DNA from: Bacteroidaceae bacterium | GTDB lineage: Bacteria; Bacillota; Clostridia; Lachnospirales; Lachnospiraceae | Assembly: GCA_963626755.1 (NCBI GenBank) | Contig: CAVFXN010000003.1 | Coordinates: 1,482-65,481 of the forward strand | Length of the DNA: 64,000 nt | Direction of reading: 5' to 3' | Shown: piece after piece, positions 1-64,000 of the stretch | Position numbering within the stretch: position 1 is the first letter of the stretch | Layout of the letters: each line of letters begins with the position of its first letter | Made by a program: the position numbers and the translations under genes | The notes under the pieces: model-generated | The model's database searches: none | What the model saw: only the letters and a program-made list of their open reading frames with translations | What the model was told of the DNA's origin: nothing

Positions 1-776
1 AGGAACAATTTTCTTATGATAACAAATACGGTCATAAAAAACGAAGCAATGGTCAGGAAAATCCCCATCCAGGAGGCGAGTGCCAGCGGAACATGGGAAA
101 AGTTCACAATACCGTCCAGGCTGTATTTAAACAGCTTCCAGAAATTCCATTTCGTCTCACCGGCGACCCTTTCCACATTTTCAAAAGGCAGCCAGTAGGT
201 ACGGTACCCGATCCATCCAAAGATTCCCTTCGAAAAGCGATTATATTCGCTCATAGTTACAATGGCATCTACCATATCTTTTTTCATCAGGCGAAAATCC
301 CTGGCTCCGTCTACGACATCCGCATCGGAGATATGGTTCATGATTTTATAGAATATTCTGGCAAACAGGGAGCGGATCGGCGGTTCCCCCTTACGGGTCA
401 CCCTCCTTGTCGCCACACTGTCATATTCCCCCGTTTCCAATATGGCAATCATCTTTGGCAGGAGGGATGGCGGGTCTTGCAGATCGGCATCCATGACTGC
501 GACATATTCGCCAGAGGCATTACAAAATCCGGCATACATGGCGGCTTCTTTCCCGAAATTCCGGGAGAACGAAAGATATTTCACCCGCCCATCTTTTTGG
601 GCCAGGGCTTTCAGCTCTTCTAAGGTCTGGTCCGAAGAACCGTCATTCACGAACAAAAATTCCAGCTCATACTCCGAGATCTGCCCTGCCACCTTGCACA
701 CTTCTTTATAAAAACAGGGCAGTGCTTCCTGCTCATTATAACAGGGAACAATCAGTGATATTTTTTTCTTTAACAT
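1..776 (-). CDS. GT2 polyprenyl-phosphate glycosyltransferase (GtrB/CsbB-like), 3' end runs off the window
   Basis: Manual minus-strand translation from ATG at 776: MLKKKISLIVPCYNEQEALP...FVNDGSSD...FSRNFGKEAAMYAG...MDADLQDPP, then a hydrophobic C-terminal segment. Not in the ORF track because there is no stop in the window. Confidence 0.9.
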   Translation of the reverse strand, partial: MLKKKISLIVPCYNEQEALPCFYKEVCKVAGQISEYELEFLFVNDGSSDQTLEELKALAQKDGRVKYLSFSRNFGKEAAMYAGFCNASGEYVAVMDADLQDPPSLLPKMIAILETGEYDSVATRRVTRKGEPPIRSLFARIFYKIMNHISDADVVDGARDFRLMKKDMVDAIVTMSEYNRFSKGIFGWIGYRTYWLPFENVERVAGETKWNFWKLFKYSLDGIVNFSHVPLALASWMGIFLTIASFFMTVFVIIRKLF

Positions 777-807
777 AACAAAAACCTTCCCTTCCTTTAC
801 GATTCCT

Positions 808-1836
808 TTAATATAAATAGCGCATCCATCGGAAATGCCTGTATTCTGAAAGCCTGAGGATGGCCACGGAACATGCAACCGTAAGCGCGGCAACCACAAG
901 ATATTCCTCAAGGGAATTCCATTTTCCCTCAGACAGCATCCCATAAATTTCTTCCAGATAAAATCCGACCAGATACTGTAGGCCAAAAATCAATGTGGAC
1001 AGCTTTCTCGCTTTTTTGGCCTGCAATCCCCTGCATTCCTTTCCGGCCATAAAGCAGACGGACAAAAACAGACACGTAGCGGCCGGCACGATCGTAAAGA
1101 TCATATCCCGGTCGCTCCATCCTGTAATTTTCACGGTTATGGCTGTTTCCGCAGCCATCAATCCCCAAAAAAACAACATCCATTTCTTATATCCATGCTT
1201 CATGACATCAAAGGCATGTTTTTTCAGAAGATATCCCAGGGCAACAAAGGGCAGTCCAAAAAACAGGCCGTTCCTGGTGGTCTCAAAATACGAATAATAT
1301 AATTTCAGCACCGGACGCAGCGCGGAAATGTGGTATAAAAGACTGCGGTATGCGTTTCCCATCACCCCGATCCCATAAAGGATACCCGACAGCAGGAGGA
1401 GTTTTCCATCATCCATTTTCAAAATATTGACGATCACATACAAAAACACCACAGCAGCGATTAACCCGGTAAAAAACCACAGCTGAATGTAGGAACCTTT
1501 CAGAAAAAACCGCCGGACAAACTCTCCCGGCCCGCTTACCCAGGAATCTCTGACCACCTGTGGAAGATACAATATCGTATAGATGACATACATTCGCACA
1601 AGATGGCAGGTATAATTCCACACCTGTTTCCGATCTCTGATCTTCTTTTCCAGAAAAAATCCGGCAGCCAGGAAAAAAAAGGGAACGGCGAGACGGCACA
1701 TGACATTTTTTATCAAAAAGGAAACGGTGGCATTCACATCCTCAAACGGAGGAAAATGAATGGCCACTACAACCAGTGCACTGAAAAATTTACAAAAATC
1801 AATGGCCTGCCATTCTGTCTTCTCACTCAGCCTCAT
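808..1836 (-). CDS. Acyltransferase family 3 (OafA-like membrane O-acyltransferase)
   Basis: Polytopic membrane protein with IDFCKFFSALVVVAIH, RLAVPFFFLAAGFFL and QLWF motifs typical of Acyl_transf_3. Confidence 0.8.
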   Translation of the reverse strand: MRLSEKTEWQAIDFCKFFSALVVVAIHFPPFEDVNATVSFLIKNVMCRLAVPFFFLAAGFFLEKKIRDRKQVWNYTCHLVRMYVIYTILYLPQVVRDSWVSGPGEFVRRFFLKGSYIQLWFFTGLIAAVVFLYVIVNILKMDDGKLLLLSGILYGIGVMGNAYRSLLYHISALRPVLKLYYSYFETTRNGLFFGLPFVALGYLLKKHAFDVMKHGYKKWMLFFWGLMAAETAITVKITGWSDRDMIFTIVPAATCLFLSVCFMAGKECRGLQAKKARKLSTLIFGLQYLVGFYLEEIYGMLSEGKWNSLEEYLVVAALTVACSVAILRLSEYRHFRWMRYLY

Positions 1837-1846
1837 GTTTTTCTCC

Positions 1847-3430
1847 TCACCATTGAATCCTGCCTTCCATCATCAGCAGCTGCTGACCGATCCGGGAAAG
1901 TTCTCCCAAAACGGCCCGCCTTCCCGTCTCGCTCTGATACCAGGTTTCCCTGGTGATCCCGTCAATCGCTGTCGGGTGTACCAAAATCTCTACCTGGGGA
2001 AAAACCATGGCATAATAAAGAAATGCCCTTCTGGCATGGTGCGCCTTGCAGCAAAGGATCGCTTTTTTTACCGCAATCCCTTTCGCTTCCAGGAGGCTTC
2101 TTGTCTTCTCTGCATTCTCTAATGTGTAAGTTGCCTCCCTTTCTTTGAGCACCGCTGATTCCGGGACTCCATTTTGCAAAAGGACTTGCGCAAGGAAATC
2201 TGCCTCACAGGTAAATTCTTCCCCGTAGGTTCTCCCTTCCGGCGACACCCCCTGAAAAGATCCCTCATTCTTCGAATAACCTCCGGACGGAACCAGGAGG
2301 GGTGCATAACCCTGATGGTAAAGCTTCGCCGCCTCCTGTGTATGTTCCGGCCGGTTACAGCCCGGAATAAAGATGACATCCGCTTTTTGAGGCGCATCCT
2401 CCAAAAAAATATATTCTGTAATATCTCTGATCTGTTGCTCACTCAATGGGTACATTCCTGTATCTTCCTTCTCTTTCTGAGGCCCTGCCTTCCCATTACG
2501 ATTCTGTGACTTCTTACGGATTCCAGCCCGGAGCTCTTTTTCTTTTTCCCGGCGCATTCTTTTCACATTCGGCCGTAAAATCCGGATAAGCATATGGTAA
2601 TTTCTCTTGTTTTCCAGAAAATAATTAACCTCTGCCCCATAAAAGACCATGGACATACAAAAATACAGCCACAGAATTAAGATCATAATGCCTGCCACGC
2701 TTCCGTAAATATACGAGAAATTCCCAAAATGATCCACATAGACGGAACAGCCCGCAGAGACGACCAGCCATCCAATAGTAGCAATCAATGCCCCCGGAAG
2801 CTGCCGGACGAAACTGCTCTTTCTGTTGGGAATCCACTTATATATGATCATAAAAAGAAGGGTAAGGAAAACAAGGGAAAAGAGGATCCTCTTATTCATA
2901 AAATCATCCATGACAGAACTGAGCAGAGGTAATTTCAGACGGACATGGCGATATAAACTGTTTCCAAACACCCAGAGTACCAGCATGATACTGATCATAA
3001 CGGTAAACAATAAGGTATATCCCAGACTGAAAAAACGAATCACAAAATAATTTCTATTTTCGTCAATATCATACACCGAATTCAATCCGATGACAATAGA
3101 ATAAATCCCCCGGGAAGCGGACCATAAGGCTGCGATGATCGAAATGGCAGATACGGTTGTTGCCGTTTTACTGTAAATCTCGTTTACCAGACTGGTGATC
3201 AGTGAGCTTTCCTCAAACGATATGGTTTTTGTCAATATGAAAATAAGGTCATCTTTCGAAAAAGGAATATATTTCGTTAACGTCAGCAAAAAGATCATAA
3301 ATGGAAAAAGAGAGAGCAAAATAAAAAATGCGGACATAGCACCAAAGGCTCCCACATGATCATCATTGCATTTTTTCAAAAAATCCATAACTAACTGGTA
3401 TAAATTCTTTCCTCGTTTTATCCCCGGCAT
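1847..3430 (-). CDS. YihY/BrkB membrane protein fused in frame to a DUF218 (YdcF/ElyC-like) domain
   Basis: N-part has AFFILLSLFPF, WSASRG and YGSVAGIMILILWLY..GAE (YihY). C-part has ADVIFIPG, LVPSGG, EADFL, EREATYTLENA and HHARRA (DUF218). Confidence 0.8.
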   Translation of the reverse strand: MPGIKRGKNLYQLVMDFLKKCNDDHVGAFGAMSAFFILLSLFPFMIFLLTLTKYIPFSKDDLIFILTKTISFEESSLITSLVNEIYSKTATTVSAISIIAALWSASRGIYSIVIGLNSVYDIDENRNYFVIRFFSLGYTLLFTVMISIMLVLWVFGNSLYRHVRLKLPLLSSVMDDFMNKRILFSLVFLTLLFMIIYKWIPNRKSSFVRQLPGALIATIGWLVVSAGCSVYVDHFGNFSYIYGSVAGIMILILWLYFCMSMVFYGAEVNYFLENKRNYHMLIRILRPNVKRMRREKEKELRAGIRKKSQNRNGKAGPQKEKEDTGMYPLSEQQIRDITEYIFLEDAPQKADVIFIPGCNRPEHTQEAAKLYHQGYAPLLVPSGGYSKNEGSFQGVSPEGRTYGEEFTCEADFLAQVLLQNGVPESAVLKEREATYTLENAEKTRSLLEAKGIAVKKAILCCKAHHARRAFLYYAMVFPQVEILVHPTAIDGITRETWYQSETGRRAVLGELSRIGQQLLMMEGRIQW

Positions 3431-3467
3431 ACCTTCCCATCCTCATTCCTTCTTTTGTCACGCGAGT

Positions 3468-3550
3468 GTGCATCCTCTTTGCAGCAGTGCGGTTACGCTG
3501 GAAAGTCTTGTATTTATAAGAGCGACGTGCATCCTCTTTGCAGCAGTGCG
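3468..3550. repeat. Two exact 24-bp direct repeats (GTGCATCCTCTTTGCAGCAGTGCG) 35 bp apart
   Basis: Copies at 3468-3491 and 3527-3550. Confidence 0.9.
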
Positions 3551-3556
3551 CGATAT

Positions 3557-3587
3557 AAAAAAGCCGTCTCACAAATATGAGACGGCT
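3557..3587 (-). terminator. Intrinsic terminator of 6S RNA
   Basis: 10-bp stem AGCCGTCTCA/TGAGACGGCT (3562-3587) followed on the minus strand by a T run. Confidence 0.85.
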
Positions 3588-3594
3588 ATGAAAA

Positions 3595-3778
3595 CTTACA
3601 CCCAAAATGCCGTAGCCTGCAATTTTGAGTCCTAGCCATAGCTAGGTGGGTAACTTCAATTAAACTTCTGACTTCCCCCTTCCAGGGAGGCCTGCCATCC
3701 ACTCAATGATTTAGTTTCCCGAGTTCAAAAATGTAGGTTCAAAATAGCAGGGAGTCTCGAACACCTCAGGTTATTTCT
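3595..3778 (-). ncRNA. ssrS: 6S RNA
   Basis: Minus strand reads CCTGAGGTGTTCG...TTTTGAACC...ACCCACCT...CTCAAAA...ACGGCATTTTGGG. The ends are complementary as in Firmicutes 6S, length is about 185 nt, and it has its own promoter and terminator. Ends are approximate. Confidence 0.8.
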
Positions 3779-3784
3779 ATACAT

Positions 3785-3813
3785 ACTATAGCGTAATTAC
3801 CTCAAAATTTCAA
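3785..3813 (-). promoter_or_regulatory. Sigma-A promoter of ssrS
   Basis: TTGAAA-N17-TATAGT on the minus strand. Confidence 0.75.
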
Positions 3814-3870
3814 GTCTAATTTACCCAAAACACCCTGTATAATATCAGTCAGAAATAAAGGAAATGTCTT

Positions 3871-4461
3871 TTAATCCAGATAAAGTTTCCCGTTTTTTAC
3901 ATGATAATCTCTGTTTTTATGACGTAAAAGCCGGGTTTTCATGTAATGCAGGAAATATTTTTCCCCTTTGTTTTGCAGCATCGTCAGCAGATACCTTGCA
4001 AGATAATCCGACTCTTCATGGATCAACATCATATTTTTTCCGTTGACATAATATTCCAGCGGGCATCCATCGTGATAGTTTTCTTTCAGATAGTTTTTGC
4101 TGGCACTCATCCGGTCGATCACCATCTCAGCCACATACTTTTTCGGCATCTTCATGCCTACCAGCTTGCCACTACCGGAATCGCAGCCGGGATCGCAGCT
4201 ATAGTCCATCCAGTATTCAAAATGATGGGGATTCCTTCCTTTGTGATGGAGCCATCCCCGTGAACACTGCTTCAGCTCTTTTTCCCGGTTGATCGGGCTC
4301 CGGTCTCCCTGGTAGTAAATGATGCCCGGAATAAACTCGATCGGGCTGTATTTTGACAGGTCATGTAAAAGTCCCTGTTTGTAAAGTCCTACCTGAAAAC
4401 AGGTTTTCATTACCAGCATCTTATGATAGGTTATCGTTTTTAAATGTCCCATGAAATCCAT
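3871..4461 (-). CDS. DUF5662 family protein (HD-like)
   Basis: HDLSKYSPIEF, WLHHKGRNPHHFEYW and EMVIDR motifs. Confidence 0.75.
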   Translation of the reverse strand: MDFMGHLKTITYHKMLVMKTCFQVGLYKQGLLHDLSKYSPIEFIPGIIYYQGDRSPINREKELKQCSRGWLHHKGRNPHHFEYWMDYSCDPGCDSGSGKLVGMKMPKKYVAEMVIDRMSASKNYLKENYHDGCPLEYYVNGKNMMLIHEESDYLARYLLTMLQNKGEKYFLHYMKTRLLRHKNRDYHVKNGKLYLD

Positions 4462-4494
4462 TGCTATTCCTCCTGTTACTTTCTGTGATGTATT

Positions 4495-5469
4495 TCATTC
4501 TCTCCCATTATCTTCTTCTTTTTCCTGAAAATTAACCGTACTCCGGATGAGATATTCCGGTCGGTTTCTGACTTCCGAAAGAATCACTGCCAGGTATTCC
4601 CCGATAATTCCCAGAAGGAAAAAAAGAATGGTAAACATAAAACAGATCACTACAATGGTTGTTGTGTAGCCCCCAGGTGCGCCGGTATGTATTTTCGTAT
4701 AAATACTGTAAATGATCAGCAAGATACAGACAATCCCTGCCCCGCTGCCGCAATACGATGCGATCTTCAGGGGCATATTGGAATAGCTGAGTACTGCCTG
4801 TACGGAAAAATGCATCAGGAGACGTAAATTATATTTACTTTTTCCCGCGGCCCGCCTGTTGGCTTCGTATTCAATTTCTGTCTTGCGAAATCCGATATTT
4901 TGAATGTATGCCCGCATAAAACGGTGGGTCTCCCGGAAATGTTTCCGAAGAACCTCGGCCGGTTTTCGGGACACAGCAAAAAAATCAGAAGCATTTTCAT
5001 CAAAATGGATTTCCGAAACACCGTTTAAAATTTTATAAAATAATTTTGAAGTGACATTTTTCATCCATCCGGCATCCTGATTGGACGTACGGATCATTGT
5101 GATGACTTCGTATCCGTCACATAACGCCTGAACGATCTGCGGGATACATTCCACCGGATGCTGAAGATCCGCATCCATACAGATGATTCCATCCCCACTG
5201 CTGTAGTCCACCCCGGCGAGCATGGCGGCTTCATGTCCGTAATTACGGGAAAAATGAATGACCTTCACCTGTTTTGACTCCATGGCCAGCCGCTCTAAAA
5301 TGCCGGCGGACGCATCACGGCTCCCATCATTCACGAACAAAAGCTCATACTCACATCCCAGTGTCTCCAGCACCGGGCGAATGGCCCGGTAAAATTGGTC
5401 CAGTACGGCTTCCTCATTGTAGACAGAGACTACAATCGATATTTTTCTTATTCTTCCCATCGGCTCCAT
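4495..5469 (-). CDS. GT2 polyprenyl-phosphate glycosyltransferase (GtrB/CsbB-like)
   Basis: SIVVSVYNEE, VNDGSRD, FSRNYGHEAAMLAG and MDADLQHP motifs; two C-terminal TM helices. Confidence 0.9.
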   Translation of the reverse strand: MEPMGRIRKISIVVSVYNEEAVLDQFYRAIRPVLETLGCEYELLFVNDGSRDASAGILERLAMESKQVKVIHFSRNYGHEAAMLAGVDYSSGDGIICMDADLQHPVECIPQIVQALCDGYEVITMIRTSNQDAGWMKNVTSKLFYKILNGVSEIHFDENASDFFAVSRKPAEVLRKHFRETHRFMRAYIQNIGFRKTEIEYEANRRAAGKSKYNLRLLMHFSVQAVLSYSNMPLKIASYCGSGAGIVCILLIIYSIYTKIHTGAPGGYTTTIVVICFMFTILFFLLGIIGEYLAVILSEVRNRPEYLIRSTVNFQEKEEDNGRE

Positions 5470-5499
5470 CAGCGCATTCCTTCTCTCTTTTTGTGGGTC

Positions 5500-8400
5500 C
5501 TATTTGTTTGAAACGAGATAATCTACCACTCTCTGAGAAGATTTCCCATCACAGTATGTCAGATATTTTTTCCGGAATGCTTCTTCTTTGGAGAAATCAT
5601 ACCGGTCTATTCTCCCAAGTTCTTTTGCGAGCCCTTCTTCACTGTCTATGACAGGCCCTACGAGAACATCCTCGATCGGACAGATGGTTTTTCGGTCTTT
5701 CAGATAGGTATCGGCATCATAGCTCGTCATAAATACCGGTTTTTTCGCAATCGTGGCCTCGAAAAAGGTATCCCGGTAATCGCCGACCACAATATCGGCC
5801 GCACAGACTGCCTCCCTCAAAAACAGATCCGGGGTAATATTTTGGGCAAAACCTTTGATCGTCAGAGGCTGGACTACTTCCAGATCCATCATCGGAATAT
5901 GACTGATCACGGCATAACCGTCTCCCAACAGCTCTTTCAACCGGTTGAGATTCAGGAATTCCTTATAATTGGTCTGTTTCGTCCGGTAGCGAACGGACGG
6001 AATATATAAAATAACCGTTCTTCCCTTTGCCTCCGGGAAAGCTTTCCAGAGTTTTTCCCGGCAGCTCTGTACAAGCGTTGGGTTAAAATAGATATCTGTC
6101 TGACAATTTCCCCTGATCCGGAAAGAATTTTCCCTCTTAATATCGTACCGTTCTGCCAGTGCAGAAATCAGGTAATCCGAACTGATCTGTACCTGGGAAA
6201 TGTCTACCCGGTTGGTCGCCTGCTCATATTCTTTTTGTTTCTTGGACATACGCGGAGTGTCGTGTTTCCCATAAATATACGGAAAAGCAGATTCGCCCAG
6301 AACAATGATCTGGGTCTCCTCCCGAAGCTTTAACATCGAAAGATAGATGAGTGGTTTCAAGGATAAAATAAACCGGGCAGAGGCAATTTCTGCCAGCAGA
6401 TGCTCATGATCTTCCGATTCTCCCACTCCAATCTGTCTGACCTGGAAATCTTTTTGCTGTTCCAGAATCTGATTTAACATATAAAATCCCGTATAGCTGA
6501 GTTCTTTTTCATCTGCCATCAGGAGGATCTTGTTTTCCACCGGATATTTTTCTGCCAGCTGGTTATATATCTCCTGCTTTTTGATCTGCCCTTTGATATA
6601 TTTCTTCGTTTCTGCAGCATACATTTCATTTTTCTTTATCGTGGAATCCGGAAGCAGGTATCCGGTATTTTGCCGGTCTGACTCCCGAAGCTGATACATC
6701 TTCCGGTATTCTTCCTGTACAGGCTGGAAGGCGCGGGCAACCGAGATTCTCGTACTTCTGGTCAGGTGACCCCGCTGTACTTTTTCCCGCATCTTCTGTA
6801 AGTCCGCTTCGGTAAATGCCGGGGCAAATTCCTGTTTGGCCCCGTAAATGGAAACCGAGTCAATGAGCGGTGCGAGAACATGGACGAACATCTCGTCTTC
6901 CTGATATTCCTGATAGTAGTCTAAAATAAAGTTATAAAGTTCCCGGTCGGTCCGGTCACGGTCTGTCAATTCCAACGATTCATAATCCCCGGCAAACTGT
7001 ACCAGGTATTTTTCCATATCTTCAAATAATTCCTCATCACAGATAATCGGTTCGATGACCGGCTCATATTTCCCGTTGACTTCCTGATAGCCCTCGATGC
7101 TCTTATATGGCATGTTGGCAAAGATTGCTTCAATAAAGATCTGTGAGGAGCTGTTGGTTGTAAAGTTATAGCGGATATTGTCCTCGTTCGATGGCAGGAT
7201 TGTACGTGAATAGTAGAAGTAGGATTTCACGTCTTCCCCGGCGATCGTCTTCCAGATTGACGTAAAGCTTTCCTGCGTATATCCCCTTCCCCAGTATTCT
7301 ACCATGGCAAACTTTTCGTTTGGATCAATTTCCTGTTCCAGGTATCCGCCAACAGGAATCCTTAATTTCTTTGCCTCTTCTAAAAGCACCTCACGGTACG
7401 CCTCCGAATTCTTAATGATTTCGATCAGTTTTTCCCGCTCTTCCAGGCTGATCTCCCCGCTCTGTTTCAAATAAGCTAATTTCGGGAAAAGCTCCATAAA
7501 CTGCTCTTCCGTAATGGACATCGCTTTGAGAAGCTTTTTATAACTGTCCACCCCGGAAAAATTCCCGTAATTTAACCAGAAGCCTTCGTCAATTTCATTG
7601 ACGCAGGACGGAATCCTCCAGGTTCTGCGGGAGGCATAAATATACTTCGTCCTGATCGGAAGGTTTCTTTTTTCGATGATCACATCGGCAATCTTTTTTA
7701 AGAAATGTCCGTCCCGGGAGATAAAATATAAGGTCTCATATCCCCGCTGCACGGCATCCCTGAGCACCCAGCTGATATAAGGGACAAAGCATAATGACAC
7801 GTAATTATAGGTGAATTTTTCCTTGGCAAAGATATGTTTTGCACGGAATCTCGCCATCAGGGCTGCGACCAGATATGAATCGTATGTGCCCAGCTTGGAA
7901 ACCAGCATGTTCTCATATTCGTTAAATTCCGGTTTCGCAACCTGCCTTGCCACGATCCCCAGCCTTCTCGGCATAGTAACATCCGGCAGCCTGGTGTCCC
8001 CAAAATGGATCCATTTCCCGAAATCGTAAAATGGATGAAAGCTTTTATAGACTTCCATAAAGAGCTTTTTCGTTGTTTTCTGCACACCGTATTCCGAGGA
8101 CAAAAACAGCGGAAGCTTCGCAAGGGCCGGATCTGCCTTTTCCAGCATAGCTGTAACCACTTCTGTCGGGAGATACATGTCGCTGATCAGGACCACGGTC
8201 TCGTTCCGGGCGATAAGGTCTTTGACCTTCTGGATATTTTCTTCCAGCGGAATCGAATTATCCAATTCTTCCTGCTTCTCCGTTTCCATCAAAAACGAAG
8301 CCTGTTCGTCCGTCAGCCCATAAATCCACTGCAGCTTATCAAAAATATCTTTCATGTAGATTTCGCGGCGTTCGGAATGACGGGTCTCCATCGTTTTATG

Positions 8401-9855
8401 GTAATATTCACGGACATCCTTTTCCGCATGCATCCGTATTTCCGGATAATGCTCCACAAAGTGTTCCGGGTAATCCTGGCCTTCCTCCCGCATCCTCTCC
8501 TGGATCCGGTAAAAAATCCCTTCCGGTGCCAGGACTTTCCGGGAAATCAGGGTATCAAAGATATCGAAACTGTAAAGCGTCGGGAACGTCCGGTCTTGCG
8601 GGACAAATTCCAGTGTCTGGCGGATGATCTTTTCAAAGGAATCTTTTCCGGAATGTTTCCAGTAAAGGTCATTGATCCGCTGAATCCCTTCGAGATCATC
8701 TCTTTCCCGGTAGGTTTCCATGGCATCTAACAGTTCTTCAAAGCAGTAACAGAGCTTTCCTGTGGTGACTTTCATATAATCGTGGTTCAGGCCGGTCACC
8801 GCTTCCTCATAATCAAAGACATAGCGGATATAATGCGGCACGCCCGCACTGACAAAATCTGTAAAAATAGAAGAGTAGTCAATGACGGCCAGATCAATTT
8901 TATCAATGATTTCATAAAAATCATCTTTGTTATCCCAGAACCAGACATAAGGGTTCTTTTTATATTTTTCTTTCATCTTCAGGTAGGCATATTCATTTTC
9001 CATGACCGGATGCATCTTAAAGATGAAGAGTAATTTTTTCTTCTTACATACTTCGATCAGCCGATCCATGTCCGGAATCGCCAGATGGAAGGTGTCTTCC
9101 GTAAGACCCTGTCGGTAAGTCGGTGCATACACCGCAAGCTTATATTCTGCATCCAGCCCTTTCTGAGCGAGCAGATCGTGCGGAAAGGTGACAATTGGCT
9201 CAAAATATTTCTGATAAATATTCCTCGGATATCCGGCACATACGACTTTATCCTCATCCACGCCACACATCCGTTTAAAATCCTCTTCCATCATCGGGGA
9301 TGGACACAAAAACAGCTGGTTGTTTCTGTAAAACTGATTGTGCAGAATATATTTATGCGCCAGATTTTCCGCCATTCCTCCGGTGACCAGAACACGCTCC
9401 ACATCTTTGGCCCCGACACCGTGATATAAGTTTAAATATTTCACATGGTGCATCCCATCCGGGATCGCGATCTTTACCTGTTCCGCAACAAGCACCCCGG
9501 TCTTTTCTGCCGCAAGATTCGCTTCTAAGGTCCCCACCGTATAAGCACAGTATCCCAGACTCCGGACAAACGCTGTCGTCTTCTCACTTCCGCTGAGCCA
9601 GTAGGCCGTGATATCTTTTCGATATTTATTGACGTAAATAAACAAGTATTTCGGATTCCCCCGGAAATCATTCCCGGACTGCCCGGCGTTAAAAGCCCAC
9701 ACATAATTTTTATCTGTCTGCGTGATCTCACTGGCTACCTTCTGAATTTCTTTATGTGCTTCCTGGTCCAGAAAACCCTTTTTTGCGAGAAAAGAGCCAA
9801 AATACTTTTTTATTGCTTTTTTTGGTAATTGTTTGAATCGTTCTATTTTTCTCAT
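5500..9855 (-). CDS. Multidomain glycopolymer polymerase, Bcs3-like: TagF-like polyol-phosphate transferase, HAD phosphatase, ribofuranosyl (phosphoribosyl) transferase and a degenerate TagF/TagB-like C-terminal domain
   Basis: TagF motifs GNPKY, YHGVG, GYPRN, YAPTYR, KMHP, DYSS. HAD motifs FDIFDT (aa 430-435), SDMYL, HFGD. Ribofuranosyltransferase-like motifs FISRDG (aa 711) and VEYWGRGYTQ (aa 852). C-terminal ILYIPSVR...CDGKSSQRV. Confidence 0.85.
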   Translation of the reverse strand: MRKIERFKQLPKKAIKKYFGSFLAKKGFLDQEAHKEIQKVASEITQTDKNYVWAFNAGQSGNDFRGNPKYLFIYVNKYRKDITAYWLSGSEKTTAFVRSLGYCAYTVGTLEANLAAEKTGVLVAEQVKIAIPDGMHHVKYLNLYHGVGAKDVERVLVTGGMAENLAHKYILHNQFYRNNQLFLCPSPMMEEDFKRMCGVDEDKVVCAGYPRNIYQKYFEPIVTFPHDLLAQKGLDAEYKLAVYAPTYRQGLTEDTFHLAIPDMDRLIEVCKKKKLLFIFKMHPVMENEYAYLKMKEKYKKNPYVWFWDNKDDFYEIIDKIDLAVIDYSSIFTDFVSAGVPHYIRYVFDYEEAVTGLNHDYMKVTTGKLCYCFEELLDAMETYRERDDLEGIQRINDLYWKHSGKDSFEKIIRQTLEFVPQDRTFPTLYSFDIFDTLISRKVLAPEGIFYRIQERMREEGQDYPEHFVEHYPEIRMHAEKDVREYYHKTMETRHSERREIYMKDIFDKLQWIYGLTDEQASFLMETEKQEELDNSIPLEENIQKVKDLIARNETVVLISDMYLPTEVVTAMLEKADPALAKLPLFLSSEYGVQKTTKKLFMEVYKSFHPFYDFGKWIHFGDTRLPDVTMPRRLGIVARQVAKPEFNEYENMLVSKLGTYDSYLVAALMARFRAKHIFAKEKFTYNYVSLCFVPYISWVLRDAVQRGYETLYFISRDGHFLKKIADVIIEKRNLPIRTKYIYASRRTWRIPSCVNEIDEGFWLNYGNFSGVDSYKKLLKAMSITEEQFMELFPKLAYLKQSGEISLEEREKLIEIIKNSEAYREVLLEEAKKLRIPVGGYLEQEIDPNEKFAMVEYWGRGYTQESFTSIWKTIAGEDVKSYFYYSRTILPSNEDNIRYNFTTNSSSQIFIEAIFANMPYKSIEGYQEVNGKYEPVIEPIICDEELFEDMEKYLVQFAGDYESLELTDRDRTDRELYNFILDYYQEYQEDEMFVHVLAPLIDSVSIYGAKQEFAPAFTEADLQKMREKVQRGHLTRSTRISVARAFQPVQEEYRKMYQLRESDRQNTGYLLPDSTIKKNEMYAAETKKYIKGQIKKQEIYNQLAEKYPVENKILLMADEKELSYTGFYMLNQILEQQKDFQVRQIGVGESEDHEHLLAEIASARFILSLKPLIYLSMLKLREETQIIVLGESAFPYIYGKHDTPRMSKKQKEYEQATNRVDISQVQISSDYLISALAERYDIKRENSFRIRGNCQTDIYFNPTLVQSCREKLWKAFPEAKGRTVILYIPSVRYRTKQTNYKEFLNLNRLKELLGDGYAVISHIPMMDLEVVQPLTIKGFAQNITPDLFLREAVCAADIVVGDYRDTFFEATIAKKPVFMTSYDADTYLKDRKTICPIEDVLVGPVIDSEEGLAKELGRIDRYDFSKEEAFRKKYLTYCDGKSSQRVVDYLVSNK

Positions 9856-9934
9856 CCAACACTCCTAATCCATTCATAAATTTTCTTTTATTTTTGCACT
9901 AAAATCCCCGAAACGCTGTCTTTTTTTCAGTAGT

Positions 9935-9963
9935 ATTATACCTTGATATTCCCAAGGAATCAA
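9935..9963 (-). promoter_or_regulatory. Sigma-A promoter of the polymerase gene with a palindromic spacer
   Basis: TTGATT-N17-TATAAT on the minus strand; the spacer is CCTTG-N7-CAAGG. Confidence 0.7.
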
Positions 9964-9989
9964 TAGTTAGTCCATGTGGGAAAAGTTCC

Positions 9990-10018
9990 TTTACAAAATC
10001 GTTGTTTCATGCTACACT
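9990..10018 (+). promoter_or_regulatory. Sigma-A promoter of the que operon
   Basis: TTTACA-N17-TACACT with extended TG, just upstream of the riboswitch. Confidence 0.65.
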
Positions 10019-10028
10019 TCATGGGAAA

Positions 10029-10070
10029 AGACAGTTCATTTGTACCATCCTGTCTATAAATAAAACCAGG
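10029..10070 (+). promoter_or_regulatory. preQ1-I riboswitch aptamer
   Basis: P1 stem AGACAG/CTGTCT, loop starting TTC and ending ACCATC, A-rich tail ATAAATAAAAC; lies upstream of queD. Confidence 0.85.
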
Positions 10071-10096
10071 ACAGCATGATAACAGAGATCTTAACC

Positions 10097-10127
10097 GGAT
10101 GCTGTGGTTTTCACAGTGTCTTTTTTT
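10097..10127 (+). terminator. Riboswitch-controlled terminator
   Basis: GGATGCTGTG/CACAGTGTCT stem followed by a T run. ACAGCAT (10071-10077) can pair with ATGCTGT as an antiterminator. Confidence 0.75.
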
Positions 10128-10200
10128 GATGCTGCCATAATTTCACCGGTTTTGGGACGATATTCCTCCGTATGCCGCAGCATCTTTTTGGGAGGTTTTT

Positions 10201-10629
10201 ATGTATATTTTACAAACAGAGCAATCTTTTGATGCCGCTCATTTTTTAAGTGGATATCAGGGTAAATGCAGCAATATTCACGGACACCGCTGGAGGGTGG
10301 TCGCGCGAATTGCCCGGGAAGCATTAAATAAAGAGGGACAGGCGCGGGACATGGTCCTTGATTTTAGCGATTTCAAACAGGCACTGTCTCAGCTTACGGA
10401 TGCGCTGGACCATACCTTTATTTTTGAAGACGGATCCCTGCGCCCATCCACATTAGAAGCACTGAAACAGGAGGGGTTTGCCTTCCATGTGGTTCCCTTC
10501 CGCCCGACTGCAGAGCAGTTTTCCCGGTATTTTTACGAAGCATTAAAGGAACTTTCCTTCCCGGTGTATGATGTTTCCGTCTATGAAACCCCGACAAACT
10601 GTGCGACCTACCAGGAGGCCTCCTTATGA
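10201..10629 (+). CDS. queD: 6-carboxytetrahydropterin synthase
   Basis: FDAAHFL, KCSNIHGHRW, LDH, PTAE and YETP motifs. Confidence 0.95.
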   Translation: MYILQTEQSFDAAHFLSGYQGKCSNIHGHRWRVVARIAREALNKEGQARDMVLDFSDFKQALSQLTDALDHTFIFEDGSLRPSTLEALKQEGFAFHVVPFRPTAEQFSRYFYEALKELSFPVYDVSVYETPTNCATYQEASL

Positions 10630-11291
10630 TTTCCTGGCCGATTGTAGAAAAGTTTGTCAGCATTAACGGGGAGGGTCAAAAGGCCGGGATGCTTTCCGCT
10701 TTTATCCGCATCAGGGGCTGTAATCTTTCCTGTAGCTACTGCGATACTGCCTGGGCGAATGTGCCAGACTGCCCCTGCCATTTTCTTTCTTCCGATGAAA
10801 TCATCCACTGGCTGGAAGAGATGGAGGTAGATAAGGTGACACTGACCGGGGGAGAGCCCCTTCTGGCAGAGAATATTTCTGTTTTGATCGAAGCACTGGG
10901 CACCGCCGGGATGGATGTGGAAATCGAGACCAACGGCAGCATTTCGCTTTCTGATTTCTGTCATCTCTCACCCCGCCCTGCATTTACCATGGATTATAAA
11001 TGTCCGGACAGCGGGATGGAAAAGGCGATGCTGCTTTCGAATTTTTCTTTACTTACCAAAAAAGATACCGTAAAATTTGTGGTAAGCAGTCAAAAAGACC
11101 TGGAGAGAGCCAGGGAGATTTCTGAGAATTACCACCTGTCTTCCCGGTGTCCGATTTATTTAAGCCCGGTTTTCGGAAAGATAGAACCAAAAGATATCGT
11201 TACCTATATGATAAAACACCATTGGAATGAAGCACGGCTCCAGCTGCAGATGCATAAATTCATCTGGCCGCCGGAACAGCGTGGTGTATAA
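10626..11291 (+). CDS. queE: 7-carboxy-7-deazaguanine synthase (radical SAM)
   Basis: SINGEG, GCNLSCSYCDT, LTGGEP, ETNG and LQLQMHK motifs. Confidence 0.95.
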   Translation: MISWPIVEKFVSINGEGQKAGMLSAFIRIRGCNLSCSYCDTAWANVPDCPCHFLSSDEIIHWLEEMEVDKVTLTGGEPLLAENISVLIEALGTAGMDVEIETNGSISLSDFCHLSPRPAFTMDYKCPDSGMEKAMLLSNFSLLTKKDTVKFVVSSQKDLERAREISENYHLSSRCPIYLSPVFGKIEPKDIVTYMIKHHWNEARLQLQMHKFIWPPEQRGV

Positions 11292-11319
11292 ATAAATACG
11301 AACTAAGGGAGGAATAGCA

Positions 11320-11910
11320 ATGGCCATTGATAAAGATGCCATCCGGAAGCATATCCGTGGGATTCTGATCGCGCTCGGAGAAGATCCGGATCGGGAAGGT
11401 TTAAAAGAAACGCCAGACCGGGTAGCCCGCATGTATGAAGAAGTGTTTGAAGGAATGAATTACAGCAACCATGAAATTGCGATGATGTATGATAAATCAT
11501 TTAAGGATGATCTCTGCGTCGGAAAGGATACCAATGATATTGTTCTGGTCAAAGATATCCCTGTTTTCAGTTATTGCGAACACCACATCGCCCTGATGTA
11601 TGATATGTCCGTTTCGGTTGCCTACATTCCGACAGACCGTGTATTAGGACTGAGCAAAATTGCCCGCATCTGTGATATGGTTTCCAAACGTCTCCAGCTG
11701 CAGGAGCGAATTGGCTCGGATGTGGCAGAGATTATGTGTGAGGCGGCGCAGACAGAAGATGTGGCCGTGATCATCCGGGGAGTACACAGCTGCATGAGTG
11801 CCAGAGGCATAAAAAAAGACAGTGCTTCTACGGTCACCACGACACTCCGCGGCCGCTTTGAAACCGATTCATCCATACAAAACCAGCTTGCCATGATGCT
11901 GCAAGCTTAA
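11320..11910 (+). CDS. folE: GTP cyclohydrolase I
   Basis: [33 protein letters not shown] and HSCMSARG motifs. Confidence 0.95.
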
Positions 11911-11926
11911 GACCAGGAGGATTTTT

Positions 11927-12598
11927 ATGCAACAATTAAAAAATAAAGAAGCAGCTGTCGTTGTTTTCAGCGGCGGCCAGGACAGCACTACCTGCCTTTT
12001 CTGGGCAAAAAAACGTTACAAAAATGTGATTGCCTTATCCTTTGATTACCAGCAAAAACACGTAAAGGAACTGGAATGTGCGAAAAAGATATGCCAGGAA
12101 CATGGGATCGAGCACCATATTATGGATATGAGCCTTCTCAATCAACTGGCCCCGAATTCCCTGACCCGCACAGAGATTCCCGTAGATGAATCGGCACCGG
12201 AAGAGGGAGTTCCCAACAGTTTTGTGGACGGAAGAAATCTTTTGTTCCTGTCCTATGCCGCTGTGTTCGCCAAACAAAGAAATATTACCGACGTCATCAC
12301 CGGTGTCTCCCAGAGTGATTTCTCCGGCTATCCGGACTGCCGGGATGTCTTCATTAAATCGTTAAATACCACCCTGTGTCTTGCCATGGATTATCCGTTC
12401 GACATCATCACACCACTGATGTGGCTGGATAAAAAAGAGACCTGGGAACTGGCCGATCAGCTGGGCGTATTTTCGATTATCAAAAACGAAACGCTTACCT
12501 GCTATAATGGTATTCCCGGAGATGGCTGCGGTCATTGCCCATCCTGCAAGCTCCGGAAAAAAGGGCTGGATGCCTATCTTGCTTCCAAAAACCAGTAA
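11927..12598 (+). CDS. queC: 7-cyano-7-deazaguanine synthase
   Basis: [21 protein letters not shown] and [10 protein letters not shown] motifs. Confidence 0.95.
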
Positions 12599-12666
12599 AG
12601 CATCTTTGCAGAAAGCAGTTGGATAAACACAACGTTTTTTGTCAAGGCATAACAAGCAGACAAACG

Positions 12667-12727
12667 AACAGACTGCCACAGTAAAACAGCAGCGTAATGC
12701 ATCCTTACTGTGACAGTCTGTTTTTTT
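12667..12727. terminator. Hairpin between convergent queC and HPr-like gene (likely terminator)
   Basis: AACAGACTG(C)CACAGTAA ... TTACTGTG(A)CAGTCTGTT followed by a T run on the plus strand. Confidence 0.7.
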
Positions 12728-12763
12728 CTCTATCAAGTTTTTCTCAGTGAAACCAGCAACTTC

Positions 12764-13027
12764 CTATTTTTCCAGTCCTCCTGCTAAAATAGCTGACATT
12801 GCCTGCAATGCTTCCTCTTCATCCGGGCCATCACAGACGCATTCTACCGTATCACCCTGGCGGAAAGTCCCACTAACCAAATTAATGATACTTTTGGCAT
12901 TCACGTCCATATATTCCGTTTGAAAATGAATCTGACAATCAAACCGGTCGGCGACATTTGCAATCTCATTCGCTGGCTCCAAATCAATTCCCTGTGCATT
13001 CGTAATCGTCAGCTTTGCCCGTACCAT
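12764..13027 (-). CDS. HPr-family protein lacking His15 (Crh-like)
   Basis: HPr size and NAKS46 motif; GIDLEPA replaces GLHARPA; strong GGAGGAGG RBS before ATG at 13027. Confidence 0.85.
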   Translation of the reverse strand: MVRAKLTITNAQGIDLEPANEIANVADRFDCQIHFQTEYMDVNAKSIINLVSGTFRQGDTVECVCDGPDEEEALQAMSAILAGGLEK

Positions 13028-13072
13028 AAACAAACTCCTCCTCCATACAAATCTCTTCGATTGGTTTGTCTT

Positions 13073-13101
13073 ATCTTACCATACTTGGTATGATATTGCA
13101 A
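13073..13101 (-). promoter_or_regulatory. Sigma-A promoter of the HPr-like gene
   Basis: TTGCAA-N17-TAAGAT; the spacer contains the dyad CATAC-N3-GTATG. Confidence 0.6.
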
Positions 13102-13136
13102 TGTGAACAGGAGCAGATCCATGGGAACCGTCACTC

Positions 13137-13517
13137 TCATCCCTTGATCGCGATCAGCTCTATCTCAACCAGAAAATCTTTCGGGAGTCTTGCCGCTTCC
13201 ACACAGGAGCGTGCCGGAAAATCCCCATGGAAATAAGAGGCATAAATCTCATTCACTTTTCCGAAATCATCCATATTTTTAAGGAATACGGTTGTTTTTA
13301 CCGTCTGATCCAGATTGCTGCCCGCATCAGCGAGAAGACCTTTGAGATTCTCCAATACCTGTTTCGTCTGCTCTTCCACGGTCTCTCCTACTTTCCCTGT
13401 CTCCGGATCGATACCAATAACTCCGGAGGTATAAATCAACCCATTGACCTCGATGGCCTGGGAATATGGTCCGAGTGCTGCCGGTGCTTTCTTTGATGCA
13501 ATAACTTTCTTTTCCAT
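13137..13517 (-). CDS. ridA: RidA family enamine/imine deaminase
   Basis: APAALGPYSQA, KTTVFL, FPARSCV and LVEIE motifs. Confidence 0.92.
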   Translation of the reverse strand: MEKKVIASKKAPAALGPYSQAIEVNGLIYTSGVIGIDPETGKVGETVEEQTKQVLENLKGLLADAGSNLDQTVKTTVFLKNMDDFGKVNEIYASYFHGDFPARSCVEAARLPKDFLVEIELIAIKG

Positions 13518-13644
13518 TTTTTTGTTTCCTTTCTATTTTGATATCTATTTTTATCGCGAATTACAGAATGGATTCGCAGATAAGCCTTACTGTGACAGGA
13601 TTTCTGCCCTGACAGGATCCTTCAGGCTATTACCTGTTACCCGG

Positions 13645-14358
13645 TTAATGGATCTCAAGCGAAAACTGCTGTCCTGGGGCGGTAATATCCATAATCTGCC
13701 CTGTCAGGAACTTCTTCTCATTTTTTTCTTTATATGCCCTGACATAGGCATACTGTTCCCAAAAATGAATCGGGAAAATATAATGGGCACCCACGTTTTT
13801 TATGAAATAATCCATGCCAAGGGTTCCGGATTCTTCCTGCCGTGGATCTAATACGACAAAGGCACAGTCGATCTTTTCCTGGCAGATCCGTTTCATTTCT
13901 TCTTTGTAGCACTCTCCCATCCTGCGATTCTCTTCTTCCGGCTCTCCCGGCCAGTCCCACCAGTGAAGATCTCCTGCATGGTACAGTACCACCCCGTCTG
14001 CCTTCACCAAAAAGGCAACACCCTCATCGGTTGATTTCAAAGTCCGGATGCTGTATTCGTCCAGTATCTTTTCTTCATAAGGTTTCATAAAAAGGACGTT
14101 CTCCGCCTTTTTCCAAAAACTGCTGGCTCTTTTGATATCCGATGACAGCACATAGGTTACTTTACAGCATCGATTTTCCAGTTTAAAGATATCCTTTGTA
14201 TAGTGATCATGATGAGCATGACTGGCAAAAACATACAGCGGTTTCTCATATTGTAACGGAGGAAGTTCTCCTTTCCAGTAGTCAAATAAAAAATATTTCT
14301 GATCTGTCTCCACCAAAAAGCCGCTATGCTCCAGATAAGTTACAAAAAGGTTTTTCAT
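13645..14358 (-). CDS. MBL-fold metallo-hydrolase
   Basis: HSGFLVE, SHAHHDH, HAGDL and PIHF motifs. Confidence 0.85.
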   Translation of the reverse strand: MKNLFVTYLEHSGFLVETDQKYFLFDYWKGELPPLQYEKPLYVFASHAHHDHYTKDIFKLENRCCKVTYVLSSDIKRASSFWKKAENVLFMKPYEEKILDEYSIRTLKSTDEGVAFLVKADGVVLYHAGDLHWWDWPGEPEEENRRMGECYKEEMKRICQEKIDCAFVVLDPRQEESGTLGMDYFIKNVGAHYIFPIHFWEQYAYVRAYKEKNEKKFLTGQIMDITAPGQQFSLEIH

Positions 14359-14416
14359 CTTATCTCACTTCCTTTCTTGACACTCTCCAGACCGAAAGGC
14401 CCTCTTTAATTTCAAC

Positions 14417-14445
14417 ATTGTATCACTTTTTCTCTATATTCTCAA
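14417..14445 (-). promoter_or_regulatory. Sigma-A promoter of the MBL hydrolase gene
   Basis: TTGAGA-N17-TACAAT with extended TG. Confidence 0.65.
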
Positions 14446-14456
14446 CTGAATTTATA

Positions 14457-14690
14457 GTGAACCTCTCCGCCTAAGCTTACGCTATAGACGGGATGTGTGC
14501 TCATTGAAAACCGAAATGGTTTTTATCAAGAGTCGCTCGCATATTTAAATCAAGACTCGCTTGCGAGTCTTGCGCGCCGAATTCGGGGCTGCTTTAGCGG
14601 ACAGATACCTCTCCGAATCCGTTTGTATTTTCTCGGCAGTTTTTTAGATACCAGGAAATTTCATTTCCTGGTATCTAAAAAACTGCCGCT
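14457..14690 (-). mobile_element. Non-coding multi-hairpin element, possibly a non-autonomous IS200/IS605-type or REP-like repeat
   Basis: Perfect 26-bp inverted repeat at 14634-14688; hairpin CAAGACTCGC/GCGAGTCTTG at 14551-14572; terminal imperfect hairpin followed by GGTTCAC on the minus strand. The 72 bp at 14550-14621 recur at 35341-35412. Confidence 0.5.
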
Positions 14691-14791
14691 TCCCGATTCT
14701 CCAATCGTGAAAGCGACAGCCTCCTCGTATGATCAATTAGCAATCAATCGCCTGTTCAATTTTTAATGACTGCATGTGCAAAAGGCAGTGC

Positions 14792-16315
<1,524 letters not shown>

Positions 16316-16519
16316 TCAACATAGTCAGATTTTCCAAAACCCCTCTGACTTGTAACTCTATTTTAGCACATTTTAATAGTTCTGTATTTAGACAATTCAA
16401 TTTTTTTGTATATTTCTATCATCTTTTTGCATAATAACCGCGATATTTCAAAGGGGTTTTTGAAGCATATTAAATAATGGCTTTTTTATGGCTTTGTTTA
16501 TTATTGTTGTTTTTTTTAA

Positions 16520-17299
16520 TTATTTTGAGAAAAATTCTCTCTGGCGCAGACTCTCATACATCAGGATCGTCGCGGCGGCAGCGGCGTTTAAGGATTCCAC
16601 GTTGCCTTTCATCGGTATGGTGATCAGGGCATCCGCCAAGGATGCCATTTCCGGCGTCAATCCGTTCCCCTCATTTCCGATGAGGAAAGCACAGCCTTTC
16701 CTGTAATCATGACGGTAGAAATTATCTCCTTTCAGATGAGCCGCATAGACCTGAATCCCTGCTTTTTTCATCGAAGCGACTGCTTCGGATAAATCCTCCA
16801 CAATAAGAAAAGGAACCCGGAAGACGGCTCCCATCGTGGAGCGGATCACTTTGGGATTATAGGGATCGACCGTTTCCCGGTTCATGATAATGCCCGTGAT
16901 ACCGGCTGCCTCTCCTGTTCGGATCATCGTCCCAAGATTTCCGGGGTCCTGCAGGTTTTCCAGAAGGAAAAAACAGGGTTTTTTTTCTTTTTTTAACAAA
17001 AGATCCAGTGAGGGTTCCTGCCGCTTTACCAAAGCAATAACCCCCTGGGGTGTTTTCGTGTCCGACAGGTACCGACAAACCGTATCACTAATGACCTCAT
17101 AGCGGTACTCTTTCATCCGGTCTCCATATTTATGAAGAAATTCTTCTGTTACATAGCATTCGCAAAGCCGGTCCGCCGGTGTCTCAAAAAACATCCTCGG
17201 ACCTTCCACCAAAAAACAATTTTCATCTTTTCTTGCTTTTGCACTTTTTTGCAAATGGACCATATGTTTCACTTTTGCGTTGGATGTACTGGAAATCAT
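16520..17299 (-). CDS. TrmH/SpoU family RNA methyltransferase
   Basis: QDPGNLGTMIRT, GNEGNGL and IPMKGNVESLNAA motifs. Confidence 0.92.
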   Translation of the reverse strand: MISSTSNAKVKHMVHLQKSAKARKDENCFLVEGPRMFFETPADRLCECYVTEEFLHKYGDRMKEYRYEVISDTVCRYLSDTKTPQGVIALVKRQEPSLDLLLKKEKKPCFFLLENLQDPGNLGTMIRTGEAAGITGIIMNRETVDPYNPKVIRSTMGAVFRVPFLIVEDLSEAVASMKKAGIQVYAAHLKGDNFYRHDYRKGCAFLIGNEGNGLTPEMASLADALITIPMKGNVESLNAAAAATILMYESLRQREFFSK

Positions 17300-17847
17300 T
17301 GTTTCTCCATCTCTCCCTTGTCATGATATATTTTTTCTACCAGCCAGGACAATTCGCCCACAATCTCTTCGATCGGCTCACGGAAGTCATTTTCCGCCCA
17401 CTCCAGTACATACTGAGTGATACCGATGGTAAGAAAGTGTGCGGCAAAATCCCGCCGTCTGGCCTCCTGGGTCGAAGCTGACTTTTTCTCAAAAGCCCTG
17501 TTGGCAATCCCACGGAAAATAATGGGATAAATCGCTTTTTTTAAATAGGAGGCTTCTACGTTTGCCAGGATATTTTTTATGATGACACGGTTTTCTTTGA
17601 GCCAGCAAAGGAAATATTTTATGGTGCATTCCCAGGATAACTCATCATAAATCCGGCCTTCATTGATCAGTTCATATTCAAATGCCCTTACCATCAGGTC
17701 ATAAATATTATCAAAATGGTAGTAAAATGTCTGTCGATTAACACCGCACTGCATCGCGATTCTCTGTATTGTAATTTTGGAAAAAGGAAATTTGCGAAGT
17801 AATTCCATAAAAGCACTGCATAACAGGTTCTCTGTCTTTTGTTTCAT
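17296..17847 (-). CDS. TetR/AcrR family regulator
   Basis: HTH KITIQRIAMQCGVNRQTFYYHF; TTG start. Confidence 0.88.
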   Translation of the reverse strand: MKQKTENLLCSAFMELLRKFPFSKITIQRIAMQCGVNRQTFYYHFDNIYDLMVRAFEYELINEGRIYDELSWECTIKYFLCWLKENRVIIKNILANVEASYLKKAIYPIIFRGIANRAFEKKSASTQEARRRDFAAHFLTIGITQYVLEWAENDFREPIEEIVGELSWLVEKIYHDKGEMEKQ

Positions 17848-17886
17848 AAAAAAATCCTTTCGTTTCTTACGGGTGGAAAACAGACT

Positions 17887-19113
17887 TTATTTTTTAAGGG
17901 TAATCTTTATTTTTGCTATGGAATCTACCGTAATATGATCTGGATCTTTCACATGTACACTCACTTCATGTTCACCGGCTCCCAATCCCTGGATATCGAT
18001 CCACGGCGCAAAGTCTTTGACTTCTAATTCCTTTATCACAGAATCCGTTCCTTCGATGCCTATGGTGTATTGATTACTTTTACTGAACTTCACCTTATAA
18101 TGGTTCTTATTATTCTTTACTTTGATATCCGTTTTGGAGAAAGTAAATTGGTGGGAAGATATTTTTTCTATCGTCGCCTTAACCTTGACATCCCGGACTT
18201 CATCATCTGCCAAAATCACCTGGTCCGGAAGGGCTGCCTTGGTGAGATCAATGTCTTTTTCATAATCCTTTTTTCTCCCATCCAGATCCACACTGCCAAG
18301 GGAAACCGAATCCAGTTCATCTAAGACGTCATCCGGTGCTGCAACCACAATCTGCTTCGGTTCATAATCAAAAGAGCTGAGATCATAGCCCGATGCCGGC
18401 TTTCCGGTATAGTCCATCTTGACATCCACCGTCTTCGTCTTCCAAAGCTCCACATAAATTCCTATGGATGATGTGTCAAAATCAATCTGGCTGCTGGTAA
18501 CCTTTTTGCCATTCTCATCATAAAGCTCCGGTTTATCCGTCGATGTGATGTCCTGAGAGATTCCACTGACATCCACCTGTGCCCGGATTTCTTTTACGGT
18601 AGAAAGCAGGGTTTCCGGTCCGCTTACTTTTAAAAGATTCGGTGTACCGATTGCCCGTCCCACTGCATAGCCATCCGCCACCTGCCCTTTTGTGATGATA
18701 TTGACCGGCACACTGATACTGACAACCGTATCCTTTTTGATCTTCATCGTGTTCGTATTCCCCAGCGTGATATCCAGCTGATCGGAATATTTTTTACAGG
18801 TAACATCGATGGGAACTGCATTGACCACCGACAGTTTCGAGAAATCCGCAACCGCCCGGAAATCGGAAATATTCAGGCTACGGACAATACTGTTCTTTCC
18901 TTTTACTGTGATACTCACTTCTTCTCCATCTAAAATTTCATAAGCATATCCCTCCTTGGTCAATGCTTTGGCATTGACGACTTTTACCGGGATATTGCTG
19001 AACCTTTTCGTAACGACCGGGTCATTGACATTCGCCACCAGGAACCAGATCAATATCGCTATGACAACGGAAAGGATTTTCATCCACATCTTGTTATTTC
19101 TCTGCTTTTTCAT
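17887..19113 (-). CDS. cdaR: CdaR/YbbR-domain regulator of diadenylate cyclase
   Basis: N-terminal TM (KILSVVIAILIWFLV) then beta-rich YbbR-like repeats; overlaps the end of cdaA. Start moved to ATG 19113. Confidence 0.85.
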   Translation of the reverse strand: MKKQRNNKMWMKILSVVIAILIWFLVANVNDPVVTKRFSNIPVKVVNAKALTKEGYAYEILDGEEVSITVKGKNSIVRSLNISDFRAVADFSKLSVVNAVPIDVTCKKYSDQLDITLGNTNTMKIKKDTVVSISVPVNIITKGQVADGYAVGRAIGTPNLLKVSGPETLLSTVKEIRAQVDVSGISQDITSTDKPELYDENGKKVTSSQIDFDTSSIGIYVELWKTKTVDVKMDYTGKPASGYDLSSFDYEPKQIVVAAPDDVLDELDSVSLGSVDLDGRKKDYEKDIDLTKAALPDQVILADDEVRDVKVKATIEKISSHQFTFSKTDIKVKNNKNHYKVKFSKSNQYTIGIEGTDSVIKELEVKDFAPWIDIQGLGAGEHEVSVHVKDPDHITVDSIAKIKITLKK

Positions 19114-19990
19114 TCCGCAACAAACCTTTCCATTTTTTGAAAACATCTACATTGTTGGACTCACCAGCTTTCAGCTCCTGGATCTTATCCAGAAGTTCCT
19201 TCTTTTCCAGATCCCGGTAGAGTCGGCCGTCTTTGGCAAGGGATACCGCTCCGGTTTCCTCAGAAACGATAATGGTCAGGCTGTCGGAAACTTCACTGAT
19301 TCCTACCGCTGCCCTGTGTCTGGTTCCAAGCTCCTTGCCAATATCCAGACTGTCTGTCAGGGGGAGATAACAGGTCGCTGAAATAATACGTCCTCCCCGT
19401 ATAATCACCGCCCCATCATGAAGCGGTGTATTATGCTCAAATATATTCACTAAAAGCTGGCTGGATACGATCCCGTCGATCGTGATCCCTGTCCTTACGT
19501 ATTCTCCCAGTGCTACCGTCTGTTCAATGACCATAAGGGCTCCTGTCTTTACTGCACCCATTTCATATGCTGCCCGGACAATCTCGTTAACGATCCGGTC
19601 TGTCAGAAAAAAATCTTTTTCTTCATATTCCCCAAAAGATAACAGGTTACTGAAAATCTTCTTTCTTCCCAGCTGCTCCAGGGCTCTTCTTAATTCCGGC
19701 TGAAAAATAATGATAGCGGCAGTGATGCCGACTCCCAGGGAATTCGAAAGAAGCCAGGATATGGTATTCAACTGAAGAATCGAAGCCACAAGGGCAAACA
19801 ACAACAGGATGATGATCCCTTTAAACAGTGTCCATGCCCTGGTAAGCTGCACCCATTTTAAAACCTGATATACGATCACGCTGATAATGATAATCTCCAG
19901 GACATCAGAAAAGCCGATGGATGGCAAAGACATCCAATATAAATGTTTCTCTATGATTTTTTGAAATTGCCCCACACTCATTAACTGCAT
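19094..19990 (-). CDS. cdaA: Diadenylate cyclase
   Basis: Three TM helices, FQPELRRALE, PLHDGA and GTRHRAA motifs. Confidence 0.95.
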   Translation of the reverse strand: MQLMSVGQFQKIIEKHLYWMSLPSIGFSDVLEIIIISVIVYQVLKWVQLTRAWTLFKGIIILLLFALVASILQLNTISWLLSNSLGVGITAAIIIFQPELRRALEQLGRKKIFSNLLSFGEYEEKDFFLTDRIVNEIVRAAYEMGAVKTGALMVIEQTVALGEYVRTGITIDGIVSSQLLVNIFEHNTPLHDGAVIIRGGRIISATCYLPLTDSLDIGKELGTRHRAAVGISEVSDSLTIIVSEETGAVSLAKDGRLYRDLEKKELLDKIQELKAGESNNVDVFKKWKGLLRNEKAEK

Positions 19991-21045
19991 GATTTGTCAG
20001 CACTCTCCTTCTCTTCTTCCTTTAGCCCACTGTCTGGTGGGTCTTTGTGGATTTCCGTGTCCTCTTCGGCTGCCTCCGTTTTTTCCTCGTCCTCTTCCAT
20101 CAGAATATCCTCCACCTTTCCTACCGAATGAATATTCGTAACGTTCCGGTCTTTTTGGGATACCTTGATCTTTGGTACCGCTTTCACATAATAAAAATAT
20201 TCGTCATCCTCAAAAGAAACTCTCTCGATCCGCGAGATATCCCCGATCCCTCGGAAGAACCGATAGATAAAACAGAGGAAAATGCCCAGGATGATCTCCA
20301 GAAAAACTCTCCAGATCGAATAATTTAATTCAAAAATCAGCCTGCCGGACAGGAGCAGGAGGGACATGGCAATATTGCCCACAAAAATGGACAGCATCCA
20401 CGCTCTTTCATGGAAGATACGGCAAAGTAATGTTGTGATAAAAATAATAAAACTAAAAGTAACCAGCATGACCAGAAGCTGTTTGTCAATCAGCATCAGG
20501 TTTACGACCCGCTGTATTCCCATTCCAAAACTGGAACTGGTAGATGTCGTCAGCAGTGTGCTGACATCTGCCATATATACCGACAAGTAAAAAAGAATAA
20601 TCCCCGCCACGACCGGGATAATACTTGCAAAACCTACCGTCATCCCTAACAGGACTGGAAGAACATATTCGATCTTAAGGGAGAACATGACGGCTGTCAT
20701 AACAATAAGAAACGAGTATTTCCGGTCAACCCGGATAAAGATCAGCCAGCATATCAGGAAAAAGATAAAACATCCCAGGAGAATATCTCCGGATAACTTC
20801 CACAAATTCAGCAGGATCAACACAACAGAAGCAGCATACAAAAAGGAAATCGGCAAAAAAGCCTGTGCTGCCGAGACAACCAGGAAAATGGCCGGTTTAT
20901 TTACTGCTGTATTATATTGAAACATATTCTGGATGATGTTCAGTGCAAAAAAGGAAAAGATCAGCTTGAGCAAAGGCAGAAGGATCTCTGCATGTTTTTT
21001 ATAAAAATATATGATACTTTCTTTTAAATAAACTAATTGTGCCAT
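19981..21045 (-). CDS. Polytopic membrane protein of unknown function
   Basis: Many hydrophobic helices, then FEDDEYFYYVKAVPK and an acidic tail; overlaps the cdaA start. Confidence 0.8.
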   Translation of the reverse strand: MAQLVYLKESIIYFYKKHAEILLPLLKLIFSFFALNIIQNMFQYNTAVNKPAIFLVVSAAQAFLPISFLYAASVVLILLNLWKLSGDILLGCFIFFLICWLIFIRVDRKYSFLIVMTAVMFSLKIEYVLPVLLGMTVGFASIIPVVAGIILFYLSVYMADVSTLLTTSTSSSFGMGIQRVVNLMLIDKQLLVMLVTFSFIIFITTLLCRIFHERAWMLSIFVGNIAMSLLLLSGRLIFELNYSIWRVFLEIILGIFLCFIYRFFRGIGDISRIERVSFEDDEYFYYVKAVPKIKVSQKDRNVTNIHSVGKVEDILMEEDEEKTEAAEEDTEIHKDPPDSGLKEEEKESADKSCS

Positions 21046-21048
21046 AAA

Positions 21049-21453
21049 TTATTTCCTGTCCTCTTTTTCTTTTTGAATATATCTTTTCAGGCAATACAGA
21101 TTGTGATCATATTTTTTTATGTTTTCCTGCATCTCTTTATATTCACGTTTGTAATATTTTCTGGTGACGATCCAATCGATCAGCAGGATAATAAGATAGA
21201 AAGCTGCAATATCCATGAGATATTCCTCAAATGGGAACTTCGTTCCTGCTGTGATAATTTCTGTATAGATCCCAAAGCAGTATAAAACAATTGCAAAAAG
21301 ATAGGCGATGGTAACTGCCAGCATACTTTCTAACTGCTTGATATTGACATAAGTATTTTTATTATAGCGGTGTATCTTCAGGTCTTTCCTTCCACGCCCT
21401 TCCTCATACACTGCGAGCTTTGTCATTAATCTCACTTTTTTAGGGTCAATCAT
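21049..21453 (-). CDS. Small two-TM hypothetical protein
   Basis: MIDPKKVRLMTKLAVYE...; RBS (GGAG) before ATG at 21453; promoter-like TTGTAA-N18-TATACT at 21491-21520. Confidence 0.75.
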   Translation of the reverse strand: MIDPKKVRLMTKLAVYEEGRGRKDLKIHRYNKNTYVNIKQLESMLAVTIAYLFAIVLYCFGIYTEIITAGTKFPFEEYLMDIAAFYLIILLIDWIVTRKYYKREYKEMQENIKKYDHNLYCLKRYIQKEKEDRK

Positions 21454-21597
21454 AGTATAATCTCCATTCTGCCTGCAGGTTTCTTCATTAAGTATAACAT
21501 GAACTTTCTGCCAATTACAACGAAAAATCAAAAAGATATCCGAAAGAATCCCTAACTGTACGAAAATTTATAGGATGGATATGTCTCCGACAAAATG

Positions 21598-21626
21598 AAA
21601 AAAGGAGATGTCGGTTCCACATCTCC
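21598..21626 (-). terminator. greA terminator
   Basis: GGAGATGT/ACATCTCC stem followed by a T run on the minus strand. Confidence 0.8.
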
Positions 21627-21634
21627 CCATTGTT

Positions 21635-22123
21635 TTATATCTCTGCTCTGGATATCTCCAAAATTTTGTAGCTGGAAAATCCGTCCGGACTTTCTACCTG
21701 CACGGTCTCGCCAACCTTGGAGCCGATCAACGCCTTCCCCAGCGGGGATTCATTGGAGATCAGTCCATTGAGAATGTCCGACTCTGTCGAACCGACGATC
21801 TGATATGCCATTTCCTCATCATATTCTGAATCATAAAACTTTACGGTACTTCCAATGCTCACGGTATCTTTGTCATAAGCAGATTCGTCAATGACTTCCG
21901 CATTTTTTATAATCTTTTCCAGCTCATCAATTCTAGCTTCGATCGAACGCTGTTCATCTTTTGCCGCATCATATTCCGCATTCTCCGACAAATCACCCTG
22001 TTCTCTGGCTTCCTTGATCTTCTGGGCAATCTCTTTTCTTTTTACCACTTTCAAATCCTGCAGTTCCTCTTCTAAGGCCTGCATTCCTTTGCTTGTCAGT
22101 ATATGTTTTTTTGCTTCCACCAT
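21635..22123 (-). CDS. greA: Transcription elongation factor GreA
   Basis: AREQGDLSENAEYDAAK and ISNESPLGKAL motifs. Confidence 0.97.
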   Translation of the reverse strand: MVEAKKHILTSKGMQALEEELQDLKVVKRKEIAQKIKEAREQGDLSENAEYDAAKDEQRSIEARIDELEKIIKNAEVIDESAYDKDTVSIGSTVKFYDSEYDEEMAYQIVGSTESDILNGLISNESPLGKALIGSKVGETVQVESPDGFSSYKILEISRAEI

Positions 22124-22160
22124 AATCTACACCTTTCTTTTCTGGTTCATTTAAGATATC

Positions 22161-22189
22161 ATTATAGTCTAAAAAAAATCCCTTGTCAA
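22161..22189 (-). promoter_or_regulatory. Consensus sigma-A promoter of greA
   Basis: Perfect TTGACA-N17-TATAAT overlapping the dusB stop. Confidence 0.85.
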
Positions 22190-23136
22190 TGTGCGAAAAG
22201 CTTCTGAAATTCACAAAATGTTGTGACCTGGTTCACCGCATTCCGCAATCCCGAAGATCCGTGCAGTCCCTTCGTATACCAGGCCGTATGTTTCCTCATC
22301 TCCCGAATTCCCATCTTTTCCCCTTTGTAGCGGACGCTCAATGCCGCATGACGAAGCAGCATGGCGGTTACCTCCGTTTCCTCTGGTCTTTCCGGAATCG
22401 TTTCCCCGGAAAGTGCTGCCCGGATTTCCCGGAAGATCCACGGATTTCCTTTCGCACCACGGGCGACCATCACGCCATCACAGCCGGTGTATTCCCTCAT
22501 GTTTATGACATCTTCCCCACAGAAAATATCCCCGTTTCCTATGACGGGAATCGACACGGTTTCTTTGACTTTGCGGATGATGTCCCAGTCTGCCTTCCCG
22601 GTATAATACTGCACTCTTGTCCGCCCGTGCACTGCTACTGCAGCCGCCCCGTTTTCTTCTAACACCGCAGCAAGTTCCGGGGCATTGGCATCTGTTTCAT
22701 CAAATCCCTTTCTGATTTTGACTGTGACAGGAAGGTCCACTGCCCCGGAAACGGCTTTCACAATCTGCCCGGCCAGTTTCGGATTTTTCATCAGGGCAGA
22801 ACCTTCTTTGTTGTTGACAATTTTGGGAACGGGACAGCCCATATTGATATCAATGAATGCAAATCCCCTGTCCTGTATTTTACGGGCCATCTGCGCCATC
22901 AGTTCCGGTTCCGACCCGAAAATCTGAATTCCGACAGGTTTCTCTTCCTCTTCTAACTGCATCAGTGGGAGCGTGTTTTTGTTTCCGTAATATAACGCTT
23001 TGGCACTGATCATCTCGGTAACCATCACATCGGCTCCCTGCTCTTTACAAAGCAGGCGGAATGGCACATCGGTTATGCCCGCCATCGGTGCTAAAATCAC
23101 CGGAAAATCGGTTCCGTATATTTCTCTGACCGTCAT
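22186..23136 (-). CDS. dusB: tRNA-dihydrouridine synthase
   Basis: LAPMAGITD, DINMGCP, HGRTR and GNGD motifs. Confidence 0.93.
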   Translation of the reverse strand: MTVREIYGTDFPVILAPMAGITDVPFRLLCKEQGADVMVTEMISAKALYYGNKNTLPLMQLEEEEKPVGIQIFGSEPELMAQMARKIQDRGFAFIDINMGCPVPKIVNNKEGSALMKNPKLAGQIVKAVSGAVDLPVTVKIRKGFDETDANAPELAAVLEENGAAAVAVHGRTRVQYYTGKADWDIIRKVKETVSIPVIGNGDIFCGEDVINMREYTGCDGVMVARGAKGNPWIFREIRAALSGETIPERPEETEVTAMLLRHAALSVRYKGEKMGIREMRKHTAWYTKGLHGSSGLRNAVNQVTTFCEFQKLFAH

Positions 23137-23145
23137 CTTTTTCCC

Positions 23146-23913
23146 CTAGTTTTGTTTGGCATACACAAGCTGTAAACCTTTTAATGTTAGATTCGCATCA
23201 TAATAATTGATAAAGCTGGTTTCTTTCGCGATCATCTTCCCGAGGCCGCCCGTAGCCACCACATTAATTCTGCCAAGACCGCTTTCTTCTTTCATTTTCC
23301 GGATGATATATTCGGTCTGTCCGATATATCCGTACACAAGACCGGCCTGCATGCTGGAAACCGTATCCTTTGCCAGAATCTTATCCGGTTTTCTGATTTC
23401 AATTTCCGGAAGCTTAGCCGCCTGCTGCCACAAAGCATTGGCAGAGGTGCGGATTCCCGGAGAGGTGACCCCTCCGATAAACTGCCCATCTTCCGTGATC
23501 AGGTCATAGGTTGTCGCTGTCCCAAAATCGACGACGATCACCGGTCCTCCATACAGTTCATATCCCGCCACGGCATCCACGATCCTGTCCGCTCCCGTTT
23601 CCCGTGGATTTGTCGTTGCGATCCGGATCCCGGTACGGATTCCCGGTCCGACAACAATTGGTGTCAGACTGAAATATTTAATGATCGCACTGGTAAAAGA
23701 GTGCATCACCGCCGGTACAACCGATGAGATAATGACATCGTCCACATCTTCTACATAATACCCCTTGTATTGCAGTGTATTCAGCATAAACACACCGTAT
23801 TCATCCGAGGTACGATTGATCTTCGTCCTCATCCGGAACGTGTCACACAACTTCATTCCCTGAAAAATTCCTATGGTAAAATCTGTATTACCAATATCGA
23901 TTGCCACTAACAT
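23146..23913 (-). CDS. coaX: Type III pantothenate kinase
   Basis: IDIGNT, GADR and VDFGTATT motifs. Confidence 0.95.
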
Positions 23914-23922
23914 GATACCCTC

Positions 23923-24267
23923 CTACTCCTCTACATCCTCTTGTTTTTCCTGAAGAAAGAACACCCGGAAATATGTCTCCATATTTTCTAACAGTTCCCT
24001 TTTTTCTGTCTGTATCTGTTTTATTTTTAAAGCACTTCCTATCTCATCAAAAAAGAAATCATCTTCCTTTGATTCCACCACCAGATGCAGGGTTCCCTTT
24101 TCATCAAACTCCAGCCGGAGAATCCCGCCTACATCTTCGGTAAAAAGGACACACATGATCTGTAATTCTTCCTTAATCTGTTTGGGAAGGGAATCAAAGT
24201 CCGGGTTCAGATAAAAAATTTTTTCATAACTACTGGAACCGCATACTATGATTTTATCGTCAAACAT
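23923..24267 (-). CDS. Conserved hypothetical protein (DUF6145-like)
   Basis: VCGSSSYEKIFYLNPDF..LP..IKEELQIMCVLFTEDVGG; GGAGGAG RBS before ATG at 24267. Confidence 0.7.
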   Translation of the reverse strand: MFDDKIIVCGSSSYEKIFYLNPDFDSLPKQIKEELQIMCVLFTEDVGGILRLEFDEKGTLHLVVESKEDDFFFDEIGSALKIKQIQTEKRELLENMETYFRVFFLQEKQEDVEE

Positions 24268-24329
24268 CTTTCTCTCCTCCATCGCGTGAACTACCTGATC
24301 ACCCTTGCGTCCGGGTGTCTGTCTTTGTG

Positions 24330-25313
24330 TTATACATAGCCATAAATTCCCCGGACCGATACTTCCCCGGAACAAATCTGCTCTGTCTCTCCCCTGGCAT
24401 TTTGGACAAGAAGCTCTCCTCTCTGGTTAATGCCCAATGCCCGGCAGATTTTTTCTTCCTGTTTTCGGATAATTTTTACTTCCCTGCCTACATTCACCAA
24501 TCTTCGGTTATAATCCTCCAAAAACGGGGTCATATCCAGTGCTTGTAAAAACATATGGTAATTCCGGAAAAACGCTTCTATGATTTTTGCCAAAAGCAGA
24601 TTTCTCTCTACCTTTTTGCCGGTTTCTTTCCGGATCGAAGTAGCCATATCTGAGATCTCTTCTTCAAATTCTGTCCGGTTTACATTGATACCGGCACCGA
24701 TCACCACATAGGCGACACGGTCAATTTCCATATTCATTTCTGTCAGGATGCCGCATATCTTTTTCCCATTTAAAAGGATATCATTCGGCCATTTGATCTG
24801 ACAGGATACCTCCGCCAATTCTTCCACTGCCGCTGCGATCGCTTCCGCTGTCACAAGGGTCAGCATAGAGACGCGGTCAAGAGGGATCTCCGGCCTGAAA
24901 AGCAGGGTAAAAAAAATGTCTTTTCCGGCAGGGGAATCCCAGACCCTTCCCCTTCTTCCTTTTCCATGTGTCTGATGATTCGCCACATAAAGACTTCCAT
25001 CCGGTGCCCCTTTTTCTGCCTGCCTTTTTGCCTCTTCATTCGTGGAATCTATCTGCTCAAAACAGCACAGTTCTCCCGTCAGAATCCCTTCCGGCATACA
25101 TCCGAGCACACTTTCTTTGGTCAGTAAATCAGGACTTTGCAAAAGCCGGTAACCTTTCCGGGTTACCGACTCAATTTCATATCCTTCTTTTTTCAGGCTG
25201 TTCATATATTTCCATACTGCAGTCCGGGAAACGCCCAGTTCATCACAGATTTTCTGTCCGGACACAAAGCCTGACTGCTGTTGTAGAAATTTCAAAATTT
25301 TTTCTTTCATCAT
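24330..25313 (-). CDS. birA: Bifunctional biotin ligase/repressor
   Basis: N-terminal HTH (VSRTAVWK), DSTN, QTHGKGRRGRVW, KWPND and KICGIL motifs. Confidence 0.95.
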   Translation of the reverse strand: MMKEKILKFLQQQSGFVSGQKICDELGVSRTAVWKYMNSLKKEGYEIESVTRKGYRLLQSPDLLTKESVLGCMPEGILTGELCCFEQIDSTNEEAKRQAEKGAPDGSLYVANHQTHGKGRRGRVWDSPAGKDIFFTLLFRPEIPLDRVSMLTLVTAEAIAAAVEELAEVSCQIKWPNDILLNGKKICGILTEMNMEIDRVAYVVIGAGINVNRTEFEEEISDMATSIRKETGKKVERNLLLAKIIEAFFRNYHMFLQALDMTPFLEDYNRRLVNVGREVKIIRKQEEKICRALGINQRGELLVQNARGETEQICSGEVSVRGIYGYV

Positions 25314-26308
25314 CCATTCCGTGATCTTCCCAGTGTTGCTACCATCACTGCTTTGATCGTATGCATTCTGTTTTCTGCCTCATCAAATACGACGGAGTTC
25401 TCTGAGCGGAACACTTCATCTTCTACTTCACGGATATCCAGTCCCAGACGGTCCCTCATATCTCTTGCCACACTGGTTTCAAAATCATGATATGCCGGCA
25501 GACAGTGCATGAACAGACAGTGGTCATTGCCTGTGTCTTTCATCATTTTCTGAGTAACCTTATATGGGGAAAGTGCCTTGACACGAACCGGATATAATTC
25601 TTCGGCTTCTCCCATACTCACCCATATGTCTGTGTAAATGACATCGGATCCCTTGACATCTTCCGGATCATGGGAAATCGTGATCGTCGCACCGCTCTTT
25701 TGGGCAAGTTCCTTAGCAACTTCCAAAACCTTCGGGTCATATGCGGTCTCTTCTGGGCCGACTGCCTTAAAGTCCATTCCCATGATCGCACTGCCGTACA
25801 TGAGTGCATACATCACATTATCACTCAGGTCTCCCACAAAAGTCAGCTTCATATCTTCCAGTTTTTTATCGATATGTTCTTCCATCGTAAGGAAATCCGC
25901 CAGTACCTGGGTCGGATGGTCCACATCGGTCAGTCCGTTCCATACAGGGACGCCGGAATATTTCTGCAAATCCTCCACAATATCCTGGCCAAAGCCACGG
26001 TATTCGATCGCATCGTACATTCTGCCGAAAACTTTTGCCGTATCTTCAATGGATTCCTTTTTGTTCATATGGGAATTGGTCAGATAGGTGACATGTGCCC
26101 CCTCATCTTTTGCCGCCACTTCAAAAGAGCAGCGGGTTCTTGTAGAAGACTTGTCAAAAATCAGCACAATATTTTTCCCTTTTAACTCTTCCCCCAGAAT
26201 TCCTTTTTTCTTTTTTTCTTTCAGCTCATGTGCCAGATCTAGCATATATCGAATTTCTTCTTTATTAAAGTCTAATAATGTTAAAAAACTACGTCCTTTT
26301 AAATCCAT
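25310..26308 (-). CDS. argF: Ornithine carbamoyltransferase
   Basis: STRTR, HPTQ, DIWVSMG and HCLP motifs; start moved to ATG 26308 after a GGAGG RBS. Confidence 0.92.
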   Translation of the reverse strand: MDLKGRSFLTLLDFNKEEIRYMLDLAHELKEKKKKGILGEELKGKNIVLIFDKSSTRTRCSFEVAAKDEGAHVTYLTNSHMNKKESIEDTAKVFGRMYDAIEYRGFGQDIVEDLQKYSGVPVWNGLTDVDHPTQVLADFLTMEEHIDKKLEDMKLTFVGDLSDNVMYALMYGSAIMGMDFKAVGPEETAYDPKVLEVAKELAQKSGATITISHDPEDVKGSDVIYTDIWVSMGEAEELYPVRVKALSPYKVTQKMMKDTGNDHCLFMHCLPAYHDFETSVARDMRDRLGLDIREVEDEVFRSENSVVFDEAENRMHTIKAVMVATLGRSRNG

Positions 26309-26401
26309 ATCCTTTTCCTCCATATATGAAGTTATATCCTTTCGGACTTTCACAGTAAAATTATTAGCAAATTTTTATCTTTCTGTCAAGTCTATTGTGT
26401 A

Positions 26402-28345
26402 TTAATGGGTGACATAATTTGCAATCAGATTATAATCCAGTACTTCTTTACAGGTATCCAGCAGAGTCTGCGCCCTGTCGCTTCCTTTCTGACAGAGCTT
26501 TTTGTTCAGATTTTTCGTGCTTCCATCCAACAGGGAAACCATTCTTCCGTTTTTGACCGTCCCGTCTTTTCCGATGACGAACAAAAAATTATCCTCCCCA
26601 CTCAGGAACGATCCCTTCCCCACATAAGAGATCTGTGACACAAATCCCTCGTTCGTATTGAGCAGATCATGCCCGAAAACATAGGGCTGTCCCGGATCCA
26701 GGTTCATCAGGTTGGCGATCGTCGGCATGATATCAACCTGCCCGCCAACGACATCTACGGTTTTGCTTTCATTGAGCCCTGGTATATGAATCAGGAACGG
26801 CACATGGAGCATTTCATCGTAATCGTACTCTCTCCCAAGGAATTCCGACATCTTCCATTCTACCGAAGCGGTTTCTTTGTTCATTCCCTGATGGTCCCCA
26901 TAGATGGCGATCACCGTATTATCATACATTCCGTTTTCTTTTAAATATTCGATCAGTTTTCCGAAAGCCTCGTCCGTATAACGCACTGTCTGGAGATAAT
27001 TTCCAAACGTCGTCCCCTCATCTTCCTCTTTTAATTTCAGCGTTGCCAGGGAGGAATCCAATTCATAGGGGATATGGTTGGTCAATGTGATCATAAAGCT
27101 AAAAAATGGCTGTTGTTTCTCTTTTAAAATATCCACTGCCTGGCGGAACAGTTCCTTGTCCGTCAGTCCAAAGCCGGATACCTCCGTCACGTCCAGTTCC
27201 TCTTCCGAATAGTAATGCTCAAATCCCTGGTTTTTATACGCTTCGCTCCGGTTCCAGAATGTTTTTACATATCCGTGGAACGCCAGTGAGCTGTATTCTT
27301 TCTCCCGGAACATCCACGGCAGGCCATTGTAGGTATTATCCACATACATTCGGTAACATTCCCTCTCGTCATTGGGATATAAACTGTTTAGTGCAGAAAA
27401 CTCCGCATCACTGGTATTCCCCACGCCGGTATTTGAATAGAAACGGCTGAAATAAAAGGTGTCCTTCTTCAGGAGTTTGTTTAAGTTTGGCGTGATCTCC
27501 TGCCCGTTATAGGTTGCTCCGATAACAAAATTATTGAGAGATTCTGTCTGGATCAGGATCAGGTTTTTCCCTTCGGCCACCCCTTTATACTCTGTCCCGG
27601 AAGATTTCGGTACATTTTCTTTCATTTTCTTTCGGATCTTAGCTTCGTCTGCCTTCCCTCTTTTTAACTTGCCCACTACATTGACAAGGATGTCGTTCGT
27701 ATGGTAAGTAAAATATTCAATATGGTTGACCTGCTGTACAGAACGGTAATTCTGAGGGTTCATTCCGTAATAATACCAGCTGCAGACGGTGCCAATATAT
27801 AAGGCGATATGAAAAAGAATCACCAGCAGCGATTTGCGAAACGAACGGCTCCTCCACACTGTCCCGGCTTTCTTTTTCGTCGAAATTGCAGCAGCAAACG
27901 GCCGAATCATCCCTTTTTTCCCCTGGTTTCTGAGACGGTACCAGTAGATCACAAAGGGATAATCCAGCAGTGTGACCAAACAGAGCGGACTAACTGCCGC
28001 ACCGATCACATTTCCGTCCCCGGCAATCTGACCGAGGCTGGCAAGCTGATACAGTTGGTTCACCGAGGTATATTTCCCGAAATAACTGCTGTATGCTGCA
28101 TCGGCGAGCATGATCAGGGTCAGGAGTGTGTATACAATATAAAATCCATAACGGCGCGCCTTGCTTTCTTTAAAAGAAAACACCTCAAATATACTTACAA
28201 AAAATAAAACAGTCAGAATCGGTGCCTCATAGATTTTCATCATATCAAGCATGTCTGTCTGCCAGTAAAAAAGTATTGTTTTAATGAGAAACATAGGGTA
28301 TACCAGCCAGTAATGCCCTATGATTTTTTTCATGTTCTTTTTCAT
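26402..28345 (-). CDS. ltaS: LTA synthase family protein
   Basis: N-terminal TMs, then a sulfatase-like domain with QTESL, GNTSDAEF (catalytic Thr), NHIPY and YGDH. Confidence 0.85.
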   Translation of the reverse strand: MKKNMKKIIGHYWLVYPMFLIKTILFYWQTDMLDMMKIYEAPILTVLFFVSIFEVFSFKESKARRYGFYIVYTLLTLIMLADAAYSSYFGKYTSVNQLYQLASLGQIAGDGNVIGAAVSPLCLVTLLDYPFVIYWYRLRNQGKKGMIRPFAAAISTKKKAGTVWRSRSFRKSLLVILFHIALYIGTVCSWYYYGMNPQNYRSVQQVNHIEYFTYHTNDILVNVVGKLKRGKADEAKIRKKMKENVPKSSGTEYKGVAEGKNLILIQTESLNNFVIGATYNGQEITPNLNKLLKKDTFYFSRFYSNTGVGNTSDAEFSALNSLYPNDERECYRMYVDNTYNGLPWMFREKEYSSLAFHGYVKTFWNRSEAYKNQGFEHYYSEEELDVTEVSGFGLTDKELFRQAVDILKEKQQPFFSFMITLTNHIPYELDSSLATLKLKEEDEGTTFGNYLQTVRYTDEAFGKLIEYLKENGMYDNTVIAIYGDHQGMNKETASVEWKMSEFLGREYDYDEMLHVPFLIHIPGLNESKTVDVVGGQVDIMPTIANLMNLDPGQPYVFGHDLLNTNEGFVSQISYVGKGSFLSGEDNFLFVIGKDGTVKNGRMVSLLDGSTKNLNKKLCQKGSDRAQTLLDTCKEVLDYNLIANYVTH

Positions 28346-28515
28346 TGTTCCATCGCTTTACCCTTCCTTGGCAAATCCACATTTCCCTACAGATTTACAT
28401 TGCAAATTTATATGACAACTTCACATTGCATTAAGATAGGGAACTGTTTCCAGTCCCCCTTGATCGTATAGTCTATCCTGTTTCTTTTTCCTCTGTGATT
28501 GAAATATGTTTCTTT

Positions 28516-29502
28516 TTATTTTTGATCTGCCGTCACATTCTCCTCATCAGAGGCGATATCATCGGAGGCTAATTCTTTGATCGAAGAAACCAGCCCGGCC
28601 AGTCCCTGGATCTCTGACGGAATAATAATCTTCGTTGCCTTTCCGTCTGCTGCCCTTTCAAAGGCTTCCAGTGATTTCAGACGGAGAACGGCCTCATCCG
28701 CCCCGGCTTCTTTAATCGCTTTCAGACCGTCTGCTGTTGCCTGCTGTACTTTCAAAATCGCCTCTGCCTTACCTTCTGCCTCACGGATCGTCGCTTCTTT
28801 TTTGGCTTCCGCATTCAGGATTGCCGAAGCCTTCTCTGCCTCTGCCTCCAGAATCATCGATTCTTTATGACCCTCTGCACGGAGGATGGAAGATTTCTTT
28901 TCTCCTTCCGCACGCAGGATCGCTTCACGGCGTTCCCTCTCCGCTTTCATCTGTTTCTCCATCGCATTCTGGATCTCCGTCGGCGGGATAATATTTTTCA
29001 GTTCCACACGGTTGACCTTAATCCCCCACGGATCCGTTGCCTCATCCAATGTCGCACGCATCTGTGTGTTGATCGTCTCTCTCGATGTCAATGTGGCATC
29101 CAGCTCCAGATCACCAATGATGTTACGCAGGGTGGTTGCTGTGAGGTTCTCGATCGCCATGATCGGGTTATCCACACCATAAGCGTAAAGCTTTGGATCG
29201 GTAATCTGATAATATACTACCGTATCAATACGCATGGTAACATTATCCTTTGTAATGACTGGCTGCGGTGCAAAATCGACTACCTGCTCTTTTAAAAGTA
29301 CTTTCTTTGCGACACGGTCCAAAAAAGGCACCTTGAAATGCAGTCCTACCGACCAGGTTCCCTGATAGGCTCCCAGTCTTTCAATAACATATGCATGTGC
29401 CTGTGGAACAATGCGCACGCAGGATGTGAGAATATAAATGACTAATATAATTAATAGAATAATGAAAATAATTGCTAACATGAATGATGCCTCCTGTTCC
29501 AT
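28516..29502 (-). CDS. SPFH/band 7 membrane protein (QmcA-like)
   Basis: VITKDNV, LRNIIG, WGIKVNRVE and QMKAERERR motifs. Confidence 0.93.
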   Translation of the reverse strand: MEQEASFMLAIIFIILLIILVIYILTSCVRIVPQAHAYVIERLGAYQGTWSVGLHFKVPFLDRVAKKVLLKEQVVDFAPQPVITKDNVTMRIDTVVYYQITDPKLYAYGVDNPIMAIENLTATTLRNIIGDLELDATLTSRETINTQMRATLDEATDPWGIKVNRVELKNIIPPTEIQNAMEKQMKAERERREAILRAEGEKKSSILRAEGHKESMILEAEAEKASAILNAEAKKEATIREAEGKAEAILKVQQATADGLKAIKEAGADEAVLRLKSLEAFERAADGKATKIIIPSEIQGLAGLVSSIKELASDDIASDEENVTADQK

Positions 29503-29538
29503 CTTTGTCTGCTTAGGATTGATAGCAACTGATTTATA

Positions 29539-30021
29539 TCAACTCTTTTGCCCAGAGTTTTCTTTTTCCATTCTGCGGTCTCCCAGATCATCGACCGGCT
29601 CCACAATCACCTTCACTCCGGAGATCTCCCGCACCTTCACCTTTTCTCCCTCAAAAAGAATCCAATCATCCGAAACACTTCTTGCAGTCCAGACCTGGCC
29701 CCTGACCTTGACCTGACCTTTTGCTCTCAGATTATCGATCTCTTCTGTCACAAGACCGATCTGCCCGATCAGGCTGTCTACATTGGTCTTCACCGTTTTA
29801 TTATTCAGATATTTCTGTGCCAGCGGCCTTACCGGAATCAGAATAACAATGGATACTACGATGAAAGCGACCATCTGGCTCCACAATGGAAGGGAAAATC
29901 TTGCCATTGCCGCAGCGACCAGGGAACCTCCGGCGAACCATATGCTCGTCATTCCCATTGTCAGGATTTCAATTACAATAAACACGGCTGCTGCCACCAG
30001 CCAATAGATTGCTAGCATCAT
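29539..30021 (-). CDS. NfeD family protein
   Basis: Three TMs plus an OB-fold (GQVKVRGQVWTARS); adjacent to the SPFH gene. Confidence 0.9.
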   Translation of the reverse strand: MMLAIYWLVAAAVFIVIEILTMGMTSIWFAGGSLVAAAMARFSLPLWSQMVAFIVVSIVILIPVRPLAQKYLNNKTVKTNVDSLIGQIGLVTEEIDNLRAKGQVKVRGQVWTARSVSDDWILFEGEKVKVREISGVKVIVEPVDDLGDRRMEKENSGQKS

Positions 30022-30050
30022 TCTTCCACCTTTCTTTCCATATCAGATCT

Positions 30051-30596
30051 CTATATCTTATGGCATACTTCCAGATAGACGATCACTTCTTCCAGTCTGT
30101 CAAACATGGTATAGAGCATACGGTTCCTTTCCGGAATAAAATGCTCCTCTACGCCAAGCTGAACCGCTTCCTGCAGTTTATTGAAATAGCCATTGATATT
30201 ATAAACCGCCATCGGCTTGCGCTGGATCCGGAGGGACTTTAGCACGATCGTCTCAAACAACTCATCAAAGGTTCCCAATCCGCCCGGCAGAATAATGAAG
30301 GCATCACTTTTTTCTTCCAGAAGCTGCTTTCTCTGCCGTATCGTTTCTGTCTGTATCAATTCATCACAGTCCGGAAATACATCCGTTTTGAGATTGGAAA
30401 AAGCAGGGATGATCCCGATGACCTTTCCGCCTGCCCTTTTCACTCCGCGGGCTGTCGCCCCCATCAGGCCATGGGCACCTCCGCCAAAGACGATCACATG
30501 TCCTCTTTTTGCCAGGGCTTCTCCCAGTCTTTCACTTTTTTCTATATAGACTGGTTTGATATCTTTTGCCGCAGAACCATAAATACAAATGTTCAT
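30051..30596 (-). CDS. LOG family (TIGR00730) nucleotide phosphoribohydrolase
   Basis: FGGGAHGLMG, RK and PGGLGTFDE motifs; promoter TTGAAT-N17-TATAAT at 30648-30676. Confidence 0.9.
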   Translation of the reverse strand: MNICIYGSAAKDIKPVYIEKSERLGEALAKRGHVIVFGGGAHGLMGATARGVKRAGGKVIGIIPAFSNLKTDVFPDCDELIQTETIRQRKQLLEEKSDAFIILPGGLGTFDELFETIVLKSLRIQRKPMAVYNINGYFNKLQEAVQLGVEEHFIPERNRMLYTMFDRLEEVIVYLEVCHKI

Positions 30597-30815
30597 TCGA
30601 TCCCTCCTCATCCCCATCATCTGTCTAACCTTTTCTTCTCTATTGTCATTATAATCGAAAAAATAATTTTATTCAATGTCTTTTCTATGATACTCAGGTA
30701 AAATCTTCTTTACTGTAAATTACCTTGTATTTTCCTTCTCTTTTCTGTATAATGTATAACATATTTTGACAAAGAACCGTTCGTGTCCACAATCAAACAA
30801 AAAAGGGAGGAAATT

Positions 30816-31280
30816 ATGTCATACGAATTCGACCCGAACCATCAGCCTTCGGAAGATTATCAGCCAAATACAGAATCTACGACCCCGCAACGTCCCAATG
30901 GATATGATCCGGATTACTACAGAAACCGGCCATCCAGACCCCCGGAAAAAGGAAAAGGACTGGCAACCGCCTCCCTGATCCTTGGCATTGTTTCCCTTGT
31001 GATGATCTTTACCTGCTGTCTGGCCTATTTTTCGATCATTCCTGCCATTGCCGGTATCATCTGTGGTGTCCTTTCCAAAAATAATGAAGAGAAGAAAAGT
31101 TCTTATGCCATCGCCGGTATCATCTGTTCCGTTGTTGCCACAGTGCTTTTCATCCTGATTCTCGCCATCACGATCTTTTTCATCGGAAATTCCAGCGATT
31201 ATATCAATGGCCGTACCTTCTCTTTGACCAACCCATTTGAATATACTTTACCTAGTGAAAACAGCTCCGATACTTTATAA
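30816..31280 (+). CDS. DUF4190-like membrane protein
   Basis: Pro/Tyr-rich N-terminus, GLATASLILGIVSL and AIAGIICS; GGGAGG RBS; promoter TTGTAT-N17-TATAAT at 30725-30753. Confidence 0.75.
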   Translation: MSYEFDPNHQPSEDYQPNTESTTPQRPNGYDPDYYRNRPSRPPEKGKGLATASLILGIVSLVMIFTCCLAYFSIIPAIAGIICGVLSKNNEEKKSSYAIAGIICSVVATVLFILILAITIFFIGNSSDYINGRTFSLTNPFEYTLPSENSSDTL

Positions 31281-31387
31281 TATACTATATCGGTTGATTG
31301 GAATCTTGTAAATATTGCCGAATTTTTTAAGGAGTTTTCCTTATATTTTATGTCGATTTTTTTCTGAAATTGTATTATAATAGGAAA

Positions 31388-31512
31388 AGATTAACTCCCT
31401 TCACACTTTATGAACGGAATTAATCACTATACTTTGCATAACAGGAAGAGAGGGATGCCTTTCCACTTCGACTTCGTTGATCGTGGAAAGCCACTCCCTC
31501 TCTTTCTGTTCT
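31388..31512 (+). ncRNA. Candidate small RNA (5' hairpin, linker, long 3' hairpin)
   Basis: TATAAT at 31376-31381; hairpins at 31389-31425 and 31440-31510; G-U pairs favour the plus strand. Confidence 0.45.
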
Positions 31513-31543
31513 CCGTTTTGTCTGTAACAGGAAACTTTCGTTC

Positions 31544-32518
31544 CTATTCGTCTTTGAGCCAGTGGGCTACATCTAAGGCATGATAGGTGATAATCATGTG
31601 TGCCCCAGCCCTCTTCATACCGATCATGTTCTCCATGACGATCTTCTTTTCATCAATCCATCCGTTGGCAGCAGCCGCTTTTACCATGGAATATTCACCG
31701 CTGACATTGTAAGCGCAAAGAGGCATGTCTGTCTCCATAGAAGCTGTTTTTAAAATATCAAGGAAAGCCAGTGCCGGTTTTACGATGATAATGTCTGCTC
31801 CTTCTTCGATATCATCATAAATATCACGCATCGCCTCCCTGGCATTGTGATAATCCATCTGATAGGTCTTCCGGTCGCCAAATCCCGGTGCAGAATGAGC
31901 GGCATCGCGGAACGGGCCATAGTAACCGGATGCCATCTTGGCACTGTAGGCCATGATCGGGGTCATGGCAAATCCTGCTTCATCCAAAGCTTCCCGGATG
32001 GCAGCGACATGTCCGTCCATCATATTGGATGGTGCCACCATATCAGCTCCTGCCTGGGCGCAGGTTACGGCTGTTTTCGCTAACAGCGGCAGTGTCTCAT
32101 CATTTAAGATAATTCCATTGCTGATCACGCCGCAGTGTCCGTGGGAAGTATATTCACAAAGACAGATATCTGCAATGACTACCAGCTCTGGAAATACTTT
32201 CTTGATGTAGCGGATCGCTTCCTGGATAATCCCGTGTTCATTATATGCCTCACTCCCACATTCATCTTTATGGGCCGGGATTCCAAAGAGGAGCACCCCT
32301 TTGATTCCTGCCTCCCGGATGCGGGAGAGTTCCTCGTCCAGACGGTCAATGGAATATTGGTAAATGCCCGGCATGGAATCAATTGGGTTCTTTATGTTTT
32401 CCCCTTCGATCACAAATACCGGATAAATCAGATCGGACACACTGACAGAGGTTTCCCGGACCAGTGCCCTCAGATTCTCCGACTGACGCAGACGTCTTCT
32501 TCTAATCACATCGATCAC
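31544..32518 (-). CDS. hemB: Porphobilinogen synthase
   Basis: DICLCEYTSHGHCG, YGPFRDA, IVKPA and AYNVSGEY motifs. Confidence 0.97.
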   Translation of the reverse strand: MIDVIRRRRLRQSENLRALVRETSVSVSDLIYPVFVIEGENIKNPIDSMPGIYQYSIDRLDEELSRIREAGIKGVLLFGIPAHKDECGSEAYNEHGIIQEAIRYIKKVFPELVVIADICLCEYTSHGHCGVISNGIILNDETLPLLAKTAVTCAQAGADMVAPSNMMDGHVAAIREALDEAGFAMTPIMAYSAKMASGYYGPFRDAAHSAPGFGDRKTYQMDYHNAREAMRDIYDDIEEGADIIIVKPALAFLDILKTASMETDMPLCAYNVSGEYSMVKAAAANGWIDEKKIVMENMIGMKRAGAHMIITYHALDVAHWLKDE

Positions 32519-32598
32519 TCCTTTTTCTTTCCGTGTTATGGCAACGGTTCCAAACTCATGCGCAAAATGCTTCTTTCATGCTCTGGGATCGTTCTGTG

Positions 32599-33210
32599 TT
32601 ATCTATGTTTGATAATTTGGGTTACTTCTTCCTCCGTAAGGATCCGTTCCGCGCAAAATGCTTCTTTGGCAACGGTTTTCAGAATCCTTCTCCGCTCGTT
32701 TTCTTCCTGGATCTCCGTCTTCACACGCTTTCGGATCTCTCCCATCCAATCGGAGATATCCGCATAACAATCCGGGATTACCTTCTCGATTTCTTCCCGG
32801 AGTTTCTTTGAAACAGCCGGACTTCCGGTTCCACTATTGATTCCGATACTGATCTCCCCTTTGCGGACGATGGCAGGAAAAAAAAAGCTGGATTCTTCCG
32901 GGGAATCGGCAACATTGACCGGGATTCCATATTGATGGCAAAGCCTGGATATCCTGTGGTTTTGTTCCCGGCTGCTGGTCGCGGCCACCACAAGGAAGGC
33001 TTCCCGGATTTCTTTTTCATGGATCTGCCCAAAACGCAGACTTTCTTTGGGAAGGGTGTTCCGGAGCTCTTCACATATCTCTTCCGAGACTACCCTGACC
33101 GCCGCCCCGTATTTTAGCAGGGTCTTCACCTTCCGGCATGCCACATTTCCTCCCCCTGCCACCAGGCAGCATCGGTTGCTGATATCGGTAAATAACGGAA
33201 AATATGCCAT
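32599..33210 (-). CDS. sirC: Precorrin-2 dehydrogenase (SirC/CysG N-terminal-like)
   Basis: YFPLF, VAGGGNVACRK, VNVAD and SPAVSKKLR motifs. Confidence 0.85.
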   Translation of the reverse strand: MAYFPLFTDISNRCCLVAGGGNVACRKVKTLLKYGAAVRVVSEEICEELRNTLPKESLRFGQIHEKEIREAFLVVAATSSREQNHRISRLCHQYGIPVNVADSPEESSFFFPAIVRKGEISIGINSGTGSPAVSKKLREEIEKVIPDCYADISDWMGEIRKRVKTEIQEENERRRILKTVAKEAFCAERILTEEEVTQIIKHR

Positions 33211-33212
33211 AA

Positions 33213-33785
33213 TTACATTTCGATCCCTAATCGGGAACTGACTCCCTCATCAAATGGATGTTTTCTTTTACAAATTTCAGAAACATAGTTTGCGTGGGCT
33301 TTCAGGGCCTCAGACGGATTCCGCCCGGACATGACCACTTCCAGGGAATATGGTTTTTCTTCCAGACATTTAATCAGTTTTTCTTCACTTAACAGATGGG
33401 CGTCGACGGCGTAGACACTCTCATCCATGACAAGCATGTCATAATCTTTCGCCATTTCGAACAGCTTTTCTAAGATGGCATCATTCGATTCATGAAGATC
33501 CATGAGTTCCTTCTCCGTCATCTGGAATGTGAATTTTTCAATTTCTTCTCCCGCCACGGCTGTGATTTCCGGGATGCTGTCCAGAATCCTTCTCTCACTG
33601 GAACTATTGTTTTTCAAAAACTGATAAAATAAGACTTTCTTCCCGCTGCCCGCTGCACGGATGGTCAGCCCGACACAGCAGGTCGTCTTTCCTTTTCCGT
33701 CGCCACAGTAAATGTGCACCAGTCCCCGTCCGGTCTTATCATCAGGTTTGCCTCCGCAGCGTACCACTTCTTCTTTTTTATCCAT
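33213..33785 (-). CDS. cobO: Cob(I)yrinic acid a,c-diamide adenosyltransferase (CobO/BtuR)
   Basis: GDGKGKTT, QFLK, MDE, SGR and HPF motifs; start is 33785 or 33791. Confidence 0.9.
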   Translation of the reverse strand: MDKKEEVVRCGGKPDDKTGRGLVHIYCGDGKGKTTCCVGLTIRAAGSGKKVLFYQFLKNNSSSERRILDSIPEITAVAGEEIEKFTFQMTEKELMDLHESNDAILEKLFEMAKDYDMLVMDESVYAVDAHLLSEEKLIKCLEEKPYSLEVVMSGRNPSEALKAHANYVSEICKRKHPFDEGVSSRLGIEM

Positions 33786-35304
33786 TGTCATTTTCCTCCC
33801 TGTTTTTCTCTTTTGCATCTTTTCCAAATAAAGCACGATAAATGGCATCCATGTCAATGCTTCTTCGAATCAGGTCTGCCAGTTTATTATACTGTATTTC
33901 TTTATATTCTGCCACACTCAGATGATTTTGGGAAGGATGAATTCCTTTTTCTTCCATAATATCATGTACCAGTCCGAAAATAAATTCTTCATTATCAAAA
34001 ATCCCATGAAGATAGCTGCCCCAGATCCTTCCATCCGGTGTCATATATCCATCAGTTCTTCCGTCTTCTAACTCGATCATCGGAACCGCACCGCCCAGAT
34101 TCTGGGTTGTTCCCATATGGATTTCATAGCCTTCCAGGGTACGGTCGGTCACTCCATAAATATTGTGCTCTTCCAGTAAAGTTCCCTGAATGCGAGTTCT
34201 GGTCTTGGCCTGCTGGAATACCGTAGAGGTGTCGAGAAGTCCCAGTCCCCTGATGCTTCCCCCATGTTCCACCCCTTCCGGATCATGGAGAGTCTTGCCG
34301 AGAAGCTGGAAGCCGCCGCAGATCCCAATCACCCTCGTCGTCCTTGCCGCCCGGATGATTGCTCCCTCCAATCCGCTCTCGATCAGCCATTCCATATCAC
34401 TCATGGTATTTTTGGTTCCGGGGAGTAAGATCAGATCCGGATCTCCCAGTTCTTTTTTATCCGTCACATAGCGAAGGGAGACTCCGTCAATCAGCTCAAA
34501 TACACTGAAATCAGTAAAATTAGAAATATGTGGAAGGCGGATCACTGCCACGTCAATTCCCTCGGTAATGACTTTTTGATTGAGACGGTCGGAAAGACTG
34601 TCCTCATCATCGATATCGATTTTTTCCATCGGAATCACACCGAGGACCGGTTTGCCAGTGAGTTCTTCCAGCATCTTAAGTCCCGGTTTTAAGATTTCCA
34701 CATCCCCGCGGAATTTATTGATCACAATGCCGCAAAACATATCCTGTTCGTCCTGCGGCAGAAGTTTGATCGTCCCGTAGGCGGAAGCAAACACACCTCC
34801 CCTGTCGATATCGGCAACCAGGATGACTGGTGCATTTGCCATTTTGGCCATTCCCATATTGACAATATCATTTTCTGCCAGATTGATTTCCGCCGGCGAC
34901 CCGGCTCCCTCAATGACGATAATGTCATTTTCGTCCGAGAGATGCTCAAAGGCTTTCATAATTTCCGGGGCCAGCTGGTTTTTGATTTTATAATAATCCT
35001 GCGCACTCAGGTTATCGTAGACTTCTCCATTGACAATTACCTGGGACCCCATGTTGCTGGTCGGTTTGAGCAAAATAGGGTTCATCCAGTGGGTCGGTTC
35101 AATCATTGCTGCTTCCGCCTGCATGGCCTGTGCCCTTCCGATTTCCAGTCCTTCCTTTGTGATATAGGAATTCAGGGCCATATTCTGTGATTTAAACGGG
35201 GCCACCCGATAGCCATCCTGTTTCAAAACCCGGCACAATCCGGCTGTCACAAAGGTTTTACCCGAGTTTGACATGGTTCCCTGCACCATAATTGCTTTCG
35301 CCAT
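33778..35304 (-). CDS. cobQ: Cobyric acid synthase
   Basis: GTMSNSGKT, PFKSQNMALNS, EGAGSPAEINL, ICGGFQ and YLHG motifs. Confidence 0.96.
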   Translation of the reverse strand: MAKAIMVQGTMSNSGKTFVTAGLCRVLKQDGYRVAPFKSQNMALNSYITKEGLEIGRAQAMQAEAAMIEPTHWMNPILLKPTSNMGSQVIVNGEVYDNLSAQDYYKIKNQLAPEIMKAFEHLSDENDIIVIEGAGSPAEINLAENDIVNMGMAKMANAPVILVADIDRGGVFASAYGTIKLLPQDEQDMFCGIVINKFRGDVEILKPGLKMLEELTGKPVLGVIPMEKIDIDDEDSLSDRLNQKVITEGIDVAVIRLPHISNFTDFSVFELIDGVSLRYVTDKKELGDPDLILLPGTKNTMSDMEWLIESGLEGAIIRAARTTRVIGICGGFQLLGKTLHDPEGVEHGGSIRGLGLLDTSTVFQQAKTRTRIQGTLLEEHNIYGVTDRTLEGYEIHMGTTQNLGGAVPMIELEDGRTDGYMTPDGRIWGSYLHGIFDNEEFIFGLVHDIMEEKGIHPSQNHLSVAEYKEIQYNKLADLIRRSIDMDAIYRALFGKDAKEKNREENDNG

Positions 35305-35335
35305 TCTTTTTCCCCTTTCTATTCTGCTTTTTGTT

Positions 35336-36472
35336 TTACTCCGATCCGGAACGGTACCTGTCTGCGAAAGCAGACCCGAATCCGGTGTGCAAGACTCGCG
35401 GACAAGTCTTGAAAATTGTTTTCAGTTCTCCAATGAGCCTTTCATTTTCCGGATGGGATTTCACGGCGATTCTCCAGTAGTCTTTTCCCAGATTGACATA
35501 ATTACTGCAATTTCGGATCATGATCCCACGCTGTTCCAGTCTTTTGTCCAGATCCTCCATTCCCGGCACACGGAAAAAGAGATAATTTGCGTTTCCGTCA
35601 TACAAAAGTAACGGCAGTTTTTTCAACTCTCCCTTCATATAGGAGAGTTCCTGTGCGACTGTCCGGATCACCTGCTGTTTATATTCTGTATGTTCCAGGG
35701 CGGCCACGCCGGCACACTGGGCGATATGACTCACAGACCATGCCTGTCCGGCACGGTTGATTTTCCGGAGGATCTCCTTATTTTCTGAGAGAACATATCC
35801 CAGACGCACTCCTGGAATCGCATACATTTTTGTAAAAGATTTCAAAATAATCAGATTGGTATATCGGGAAAGAAACGGCTTTACGGTATAAGCTTTCTCA
35901 TTTTGACAAATTTCCAGAAAACATTCATCGATCATGACGATGGTGCCGCTTTGCTGTGCCTTTTCCAGCACCTGAAAAATGAGACTCCTGTCGGTGAGGA
36001 TTCCCGTCGGATTATTGGGGTTACAGATTACCAGAAAATCAAGATCATCTGTGATCTGTCCTAAGATATCTTCTTTGATCGTAAAATCTTCTTCCATGAA
36101 ATAATATTCCATCCGGGTGCCCGCTGCCGATAATGCTTCCTCATATTCCACAAAGGCCGGCACCGGAATCAATGCCTTTTGGGGCTGTAAGCCGAAAGCG
36201 ATCCGATATAAAAGATCCGCCCCGCCATTGCCACAGCTGATATGTTCCGGGGATACGCCGTCTGCTTTTCCAATGGCCTCACGCAGGCTGGTGCAGTCGG
36301 GATCCGGGTAGTTCACCGTACCTTCTATGGCATGGAGCATCGCTTCTTTGATATGGTCCGGCAGACCCAACGGACTGATATTTGCAGAAAAATCCAGAAT
36401 ATCTTCCTCCCGGATTCCCATTTCCTTTGCCTTTTTATAGATATTTCCACCATGTGCATTCTTATTCATCAT
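35336..36472 (-). CDS. cobD: Threonine-phosphate decarboxylase
   Basis: HGGN, DFSANISPLG, CNPNNPTG and SFTKMYAIPGVRLGY motifs. Confidence 0.92.
   Translation of the reverse strand: MMNKNAHGGNIYKKAKEMGIREEDILDFSANISPLGLPDHIKEAMLHAIEGTVNYPDPDCTSLREAIGKADGVSPEHISCGNGGADLLYRIAFGLQPQKALIPVPAFVEYEEALSAAGTRMEYYFMEEDFTIKEDILGQITDDLDFLVICNPNNPTGILTDRSLIFQVLEKAQQSGTIVMIDECFLEICQNEKAYTVKPFLSRYTNLIILKSFTKMYAIPGVRLGYVLSENKEILRKINRAGQAWSVSHIAQCAGVAALEHTEYKQQVIRTVAQELSYMKGELKKLPLLLYDGNANYLFFRVPGMEDLDKRLEQRGIMIRNCSNYVNLGKDYWRIAVKSHPENERLIGELKTIFKTCPRVLHTGFGSAFADRYRSGSE
35341..35412 (+). repeat. Second copy of the dispersed hairpin repeat, inside the cobD 3' end
   Basis: 57/72 ungapped identity to the reverse complement of 14550-14621 (hand count). 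Confidence 0.85.
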
Positions 36473-36526
36473 CCTGTTTTTGCCTCAATCTTTTCCTCTG
36501 CTTTTGTTCTTCTTGTTTCCGTCGCC

Positions 36527-37552
36527 CTACATGCCAACCCAGTGTATGCTCCACAGAGACTGGCAAAGAAAGGTAATCCCGCAGCTGAGCAGCATGGATA
36601 GCCATGCGCTGACATAGAGAAGCTGGTTTGTTTTTTTGATATCGTTATATTCCACAGGCCGGATATCATCCCCGATCGTCGGCTTTTCTACCGGTTTCCC
36701 GAAATAGTGATGCGTTCCACCCAGCTGAATATTCAATGCGCCGGCTGCCACCGACTCTGTCTGGGCACTGTTGGGACTAAGGTGCGCCAAACGGTCCCGC
36801 CGGAAAATCTTCACCGCCCCTTTTACGTCAAACCGGAGCAAAAACGCTGCCAGGATCATCATAACTGCCGCTACTCTCGCGGGGATGAAATTACAGAGAT
36901 CATCCAGTTTTGCCGACGCGAATCCAATGTGGCGCAGCTCTTCATTTTTGTAGGCCACCATGGAATCTAACGTATTCACCGCTTTGTAGGCAAACCCCAG
37001 CGGGGCACCTCCAATGGCGATAAACAGCATCGGGGCGATGACACCGTCCGCCGTATTTTCGGCAATGGTTTCCACATCTGCCTTTGCCACTTCACTGGCA
37101 CTTAACTCTTCCGTATCCCGTCCCACTAAATAGGAGACTTCTTTTCTGGCTCCCTCCAGATCTCCTTCTTTTAATTTCCGGTAAACCTTCATGGACTCTT
37201 TTTTTAAGCTTTTTGTCGCAAGAATCTGATAAATAAAAAAGGTTTCCACACAAAATCTGAGCATCGGATGAATCCATCCTGCCACGGACAGGATTCCCAG
37301 CGTCAGAAAAAAAGTTCCGAAAACAATGACGGCAGTGAGGAGAAAACCGCAGATAGCTTCTGCCTTTTCTTTTCTCTTTCGGCCTTCCTGCTTCACTACG
37401 GCATAGCTGGTGCCGTAAATCATATACTGTAGTCCTCTTTTCATCCGGTCGATAAAGAATCCAATGATCTGAACCGGATGAAGCAGCCCGTGGGGATCTC
37501 CGAAGATCAGATCCAGGATAAATCCCAGGAGCATCGCACAAATCAACTTCAT
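36527..37552 (-). CDS. cbiB: Adenosylcobinamide-phosphate synthase
   Basis: GDP..HPV, VGRDT, ENTADG, YKAVNTLDSM and SPNS motifs. Confidence 0.95.
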   Translation of the reverse strand: MKLICAMLLGFILDLIFGDPHGLLHPVQIIGFFIDRMKRGLQYMIYGTSYAVVKQEGRKRKEKAEAICGFLLTAVIVFGTFFLTLGILSVAGWIHPMLRFCVETFFIYQILATKSLKKESMKVYRKLKEGDLEGARKEVSYLVGRDTEELSASEVAKADVETIAENTADGVIAPMLFIAIGGAPLGFAYKAVNTLDSMVAYKNEELRHIGFASAKLDDLCNFIPARVAAVMMILAAFLLRFDVKGAVKIFRRDRLAHLSPNSAQTESVAAGALNIQLGGTHHYFGKPVEKPTIGDDIRPVEYNDIKKTNQLLYVSAWLSMLLSCGITFLCQSLWSIHWVGM

Positions 37553-37556
37553 CGCA

Positions 37557-38939
37557 CTAATTCCTTCTTCTTGTATTTCGGCTTTCTGCCGCCATCTCTA
37601 CGAAATGTTCTGCTACCTCCCGGCAGTTATGAAAAAAGAAATGGGGGTAGCCGGCCATTACCTTGTCTTTTACATAGAGGCCTTTCCAGGTTTTCCCGGA
37701 ATACTTTCGGATTTCGCAGCTGTCCCCTCTTTCTCTGGCTCGGGAATAATGGAACTCATGGGCACGGATTTTTTGGCCCTGATCAAAGAAAGCCGTTTTT
37801 TTCAAGGCCTCTAACGTCACATACCCAAACTCCATCGACAAACGCTTGGTCATCTGTATATCTGTCGGGATCAGCCCCAGCATTTCCCTGGCACTGCCGT
37901 CCGTTTCGATGAGATTCCGGCAGGCATACATAAATCCGCCGCATTCTGCAATCAGTGGGCTCCCAGCCTTTACGGCCCGGCATATAGCCTCTTTCATCGG
38001 CCTGTTTTCCTCCAGTTCTTTTTGGTAGGTTTCCGGATAGCCGCCGCCAAGATAAATCCCATCGGTATCTTCCGGCAGGATCCTGTCCTTCACCGGACTG
38101 AAAAAGGAAAGTTCTGCCCCGCATTGCTCGAGTATTTCCAGATTTTCTTTATAATAAAAACAAAAAGCCTTATCATAGGCCACTGCAATTTTCGCCCGTT
38201 TTTTTTCCGGGATGGCCGGGCCGGAAACGACCGCTAACGGCTCTGCTTTTTGCCCCAGTTCCAGCAGCAGATCCAGGTCAATTCCTTCTTTTACGGTTTC
38301 TCCAAGCTGCGCAATGATCTCATCCAGGTTTTCGATCTCGGCAGCCGTCATCAGCCCCAGATGCCTGCTTCCGATGGATACGCCTTCTTTTTCCGGCACA
38401 TATCCTGCGACATGAATTCCCAGCTTTTCTTCGATTTCCGGCTTAACCAGCTGGTAAAGCCCCTTACTGCAGCGGTTTAAAATAACCGCCACCACCGGAT
38501 TATCCCGGTACGAGATCATCCCCTGAATCAGGGGGATCATCGTGTGGGCCATGCCTTTGACATTAAAAATCAGGACGGTTGGGGTTTTCGTCTCCCGGGA
38601 AACGGTCCACGTGCTTTTCTCGCATTGGATCCCTATGCCATCATAGTATCCCATCACACCCTCCATGACAGAAAAATCTGCCTTGGGGCTGTCTTTTCCT
38701 ACCAGATACCGGAGTTCTTCCCCCGTGGAAAAAAACGGGTCCAGGTTGCGGCAGTCTGTTTTTGTAATATAGCTGTGCAGCATCGGGTCAATGTAATCCG
38801 GCCCGCATTTATATGGCTGGATACGGATGCCCCGGTCGCTTAGTGCTTTTAAAATCCCGCAGGTGATGCTGGTCTTCCCACATCCGCTATTGGCTCCTGC
38901 CAGCAAAATCCGAGGCATGGTTGCCTTTCGTCCTTCCAT
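37557..38939 (-). CDS. cbiA: Cobyrinate a,c-diamide synthase
   Basis: SGCGKT, KCGPDYIDP, EGVMG, SRHLGL, AECGG and HEFHYS motifs. Confidence 0.95.
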   Translation of the reverse strand: MEGRKATMPRILLAGANSGCGKTSITCGILKALSDRGIRIQPYKCGPDYIDPMLHSYITKTDCRNLDPFFSTGEELRYLVGKDSPKADFSVMEGVMGYYDGIGIQCEKSTWTVSRETKTPTVLIFNVKGMAHTMIPLIQGMISYRDNPVVAVILNRCSKGLYQLVKPEIEEKLGIHVAGYVPEKEGVSIGSRHLGLMTAAEIENLDEIIAQLGETVKEGIDLDLLLELGQKAEPLAVVSGPAIPEKKRAKIAVAYDKAFCFYYKENLEILEQCGAELSFFSPVKDRILPEDTDGIYLGGGYPETYQKELEENRPMKEAICRAVKAGSPLIAECGGFMYACRNLIETDGSAREMLGLIPTDIQMTKRLSMEFGYVTLEALKKTAFFDQGQKIRAHEFHYSRARERGDSCEIRKYSGKTWKGLYVKDKVMAGYPHFFFHNCREVAEHFVEMAAESRNTRRRN

Positions 38940-38946
38940 TGTCCCA

Positions 38947-39684
38947 TCACCTCCCTTTTTCCGGCCGCTCGATCAAAAGCATTGGAATTCCGGCCGCGCG
39001 GCAGGCTTCCACTTTGACGTCCACACCACCCACTTTTCCGCTGTCTTTGGATACCAGAATCCGGGCGTTTGTCTTTTGGATCAGTTCCAGATTCTGTTCC
39101 AGGGAAAAAGGCGGCATCTCCCCAAAAACATGGCCTTTGGGATATCCGGCTTTCTGGCAGCTTTCCAGGGAGGAGGCATTGTCCAGCACCCGGATATACA
39201 GGCGATGCCCGGCATCCTTTACTTTCCTCATATAATCAGCTGCCGTGTTGGCTCCCGTGGTAAGAAGTACATTTCCTTCTCTTTCGTTTAAACATGCGAT
39301 CGCTTCCTCCACATTTTTGACACGGATGATGCCTTCATATTCATAACTATTCGCTGTTCTCTCATGAAGCTCATAGGGAATTCCCGCGGTATCTGCCGCC
39401 TGTTTCACCGTTTCTGATACAATCCTTGCAAACGGGTGGGAGACATCGATGATTTTTTTGCAGGGATGCTTTTGCATCAGATCAAGGAAACCTTCATAAT
39501 CCAGCCTGCCCACATGGATGTCGATCTCATATTGTTCGAGCATTTCCCGTCCAAGTTCTGTCGCCGTACACGCAAGAATCGTTTGCTTTTTCCGGAGAAG
39601 CTCTTCAATGAGTTCCCTGGACTCGGTCGTCCCTGCAATCACCATTGCATCATATGCCCATTCCATTTTCTGCTTTTTCACCAC
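38947..39684 (-). CDS. cbiJ: Cobalt-precorrin-6A reductase
   Basis: AGTTE, IDVSHPFA, LTTG, SKDSG and IERP motifs. Confidence 0.92.
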   Translation of the reverse strand: MVKKQKMEWAYDAMVIAGTTESRELIEELLRKKQTILACTATELGREMLEQYEIDIHVGRLDYEGFLDLMQKHPCKKIIDVSHPFARIVSETVKQAADTAGIPYELHERTANSYEYEGIIRVKNVEEAIACLNEREGNVLLTTGANTAADYMRKVKDAGHRLYIRVLDNASSLESCQKAGYPKGHVFGEMPPFSLEQNLELIQKTNARILVSKDSGKVGGVDVKVEACRAAGIPMLLIERPEKGR

Positions 39685-40376
39685 ATTTCTTTTTTTATGA
39701 TCATTGTTGTAAAATATCCGTATTCTCTGTCCGGGAGGAGTGGTCCTACATATTCCCCATCCATTCCGACGTTGCTGATAATGACAGCATTCTCTTCCAT
39801 CTGTTTTTTCCGGAGAATTTCATACACTTCCTTGACCTGATTCCCCACCTTCATGATCACCAGATTGTCAAAAACATCCAATGCCTTTTCTACCTGATCG
39901 ATGCCTTTTAAAGAAGGAATGACACCAAACCCTTCGTTTCCTTCTACAATCGAAATGCCTGCCTTGCTGGCACCTGCACAAAACGACGGGATCCCTGAGA
40001 CCATTTCCACATCATAGCCCTGTTTTTGGAGATTTTTATGCACGTAGGAATACGTGCTGTAAATTCCGATATCTCCCAGTGCGAGCATGGCGATGGACTT
40101 TCCCTCATCTAAAATCTTCTTCAGTTCTTCCGAAGCCGCCTGTCTGCAGGCTTCCCTCTTTTCCTTATCCTTTGCCATCGTAAATACGATCTCCCGGATC
40201 TTGTCTTCCGGAATGGCTACGCTGCCCCGAGCAATCGTTAATGCCACACTTTCTTCTCCGGCTTTTTTTACCGGGACTGCCACGATGTCACATTCCTCAA
40301 TCAGCCTTTTTGCCTTCAGGGTCAACAGTTCCGGATTGCCCGGTCCCACTCCGATGCCGTATAATTTCCCTTTCAT
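39678..40376 (-). CDS. cbiL: Cobalt-precorrin-2 C20-methyltransferase
   Basis: YGIGVGPGNPELLTLKA, LGD..IYST and IMKV motifs. Confidence 0.92.
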   Translation of the reverse strand: MKGKLYGIGVGPGNPELLTLKAKRLIEECDIVAVPVKKAGEESVALTIARGSVAIPEDKIREIVFTMAKDKEKREACRQAASEELKKILDEGKSIAMLALGDIGIYSTYSYVHKNLQKQGYDVEMVSGIPSFCAGASKAGISIVEGNEGFGVIPSLKGIDQVEKALDVFDNLVIMKVGNQVKEVYEILRKKQMEENAVIISNVGMDGEYVGPLLPDREYGYFTTMIIKKEMW

Positions 40377-40379
40377 ATA

Positions 40380-41162
40380 TTAAATCTCCTCTGCCTTGTT
40401 TAAATGCTTTACAAACATGTCCGCAATAGCGTCGATCTCGCCTAATCCTTTTAAAATCACTTTGGTTTCAAATCCTTCTGCCTTCAGAATCGAATCCCAG
40501 GAATCCGCCTCTGCCCCGGCCAGATCATTTCTCGCATGGTCTCCCGCGACAATCATCAATGGCATGATATAGACTTTTTTAATGTTTCTTCTGCGCAGAC
40601 GGCGAATAACATAATCGAGACTCGGGAAGCCTTCTACGGTGCCTACATAGGTGCTCTCATATCCCAGGTCCCGGAGCATGTTTTCAAACTGACAGTAGGC
40701 ACTGTTGGCGTAATGCTCCGTCCCGTGTCCCATAAAGACAAAGGCTTCCTGCTCTTGTAACGGAGCCGTCAGCTCTTTCATCACGATCTCACAGGCTTCT
40801 TTGTAATCTTCCTCTTCCGTAAGAAGCGGTTTTCCCACTTTGATTTCCGGAATCTGTTCTTTGTATTTTGCCAGCATTTTCATCATTTTTTCGTATTCAT
40901 ATCCATTAATGATATGGGTCGGCTGACACAGTACTTCTTCATAACCGTCTTCTGCCAGCTGCTGCATGATCTCATCCGGATTATGTATCACAATATTTTT
41001 CGTCCGAGCTAACTTACGGATAATCATTCCGGAGGTAAATGCCCGATAAAAATCATAGTCTGGAAATGCCTTTTTGCATGTTTCTTCAATATTGATAATG
41101 GCCGGGATAGCTTCCTTAAAGCTTGTCCCGAAACTGATCACTACTAATGCCTTTTTTCCCAT
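40380..41162 (-). CDS. cbiK: Sirohydrochlorin cobaltochelatase
   Basis: SFGTS, AFTS, MGHGT and AGDHARND motifs. Confidence 0.95.
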   Translation of the reverse strand: MGKKALVVISFGTSFKEAIPAIINIEETCKKAFPDYDFYRAFTSGMIIRKLARTKNIVIHNPDEIMQQLAEDGYEEVLCQPTHIINGYEYEKMMKMLAKYKEQIPEIKVGKPLLTEEEDYKEACEIVMKELTAPLQEQEAFVFMGHGTEHYANSAYCQFENMLRDLGYESTYVGTVEGFPSLDYVIRRLRRRNIKKVYIMPLMIVAGDHARNDLAGAEADSWDSILKAEGFETKVILKGLGEIDAIADMFVKHLNKAEEI

Positions 41163-41178
41163 GTTCTCCTCCCAGTTT

Positions 41179-42438
41179 CTAAATTTCCCGTGTTTTTTCC
41201 GGATCCATTTCCGCAGTAAAAATCATCACCGGGTTATTTGTATCCATGATGTGATATTTGCCGATTTTCCTTCCTCTTCCTATGGTAGCCTGGATGACAT
41301 CAAAATCCGGGTCATATTTTCCAAAGAATTCGTTTGCTTCGGCAATCGTTTCGATCGTGACCGCCGACAGTACCACTTTGATTTTTTTATGGAATCCCGC
41401 AATGATTTTCAGGATCTCCCCAAGCTCTCCCCCGCTTCCGCCGATAAAGACCTTATCTGGCTGCGGCAAAAGGGGAATCTGTTCCACCGCATCTCCTTCA
41501 TAAAGAAACAGGTTGTCCGTCCCAAATTTTTCTTTGTTTTTCCGGATCAGCTCTACTGCCGGTTTACTGCGCTCAATGCTGTGTACCTGCCCGAACGGGG
41601 CCTGTCTGGCACACTCGATGGAGATGGAACCGGTTCCGGCTCCCACATCCCACACGATATCATCCGGATGCAGCTTCATTTTATGGAGGATCAATACCCG
41701 GATTTCCTCCTTGGTCATCGGAGTACGGTCCCGCTCAAAGTCCTCATCCGACAAAAAGCAGGGACGCTGGATCTTTTTCGGAGATGGATTTTTGATCATG
41801 GCAACACAAAGCGAAGGAAATTCTTTTTGTGCCATCTCTTCCGGGCTGCCAGACACCAGCCGTTCCTCCGGATAGGAAAGATCCGAAGCCGCAAAGACCG
41901 TGACGTCTGTTTGCCCGTATTCCAACATAATTTTCGAAAGCCAGTCCGGCCCCTGCTCCTTGCTGCAAAGGAAAAAGACCGATGGGTTTTCTGCCACCCG
42001 AAGGGCGATCGATCCCGGAGTCTGCTTTCTGCCATGAACGCTGACGATGCAGGCGTCCTCCATCGTCTCCCCGAAAGCTGCCCCGAGCATCTGCAGTGAG
42101 CCGATTCCCGGCAAAATCTTCATTTCCCAGTCCTTACTGCACGGATGGTTACAGATGGTGCGGTACAAACTGTACATCAGCGGATCCCCGCTGACTGCCA
42201 GCACCACATCCTTTTCCTCCGACAGGAGACGGCCGATCTGTTCCAATGTGTCCTCCACCTTCCCCATTGCCTGAAAAACAGGAGGATTCCCAGGCAGGGT
42301 GTCGGCCAGGGATTCCAATGTAGGGAGAATCCTTCCTGCCGCAATCACACAATGTGCCTCTTTTATTGTTTCTGCAACGGCCGGGATGATATATCCGGCA
42401 TCGCCCGGACCTATTCCGGCTATGGTTAATTTACTCAT
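41179..42438 (-). CDS. cbiET: Fused CbiE/CbiT methyltransferase-decarboxylase
   Basis: GIGPG, SGDP and SVHGR (CbiE); PMTKEEIR, WDVGAGTGS and FIGGSGG (CbiT). Confidence 0.92.
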   Translation of the reverse strand: MSKLTIAGIGPGDAGYIIPAVAETIKEAHCVIAAGRILPTLESLADTLPGNPPVFQAMGKVEDTLEQIGRLLSEEKDVVLAVSGDPLMYSLYRTICNHPCSKDWEMKILPGIGSLQMLGAAFGETMEDACIVSVHGRKQTPGSIALRVAENPSVFFLCSKEQGPDWLSKIMLEYGQTDVTVFAASDLSYPEERLVSGSPEEMAQKEFPSLCVAMIKNPSPKKIQRPCFLSDEDFERDRTPMTKEEIRVLILHKMKLHPDDIVWDVGAGTGSISIECARQAPFGQVHSIERSKPAVELIRKNKEKFGTDNLFLYEGDAVEQIPLLPQPDKVFIGGSGGELGEILKIIAGFHKKIKVVLSAVTIETIAEANEFFGKYDPDFDVIQATIGRGRKIGKYHIMDTNNPVMIFTAEMDPEKTREI

Positions 42439-42468
42439 AATTCCCTCCGAATGGTATGCCAGCCAATT

Positions 42469-43545
42469 CTACTTCTTACAGGCAGCGAGTACGGTGTCCA
42501 CATTCCGGCTCTTCGCCAAAACCTCATTGTTCCCATCAAGGAAAATAATTCCTACCCGCGCTTCCTGACGGGCCGTTTTTTCACAATACTCGGAAGCTTT
42601 CTGTGCCATGTCTGCCCAGATATCCATGAGATGTTCCTCTTTGATAATCTCCATCGCCGCCTTGGTCGTCAGGCAGTCATAAAGTTTCTGTATGACCGGA
42701 CGGGGTGCCCCATGAAGGGCGGCATGGGTACAGATCGTCTCGATCCGCCCGTTCGCCACATGGCTGTGGGTGTTCATCGTCCCCGAAGCCACTTTGACAA
42801 GCTTTCCGACAAACCCACCGATCAAAATATCGGTAAATCCCTGCTCTACCGCCTCTTCGATCATGAATCCAATATAATTGCTTACCTGCAGGATACAGGA
42901 AAATTCCCCGTAGATTTCCCGGAGTGCCTTTTCTCCTGTGCCCCCAAGGACAAAGAGAATGGAATGGTGTCCCTGTTTTGCATACATGGACAGTTCCAAA
43001 AGAAGGGAATCCTTGATCGCTTCCTCACTCATCGGGCGGACAATTCCTGTCGTGCCGAGAATGGAGAGTCCTCCCTGGATACCCAGGCGCGGATTAAATG
43101 TTTTTTTCGCCAGCTCCTCTCCGCCTGGAATACTTACGGTGACCCGGGCTTTCCTGGCACCAATGATTTCCCGGAGTGCCTTCACTGTCATCTGCCGGGG
43201 CACCGGATTGATCGCCGGCTGTCCTGTAGGTATTTTCAATCCTTCTTGGGTAACGGTTCCGATTCCCTCCCCGCCGACAAAAGAAATTTCCCCCTCTTCG
43301 TCGGAGAATTCCACCCGGGTTACCACCCGGCTTTGATCCGTGACATCCGGGTCATCCCCTGCGTCTTTGATGACAGTACAGGTGCCAAATTCCCCCGGTA
43401 TAATATCCAGGTAACATATCTTTCCAATGGGTGTCTCCACCTTCACCACAGACGGGCAGGTTCCCGTCATCTGCCAGAGGGCAGAAGCCGCTGCCCCACC
43501 AGTCATGCAAGTGCCGGTGGATACCCCTTCTCTTAACTTTTTCAT
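42469..43545 (-). CDS. cbiD: Cobalt-precorrin-5B C1-methyltransferase
   Basis: GVSTGTC, KDAGDDPDVT and TFNPRLGIQGGLSILGTTG motifs; start moved to ATG 43545. Confidence 0.95.
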   Translation of the reverse strand: MKKLREGVSTGTCMTGGAAASALWQMTGTCPSVVKVETPIGKICYLDIIPGEFGTCTVIKDAGDDPDVTDQSRVVTRVEFSDEEGEISFVGGEGIGTVTQEGLKIPTGQPAINPVPRQMTVKALREIIGARKARVTVSIPGGEELAKKTFNPRLGIQGGLSILGTTGIVRPMSEEAIKDSLLLELSMYAKQGHHSILFVLGGTGEKALREIYGEFSCILQVSNYIGFMIEEAVEQGFTDILIGGFVGKLVKVASGTMNTHSHVANGRIETICTHAALHGAPRPVIQKLYDCLTTKAAMEIIKEEHLMDIWADMAQKASEYCEKTARQEARVGIIFLDGNNEVLAKSRNVDTVLAACKK

Positions 43546-43546
43546 C

Positions 43547-44173
43547 TTAACATTGATACAGCATGGCATTGCAGATCGCTGCCGCGATATTGCTCCCGCC
43601 TTTCCGGCCTTTTGGAACAATATACGGGATGCCTGCCTCCATGATCAGTTCTTTGGATTCTACGACATTGACAAATCCGACCGGTGCACCGATGATCAAT
43701 GCCGGTTTTACCTTTCCTTCTTTGATCAGCTCATACAGACGGATAAGTGCCGTCGGCGCATTTCCCACCGCAAAGATCAGTTTCTCCGGAAGGGCTGCCC
43801 CTTTTTCCATACAGATCGCCGCCCGGGTGCAACCCCGTTTTTTTGCCTCTTCGATCACACTCTCGTCTGACATAAAACAATGTGCCTCCCCACCGAAAGC
43901 GGCCAGCTTCTTTTTATTGATCCCGGACCAGGCCATCCTGGTATCCGTTACAATATGTGCCCCGTTTTTCAGTGCCTCTATTCCGATTTTCGCTGCATTT
44001 TCTGAAAAACAGAGATTATCCGCATAATCAAAATCCGCGGAGGTATGGATGCATCGTTTCACAATGGAAAATTCCGGTTCCGGCCAGGTTCTTCCCTGAA
44101 GCTCACTGGTGATAATCTCCATACTCCGATTCTCAATTTCTTTCGGCACTACAATCTGGATTTTATCTAACAT
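43547..44173 (-). CDS. cbiC: Cobalt-precorrin-8 methylmutase
   Basis: IENRSMEII, RCIHTSAD, GNAPTAL, PVGFV and GRKGGS motifs. Confidence 0.95.
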   Translation of the reverse strand: MLDKIQIVVPKEIENRSMEIITSELQGRTWPEPEFSIVKRCIHTSADFDYADNLCFSENAAKIGIEALKNGAHIVTDTRMAWSGINKKKLAAFGGEAHCFMSDESVIEEAKKRGCTRAAICMEKGAALPEKLIFAVGNAPTALIRLYELIKEGKVKPALIIGAPVGFVNVVESKELIMEAGIPYIVPKGRKGGSNIAAAICNAMLYQC

Positions 44174-44242
44174 TTCTCCTTGCCCCCTTCGTTTTCGTTA
44201 TTTCTTTTCATTCTTTCTGTCGTTTTCCTGATGTCGTTCTTT

Positions 44243-45307
44243 CTATTTTTCATTGAGTTCTTCATATGTGCCAAAATTCGTCTGCTCAAAGCTTGGAAGT
44301 TCCCAATAGCTTGTAAAGGCATAATCCGCAATCGTAAAGCCCATCACTGCGCCAGTTCCTTCTCCCAGACACATATCCGCAAGAATGTACGGCCTCATCT
44401 GGAGTGCATCTAACACCATTCTGCCCGCCGGTTCTTTCGAACAGTGGGAAGGGAAGAGATACGGTGCGCAGGCCGGTGCCAGACGGACGGCGATCAATGC
44501 GGCCACCGAGGAAATAAACCCGTCAATAAAGACTGGGATATGGTTGGCTGCCCCTCCGATGTAGCATCCTGCCATCCCCGCAATATCCAGACCGCCTATT
44601 TTTGAAAGCACATCGAGCGGATCGCTTGGATCCGGCTTATTGCATGCGATACTCTGTTTGATGATCTCGATTTTATGCTCTAAGTCCTTCTGTGTCAATC
44701 CTGCCCCTTTGCCCGTCACGTCTTCTACGCTCTGGTCGAGAAGTACCGCGCACACCGCACTGCTCGTCGTGGTGTTGCCGATTCCCATCTCGCCGGTCGC
44801 CAGGAGATTATATCCTTTTTCTTTCAAATCCGAAGTCATGGCAATCCCCGCTTCTATGGCTCTGATTGCTTCCTCCCGGGACATGGCCGGGCCTTTTGCC
44901 ATATTGTCGGTACCGTATTTGATTTTCCTGCGGATCACTTTCTCATTTTCACTGTCTGTGGCCATCCCGATATCGACCGGATACACATCGGCACCGCTCA
45001 TGGCGGACATGATACAGATCGAAGCATTGTGCTTTGTCATGTTTTCGGTTACCGTTTTCGTCACTTCCTGGCCGGTCTGGGTCACGCCTTCTGCCACCAC
45101 ACCGTTATCTGCTGCCATGACAATGACGGCTTTCTTTTGTAAATGGGGATTTTTCTCCCGGTAGATTCCCGCAAACCGTGTGACCATCTCTTCCAATCTT
45201 CCCAGACTGTGCAGCGGCTTACCCAGTGTGTTCCATCTCCTGCGGGTATACTCCATCGCTTCTTCATCCAATGGCTGTATCTTTTGAATGGTTTCTTCGA
45301 GTGTCAT
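44243..45307 (-). CDS. cobT: Nicotinate-nucleotide-lower-base phosphoribosyltransferase
   Basis: KPLHSLGRLE, AADNGV, GEMGIGNTT and LGEGTG motifs. Confidence 0.95.
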   Translation of the reverse strand: MTLEETIQKIQPLDEEAMEYTRRRWNTLGKPLHSLGRLEEMVTRFAGIYREKNPHLQKKAVIVMAADNGVVAEGVTQTGQEVTKTVTENMTKHNASICIMSAMSGADVYPVDIGMATDSENEKVIRRKIKYGTDNMAKGPAMSREEAIRAIEAGIAMTSDLKEKGYNLLATGEMGIGNTTTSSAVCAVLLDQSVEDVTGKGAGLTQKDLEHKIEIIKQSIACNKPDPSDPLDVLSKIGGLDIAGMAGCYIGGAANHIPVFIDGFISSVAALIAVRLAPACAPYLFPSHCSKEPAGRMVLDALQMRPYILADMCLGEGTGAVMGFTIADYAFTSYWELPSFEQTNFGTYEELNEK

Positions 45308-45339
45308 AATATCATCCTTCCTTTCTTATCTTACCAATG

Positions 45340-46134
45340 TTATCCGAACAAATGGAGTGCAGAGAACAGGCTAAGCGGTTCCATTCCTGCATACTTTGTC
45401 AAAATGAGAACGATGATCAGCAGCAGCACCTCCGAAAGCTCGCTGCCTGCCCCCATCACATCTCCGGTAATCCCGCCGATTTTTCCGGTGATATACCGCC
45501 GGAAAAGATAAGCAAAAAGAAACAGGACTGCATAAATCAAAATTCCCCAATACGAAAATGCCAGTATCATGGCAATCATACCGAAAAGAACCGTCCCGAT
45601 CACCGTGCCGAGGCTTATGGTACCGACATAGATGCCAATTCCTTTTTCCCTTGGATAAATGGCTTTATAAACGATGGCACCCTGCACCATTTTCCCGGCA
45701 ATCGGCATGAGCAGGATCATCAGCCATTTCATATCACTGTAATAAATCCCGGCAAATTTCAAAGCCAGGTCAAAGCACATGGCGATCGCACCGTTCGTTC
45801 CAATGCGGCTGTCTTTCATGATCTCCAGCATCCGCTCCCTTTTTCTTGCAGAATAGATTCCGTCTGCCGTATCAGATAATCCATCCAGATGGAAAGCTCC
45901 GGTGACACACAGATTCGTCAATATAGCAAATAAAATGCCAAACACCTCCGGCAAGATGCATGTGACCAGGAGATAGACTACCATATCGCAAAGGCCAATG
46001 ATCAGTCCCACCACCGGATAATATAAGAATCCCTTGTGCATATCTTCATCTTTCACTTCCCCCAGATCGACATTGACCGGTATCCTGGTCATAAATCCCA
46101 GAGTCAGCAAGAAACGTTTTAACTGCGTTTTCAT
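45340..46134 (-). CDS. cobS: Cobalamin synthase
   Basis: FMTRIP, TGAFHLDGLSDTADG, IMKDSRIG and GGITGD motifs. Confidence 0.96.
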   Translation of the reverse strand: MKTQLKRFLLTLGFMTRIPVNVDLGEVKDEDMHKGFLYYPVVGLIIGLCDMVVYLLVTCILPEVFGILFAILTNLCVTGAFHLDGLSDTADGIYSARKRERMLEIMKDSRIGTNGAIAMCFDLALKFAGIYYSDMKWLMILLMPIAGKMVQGAIVYKAIYPREKGIGIYVGTISLGTVIGTVLFGMIAMILAFSYWGILIYAVLFLFAYLFRRYITGKIGGITGDVMGAGSELSEVLLLIIVLILTKYAGMEPLSLFSALHLFG

Positions 46135-48564
46135 TTATTTCATACCTTCTTCCATTTCTGTTACATCACGGAGGATCGTATCCACGATTCCTCTTGCCGT
46201 GTAAGTCGTGGCGGTCTTTTCCACCGTCAGTCCCAGTTTTTCTGCGGTTTTGGTGGTCACCGGCCCAATGCTGATATATTTTCCTTTCACTGCTTCCAGG
46301 TCTCCGACCATGGAAACAAAGGCGCGAACAGCACTGGAGCTGGCAAATGTAATATAATCCACCATCTTCACAAGCCGTTTTAATTCCTCTGCTTTTCTCT
46401 CGTCTGTTACCGTATGGTACAAAGCAACGCATGTGTGTGCGATTCCTGCTTTCGAGAGGGCATCCGGCAATACCTGGTTGGCTTCCTCCGCCCGCAGTAA
46501 GAGTATTTTTTCCCCTTTTTGGATATGAGGGATGATCGCCTTTGCCATATCCTCGGAAGAATAGGCAGTCGGAATAAAATCACAGAAAATCCCATGGTTT
46601 TCCAGTGCGGTCCTCGTCCCATCTCCGATTACGGCAAACCGGATATGGGACAGTGTCCGGATATCTTTCCGGCTTTCTTTTAATTTTTCAAAGAAATATT
46701 CCACGCCATTGGCACTGGTAAATACAATCCACTGGTATTCGCCAAGCGTTCCCAATGCCTGATCCCATTCCGGGCCATCCAGTTTCTGCGTCCGAATCAG
46801 GCTGAAGGAAATGGCTTCCGCTCCCTCTTCTTTCAAGAGGGGGGATAAACGTCTGACCATAGAAGGACTTCCCGTTACCAGTACACGTTTCCCGGATAAT
46901 GGCTTATGCCCATACCAGTCCAATGTCTGTCGAAGGCCGACTACCTCACCGACAATCGTGATCGCCGGGGTCTGTATTCCCTGTTTTCTGACTTCTTCGA
47001 CAATATTCGCAAGGGTTCCCGTCGCCACTTTTTGTCTGGCAGTCGTCCCTTCCTGCAGCACGCCGACCGGTGTGGCCGGGTCTTTTCCGTTTTCGATTAA
47101 AGAAGAAACAATATTCGGAAGATTTTTCAATCCCATAAGGAAAACCAGGGTTCCCTCTTCTTTGGCCAGCGTCTCATAATTGAGTACACTCTTGCCGTGT
47201 TTATGGTTCCCTTCATGTCCGGTAATGACATGGAATGAAGAGGCAAAATCTCTGTGGGTGACCGGGATACCGCAGTAAGCCGGTACGGAATAGGAGGAAG
47301 AAATTCCCGGAACCACTTCAAAATCAATTCCTGCTTTTCGAAGTTCCTCCCCTTCTTCTCCGCCTCTGCCAAAAATATAAGGGTCTCCGCCTTTTAAGCG
47401 GACAACCTTTTTCCCTTCGCGGGCCAGCTTCACCAGAAGTTCATTCGTCTCATATTGTTTTAAATAATGGTGGGAGGATCGCTTTCCTGCATAAATGAGT
47501 TCGGCATCATCCCGGACTTCATTTAATAAAGAGCTGGACGCCAAGTTATCATAGACGACCGCATCCGCCTCCCTTAACAACGAAAGCCCCTTTCTTGTGA
47601 GTAAGTCCTCATCTCCCGGACCTGCCCCGACAAGATATACTTTCCCGGGATTGACTGCCCTTGCCGCCAAAATGCCAAGCTTTTTGGCCTGTTCCACCAT
47701 CGCTTTCTCATCCTTCCCCGTCAGGAGGAGGCTCCGGACCGCTTTTTTGCTGTGTACCCCGTCTTTGACGTACATGGCGTGAATGGATAGCGTTCCTTCT
47801 TCTTCCCTGCACAATGCGGCTGCCGGCGCATTACAGCTACCCCCGATTGTCTTTAAGAAAGCCCTCTCTGCCGTCAGCAGCCGTTTGGCCTGACTGCAGT
47901 GGATCTTTTCCAGAATCTGTGCCATTTCTTCATCTTCCGTCCGGCTTTCCACCGCTAAAATTCCCTGCCCGGCTGCCGGTAAAAACTGCTCCGGATCAAG
48001 ATACTGGTAATAAAGTCCCTCTTCCTTTTCATAACCGAGCCGCTCAATCCCGGCTGCCGCCAGGATAATGCCGTCATATTGTCCTTCCCGAAGCTTCCGG
48101 ATCCTCGTCTGTACATTGCCCCGGAGCATCCGGATGCACACATGAGGATTTTTCTCCTTAATCAACAGCTCCCGCCGCAGGGAACTGGTTCCCACCACGC
48201 TTCCTGCTTCCAGCTCTTCGAGCTTTTTGCCGGTTGTCGAGACAAAAACATCTCTCACATCAGCGCGTTCTAGCACTGCCCCGATTCCCAGCCCCTCTGG
48301 AAAATCCATTGGCATGTCTTTTGCGCTGTGCACGGCGATATCTACCGTGCCTGCTAAAAGTTCCGCTTCCAGTTCCGCCGTAAATACGCCTTTTCCTCCA
48401 AAAGAAGTCAGGGATTTATCAAGAATCTGGTCGCCCTTCGTCTCAATCTTTACAATCTCAATCTCCATATCCGGAAATGCTTCCTGGATTTTGTTTTTTA
48501 CCATGTCGGTCTGTATGAGGGCCAGCTTGCTTTTTCTTGTCCCAATTCTGATGCGTTTTCTCAT
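46135..48564 (-). CDS. hemC-cobA-hemD: Triple fusion: hydroxymethylbilane synthase, uroporphyrinogen-III C-methyltransferase and uroporphyrinogen-III synthase
   Basis: IGTRKSKLA, VHSAKD, GTSSLRR, GGSC (HemC); VGAGPGD, RLKGGDP (SUMT); FTSANGV, FASSSAV, SIGPVT (HemD); one open frame of 809 aa. Confidence 0.92.
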   Translation of the reverse strand: MRKRIRIGTRKSKLALIQTDMVKNKIQEAFPDMEIEIVKIETKGDQILDKSLTSFGGKGVFTAELEAELLAGTVDIAVHSAKDMPMDFPEGLGIGAVLERADVRDVFVSTTGKKLEELEAGSVVGTSSLRRELLIKEKNPHVCIRMLRGNVQTRIRKLREGQYDGIILAAAGIERLGYEKEEGLYYQYLDPEQFLPAAGQGILAVESRTEDEEMAQILEKIHCSQAKRLLTAERAFLKTIGGSCNAPAAALCREEEGTLSIHAMYVKDGVHSKKAVRSLLLTGKDEKAMVEQAKKLGILAARAVNPGKVYLVGAGPGDEDLLTRKGLSLLREADAVVYDNLASSSLLNEVRDDAELIYAGKRSSHHYLKQYETNELLVKLAREGKKVVRLKGGDPYIFGRGGEEGEELRKAGIDFEVVPGISSSYSVPAYCGIPVTHRDFASSFHVITGHEGNHKHGKSVLNYETLAKEEGTLVFLMGLKNLPNIVSSLIENGKDPATPVGVLQEGTTARQKVATGTLANIVEEVRKQGIQTPAITIVGEVVGLRQTLDWYGHKPLSGKRVLVTGSPSMVRRLSPLLKEEGAEAISFSLIRTQKLDGPEWDQALGTLGEYQWIVFTSANGVEYFFEKLKESRKDIRTLSHIRFAVIGDGTRTALENHGIFCDFIPTAYSSEDMAKAIIPHIQKGEKILLLRAEEANQVLPDALSKAGIAHTCVALYHTVTDERKAEELKRLVKMVDYITFASSSAVRAFVSMVGDLEAVKGKYISIGPVTTKTAEKLGLTVEKTATTYTARGIVDTILRDVTEMEEGMK

Positions 48565-48576
48565 GATTTCCTCCGC

Positions 48577-49332
48577 CTATTCCACGTTTGCAAAACCATA
48601 TTTATCTTCATATCCCCTCGGGGTAATCATCTTTCCATCCCTGACATAGGTATTGGAATTTCCGATAATCACAATGCTGAACATATCGATGGCAGCATCT
48701 TTTACTTCACCTAAAGTAGTGATATAGGAAGATTCCTCTTTTCGCCCGGCATGGCGTACCACACCGACCGGTGTCTCTTTTCCACGGTATTTCATCAAAA
48801 TATCCGCTGCCTTTTCTACATAATCCACCCGCTTTTTGCTCTTAGGATTATACAGACAGACAATAAAATCGCCCTGTCCTGCACAGTCCACCCTCTTCAT
48901 GATCAGTGAATATGGCGTCATCAGGTCACTCAGGCTGATGACGGTAAAATCATGCATAAGCGGCGCACCGAGCACCGATGCGGCTGCACTTGCCGCTGTG
49001 ACCCCCGGAACGGTTTCGATTTCGATCTCTGCCTTTTTTTCATTGGCGATTTCTAAGAGGATTCCTGCCATTCCATAAATTCCGCTGTCACCGGAGCTGA
49101 CCATGGCTACGGTTTTCCCCTCCGATGCCAGATCCACGGCCATACGGCACCGGTCCATCTCCTTTGTCATCGGAGTTGCCATATATTCTTTCTCCGGAAA
49201 AAGTGGTTTCAGCATATCCACATACGTGGTATATCCTGTAATCACATCCGCATTTTTTATCACATCAATTGCTTTTGCTGTCATATGTTCATAGCCGCCC
49301 GGCCCGAACCCAACCGCATATAATTTACCCAT
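48577..49332 (-). CDS. cbiH: Cobalt-precorrin-3B C17-methyltransferase
   Basis: SSGDSGIYGMAG, GAPLMHDF, SLSDL and TPRGY motifs; start moved to 49332. Confidence 0.93.
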   Translation of the reverse strand: MGKLYAVGFGPGGYEHMTAKAIDVIKNADVITGYTTYVDMLKPLFPEKEYMATPMTKEMDRCRMAVDLASEGKTVAMVSSGDSGIYGMAGILLEIANEKKAEIEIETVPGVTAASAAASVLGAPLMHDFTVISLSDLMTPYSLIMKRVDCAGQGDFIVCLYNPKSKKRVDYVEKAADILMKYRGKETPVGVVRHAGRKEESSYITTLGEVKDAAIDMFSIVIIGNSNTYVRDGKMITPRGYEDKYGFANVE

Positions 49333-49368
49333 TATTGCCTCCTGTCTTCTCTTCAACAGATGATCTGT

Positions 49369-49494
49369 CCTGCTATCCTTGCCATGGATCTACTATCCTT
49401 GTCATGACTTCGATGGCAATCAGCACGGTTGCTGTCTGCCTTCTCTGTACCAAATCACATGACCTGCTATCCTTGTCATGATTTCGATGACAAG
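49369..49494. repeat. Three copies of a short palindromic (REP-like) unit between hemA and cbiH
   Basis: CTATCCTTGYCATG at about 49369-49386, 49390-49419 and 49463-49494; the last two extend into TTGTCAT-N7-ATGRCAA hairpins. Confidence 0.8.
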
Positions 49495-50673
49495 TTAATG
49501 ATTTAAACACCGGAAAAAGGTCTCCAGATCTTCCGGTGAATTATTTTCGCGAACCCAGTAAAAAAGGTGGTCGAATGCTTTTTCCACCCCTTTATTTTCC
49601 GTTACTTCCATGAACGTCTCCCGGACTTTTCCCATGACGGACAAAGATTTCTGGAATACCATCCACTGTTCAAACTGCAGTTCATATTCTCCAAGGATCC
49701 CGGAAGCTGCCTCTGCTTCCTGCAGTTTTTTCTGATTATTTTGTCTGGCAATCCTGGTAAAATCATCAATATTATAATAGCAGGTGTCCGGAACCGTGCC
49801 AATCTTCGCCTCAATATCCATCGGAACCGCCAGGTCAATAAAGACTCGCTTCTTCGGAGTCACCAGGTTCTTTTTCATTTTATTGTAGATCAGCGTATAA
49901 TGGGGACTGGAAGTGGCACTGATGATCACATCCATCTCGTCAAGATGTTCATATCTGTCCCCATATCCAATGATAGAAAAGTCTGTATTCCCATGTTTGG
50001 TAGAAATTAACGTATTTTTTCTTGTTGTCACATAGATATCTGCCTGATGCAGTGACTGAAGATTCATCAGGACAATCCCGCCAATTCGCCCGGACGCCCC
50101 GATGATCAGAATCTTTTTCCCTTTTAATGTACCCAGCTCTTCTTCCGCCGTCTTTACTGTCAGTGTGGCAGTAGAGACCGATGTTTTGGAAAGAGCGGTT
50201 TCCGTCTTTACTTTTTTGGCACTGGTCACGGCCATGCGGAAAAAGGTATTTAAATAGACTCCGGTTGTCCCTGTTTCCTGTGCCTGTTTATGTGCCGTCT
50301 TCACCTGTCCCAAAATCTGGTCTTCGCCGATGACCATGGAATCCAGACCCGCCGCCACCAAAAACAGATGGTGGATCGCTTTTCCTCCATGGTAAAACAG
50401 CAGATAATTTCCAATCTCCTCTTCTTCCTGTGCGCCAGCTTCTTTTAAGAGAACCTCTTCCATCAGACCAAATACCAAACCCTTGCTTTCCGAATCAGAA
50501 TATACATACATTTCTGTCCGGTTACAGGTGGAGAGTACGATACATTCTGCGATTTCCGGATGTGTTACCATCTCTTCCATCAGATGCTTTTGCTGTTCCT
50601 GTGTAAAAGCAAACATTTCTCTTACATGAAGCGGTGCAATTTTATGACTGATACTGATTATCTGTATACCCAT
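49495..50673 (-). CDS. hemA: Glutamyl-tRNA reductase
   Basis: STCNRTE, GLDSMVIGEDQILGQVK and DLAVP motifs. Confidence 0.95.
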   Translation of the reverse strand: MGIQIISISHKIAPLHVREMFAFTQEQQKHLMEEMVTHPEIAECIVLSTCNRTEMYVYSDSESKGLVFGLMEEVLLKEAGAQEEEEIGNYLLFYHGGKAIHHLFLVAAGLDSMVIGEDQILGQVKTAHKQAQETGTTGVYLNTFFRMAVTSAKKVKTETALSKTSVSTATLTVKTAEEELGTLKGKKILIIGASGRIGGIVLMNLQSLHQADIYVTTRKNTLISTKHGNTDFSIIGYGDRYEHLDEMDVIISATSSPHYTLIYNKMKKNLVTPKKRVFIDLAVPMDIEAKIGTVPDTCYYNIDDFTRIARQNNQKKLQEAEAASGILGEYELQFEQWMVFQKSLSVMGKVRETFMEVTENKGVEKAFDHLFYWVRENNSPEDLETFFRCLNH

Positions 50674-50703
50674 TCCATTCCTCCAGCAAAATGACGCGGC
50701 TTT

Positions 50704-51456
50704 TTACTCTTTTGCCTGTCTAAATTCATGTGTAAATGTTTTATCATAAAGCCTGGACAGCTCATACTCATCCCCAAGGAAATCTCCCACAACCGTCAGT
50801 GCAGTCTTGGTGATCCCTGCTTCTTTTACCTTCTGTGCAATATCTTGCAGTGTTCCGATGACAATCTTCTGGTCTTCCCAAGATGCTTTATATACAACGG
50901 CTGCCGGAGTATCCTCCCGATACTCTTCCCGGAGCGTTTCGGCCAGCTGCCCGATCATCCCCACACTCAGGAAAATGATCATGGTCGAATTATGTTTGGC
51001 CAGATCCCGCAATTTTTCTTTCGGCGGCATCGGTGTCCTGCCTTCCATTCTGGTTAAAATGACGGTCTGGGATACGCCCGGAAGCGTATATTCTTTCTTC
51101 AGTGCTGCCGCAGTTGCCAAAAACGAGCTGACACCCGGGATCACATCATAATCAATTCCCAGCCGGGACAGGGCATCCATCTGTTCCCTGTGTGCCCCGA
51201 AAACCGCCGGGTCCCCTGTGTGGACCCTGGCAGTCATCTTGCCTTCCGCTTCTGCCTTTTTCATCACTTCCAGAACTTCCTCCAGTGTCATAGAAGCACT
51301 GTTATAAATCTCTGCGCCTTCCTTCGCCCCGGCGAGAACTTCCCTGTTCACCAGGGAACCCGCATAGATGATGACATCTGCCTGGTCGATCAGTTTCTTT
51401 CCTTTAATTGTCAGTAATTCCGGGTCCCCGGGACCTGCTCCGATAAAATGTACCAT
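50704..51456 (-). CDS. cbiF: Cobalt-precorrin-4 C11-methyltransferase
   Basis: MVHFIGAGPGD, YAGSLV, RVHTGDP and SRLYD motifs; start moved to ATG 51456. Confidence 0.95.
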   Translation of the reverse strand: MVHFIGAGPGDPELLTIKGKKLIDQADVIIYAGSLVNREVLAGAKEGAEIYNSASMTLEEVLEVMKKAEAEGKMTARVHTGDPAVFGAHREQMDALSRLGIDYDVIPGVSSFLATAAALKKEYTLPGVSQTVILTRMEGRTPMPPKEKLRDLAKHNSTMIIFLSVGMIGQLAETLREEYREDTPAAVVYKASWEDQKIVIGTLQDIAQKVKEAGITKTALTVVGDFLGDEYELSRLYDKTFTHEFRQAKE

Positions 51457-51493
51457 GACTCTCTCCTTCTTTTTCCGTATTCTTTCCGTGTCA

Positions 51494-52765
51494 TCAATTG
51501 GTGAGTACTTCGATCGTTCTGTCGATATCCGCATCGGAATGGGCTCCGGAAACAAACATCGCCTCAAACTGGGATGGTGCCACATAGATTCCATGTTCCA
51601 ACATGTAGTTAAAATACTGGGCATATGCTTCGGTATCCGATGACACCGCTCCCTCATAATCATTGACCTGTTCCTTGGTAAAGAAGGCACTCATCAGTGA
51701 ACCAATCTGGTTGACGTGGAGGGATAACCCGTATTTCTGTGCCCGTACCTTATATGCTTCCGCCAGCTTTTTCGTGTTGGCCTCAATTTTCGTATAAATT
51801 TCCGGATGGTCTCTTAACAGTTCAATGGTCTTGATTCCTGCCGTTGTGGCGATGGGATTGCCGGAAAGGGTTCCTGCCTGGTAGACCTTGCCTTCCGGTG
51901 CCACATTTTTCATAATGTCTTTCCGCCCGCCATACACGGCCATCGGCATACCCCCGCCGACAATCTTTCCGAGGGTGGTCATATCCGGCTTCACACCAAA
52001 CCACTGCTGGGCACCGCCAATTCCCAGGCGGAATCCGGTAATGACTTCATCAAAGATCAGTACGGTTCCGTTTTCCTGGGTGATCTCCCTTAAAAATGGA
52101 AGAAAATCATCTTCCGGTATCACCACGCCCATATTGGCAGCGACCGGCTCTACAATCACAGCGGCAATCTGGTCTTTATTATTATCAAACAGCTCCCTTA
52201 CCGAGTCTTTATCATTATAGAGGGCAACCAGCGTCTGTTGGGCAAACGATGCCGGAACACCGCTGCTGTCCGGTACCGACTGTGTCAGTGCCGCTGACCC
52301 GGCCTGCACTAAAAGTCCGTCCGAATGTCCATGATAACAGCCCTTGCATTTGATAATCTTATCTCTGCCGGTATATCCCCTGGCCGCACGGATCGCACTC
52401 ATCGTGGCTTCTGTCCCGGAATTCACCATACGCATCATTTCCATAGACGGCATACAGTCCCTGATCATCTGTGCCAGCACATTCTCCTTTCCGGTTGGCG
52501 CACCGAAGGTCAGACCGTCAAAACAGGCCTTTACTACGGCTTCGATGACTTCCGGATGGGCATGTCCTAAAATGCCCGGTCCCCAGGAGCAGACATAATC
52601 AATGAACGAATTTCCATCCACATCATAAATATAAGCTCCTTTGGCGTGATCTATAAAAAGCGGGTTCCTTCCCACCGCCCTGAATGCCCTGACCGGAGAA
52701 TTCACCCCTCCTGGCATCAGGTCCAGTGCTGTCTTGTATAATTCTTCTGATTTTGCTGTGTTCAT
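51494..52765 (-). CDS. hemL: Glutamate-1-semialdehyde 2,1-aminomutase
   Basis: PGGVNSPVRAF, SGTEA, FDEVITGFR, LGKIVGGG and QAGTLSGNP motifs; AAGGAGG RBS before ATG 52765. Confidence 0.96.
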   Translation of the reverse strand: MNTAKSEELYKTALDLMPGGVNSPVRAFRAVGRNPLFIDHAKGAYIYDVDGNSFIDYVCSWGPGILGHAHPEVIEAVVKACFDGLTFGAPTGKENVLAQMIRDCMPSMEMMRMVNSGTEATMSAIRAARGYTGRDKIIKCKGCYHGHSDGLLVQAGSAALTQSVPDSSGVPASFAQQTLVALYNDKDSVRELFDNNKDQIAAVIVEPVAANMGVVIPEDDFLPFLREITQENGTVLIFDEVITGFRLGIGGAQQWFGVKPDMTTLGKIVGGGMPMAVYGGRKDIMKNVAPEGKVYQAGTLSGNPIATTAGIKTIELLRDHPEIYTKIEANTKKLAEAYKVRAQKYGLSLHVNQIGSLMSAFFTKEQVNDYEGAVSSDTEAYAQYFNYMLEHGIYVAPSQFEAMFVSGAHSDADIDRTIEVLTN

Positions 52766-52844
52766 TCCCTGCCTCCTTACATGAGAACTATGTATGATTG
52801 CTGTTTTTTCTTTCAGAAAATCCTTGGATAAGCTCTTGTGTTCG

Positions 52845-52873
52845 ATTATATCATGAATTACTTTCCTTCTAAA
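52845..52873 (-). promoter_or_regulatory. Promoter of the hemL-hemB cobamide operon
   Basis: TTTAGA-N17-TATAAT with extended TG, about 80 bp upstream of the hemL start. Confidence 0.6.
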
Positions 52874-53096
52874 GATAGTTTTCTGGAAAAGAATGCAATA
52901 AAATACCTTTTCCACACGGAACATTTTGTTAATTCGTTTTGTTCCGTCAAAATCACCATATTATTTGTGCGGATTTTTACAAGTTCATATATTCCAAGTA
53001 TAAAAAACTGCACACTTTTTCTCAAAATGGATTTATGCTATACTGTTTCTACAGTGATCTGAACATGAATCTACTCATCAAGAAAGGATTTTTCCC

Positions 53097-54227
53097 ATGA
53101 ATACAGCTTATTTTTATTTAACGGAAGAAGGGGAAGCACTTGTCAAAGCACTGGCTGCCCGCCATCCCGGGGATATTTACCCTAAGGAACATTTCAAAGA
53201 ACACCTGCAAAAAGCCTTTGTAACTTACGATTCCCTGGTCTGTGTCATGGCAGCAGGCATCGTTGTCCGCATCCTCGCCCCTCTCATCGAGCACAAGACA
53301 AGCGACCCGGCGGTTGTGGTTTTAGACCAGAAAGGGCAGTATGTAATCAGCCTGCTTTCCGGTCACCTTGGCGGTGCCAACGATCTAGCAAGGGAGCTGG
53401 CCGCGATTTGCGGTGGGGAAGCCGTTATCACCACTGCGACCGATGTGGCAGGCGAATTATCTTTTGATACCTTCGCGAAAGCCCATCATATGGCCATCGA
53501 AAATATCGGTCAGCTGAAATTCATTAGCAGTGCCCTCCTTTCCGGCCAAAAAGTGCGGGTGTTTACGGATAACAATGTGGAAGCTGCCTATCCGGAATTA
53601 AAAAAAGAGCAGGAACGGGGCAAACTAGATATTCTGCCGCTTCCTTCTCTTTTGGAATGTGTTCCCGATACGGTTTCCCAACCCGTTGACGAAGACCACT
53701 TCGCAGGTCGTCCGGAAGATATTCTCTCGAACGAGAATACGAAAATGCGAAAAGAAGATTCGCCGATTGTCGTGATTGATGAAGGTTTTTCCTTCCCGGA
53801 CTCCTGCCCTCCTTCTGCTCCCGTCCTCTATCTGCGGCCCCGAACGATCTGCGCCGGCATCGGATGCAAGCGGAATATGGATCAGGCATCGATTGAAGCG
53901 GCTCTCCTTCAGACATTAAAAAAAGAAGGGATCCATCCCCTCTCTTTACAATGTATTGCGACCATTCCTTTAAAATCCAACGAACCGGGGATTATCGGAA
54001 CTGCTTCCCGTCTCCGCGTCCCGCTAAAAATTATCCCAACCGAAGACATCAAGGCCCTTGACATTACCGACCTGGGCATTGCTTCTTCTGAATTTGTTGC
54101 CCAGCAGACCGGTGTCCCATCTGTCTCCACTGCCTGCTCCTATCTGGCATCCGGCAGTGGACAGATCCTTAGGGATAAAGTGAAATATAAAGGAATCACT
54201 ATCGCATTATCCAAAACGACGGTATGA
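53097..54227 (+). CDS. cbiG: Cobalt-precorrin-5A hydrolase
   Basis: GIVVR, DPAVVV, LLSGHLGGAN, ITTATD and GIGCKR motifs. Confidence 0.93.
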   Translation: MNTAYFYLTEEGEALVKALAARHPGDIYPKEHFKEHLQKAFVTYDSLVCVMAAGIVVRILAPLIEHKTSDPAVVVLDQKGQYVISLLSGHLGGANDLARELAAICGGEAVITTATDVAGELSFDTFAKAHHMAIENIGQLKFISSALLSGQKVRVFTDNNVEAAYPELKKEQERGKLDILPLPSLLECVPDTVSQPVDEDHFAGRPEDILSNENTKMRKEDSPIVVIDEGFSFPDSCPPSAPVLYLRPRTICAGIGCKRNMDQASIEAALLQTLKKEGIHPLSLQCIATIPLKSNEPGIIGTASRLRVPLKIIPTEDIKALDITDLGIASSEFVAQQTGVPSVSTACSYLASGSGQILRDKVKYKGITIALSKTTV

Positions 54228-54229
54228 AG

Positions 54230-54378
54230 CCTCCACAACCATGCGGTGCGTAGTGATCCGATAGGCACTTGCAGGTGATACCCGGCGAAACCTCCACGCC
54301 TATGCGCTGCGTAGGAATCCGGTAAGCACTTGCAGGTGATACCCGGCGTAGCCTCTATGACCATACGGTGCGCAGCTC
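54230..54378. repeat. About 2.5 tandem copies of a 61-bp unit between convergent cbiG and hisA
   Basis: Units start at 54230, 54291 and 54352; exact 23-bp core GCACTTGCAGGTGATACCCGGCG at 54265 and 54326. Confidence 0.85.
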
Positions 54379-54415
54379 CTACGGACATAATGCTCTTCCA
54401 AGATGTATCGAAGAT

Positions 54416-55195
54416 CTATTGCTTTTGGATTTCTTCTAATACTTTCTGAAAGCTCATTGCCCCGCCGAATAAATCCAGGGCACTGCCGATGGTCACATCC
54501 ACCTTGTTTTGGCCGAGCACTTTCAATTTTCTAAGATCGGCAAAGGATCCCACACCACCGGCATACGTTACCGGAATGCCATCCCATCTGCCAAGGAGTG
54601 CTGCGACTTCTTCCTCAATCCCTCCCGATTTTCCTTCCACATCTACGGCATGGATCAGGAACTCGTCGCAGTATCCGGCCAGCTCTGACAGCACTTTCTC
54701 ATCGAGCCGGACTTCCGTAAATTTCTGCCACCGATCCGTTACAATGTAATAATCCCTGTCCCGTTTCCGGCAGCTCAAATCCAGCACCAGCCTCTTTTTG
54801 CCCGTTACCGCAGCGATTTTCCGAAGATTTTCATAATGGATCTTTCCTTCCCGAAATACGTAGGATGTCACAATAATATGGGAGGCTCCTTTTTCCAGGA
54901 AAAAAGAAGCATTTTCCGCAGTCATTCCTCCTCCGATCTGCAAACCTCCCGGATAGGCTTCCAGTGCCAGACAGGCCTGTCTCACGTCTTCCTCATAATA
55001 TTGGCTTCCCACCGGATTCAGGAGGATGATATGGCCGCCGGAAAGCCCGACATCCCGATAGAGCCCGGCATAAAAATCTCCTTCTTTTTCGGAGACAAAA
55101 TTATCCCTGGCATAATCTCCCTGGTCCAAAAGACTTCCTCCTACAATTTGCTTGACTTTTCCATTGTGAATATCAATACAGGGCCGAAACCGCAT
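54416..55195 (-). CDS. hisA: ProFAR isomerase, His6/eukaryote-like type
   Basis: MRFRPCIDIHNGKVKQIVG, LVLDLSCR, DRWQ and HAVDVEG motifs. Confidence 0.9.
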   Translation of the reverse strand: MRFRPCIDIHNGKVKQIVGGSLLDQGDYARDNFVSEKEGDFYAGLYRDVGLSGGHIILLNPVGSQYYEEDVRQACLALEAYPGGLQIGGGMTAENASFFLEKGASHIIVTSYVFREGKIHYENLRKIAAVTGKKRLVLDLSCRKRDRDYYIVTDRWQKFTEVRLDEKVLSELAGYCDEFLIHAVDVEGKSGGIEEEVAALLGRWDGIPVTYAGGVGSFADLRKLKVLGQNKVDVTIGSALDLFGGAMSFQKVLEEIQKQ

Positions 55196-55221
55196 ATACA
55201 CTCCTTCCTGCTATCTCTGGG

Positions 55222-56031
55222 CTATACTAATTCGATGATTTCTCTGTCATAAGGAATATACAGCTTTCCTTTAAAATATTCTTTCGCTTCTTTTTTATAA
55301 AGCGACTTCCTTCTTCGGATATTTTTATCCTCCGTATGCCATAACAGCAGATTCTTCACTTCCAGCTTCTGTGCCAGCTGCGCACTGTCTTTCACTGTAC
55401 TGTGATGTTTTTCATATGGCTTAAACTCATCCCTCTCACTGTAAAGACAGAAGGCTTCATGTAAGAAATAATCTGCCTGATAAGCATATGCAAAACAGTG
55501 GTCCTTGTACGGCTCATCTCCACAAAATGTCAGTTTTTTCCCATTATGCAAGGTGGTGGTAAACCCAAACTGACGGGCCTTTGTCGAGCGGATATCAAAA
55601 AATTTTATTTTGTAATCCAGAATCTGCCTCTCTTCCCCATCCTGCACCGGACAAAGCAAAATCCTCTGACCGATCAGATCTATGGTTTTTTTGACAAGAG
55701 TCAGCTCGCAGATCGTCATCAGCACGTTTACCAGGCCATCATGGCAATAAATCGTGCAGTTGCCTTCATAATTGCCCTTCTGCATTTCCAAGGCAATCAT
55801 CCGGATCATCCAGATCATTCCCAAAAGGTGATCCGTATGTTCATGTGTCAGAAAAATTTCATGGATCTCTGTCAGTGGAACCCCCATCTTTTCAAGCTGG
55901 GTAAGGATTCCATTGCCCCCACCGGCATCTACCATAAAATATCTTCCTTTTTCATCCTGAATCAGAAAACAGGTATTAAAGCATTTTGTTACCGATGCAT
56001 TTCCTGTTCCAAGTACCATTAATTTCTCCAT
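55222..56031 (-). CDS. MBL-fold hydrolase, RNase Z-like
   Basis: LGTG, THEHTDH, GD, HEA, HHST and WH motifs; start moved to ATG 56031. Confidence 0.85.
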   Translation of the reverse strand: MEKLMVLGTGNASVTKCFNTCFLIQDEKGRYFMVDAGGGNGILTQLEKMGVPLTEIHEIFLTHEHTDHLLGMIWMIRMIALEMQKGNYEGNCTIYCHDGLVNVLMTICELTLVKKTIDLIGQRILLCPVQDGEERQILDYKIKFFDIRSTKARQFGFTTTLHNGKKLTFCGDEPYKDHCFAYAYQADYFLHEAFCLYSERDEFKPYEKHHSTVKDSAQLAQKLEVKNLLLWHTEDKNIRRRKSLYKKEAKEYFKGKLYIPYDREIIELV

Positions 56032-56122
56032 TGTTCTCCCCTTTTCCGCCGGATACGGCATTTTATCTTTCAAAAGGCTCTCACGACTGAAGTCGCGTGC
56101 TTCCCAGAGCTTCATCAGCTGT

Positions 56123-56659
56123 TCATCGGACACTTCCGGCCGGCACCACTTGCAGCGGGGTACAGATTTCCCTCCAGTGTTTTTTCAGTTTTTCTAACGA
56201 ATATGCTGCATTGGCCGGGCTGGTAGACGGAAGCTTCACCGCCTCCCTCCCCGTCATCTTTTCCGTAAACTTTTTATAATATTCATAAGATTTCGCCCCA
56301 TTGCAATAAATCTGTCGAATATCTGCCTGCGCAAGAATTTCGGTCAGGTCATTGGGAACCACATCCCGGATACTGCTGTCAGAAGAACCTATGATCTGAC
56401 AGCTGTGGATGACATCCCACACTGCAATATGGTTTCTGTGCAAAAAATCCGCTTTTTCTTTTACGGTGGCTGGCAGCGGCTCTGACAAGACCCCGGAAAC
56501 CACCTTCCAGAAACGATTTTGTGGATGTCCATAGAAAAAGGCCTGTTCTCTGGATTTTACAGATGGAAAACTTCCCAGAATTAAAATCTTTGAGTCCTTA
56601 TCATAAAGCGGAGGAATCGGATGCACAACCTCCTGCCTTTTGGTTTCATCTAACTTCAT
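56123..56659 (-). CDS. DNA-deoxyinosine glycosylase (UDG family 6)
   Basis: LILGSFPS, YGHPQNRFW, WDV and LPSTSPAN motifs. Confidence 0.88.
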   Translation of the reverse strand: MKLDETKRQEVVHPIPPLYDKDSKILILGSFPSVKSREQAFFYGHPQNRFWKVVSGVLSEPLPATVKEKADFLHRNHIAVWDVIHSCQIIGSSDSSIRDVVPNDLTEILAQADIRQIYCNGAKSYEYYKKFTEKMTGREAVKLPSTSPANAAYSLEKLKKHWREICTPLQVVPAGSVR

Positions 56660-56670
56660 ACATTAAATCC

Positions 56671-57498
56671 TTAAAAAATCTCATATTCTTTTCCATGTTT
56701 CGCCAGCCAATTCCGACATTCCTGGTACTCCGGCATCACACGCTCTACTTCTTCCCAAAAAGAAGCAGAATGATTCATGATTTTCAGATGGACCAGCTCA
56801 TGGACAATCACATATTCGATAATTTCCATCGGAAGCATGGCAAGCTTCCAGTCAAACTTTAGATTCTTCCGCCTGTTGCAGCTTCCCCATACCGTCAGCT
56901 GGTTTTTCACTTCCAGATTCTGATAGGAAATCCTCGGATACCGGAACGCTGACTTCTTCCTCTCTCCGCTAATCGAAAGCTGATGATACGAAAGCCCTAA
57001 CTTTTCTGCCAGCTGTGCTGCTTTTTTCTTTACGATCCAAATCGTACAGCACTTATAATATCTCATGATCGCATACCGCAAAAATTTTTGACTGTCATCG
57101 GCTGTCCGAATCACAAGCGACCTGCTTCCGTCCGGCCTTTTTTCCATATAAATCTTTATCTCTTCCTCTTCAGATATATACTGGATTCGCAGGCGGGTAT
57201 CCACTTTCCCAAGAAATGGAAGATACAGACCTCCCCGATAGATCATTCTTCCCTCTTTTAAATCCAGGGTGATGGGCAGTGCCTGATGATTCCTCGTCTT
57301 TTTCTTCTCATATTCCTGAAAAATCCTTGATTCATTCAATCGAATATACTGTCGGATCATTTCCCGGCTCATACCGACGGGAACCTTCATATCTACAGAT
57401 AGATCCTGATTAATGATAAAATCAATATATCTGGAATTCACACTCACAATATTAACACATAAACTTTCGGAACCCTGATGAATCCTAACTTTCGACAT
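56671..57498 (-). CDS. M48/YgjP (DUF45) zinc-dependent hydrolase family
   Basis: WGSC, YVIVHELVH and NHSASFW motifs; promoter TTGAAA-N17-TATACT at 57566-57594; start moved to ATG 57498. Confidence 0.85.
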   Translation of the reverse strand: MSKVRIHQGSESLCVNIVSVNSRYIDFIINQDLSVDMKVPVGMSREMIRQYIRLNESRIFQEYEKKKTRNHQALPITLDLKEGRMIYRGGLYLPFLGKVDTRLRIQYISEEEEIKIYMEKRPDGSRSLVIRTADDSQKFLRYAIMRYYKCCTIWIVKKKAAQLAEKLGLSYHQLSISGERKKSAFRYPRISYQNLEVKNQLTVWGSCNRRKNLKFDWKLAMLPMEIIEYVIVHELVHLKIMNHSASFWEEVERVMPEYQECRNWLAKHGKEYEIF

Positions 57499-57786
57499 GC
57501 GTCTCCCTCCTCTCACAACAGTATACCAATTGTTCTTTTTTCTGATATTTTTCTTGTTATTTAATAGTATAGCGCGTTTTTTTTTGACTTTCAACTACTT
57601 TAGAAGAAATCACAATCTTTTAATGCTTTCGTAACAAATACAATGCGACAGGTTCTATTTCGCTGTAGCGTGATCCCCGCAGAGCGTTGACATTGGTTGA
57701 CCCATAACGGGTCGATTTTGTCGTGAGCGCATATCTCCGTGGAGCGTTGTCACTGACTGGCATGTAACAGGAACGCGGGTTATATA

Positions 57787-57892
57787 AAAAAACAGCATCC
57801 TGCTCTCCCGTCTTTGTGCCGTCCCTCCACGTCCGATTGCCATCAAACGTTTCAACCTGACACATCTCACGGGATGTAGAATGCTGTTTTTT
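57787..57892 (-). other. Long-range stem (14/15-bp inverted repeat) in a structured intergenic region
   Basis: AAAAAACAGCATCCT at 57787-57801 versus AGAATGCTGTTTTTT at 57878-57892. Confidence 0.7.
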
Positions 57893-58018
57893 GATTCAAA
57901 ATTCTTTAATCCAAGACTCCCACCTGTGCGAAAGCTTATAAAATAGGACTTTCTCTGACCGAGGTCAAGACTCCCTCGCGGAGCGTTTCCCTCAATCAGT
58001 TCTTGTAAGACGACTGAT

Positions 58019-58414
58019 TTAAAATACACTGCCTGATTTTAATATAATATTAGGATATGGAGAAAATTCACCGGTCCGGATTGCAAAACGACATTTACCG
58101 CTGAGCTTTTTCAGATCTTCATGAGGCATGTATTCTACTTCTGCCTCCGGCAGAGAAGATTTGATATACTCTTCCAGTTCCGGGTTAAATTCTTTAATCT
58201 CATGCGCCAAATAGTATCCTTCCACCTGAACTTCATCCAGTACGGCTTCCATTACCTGTTTAAATGTCGGAACTCCGGCTGTCAGAACGAGATCTACGAT
58301 TTCCACTCCGTCCGGAACCGGCATTCCTGCATCTCCGATCATAAATAAATCTTTATGTCCCAGTGCTGCGAGTAAATACGAAAGTTGCGCGTTTAAGATT
58401 CCTCTTTTCTTCAT
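58019..58414 (-). CDS. rbsD: D-ribose pyranase
   Basis: MKKRGILN, LGHKD, DAGMP, HEDLK and RTGEFSPYPN motifs. Confidence 0.92.
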   Translation of the reverse strand: MKKRGILNAQLSYLLAALGHKDLFMIGDAGMPVPDGVEIVDLVLTAGVPTFKQVMEAVLDEVQVEGYYLAHEIKEFNPELEEYIKSSLPEAEVEYMPHEDLKKLSGKCRFAIRTGEFSPYPNIILKSGSVF

Positions 58415-58468
58415 TTTTCTCTTATATAATGTTTTTCCAGAGAAAACATTATATTTCCCTTCCTTTCT

Positions 58469-58504
58469 AAAAATGCCATGGTAACGATATCGTTGCCATG
58501 GCAT
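58469..58504 (-). terminator. rpsF-ssb-rpsR terminator
   Basis: Near-perfect 32-bp palindrome at 58473-58504 followed by T residues on the minus strand. Confidence 0.75.
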
Positions 58505-58526
58505 AAACAAACAAAATCAAATTACC

Positions 58527-58787
58527 CTATTCTACAGTATAAGGCATTAATGATACGTGCCTTGCTCTCTTGATTGCTACCGTAAGGGCACGCTGATGTT
58601 TCGCACAGTTTCCTGTAATTCTTCTAGGTAAAATCTTACCTCTTTCCGAAACATATCTTTTTAATTTATTCACATCTTTATAATCGATTACTGCATTTTT
58701 ATCTGCACAGAAAATACAAACTTTTTTTCTTCTGCGGCCGCCTCTTCTTCTCATTGGAGCATCGCCACGTTCTTTGCTATATGCCAT
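58527..58787 (-). CDS. rpsR: 30S ribosomal protein S18 (Zn-binding form)
   Basis: CIFC, IDYKD and [17 protein letters not shown] motifs. Confidence 0.98.
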
Positions 58788-58814
58788 TGATATTACCTCC
58801 TACATTCCTTCACT

Positions 58815-59303
58815 TTAAATAAAAGGCAGTTCGTCTTCAATTCCATCAGGGATTGTCATAAAACCATCGCTTACTGCTTCACTTGGTGCAGGACGGCTCG
58901 TCGGTGTCGGCTGCGCTTCCGGAGCATTGCTGCCCTGATATGGAGTCTGCTGCTGGTACCCACCGTTGTAATTAGAAGATGCCGCTTTACTCTCCGCAAA
59001 ATCCTGCTCTTCAATAATCACATCTGTCGTATAAACCTTCACACCATCTCGGTTCGTGTAACTGCCTGTCTGAATTCTTCCGGACACAACCATCTTCGTA
59101 CCCTGTTTTAAGTACTTTTCTGCAAATTCACCCTGCCGACCAAAGGCCACACAATTAATGAAATCTGCTTCCTGGTCTCCATCTCTCCGGAATCTTCTGT
59201 TCACGGCCAAAGTATATCTTGCTACGCACGTTGACTTCTCGCCCTGGGAATACCTGATATCCGGGTTTCTTGTCAAACGTCCCATCAAAATTACTTTATT
59301 CAT
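58815..59303 (-). CDS. ssb: Single-stranded DNA-binding protein
   Basis: MNKVILMGRLTR, ADFI and C-terminal DELPF. Confidence 0.98.
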   Translation of the reverse strand: MNKVILMGRLTRNPDIRYSQGEKSTCVARYTLAVNRRFRRDGDQEADFINCVAFGRQGEFAEKYLKQGTKMVVSGRIQTGSYTNRDGVKVYTTDVIIEEQDFAESKAASSNYNGGYQQQTPYQGSNAPEAQPTPTSRPAPSEAVSDGFMTIPDGIEDELPFI

Positions 59304-59320
59304 GGAATTCCTCCTATTCG

Positions 59321-59608
59321 TTATGCATCCTGTTTAACGCATAAGTATCTCAAAACTGGCTCCATGATACGAATACGACGTTCGATCTCTCCTGGACACT
59401 CAGCTGATGCATCGAATTGGATGAAATAGTAATATCCTTCTCTCATCTTCTGAATTTCGTAAGCTAATCTTTTCTTACCCCATTCATCAACGTTAGTAAT
59501 CGCTCCGCCAAATTTTTCGATTAAAGCTTTAATCTTTTCAATGGCATCTGCTCTAGCGTCATCTTCGATTTTTGCATTAATAACCAAAGCTAATTCATAC
59601 TTATTCAT
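59321..59608 (-). CDS. rpsF: 30S ribosomal protein S6
   Basis: KYEL, WGKKRLAYEI and EGYY motifs; start is 59608 or 59614. Confidence 0.97.
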   Translation of the reverse strand: MNKYELALVINAKIEDDARADAIEKIKALIEKFGGAITNVDEWGKKRLAYEIQKMREGYYYFIQFDASAECPGEIERRIRIMEPVLRYLCVKQDA

Positions 59609-59616
59609 GGTCATTA

Positions 59617-59670
59617 GCACCTCCTTCTGGTCTTTCTGGCTCTCTTATTCTCAAGAGAACAAGGATTTTT
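59617..59670 (-). promoter_or_regulatory. S6:S18 ribosomal protein leader
   Basis: Minus strand TCCTT...CTCTT/AAGAG...GCCAG...AAGGAGGTG: an anti-SD stem with a CCR motif. Promoter TTGTTT-N17-TATAAT at 59686-59714. Confidence 0.75.
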
Positions 59671-59725
59671 CAACTACAGTTGTCCATTATATCATAGAGC
59701 GACAACAAAAACAAGCTCATTTTTT

Positions 59726-59923
59726 TTATTTTTCATCTCCGTCTTGCTTTAAAATATATCCACGGAAATTTTTTTCAACCAGTTTCCTTGTAACCATCAC
59801 TTCCCTCCCACATTTCAGGCATTGCAGCCGAAAATCCATTCCAACTCTCAATAATTTCCATTCATTTGCACCACAAGGATGCTTCTTTTTCATTTGAATT
59901 ACTTCTCCTACATGAAAATCCAT
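59726..59923 (-). CDS. DUF951 family protein
   Basis: MKKKHPCG..W..LRVGMDFRLQCLKCG; promoter TTGACG-N17-TATAGT at 60019-60047. Confidence 0.92.
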   Translation of the reverse strand: MDFHVGEVIQMKKKHPCGANEWKLLRVGMDFRLQCLKCGREVMVTRKLVEKNFRGYILKQDGDEK

Positions 59924-60052
59924 ATGATTTTTACTCCCTGTAAATTACAATACATATAACAAATACTCTCTCAACTCCGAGATGAACGATGTGAAAGAAT
60001 GATTTCTCCGGTATTTTCACTATAACAGAAAAAAAATTTCACGTCAAAGCTT

Positions 60053-63000
60053 TTACCTATTCTTTTGGCTCTCTTTCTTTCTTCCCCTTTGGAATCGATA
60101 GAATGCAATGACTGCCAAGGCAGTCAACACGACTCCTGTCCCGCAAAAAAGCGGTTCTGCGTAATACATCTGTACGACTTTATTTGTTGTTACCAGACAT
60201 TTGCGGCTGTCTCCTGTTTCATCGGAACTCATCTGATTTCCGGCTTTATCCCTGACAATATAACGAATTTTTTGGTAATGGTTCTTTTCAAAAAGGATCC
60301 GGGTTACCGTATGGTTTTCTCCAAACTCTTCCGGACGAATCTTCACTTTTTCTGTTTTTCTTTCGTTTCCCTGTCCTATTTGAAGTTCGAAAAAATCCAG
60401 GGCATAATTATCAAAAACAGTAATCGTAAAAGGATGCTCCTTTTCTTCATAAAAGATTTCCTCCAAATTTCCGATGCTTACGGACGGAGGTGTCTTATCT
60501 ACAATAAAACGTATTGATTTTTTTCTTATTTCATTATCCGTACTTTTCACCTGCTCCTGCTTTCCTTTTTTTCCGATATGCGCATCGGACTGGATTAACA
60601 GATGGTACTCTCCTTCTTTTTGAAAATTTTCCTTCCTGATGCAGATTGTTTTTTCCCACCAGCCATACCGCTCATTTTTTTTGTCTGTATTTCTTTTTTG
60701 GGTGACAGTATAAATCCTGGAATCTCCTTTTCCATCCTTCTCTGTAATCTCTGTCCTTTCCTCATGGTCTCTCATCAAAATCACTTTTGTCCTGACAGGA
60801 TTGACACACCACTCTTTTAATATAATGTCTTCTTCCTGTTTTAAATATTTTTTCTGTAATATGTCAACCAGGGTTCGATCCAGTTCGTAATCTGCGCCAA
60901 AACGATTGACCTGAAATCTGATTTTCTGGGTTATTTTATTCCCGGCGAGGTCTTCCCCCTTGATGTCCAGCAGATAGATCCCGTCTGTTTTTTCTTTATG
61001 TGTAAAATCACTCCATAGATACTCTATGTGATTCTTGCCATTTTTAATGGTAAATGGATATTCTTTTTCCCCGGTCCGCTTCCCGTCTGCCTTCCTTAAC
61101 ACAGCCTTTACACAAGATCCGGCCAGATTTTCATCTGTGCAGATTACCTGTGGGCATACTTTTCCTGTATAAGTATCCCCCTTCTCCACTCCGGAAACTT
61201 TGATCTTCGGCAAAGTGGTATCTATGATAAATTCCTCCAGCTCTTTTTGCCCGGAAGAATTTCCTGCCGCATCTGTACACTGTACACCAATCCGGTATCT
61301 TCCATTTCGCTTCAGCACCAGCTGACTGTAATGACAGATTCCTTCCCTGGTATAATCTTCCGGTTCTTTTTCCTTTCTTTTTTCTTTCCCTTTTTCCTTT
61401 CCACTGATCCTTTGTATTTTATAAATGATTTTACAATTTTCAAAATTTTTCTCTTTAATACAGAAGGACACTGTCCTGGCACTCCGATAATATCTGTCAT
61501 TTTTCCTGCCCTTTCTGTCCATATCTATCGAGACTTCCGGCGGAGTCCTGTCAATGGTAAATGTCTTCGGATCCTCCCATGCAGCTTTATTCCCGGCATA
61601 ATCAGAAAGAGTCAATCCGATTCCATAATCTTCCCCGTCTTCTCTAAAATATATATTACAGCGGTGGATATTCCCTTGACCCTTCCACTTTCCAATTTCG
61701 TACTTTGTATTGGATCCTCTGATTTTCCAATTGACAGATGCCGGGTTAAAATTCCAGTCTTTTACCGTGATGGTTGCGGTTCTTTCTCTGTTATAAAAAG
61801 AATTTTTTTCCCTTTGCCCGTCATATGTCACTTGGATTTCCGGACTGGTATGATCGAGTACTATTTTATAATTCTGGTCCGTAACATAGCTCTGGTTTCC
61901 GGCATTGTCTTCGAAAGATCCCGTAAGTTTCACGGGATTCTCCCGGCATGATGTGCAGAATTTTTCCGGATTCAGTAGCAGACTCTGCCCTTTTTCATAA
62001 GTGAGATCTTTTTCCTTTTCCCATGTTTTTTCTTTCGACTCCTTCTTTCCCTTACTATCCCTCCCATAAAATATGGTCTTATATATACCGGAATAGCTGT
62101 CAGTAAAAATTGCCCTGGCTTTTACTTTTTCTCTATAATATTTCACTTTATTTTTCTGGTCTGTATATACTGCCTTCGGAAGTCTGAACTGTATCCCACT
62201 TGTTTTTTTGTGAAGTTCTTTTGACTCGGATATCATTCCTTTCGATAACAGCTCTCCGCTTTCATTTCCGCTGAAATCCCTGGCTTTCACTTTGAAATAC
62301 CCTTTGAAATTATCCTGCCCGGCATCGATTTCTGTAAGAAATACCGAGAGATCCTGCCCTGCTTTTTGGGGATTACTTTTTTTGATGCTGCTATCTTTTC
62401 TGAGCGTTCCCTCTGTTTTCCATGGCAAGACGGAATAGAGGATCTGATCTGCCCCACTGATTTTGTCATGGGCGGTAATTGCTATTTTCATGCTGCCGCG
62501 GCTAAAATAAGAAAACGATGCATACGGCCTGAAAATCACGCCCTTATCATTCTCCTGTACTTTATAAGAAATTTCCGGTTTTTCCCTGTCGTATGTAATC
62601 TCTATTTTTTCTCCTTTGCCCTGATTGCCCGCTTTATCACCAAATTCCACGGACAGTTCATGGTTCGTCTGTTCTTCGATTGGAATTTCCGTCTCATTGA
62701 TGCGGATTCCCTTTTCATAATAGGTCTTCCATTGGAGTTGCTTCTTCCATTTTGATATCGCATCTTTCTCCTTTTGCTCTTCTTTGTTCCCATCCGCACC
62801 AGTCATAGCATCCCTTATCACACAATCTTTTTTATTAAAGTTTTCTTCCGCTATTTTTAACAAGATCGTTGGCTGCTCCTGAAAATATTGCCGGCTTCCT
62901 TTCTTTTGAACCGGAGCCTTCTTTGGCGAAAACAGCTGCAAAACCGGTTTGGTCCGATCCACAGTGCATAAGGGACTTTGATATTGATTTCCACGAAAAC

Positions 63001-64000
63001 AGGCGGACATTTCCCTGGCTTCCTCTGGAAGGAGGCTATTTCCGGCCGTATCGGTATAACTCACTGTAAAATAATAATGGCCTTCCAGCAAATTCGTAAT
63101 TTCTGCATAATAGCAAGCTCCTTTTTTCTCCCAGACTATATCCCACCGCACTGTCTGTTCTTCTTTCTCCAAAAGATCTCCTGCAGAAGCATACTGCAAA
63201 CGATACATCTCCGCTTTCACATCCTCCGGTCGAAAATAATCCTCTTGTATGCGGAGTGTGATCTTTTCCTGTTCCTTAAAAAAAATTTCATTTTCTGATG
63301 ATGTGATCTGTTTTTGCCCATCTGAAATCTCACGGTTGACATTCCATGGACTGCTTGTGATCTCTGCAATCTCTTTTTGCCCCTCATACTTCACCTGGAG
63401 TCTTGGTGATTCGTGGTCAATGATACATTCCCCGCTTTCCACTGTTTCGTCATCTGTCTCCATTGCCACTCCGACATTTCCGGCAATATCGGCACATTGA
63501 AAAATAAATTTCCATTGTCCATTCTCATCAAAAGGAAAGACAAGATGCGATTCCTTCCCTCTTTTGCTGCAAGTCCAATCCGAAACACGGATGTTTCCCT
63601 GCACATCTTTTTTATTACTGTTTTTTACCGACATCCGTGCCCGATCATCACAGGGAACCGCCTTGATGGATACTGTGGTATCATCCAGATATTCCTCTTT
63701 GACTGTTATTCTTCCTTTGATTCCCTTCTGATAATAGACATTTCCGTTTTCCGTCCGTTTTTCACCAGCAGAATCTAAGATGATTTTTTGATCGATCAAA
63801 GGCGATTTTTTATCAATCACAAAGATAACACTGGAAAACTTTCCTTCAGACAGGGTTCCATAACTGTCTTTCATGAAATCAGAGAAGACCGCATCATTAC
63901 CTGAGCCATCTTTATATTTCATATTGATTTTATAATACTTGGCTTCTCCCAGCTCTGCTCTTAACCGTATCCTTTTTTGATGTATGATACTGTCCGCTCC
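60053..64000 (-). CDS. Large membrane-anchored Ig-like repeat surface protein, 5' end outside the window
   Basis: Recurrent DxAGN...IDxTxP beta-rich modules and a C-terminal TM with a basic tail; the frame is open from 64000. Confidence 0.8.
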   Translation of the reverse strand, partial: GADSIIHQKRIRLRAELGEAKYYKINMKYKDGSGNDAVFSDFMKDSYGTLSEGKFSSVIFVIDKKSPLIDQKIILDSAGEKRTENGNVYYQKGIKGRITVKEEYLDDTTVSIKAVPCDDRARMSVKNSNKKDVQGNIRVSDWTCSKRGKESHLVFPFDENGQWKFIFQCADIAGNVGVAMETDDETVESGECIIDHESPRLQVKYEGQKEIAEITSSPWNVNREISDGQKQITSSENEIFFKEQEKITLRIQEDYFRPEDVKAEMYRLQYASAGDLLEKEEQTVRWDIVWEKKGACYYAEITNLLEGHYYFTVSYTDTAGNSLLPEEAREMSACFRGNQYQSPLCTVDRTKPVLQLFSPKKAPVQKKGSRQYFQEQPTILLKIAEENFNKKDCVIRDAMTGADGNKEEQKEKDAISKWKKQLQWKTYYEKGIRINETEIPIEEQTNHELSVEFGDKAGNQGKGEKIEITYDREKPEISYKVQENDKGVIFRPYASFSYFSRGSMKIAITAHDKISGADQILYSVLPWKTEGTLRKDSSIKKSNPQKAGQDLSVFLTEIDAGQDNFKGYFKVKARDFSGNESGELLSKGMISESKELHKKTSGIQFRLPKAVYTDQKNKVKYYREKVKARAIFTDSYSGIYKTIFYGRDSKGKKESKEKTWEKEKDLTYEKGQSLLLNPEKFCTSCRENPVKLTGSFEDNAGNQSYVTDQNYKIVLDHTSPEIQVTYDGQREKNSFYNRERTATITVKDWNFNPASVNWKIRGSNTKYEIGKWKGQGNIHRCNIYFREDGEDYGIGLTLSDYAGNKAAWEDPKTFTIDRTPPEVSIDMDRKGRKNDRYYRSARTVSFCIKEKNFENCKIIYKIQRISGKEKGKEKRKEKEPEDYTREGICHYSQLVLKRNGRYRIGVQCTDAAGNSSGQKELEEFIIDTTLPKIKVSGVEKGDTYTGKVCPQVICTDENLAGSCVKAVLRKADGKRTGEKEYPFTIKNGKNHIEYLWSDFTHKEKTDGIYLLDIKGEDLAGNKITQKIRFQVNRFGADYELDRTLVDILQKKYLKQEEDIILKEWCVNPVRTKVILMRDHEERTEITEKDGKGDSRIYTVTQKRNTDKKNERYGWWEKTICIRKENFQKEGEYHLLIQSDAHIGKKGKQEQVKSTDNEIRKKSIRFIVDKTPPSVSIGNLEEIFYEEKEHPFTITVFDNYALDFFELQIGQGNERKTEKVKIRPEEFGENHTVTRILFEKNHYQKIRYIVRDKAGNQMSSDETGDSRKCLVTTNKVVQMYYAEPLFCGTGVVLTALAVIAFYRFQRGRKKESQKNR

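Follow-up and report, generated by a model that had tools for sequence, protein, structure and literature searches.

Introduction

The polymerase Bcs3 of Haemophilus influenzae type b (8a0c/8a0m; PMC10299916) carries the domains CroT, CrpP and CriT in this order on one chain together with an SH3b polymer-binding domain and a C-terminal amphipathic helix bundle, and it is encoded in a group 2 capsule (kps-type) context next to bcs1. According to the sections of PMC10299916 drawn on here, activity is absent or strongly reduced in the variants H96A and H233A and entirely lost upon disruption of the SH3b domain, whereas the residue at G99 distinguishes ribitol-phosphate transferases (Gly) from glycerol-phosphate transferases (Pro). 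The same sections report whole-length Bcs3 homologs in Gram-positive bacteria as well as homologs lacking SH3b in Staphylococcus epidermidis and Clostridium botulinum; in such enzymes, according to the authors, a different binding module might take over the role of SH3b.

An essential pair of histidines is described for TagF, TagB, TarL, CgoT and Bcs3 in the parts of PMC10901376 and PMC11666461 used here, and the TarL exchanges H300N and H433A leave negligible activity (PMC10901376). In Cps3D/Cps7D of Actinobacillus pleuropneumoniae (8qoy; PMC11666461) a TagF-like phosphotransferase is fused to a galactosyltransferase and a TPR domain; priming and chain length are governed by the additional modules, both catalytic ones and the non-catalytic TPR.

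In O-antigen and capsule synthesis, pairs of PRPP-dependent ribofuranosyltransferases and HAD phosphatases likewise transfer ribose-5-phosphate from PRPP and subsequently dephosphorylate it, but they are not fused to a polyol-phosphate transferase. Such pairs have reportedly been described in papers on Campylobacter and Klebsiella. The structure of the Thermobacillus composti ribofuranosyltransferase/phosphatase differs considerably from Bcs3, as stated by the authors in the consulted part of PMC10299916.

Results

A Bcs3-like enzyme with conserved active sites

A sequence-only reading of the window (the whole stretch of 64,000 nucleotides analysed) had proposed a single ORF of 1451 amino acids resembling Bcs3. 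The ORF listing contains this frame on the minus strand (Table 1), and all motifs named in that reading are present in its translation: GNPKY (aa 66-70), YHGVG (144-148), GYPRN (208-212), YAPTYR (243-248), KMHP (280-283), DYSS (326-329), FDIFDT (430-435), SDMYLP (558-563), HFGD (617-620), YFISRDGHFLK (710-720), KYIYASR (737-743) and VEYWGRGYTQ (852-861). Likewise, the nucleotide ranges 8551-8568, 7708-7725 and 7273-7302 convert to aa 430-435, 711-716 and 852-861, respectively. When computed with phmmer against PDB sequences, the proposed likeness held: 8a0c_A was matched with E = 4e-192 (644 bits) in a single collinear stretch pairing query aa 63-1059 with chain residues 13-1025, a resemblance far above chance level. 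Residues 650-1050, the region on which the reading had let the comparison depend, do align with the CriT-type domain of Bcs3. Pfam detects PF04464 alone in the 1451-aa protein, in two stretches (E = 1.8e-62), and database names of homologs read 'CDP-glycerol glycerophosphotransferase family protein' or 'hypothetical protein', much as the reading had anticipated for a default annotation.

Table 1. Features of the locus (positions in the window)
Feature	Position	Strand	Basis
Bcs3-like four-domain enzyme, whole ORF, 1451 aa + stop, ATG start	5500..9855	-	ORF listing, translation, phmmer
N-terminal extension, aa 1-49, not in Bcs3	9709..9855	-	Bcs3 alignment begins at aa 63
CroT-like TagF-type polyol-phosphate transferase, ~aa 50-418	8602..9708	-	PF04464 at aa 48-413; Bcs3 alignment
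CrpP-like HAD phosphatase, ~aa 419-638	7942..8601	-	Bcs3 alignment
CriT-like PRPP-type ribofuranosyltransferase, ~aa 639-1059	6679..7941	-	Bcs3 alignment
C-terminal module, aa 1060-1451	5503..6678	-	AF2 model, Foldseek, hhalign to N-terminal domain
GT2 gene, next on same strand, 30 nt downstream of enzyme gene	4495..5469	-	Pfam scans, profile scores
DUF5662 protein, third gene on strand	3871..4461	-	Pfam scan, neighbour comparison
Promoter-like site TTGATT-17-TATAAT (candidate), ~80 nt upstream of ATG	9935..9963	-	Motif scan

Every Bcs3 residue to which the consulted sections of PMC10299916 assign a catalytic or substrate-binding role is kept in the phmmer alignment (PDB chain offset +3, checked on 16 residue identities), and each is identical in 108-121 of 121 aligned family members. 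In the CroT-like domain, H145, G148, K150 and H282 correspond to Bcs3 H96, G99, K101 and H233, both histidines being invariant (121/121) and G148 present in 119 homologs. D431 and K593 of the CrpP-like domain, equivalent to D386 and K548, are each found in 121/121. In the CriT-like domain, S713, R714, D715, S742, R743, R747, E853, T860, E909 and S919 match Bcs3 S678, R679, D680, S707, R708, R712, E818, T825, E874 and S884. The alignment, the kept residues and the CDP-ribitol gene context described below support the earlier assignment of a CroT-CrpP-CriT enzyme to a Gram-positive-type anaerobe, with a ribofuranose-polyol-phosphate polymer as predicted product. Since Gram-positive homologs of whole Bcs3 are already contained in PMC10299916, no new enzyme class is at hand.

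In contrast to Bcs3, the 1451-aa protein lacks the SH3b domain and the helix bundle, and instead comprises a C-terminal TagF/TarL fold of ~390 aa without the histidines and a basic N-terminal extension of 49 aa (13 K+R vs. 6 D+E). The extension is weakly conserved (median identity 17.5%); its aa 2-19, which show the highest helical hydrophobic moment of the whole protein (0.68), may form a membrane-associating amphipathic helix.

The C-terminal module retains a TagF/TarL fold but lacks the catalytic histidines

The three domains of the sequence-only reading stand as CroT, CrpP and CriT; however, a fourth, TagF-like module (residues ~1060-1451) had been overlooked. The AF2 model of aa 1030-1451 (pLDDT 91.2, pTM 0.88) predicts a long helix (aa 1070-1103) ahead of a complete GT-B fold, the arrangement seen in TarL of S. 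aureus (8va1; PMC10901376). The helix shows little amphipathic character. Foldseek placed TagF of S. epidermidis (3l7j of the 3l7i-m series; E 4e-19, TM 0.66) and TarL 8va1 (TM 0.69) as the best PDB folds over ~410 columns, and 8qoy was matched with E 1.8e-12. Cps3D/Cps7D share the fusion of a TagF-like phosphotransferase to other modules, but contain neither a PRPP-dependent ribosyltransferase nor a phosphatase nor a presumably dead TagF copy. At the sequence level, phmmer aligned TarL 8va1 to query 1158-1449 (E = 1e-15), with a gap of two residues in the query exactly at TarL W299-H300.

While the N-terminal CroT-like domain has the catalytic His pair of TagF/TarL, the C-terminal module lacks equivalents of TarL H300/H433 and TagF H444/H584. 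No His-rich column exists in aa 1030-1451, the maximum being 39% His among 121 homologs as compared to 100% for H145 and H282. Moreover, hhalign against the N-terminal domain reveals that the nucleotide-phosphate/donor-binding motif DYSS is changed to DYRD, exchanging Ser-Ser for Arg-Asp. In a set of 164 domain segments drawn from the best representatives, the site-1 His is missing in all those of at least 282 bits, whereas 109 more distant segments carry WHGxGxFK and KxHP. H1320 is located 1-2 positions off the second catalytic site, as is a histidine in 13 of the 54 segments without site-1 His. A His-less copy is also paired with an active TagF domain in 14 representative proteins of 700-1100 aa. 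The C-terminal domain evolves faster than the rest of the protein (median identity 31% vs. 51-54% in the three catalytic domains).

These features lead us to lean, somewhat beyond even odds, towards a non-catalytic accessory that would bind a phosphate-rich polymer, a primer or a nucleotide in the retained cleft. Because the cleft motifs TD, YxPxxR and DY..E are kept, the module may still bind a nucleotide, and it could catalyse a reaction by means of another base. As a fourth active enzyme relying on a non-canonical catalytic base, it would contribute a second phosphodiester-linked unit or start the chain on a linkage unit, resulting in a product more complex than ribosyl-ribitol-phosphate. 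The confidently modelled cleft in a complete GT-B fold, the conserved motifs G1249..T1253-D1254, Y1284-x-P1286-x-x-R1289, G1358-D1359-Y1360-R1361..E1366 and C1435-D1436-G1437, the invariant D1254, D1354, D1359 and D1436, and the presence of the domain across many genera, including its duplication in forms of 1830-1880 aa, are in line with such an activity. Nevertheless, we regard it as unlikely, given the loss of both essential histidines throughout the subfamily, the Arg-Asp pair at the donor site, the far lower conservation and the existence of three-domain relatives without the C-terminal domain.

The latter comprise 20 Clostridia-type proteins of 1015-1062 aa, all without SH3b and 19 of them also without a nearby gene for the C-terminal domain; the fourth domain is therefore optional. 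The alignment with Bcs3 stops at aa 1059, ahead of the SH3b domain, and no PF19087 match was obtained in the 1451-aa protein or in the genome. The C-terminal module occupies the position of SH3b, but since it is optional, a 'replacement of SH3b' holds in the positional sense only. The four-domain architecture is common in gut Clostridia but patchy, and includes cultured Anaerobutyricum hallii (ortholog 69% identical) and Coprococcus. A second TagF-like domain is not described in the consulted main and supplementary text of PMC10299916. The His-less fourth domain and the predicted use of ribitol go beyond the first reading.

Wall-polymer genes and a proposed route

The host is of the Gram-positive type and provides no kps-type context. 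Its genome encodes a TagA/WecG-like protein, three LCP-type proteins, two Bac_transf primases, three further TagF-type proteins and, on contig C36, an ABC-2 permease with a Wzt_C ATPase resembling the TagG/TagH transporter. A TagO-type enzyme was not found in the genome, where the sole PF00953 gene is MraY. The tarI/tarJ, transporter and ligase genes are unlinked to the enzyme gene, and the enzyme's contig ends 6 kb downstream of it. In Enterocloster aldenensis, the cluster around a three-domain relative contains tarI and LicD in addition to two GT2 genes, an ABC-2 permease and an ABC ATPase.

The explanation that we favour with reasonable confidence is a cytoplasmic multi-enzyme of the Bcs3 family that would use PRPP and CDP-ribitol to polymerise a ribofuranosyl-ribitol-phosphate chain, where we infer donor, acceptor, linkages and polymer length alike from sequence. 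By homology, the cycle would consist of three steps: besides the CroT-like transfer, the CriT-like domain would place ribofuranose-5-phosphate from PRPP onto the terminal ribitol, and the CrpP-like domain would take off the 5-phosphate. CDP-ribitol would be supplied by the tarI/tarJ-like pair. Chain growth probably starts from a lipid-linked primer on the inner side of the membrane, which the N-terminal extension would contact, and the C-terminal module would serve as polymer-, primer- or nucleotide-binding accessory. Export would probably proceed via the TagG/TagH-like transporter and attachment to peptidoglycan via one of the three LCP-type ligases, giving rise to a complex wall-teichoic-acid-like polymer. 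The cross-reaction with Hib antigen raised by the sequence-only reading would hinge on polymer linkages, which sequence cannot supply.

A non-processive enzyme could instead attach single or short ribosyl-ribitol-phosphate units as side chains to another wall polysaccharide. The absence of SH3b, which is needed for activity and tethering in Bcs3, the tiny gene cluster without transporter or primase genes, and the three further TagF-type genes as possible sources of a main chain would suit this arrangement. It appears quite improbable, since all three active sites are exactly preserved relative to the polymerase and each domain creates the acceptor for the next, resulting in a polymer by default.

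The polyol is predicted to be ribitol

The window lacks tarI/tarJ and tagD, as noted in the first reading and in agreement with Pfam scans of its ORFs; that reading had pointed to the genome for these genes. Contig C22, distinct from that of the enzyme, contains a D-ribitol-5-phosphate cytidylyltransferase gene (tarI; NF001183, 383 bits vs. a cut-off of 166) overlapping a tarJ-like gene for a 341-aa Zn-dehydrogenase, and no tagD (TIGR01518) match was obtained in the genome (97% complete). The tarI/tarJ-like pair would take the place of the neighbouring bcs1. Furthermore, of 80 related loci, 40 have tarI homologs and 19 have tarJ homologs in the 10-kb flanks; at locus L017, tarI-tarJ lies immediately upstream of the Bcs3-like gene. 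Together with the glycine at the G99 equivalent, this gene content predicts ribitol as the polyol. Use of CDP-glycerol by the CroT-like domain, yielding a ribosyl-glycerol-phosphate polymer, is suggested by Pfam and NCBI family names and leans on polyol identity being so far a sequence prediction, but is highly improbable with Gly rather than Pro at the discriminating position, no tagD by the TIGR01518 search, and tarI/tarJ-like genes both in this genome and adjoining Bcs3-like genes in many related loci.

Immediate gene neighbourhood

A GGAG ribosome-binding motif directly precedes the ATG at 9855. The promoter-like site is a candidate only, as such sites are not in excess in the region (17 vs. 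19.3 expected from shuffles). The GT2 gene is likely co-transcribed with the enzyme gene; its product resembles the polyprenyl-phosphate glycosyltransferases PgfS (237 bits) and ArnC (164 bits), both below cut-off, and is a candidate maker of a lipid-linked sugar that may decorate the polymer outside the membrane. The DUF5662 neighbour is also found beside the A. hallii ortholog, with 79% identity.

The 1451-aa protein is collinear with the catalytic domains of Bcs3

A single ATG-initiated ORF of 1451 aa occupies window positions 5500-9855 on the minus strand. Its translation contains all motifs from which the sequence-only reading had proposed a Bcs3-type polymerase, and the coordinates that this reading gave for three of them are exact. 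A phmmer search against the PDB sequences yielded Bcs3, the capsule polymerase of Haemophilus influenzae type b (Hib) (8a0c, 8a0m, 9h50; E = 4e-192, 644 bits). The match to 8a0c_A forms one collinear stretch of query residues 63-1059 and chain residues 13-1025 in the order TagF-like, HAD and CriT. In Bcs3, as described in excerpts of PMC10299916, the TagF-like ribitol-phosphate transferase CroT comprises residues 1-373, the HAD phosphatase CrpP residues 374-591 and the PRPP-dependent ribofuranosyltransferase CriT residues 592-1036, followed by an SH3b domain (residues 1037-1115) and a C-terminal amphipathic helix bundle.

The residues named for Bcs3 were located by means of the phmmer alignment, where the PDB chain carries the native numbering plus 3, an offset verified at 16 named positions. 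For conservation, 121 family members were aligned with MAFFT; all mapped residues are identical in 108 to 121 of these sequences and the proposed catalytic ones in 120-121. In the CroT-like site the catalytic histidine pair H145 and H282 as well as K150 are each found in 121/121 sequences, and the same holds true for the HAD nucleophile D431 and the motif III lysine K593 of the CrpP-like site. The CriT-like part contains the acidic pair D715 (121/121) and E853 (120/121), the proposed base E909 (121/121), the PRPP phosphate-binding residues R714, R743 and S742 (each 121/121), R747 (117/121) and S713 (112/121), together with T860 (108/121) and S919 (111/121). Because the alignment is collinear up to residue 1059 and these residues are conserved, residues 650-1050, on which the sequence-only reading had made its assignment depend, do align with CriT. 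On sequence grounds the interpretation as a Bcs3-type polymerase is supported, with ribitol, a fourth domain and the absence of SH3b as additions. By every sequence feature tested except SH3b, which is absent from some accepted homologs too, the enzyme belongs to the Bcs3 family.

Pfam detects only the TagF family PF04464 in the protein, in two stretches, and the NCBIfam matches to TarL, TarF and TarB are all sub-threshold. Homologs are named either 'CDP-glycerol glycerophosphotransferase family protein' or 'hypothetical protein', much as had been anticipated for a default annotation. In the region, 17 promoter-like sites versus 19.3 expected from shuffled sequences represent no excess, and the 12 terminator-like sites versus 10.4 expected were counted as not above it; the promoter of the Bcs3-like gene is therefore a candidate only.

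Positions of the features in and around the Bcs3-like gene, equivalent active-site residues, and related proteins with histidine-less copies
Feature	Position	Strand	Remarks
GGAG motif	directly 5' of ATG	-	ribosome-binding-type site of the Bcs3-like ORF
Promoter-like TTGATT-17-TATAAT	~80 nt further upstream of the Bcs3-like ORF	-	candidate only
GT2 gene, polyprenyl-phosphate glycosyltransferase-like	30 nt downstream	same strand	PgfS 237 bits, ArnC 164 bits, both below cut-off
DUF5662 gene	after GT2	same strand (-)	
6S (SsrS) RNA gene	3595-3775	-	Rfam RF00013, 86.5 bits vs gathering 46.4, full length; between DUF5662 and BrkB/DUF218 genes
Terminator hairpin, 11-bp stem	3587-3562	-	belongs to the 6S RNA gene
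Promoter-like TTGAAA-17-TATAGT	3813-3785	-	precedes the 6S RNA gene
CroT residues	H145, G148, K150, H282		Bcs3 H96, G99, K101, H233; phmmer alignment
CrpP residues	D431, K593		Bcs3 D386, K548; phmmer alignment
CriT residues	S713, R714, D715		Bcs3 S678, R679, D680; phmmer alignment
CriT residues	S742, R743, R747		Bcs3 S707, R708, R712; phmmer alignment
CriT residues	E853, T860, E909, S919		Bcs3 E818, T825, E874, S884; phmmer alignment
Tandem TagF + His-less proteins, ~800 aa			P0127, P0130, P0131, P0133, P0135, P0143-P0145, P0154, P0157-P0159, P0164, P0165
Two-copy form of the Bcs3-like protein	L035:9854-15493		Coprococcus ammoniilyticus

A C-terminal TagF-type domain lacks the catalytic histidines

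After the end of the Bcs3 alignment at residue 1059 the protein continues for ~390 residues, which the sequence-only reading had passed over. In phmmer searches this C-domain matches TagF and S. aureus TarL (8va1; E = 1e-15, query 1158-1449). An AlphaFold2 model of residues 1030-1451 built on 40 homologous segments (mean pLDDT 91.2, pTM 0.88) predicts short helices, a 34-residue helix (residues 1070-1103) and then a two-lobed Rossmann architecture. When the model was used as a Foldseek query, TagF ranked first (3l7j, E 4.3e-19, TM 0.66) and TarL next (TM 0.67-0.69; ~410 columns), and CroT of Bcs3 followed far lower (E 5e-8). According to the model, the C-domain, including the second PF04464 stretch, is of the TagF-type GT-B fold. 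The helix 1070-1103 was also considered as a TarL-like amphipathic membrane helix, a reading that its hydrophobic moment does not support (0.28 versus a protein-wide 95th percentile of 0.43).

The two catalytic histidines of the TagF-like family are absent from the C-domain in the TarL alignment and in the alignment of the 121 homologs. The former has a two-residue gap in the query exactly at W299-H300; in the latter, no column of residues 1030-1451 holds a histidine in more than 39% of the sequences, H145 and H282 of the N-terminal domain being invariant. When the two TagF-like domains were compared by hhalign, only the C-terminal Rossmann halves aligned (residues 178-415 with 1218-1448, probability 91.5%). 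As the N-terminal halves remained unaligned, the site of the first histidine was placed from the TarL phmmer and the profile alignments. The hhalign comparison pairs the N-terminal KMHP with a non-conserved S-H-I-P of the C-domain and DYSS..D with an invariant DYRD..E.

The TarL variants H300N and H433A display negligible activity (excerpts of PMC10901376), and in Bcs3 the exchanges H96A and H233A abolish or strongly diminish activity (PMC10299916). The corresponding CgoT residues are called 'crucial', with Schertzer et al. 2005 cited for the whole TagF-like family (excerpts of PMC11666461). The cleft motifs G..TD, YxPxxR, GDYRD..FE and CDG are kept in the C-domain. We slightly favour the notion that it is a non-catalytic accessory, the retained cleft of which would hold a phosphate-rich polymer, a primer or a nucleotide. 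That the domain is instead an active enzyme with a different base appears unlikely to us. Judged by a median identity to 119 homologs of 31%, versus 51-54% for each catalytic domain, the C-domain evolves faster than the remaining protein.

No match for SH3b (DUF5776, PF19087) was obtained in the Bcs3-like protein or anywhere in the genome. Correspondingly, the Bcs3 alignment ends before the SH3b domain of Bcs3, and the modelled residues 1030-1106 that follow CriT are helical without a beta-barrel. The SH3b domain after CriT is required for Bcs3 activity; the authors nevertheless count SH3b-less proteins as homologs and suggest 'another binding module' for them (PMC10299916). In comparison with Bcs3, the C-domain occupies the place of the SH3b domain. 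A strict replacement of SH3b by the C-domain is weakened by 20 three-domain relatives of 1015-1062 aa, which have no room for either and of which 19 have no C-domain gene within their flanks.

At the opposite end, residues 1-49 are basic and without counterpart in Bcs3. Within the protein, the helical hydrophobic moment peaks at residues 2-19 (0.68 versus a protein-wide 99th percentile of 0.52), from which we infer a putative membrane-contact helix. This N-terminal helix would take the place of the C-terminal amphipathic bundle, which is absent from the Gram-positive homologs according to excerpts of PMC10299916.

The histidine-less domain recurs in other proteins

A profile of the C-domain was run against 1.84 billion representative proteins, of which 10,240 matched at E <= 0.001 and 637 reached E <= 1e-30. 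The 150 best matches and five proteins of the family contributed 164 domain segments. All 35 segments scoring at least 282 bits are without the first histidine, and 109 lower-scoring segments (82-271 bits) show the canonical WHGxGxFK and KxHP. In all, the first histidine is absent from 54 of the 164 segments, and one segment has only the first. Because the high-scoring segments lack the first histidine and the lower-scoring ones are canonical, the profile comparison places the C-domain in a distinct histidine-less branch of the TagF fold.

In fourteen representative proteins (700-1100 aa), an active-type TagF domain (WHGCGAFK, KHHP) is followed by a histidine-less copy. Since this tandem with a canonical TagF-like domain recurs in all fourteen, the dead copy seems to serve TagF-type enzymes as a general accessory. 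Bcs3-like forms of 1830-1880 aa even carry two consecutive histidine-less TagF-fold copies, as exemplified by P0010 and P0039. The extra parts of the 1956-1976-aa and 2454-2462-aa forms gave no Pfam match.

Ribitol is the predicted polyol

The polyol had been left open by the sequence-only reading, pending a look at tarI/tarJ and tagD in the rest of the genome; four lines of evidence now point to ribitol. According to PMC10299916, glycerol-phosphate transferases have Pro at the third position after the catalytic histidine (TagF P447), and ribitol-phosphate transferases have Gly there (Bcs3 G99). The Bcs3-like protein has HGVG with Gly at G148, and Gly is found in 119 of the 121 homologs. HGxG is likewise encoded by the genome's three further TagF-type genes on contigs C30, C1 and C41. 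The one on C1 lies just after spoVG (L010:10288-12321, plus strand) in a 678-aa frame with a TagF-like part (aa 92-394) and a peptidyl-tRNA hydrolase (aa 479-661), and may either be a genuine fusion or consist of two genes that a simple ORF caller read as one frame.

The genome (97% complete, 58 contigs) encodes on contig C22 a D-ribitol-5-phosphate cytidylyltransferase (NF001183, 383 bits versus a cut-off of 166); a separate gene is the better IspD match and represents the housekeeping enzyme. This tarI shares a few bases with a 341-aa zinc-dehydrogenase gene, as is usual for tarI-tarJ pairs; by position and family, the product of the dehydrogenase gene is probably TarJ. By these assignments the genome encodes a supply of CDP-ribitol. 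No match for the tagD model TIGR01518 was found in this 97% complete genome.

When the 10-kb flanks of 80 related loci from species-representative genomes were searched with tblastn at 1e-10, tarI homologs were detected at 40 loci and tarJ homologs at 19, both counts being lower bounds because many loci are short contigs. The top 12 tarI matches are 66-74% identical to TarI of this genome, and locus L017 displays the gene order tarI, tarJ, Bcs3-like gene. The polyol of this Bcs3-like enzyme can thereby be predicted from sequence.

The four-domain form is patchily distributed among gut Clostridia

A word-indexed protein search, in which the 8000 best candidates were scored, returned at least 350 proteins at E <= 0.001 among them. 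The best 120 of these 350 show 96-100% query coverage and 42-69% identity. Together with the query they fall into lengths of ~1430-1530 aa (n = 108), 1810-1976 aa (n = 11) and 2454-2462 aa (n = 2). In species-representative genomes 218 stretches encode a relative, of which 80 were kept as loci. These belong mostly to metagenome-assembled genomes of gut and rumen Clostridia (Lachnospiraceae, Acutalibacteraceae, Oscillospiraceae, Ruminococcus, Blautia, Eubacterium) and in a few cases to Coriobacteriaceae.

Cultured carriers include Anaerobutyricum hallii DSM 3353, Coprococcus ammoniilyticus, Anaerofustis stercorihominis and Enterocloster aldenensis. The A. hallii ortholog is 69% identical and has GT2, DUF5662 and BrkB neighbours as in the window. 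The Coprococcus form is 99.7% identical to P0010, the representative of a 90%-identity cluster of 1774 sequences. Gene content (SpoVG, DnaB/DnaI, CdaA-YbbR, an LtaS-like gene, the anaerobic cobalamin pathway) marks the host as a Firmicutes-type anaerobe, and best hits and synteny suggest that it is close to Anaerobutyricum.

At E <= 1e-50 the gene was found in 4 of 35 genomes of other species of the genus (33-68% identity, partly fragments) and in 2 of 200 other genomes in a family-wide sample of one genome per genus. Its distribution is patchy, and patchiness and divergence would fit a variable surface-antigen gene. Another genome of the family (G089:C8:43375-45183, plus strand) contains a 795-aa frame with the CrpP-CriT part only (query 426-1021, 32% identity), a split form like the arrangement of E. 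coli K18 described in PMC10299916.

Relation to known Bcs3 homologs and to Hib

Whole-length homologs of Bcs3 in Gram-positive bacteria have already been reported (PMC10299916: abstract, Discussion and supplementary text), and hence a Gram-positive Bcs3-type enzyme is not a new kind. The authors name the SH3b domain in Lactococcus, Enterococcus, Weissella and Mammaliicoccus, list S. epidermidis and C. botulinum as SH3b-less, and leave their Gram-positive homologs for 'future studies'. In the open-access texts that were searched we did not find a four-domain architecture that includes a histidine-less TagF-fold module, the recurrence of such a module next to active TagF domains, the abundance of the four-domain form in gut commensal Clostridia or the ribitol assignment for these enzymes, although the alignment in Supplementary Data 1 of PMC10299916 may show some of this. 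Among the matches listed, there was likewise no report of a degenerate or non-catalytic TagF-like domain, nor of a ribosyl-ribitol-phosphate-type polymer for Lachnospiraceae, Anaerobutyricum or E. hallii.

The Hib polymer is linked as Ribf 1->1 ribitol, 5-P-3. The E. coli K18 polymer has the same constituents as the Hib polymer in different linkages (PMC10299916). The proposed cross-reaction with Hib antigen would depend on the linkage positions, which sequence cannot decide. The most far-reaching possibility is that common gut commensals that produce butyrate (Anaerobutyricum, Coprococcus and many other Clostridia) carry on their surface a poly(ribosyl-ribitol-phosphate) wall polymer resembling Hib PRP, made by a four-domain machine whose catalytically dead TagF copy serves as polymer- or primer-holding module; taken as a whole, we consider this a long shot. 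If it were true, cross-reactive anti-PRP ('natural anti-Hib') antibodies would have in these commensals a natural source that has so far gone unrecognised, and the bacteria would also offer a safe supply of enzymes for making Hib-type antigen. The origin of natural anti-PRP antibodies is an old question, on which a polymer resembling Hib PRP would bear. If the polymer is unlike PRP, the gene still encodes a surface-glycan enzyme that is widespread in the gut microbiota and wrongly annotated.

The gene offers a definite candidate that can be tested in gut anaerobes which are non-pathogenic and can be cultured, and it makes the polymerases of complex wall teichoic acids accessible to direct experiments. 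The recurrent histidine-less TagF-fold domain may also explain how TagF-type polymerases hold primer or product.

Genomic neighbourhood and wall-polymer genes

Beyond the 6S RNA gene, a second group comprises a BrkB/DUF218 membrane protein, an acyltransferase-3, another GT2 and a 324-aa ORF, after which the contig ends. Upstream of the Bcs3-like gene, a queD-queE-folE-queC operon lies on the opposite strand. A terminator-like hairpin (11-bp stem and T run; 10097-10121, plus strand) precedes queD (10201) in the leader of this operon. Such a hairpin would be expected if a riboswitch controlled the leader; in this segment no match attained the gathering score of an Rfam family.

Elsewhere in the genome, a TagA/WecG-like gene (PF03808) is located beside an LCP-like gene on contig C24, LCP (PF03816) has three matches in total, and contig C36 encodes an ABC-2 permease and an ATPase with a Wzt_C domain (TagH models 198 and 179 bits, below cut-off). 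Two Bac_transf primase genes are present, one beside an LCP gene. A GlcNAc-1-P transferase of the TagO/WecA type was not found in the genome, as the sole PF00953 gene is MraY (TIGR00445, 315 bits), located between a PBP gene and murD; the Bac_transf genes could act as alternative primers. None of the TagA-like, ABC exporter and LCP genes is linked to the Bcs3-like gene. In Enterocloster aldenensis, a cluster comprises GT2, GT2, ABC-2 permease, ABC ATPase, LicD, tarI and the Bcs3-like gene. The relatives and the unlinked TagA-like, LCP, ABC and Bac_transf genes make a route resembling that of wall teichoic acid plausible.

The organism may also make lipoteichoic acid. At 26405-28345 (minus strand) the window encodes a 647-aa sulfatase-family protein that scores 304 bits with the LtaS model NF053595, below its cut-off of 970.

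An anaerobic cobalamin/tetrapyrrole cluster at ~31500-54300 on the minus strand includes hemB, cbiK, cbiD, cbiC, cbiJ, cobT, cobS, cobD, cobQ, cbiA, hemA and a hemC/D fusion with a methylase, and cbiG lies in the same region on the plus strand. A 1289-aa protein with bacterial Ig-like domains (Big_13, Big_3_2) is encoded at 60056-63922 (minus strand) in the low-GC end of the window (GC ~0.40) and is probably a surface protein. The diadenylate cyclase CdaA and its YbbR-domain partner are encoded at 17887-19990 (minus strand) in the usual tandem, a c-di-AMP module typical of Firmicutes.
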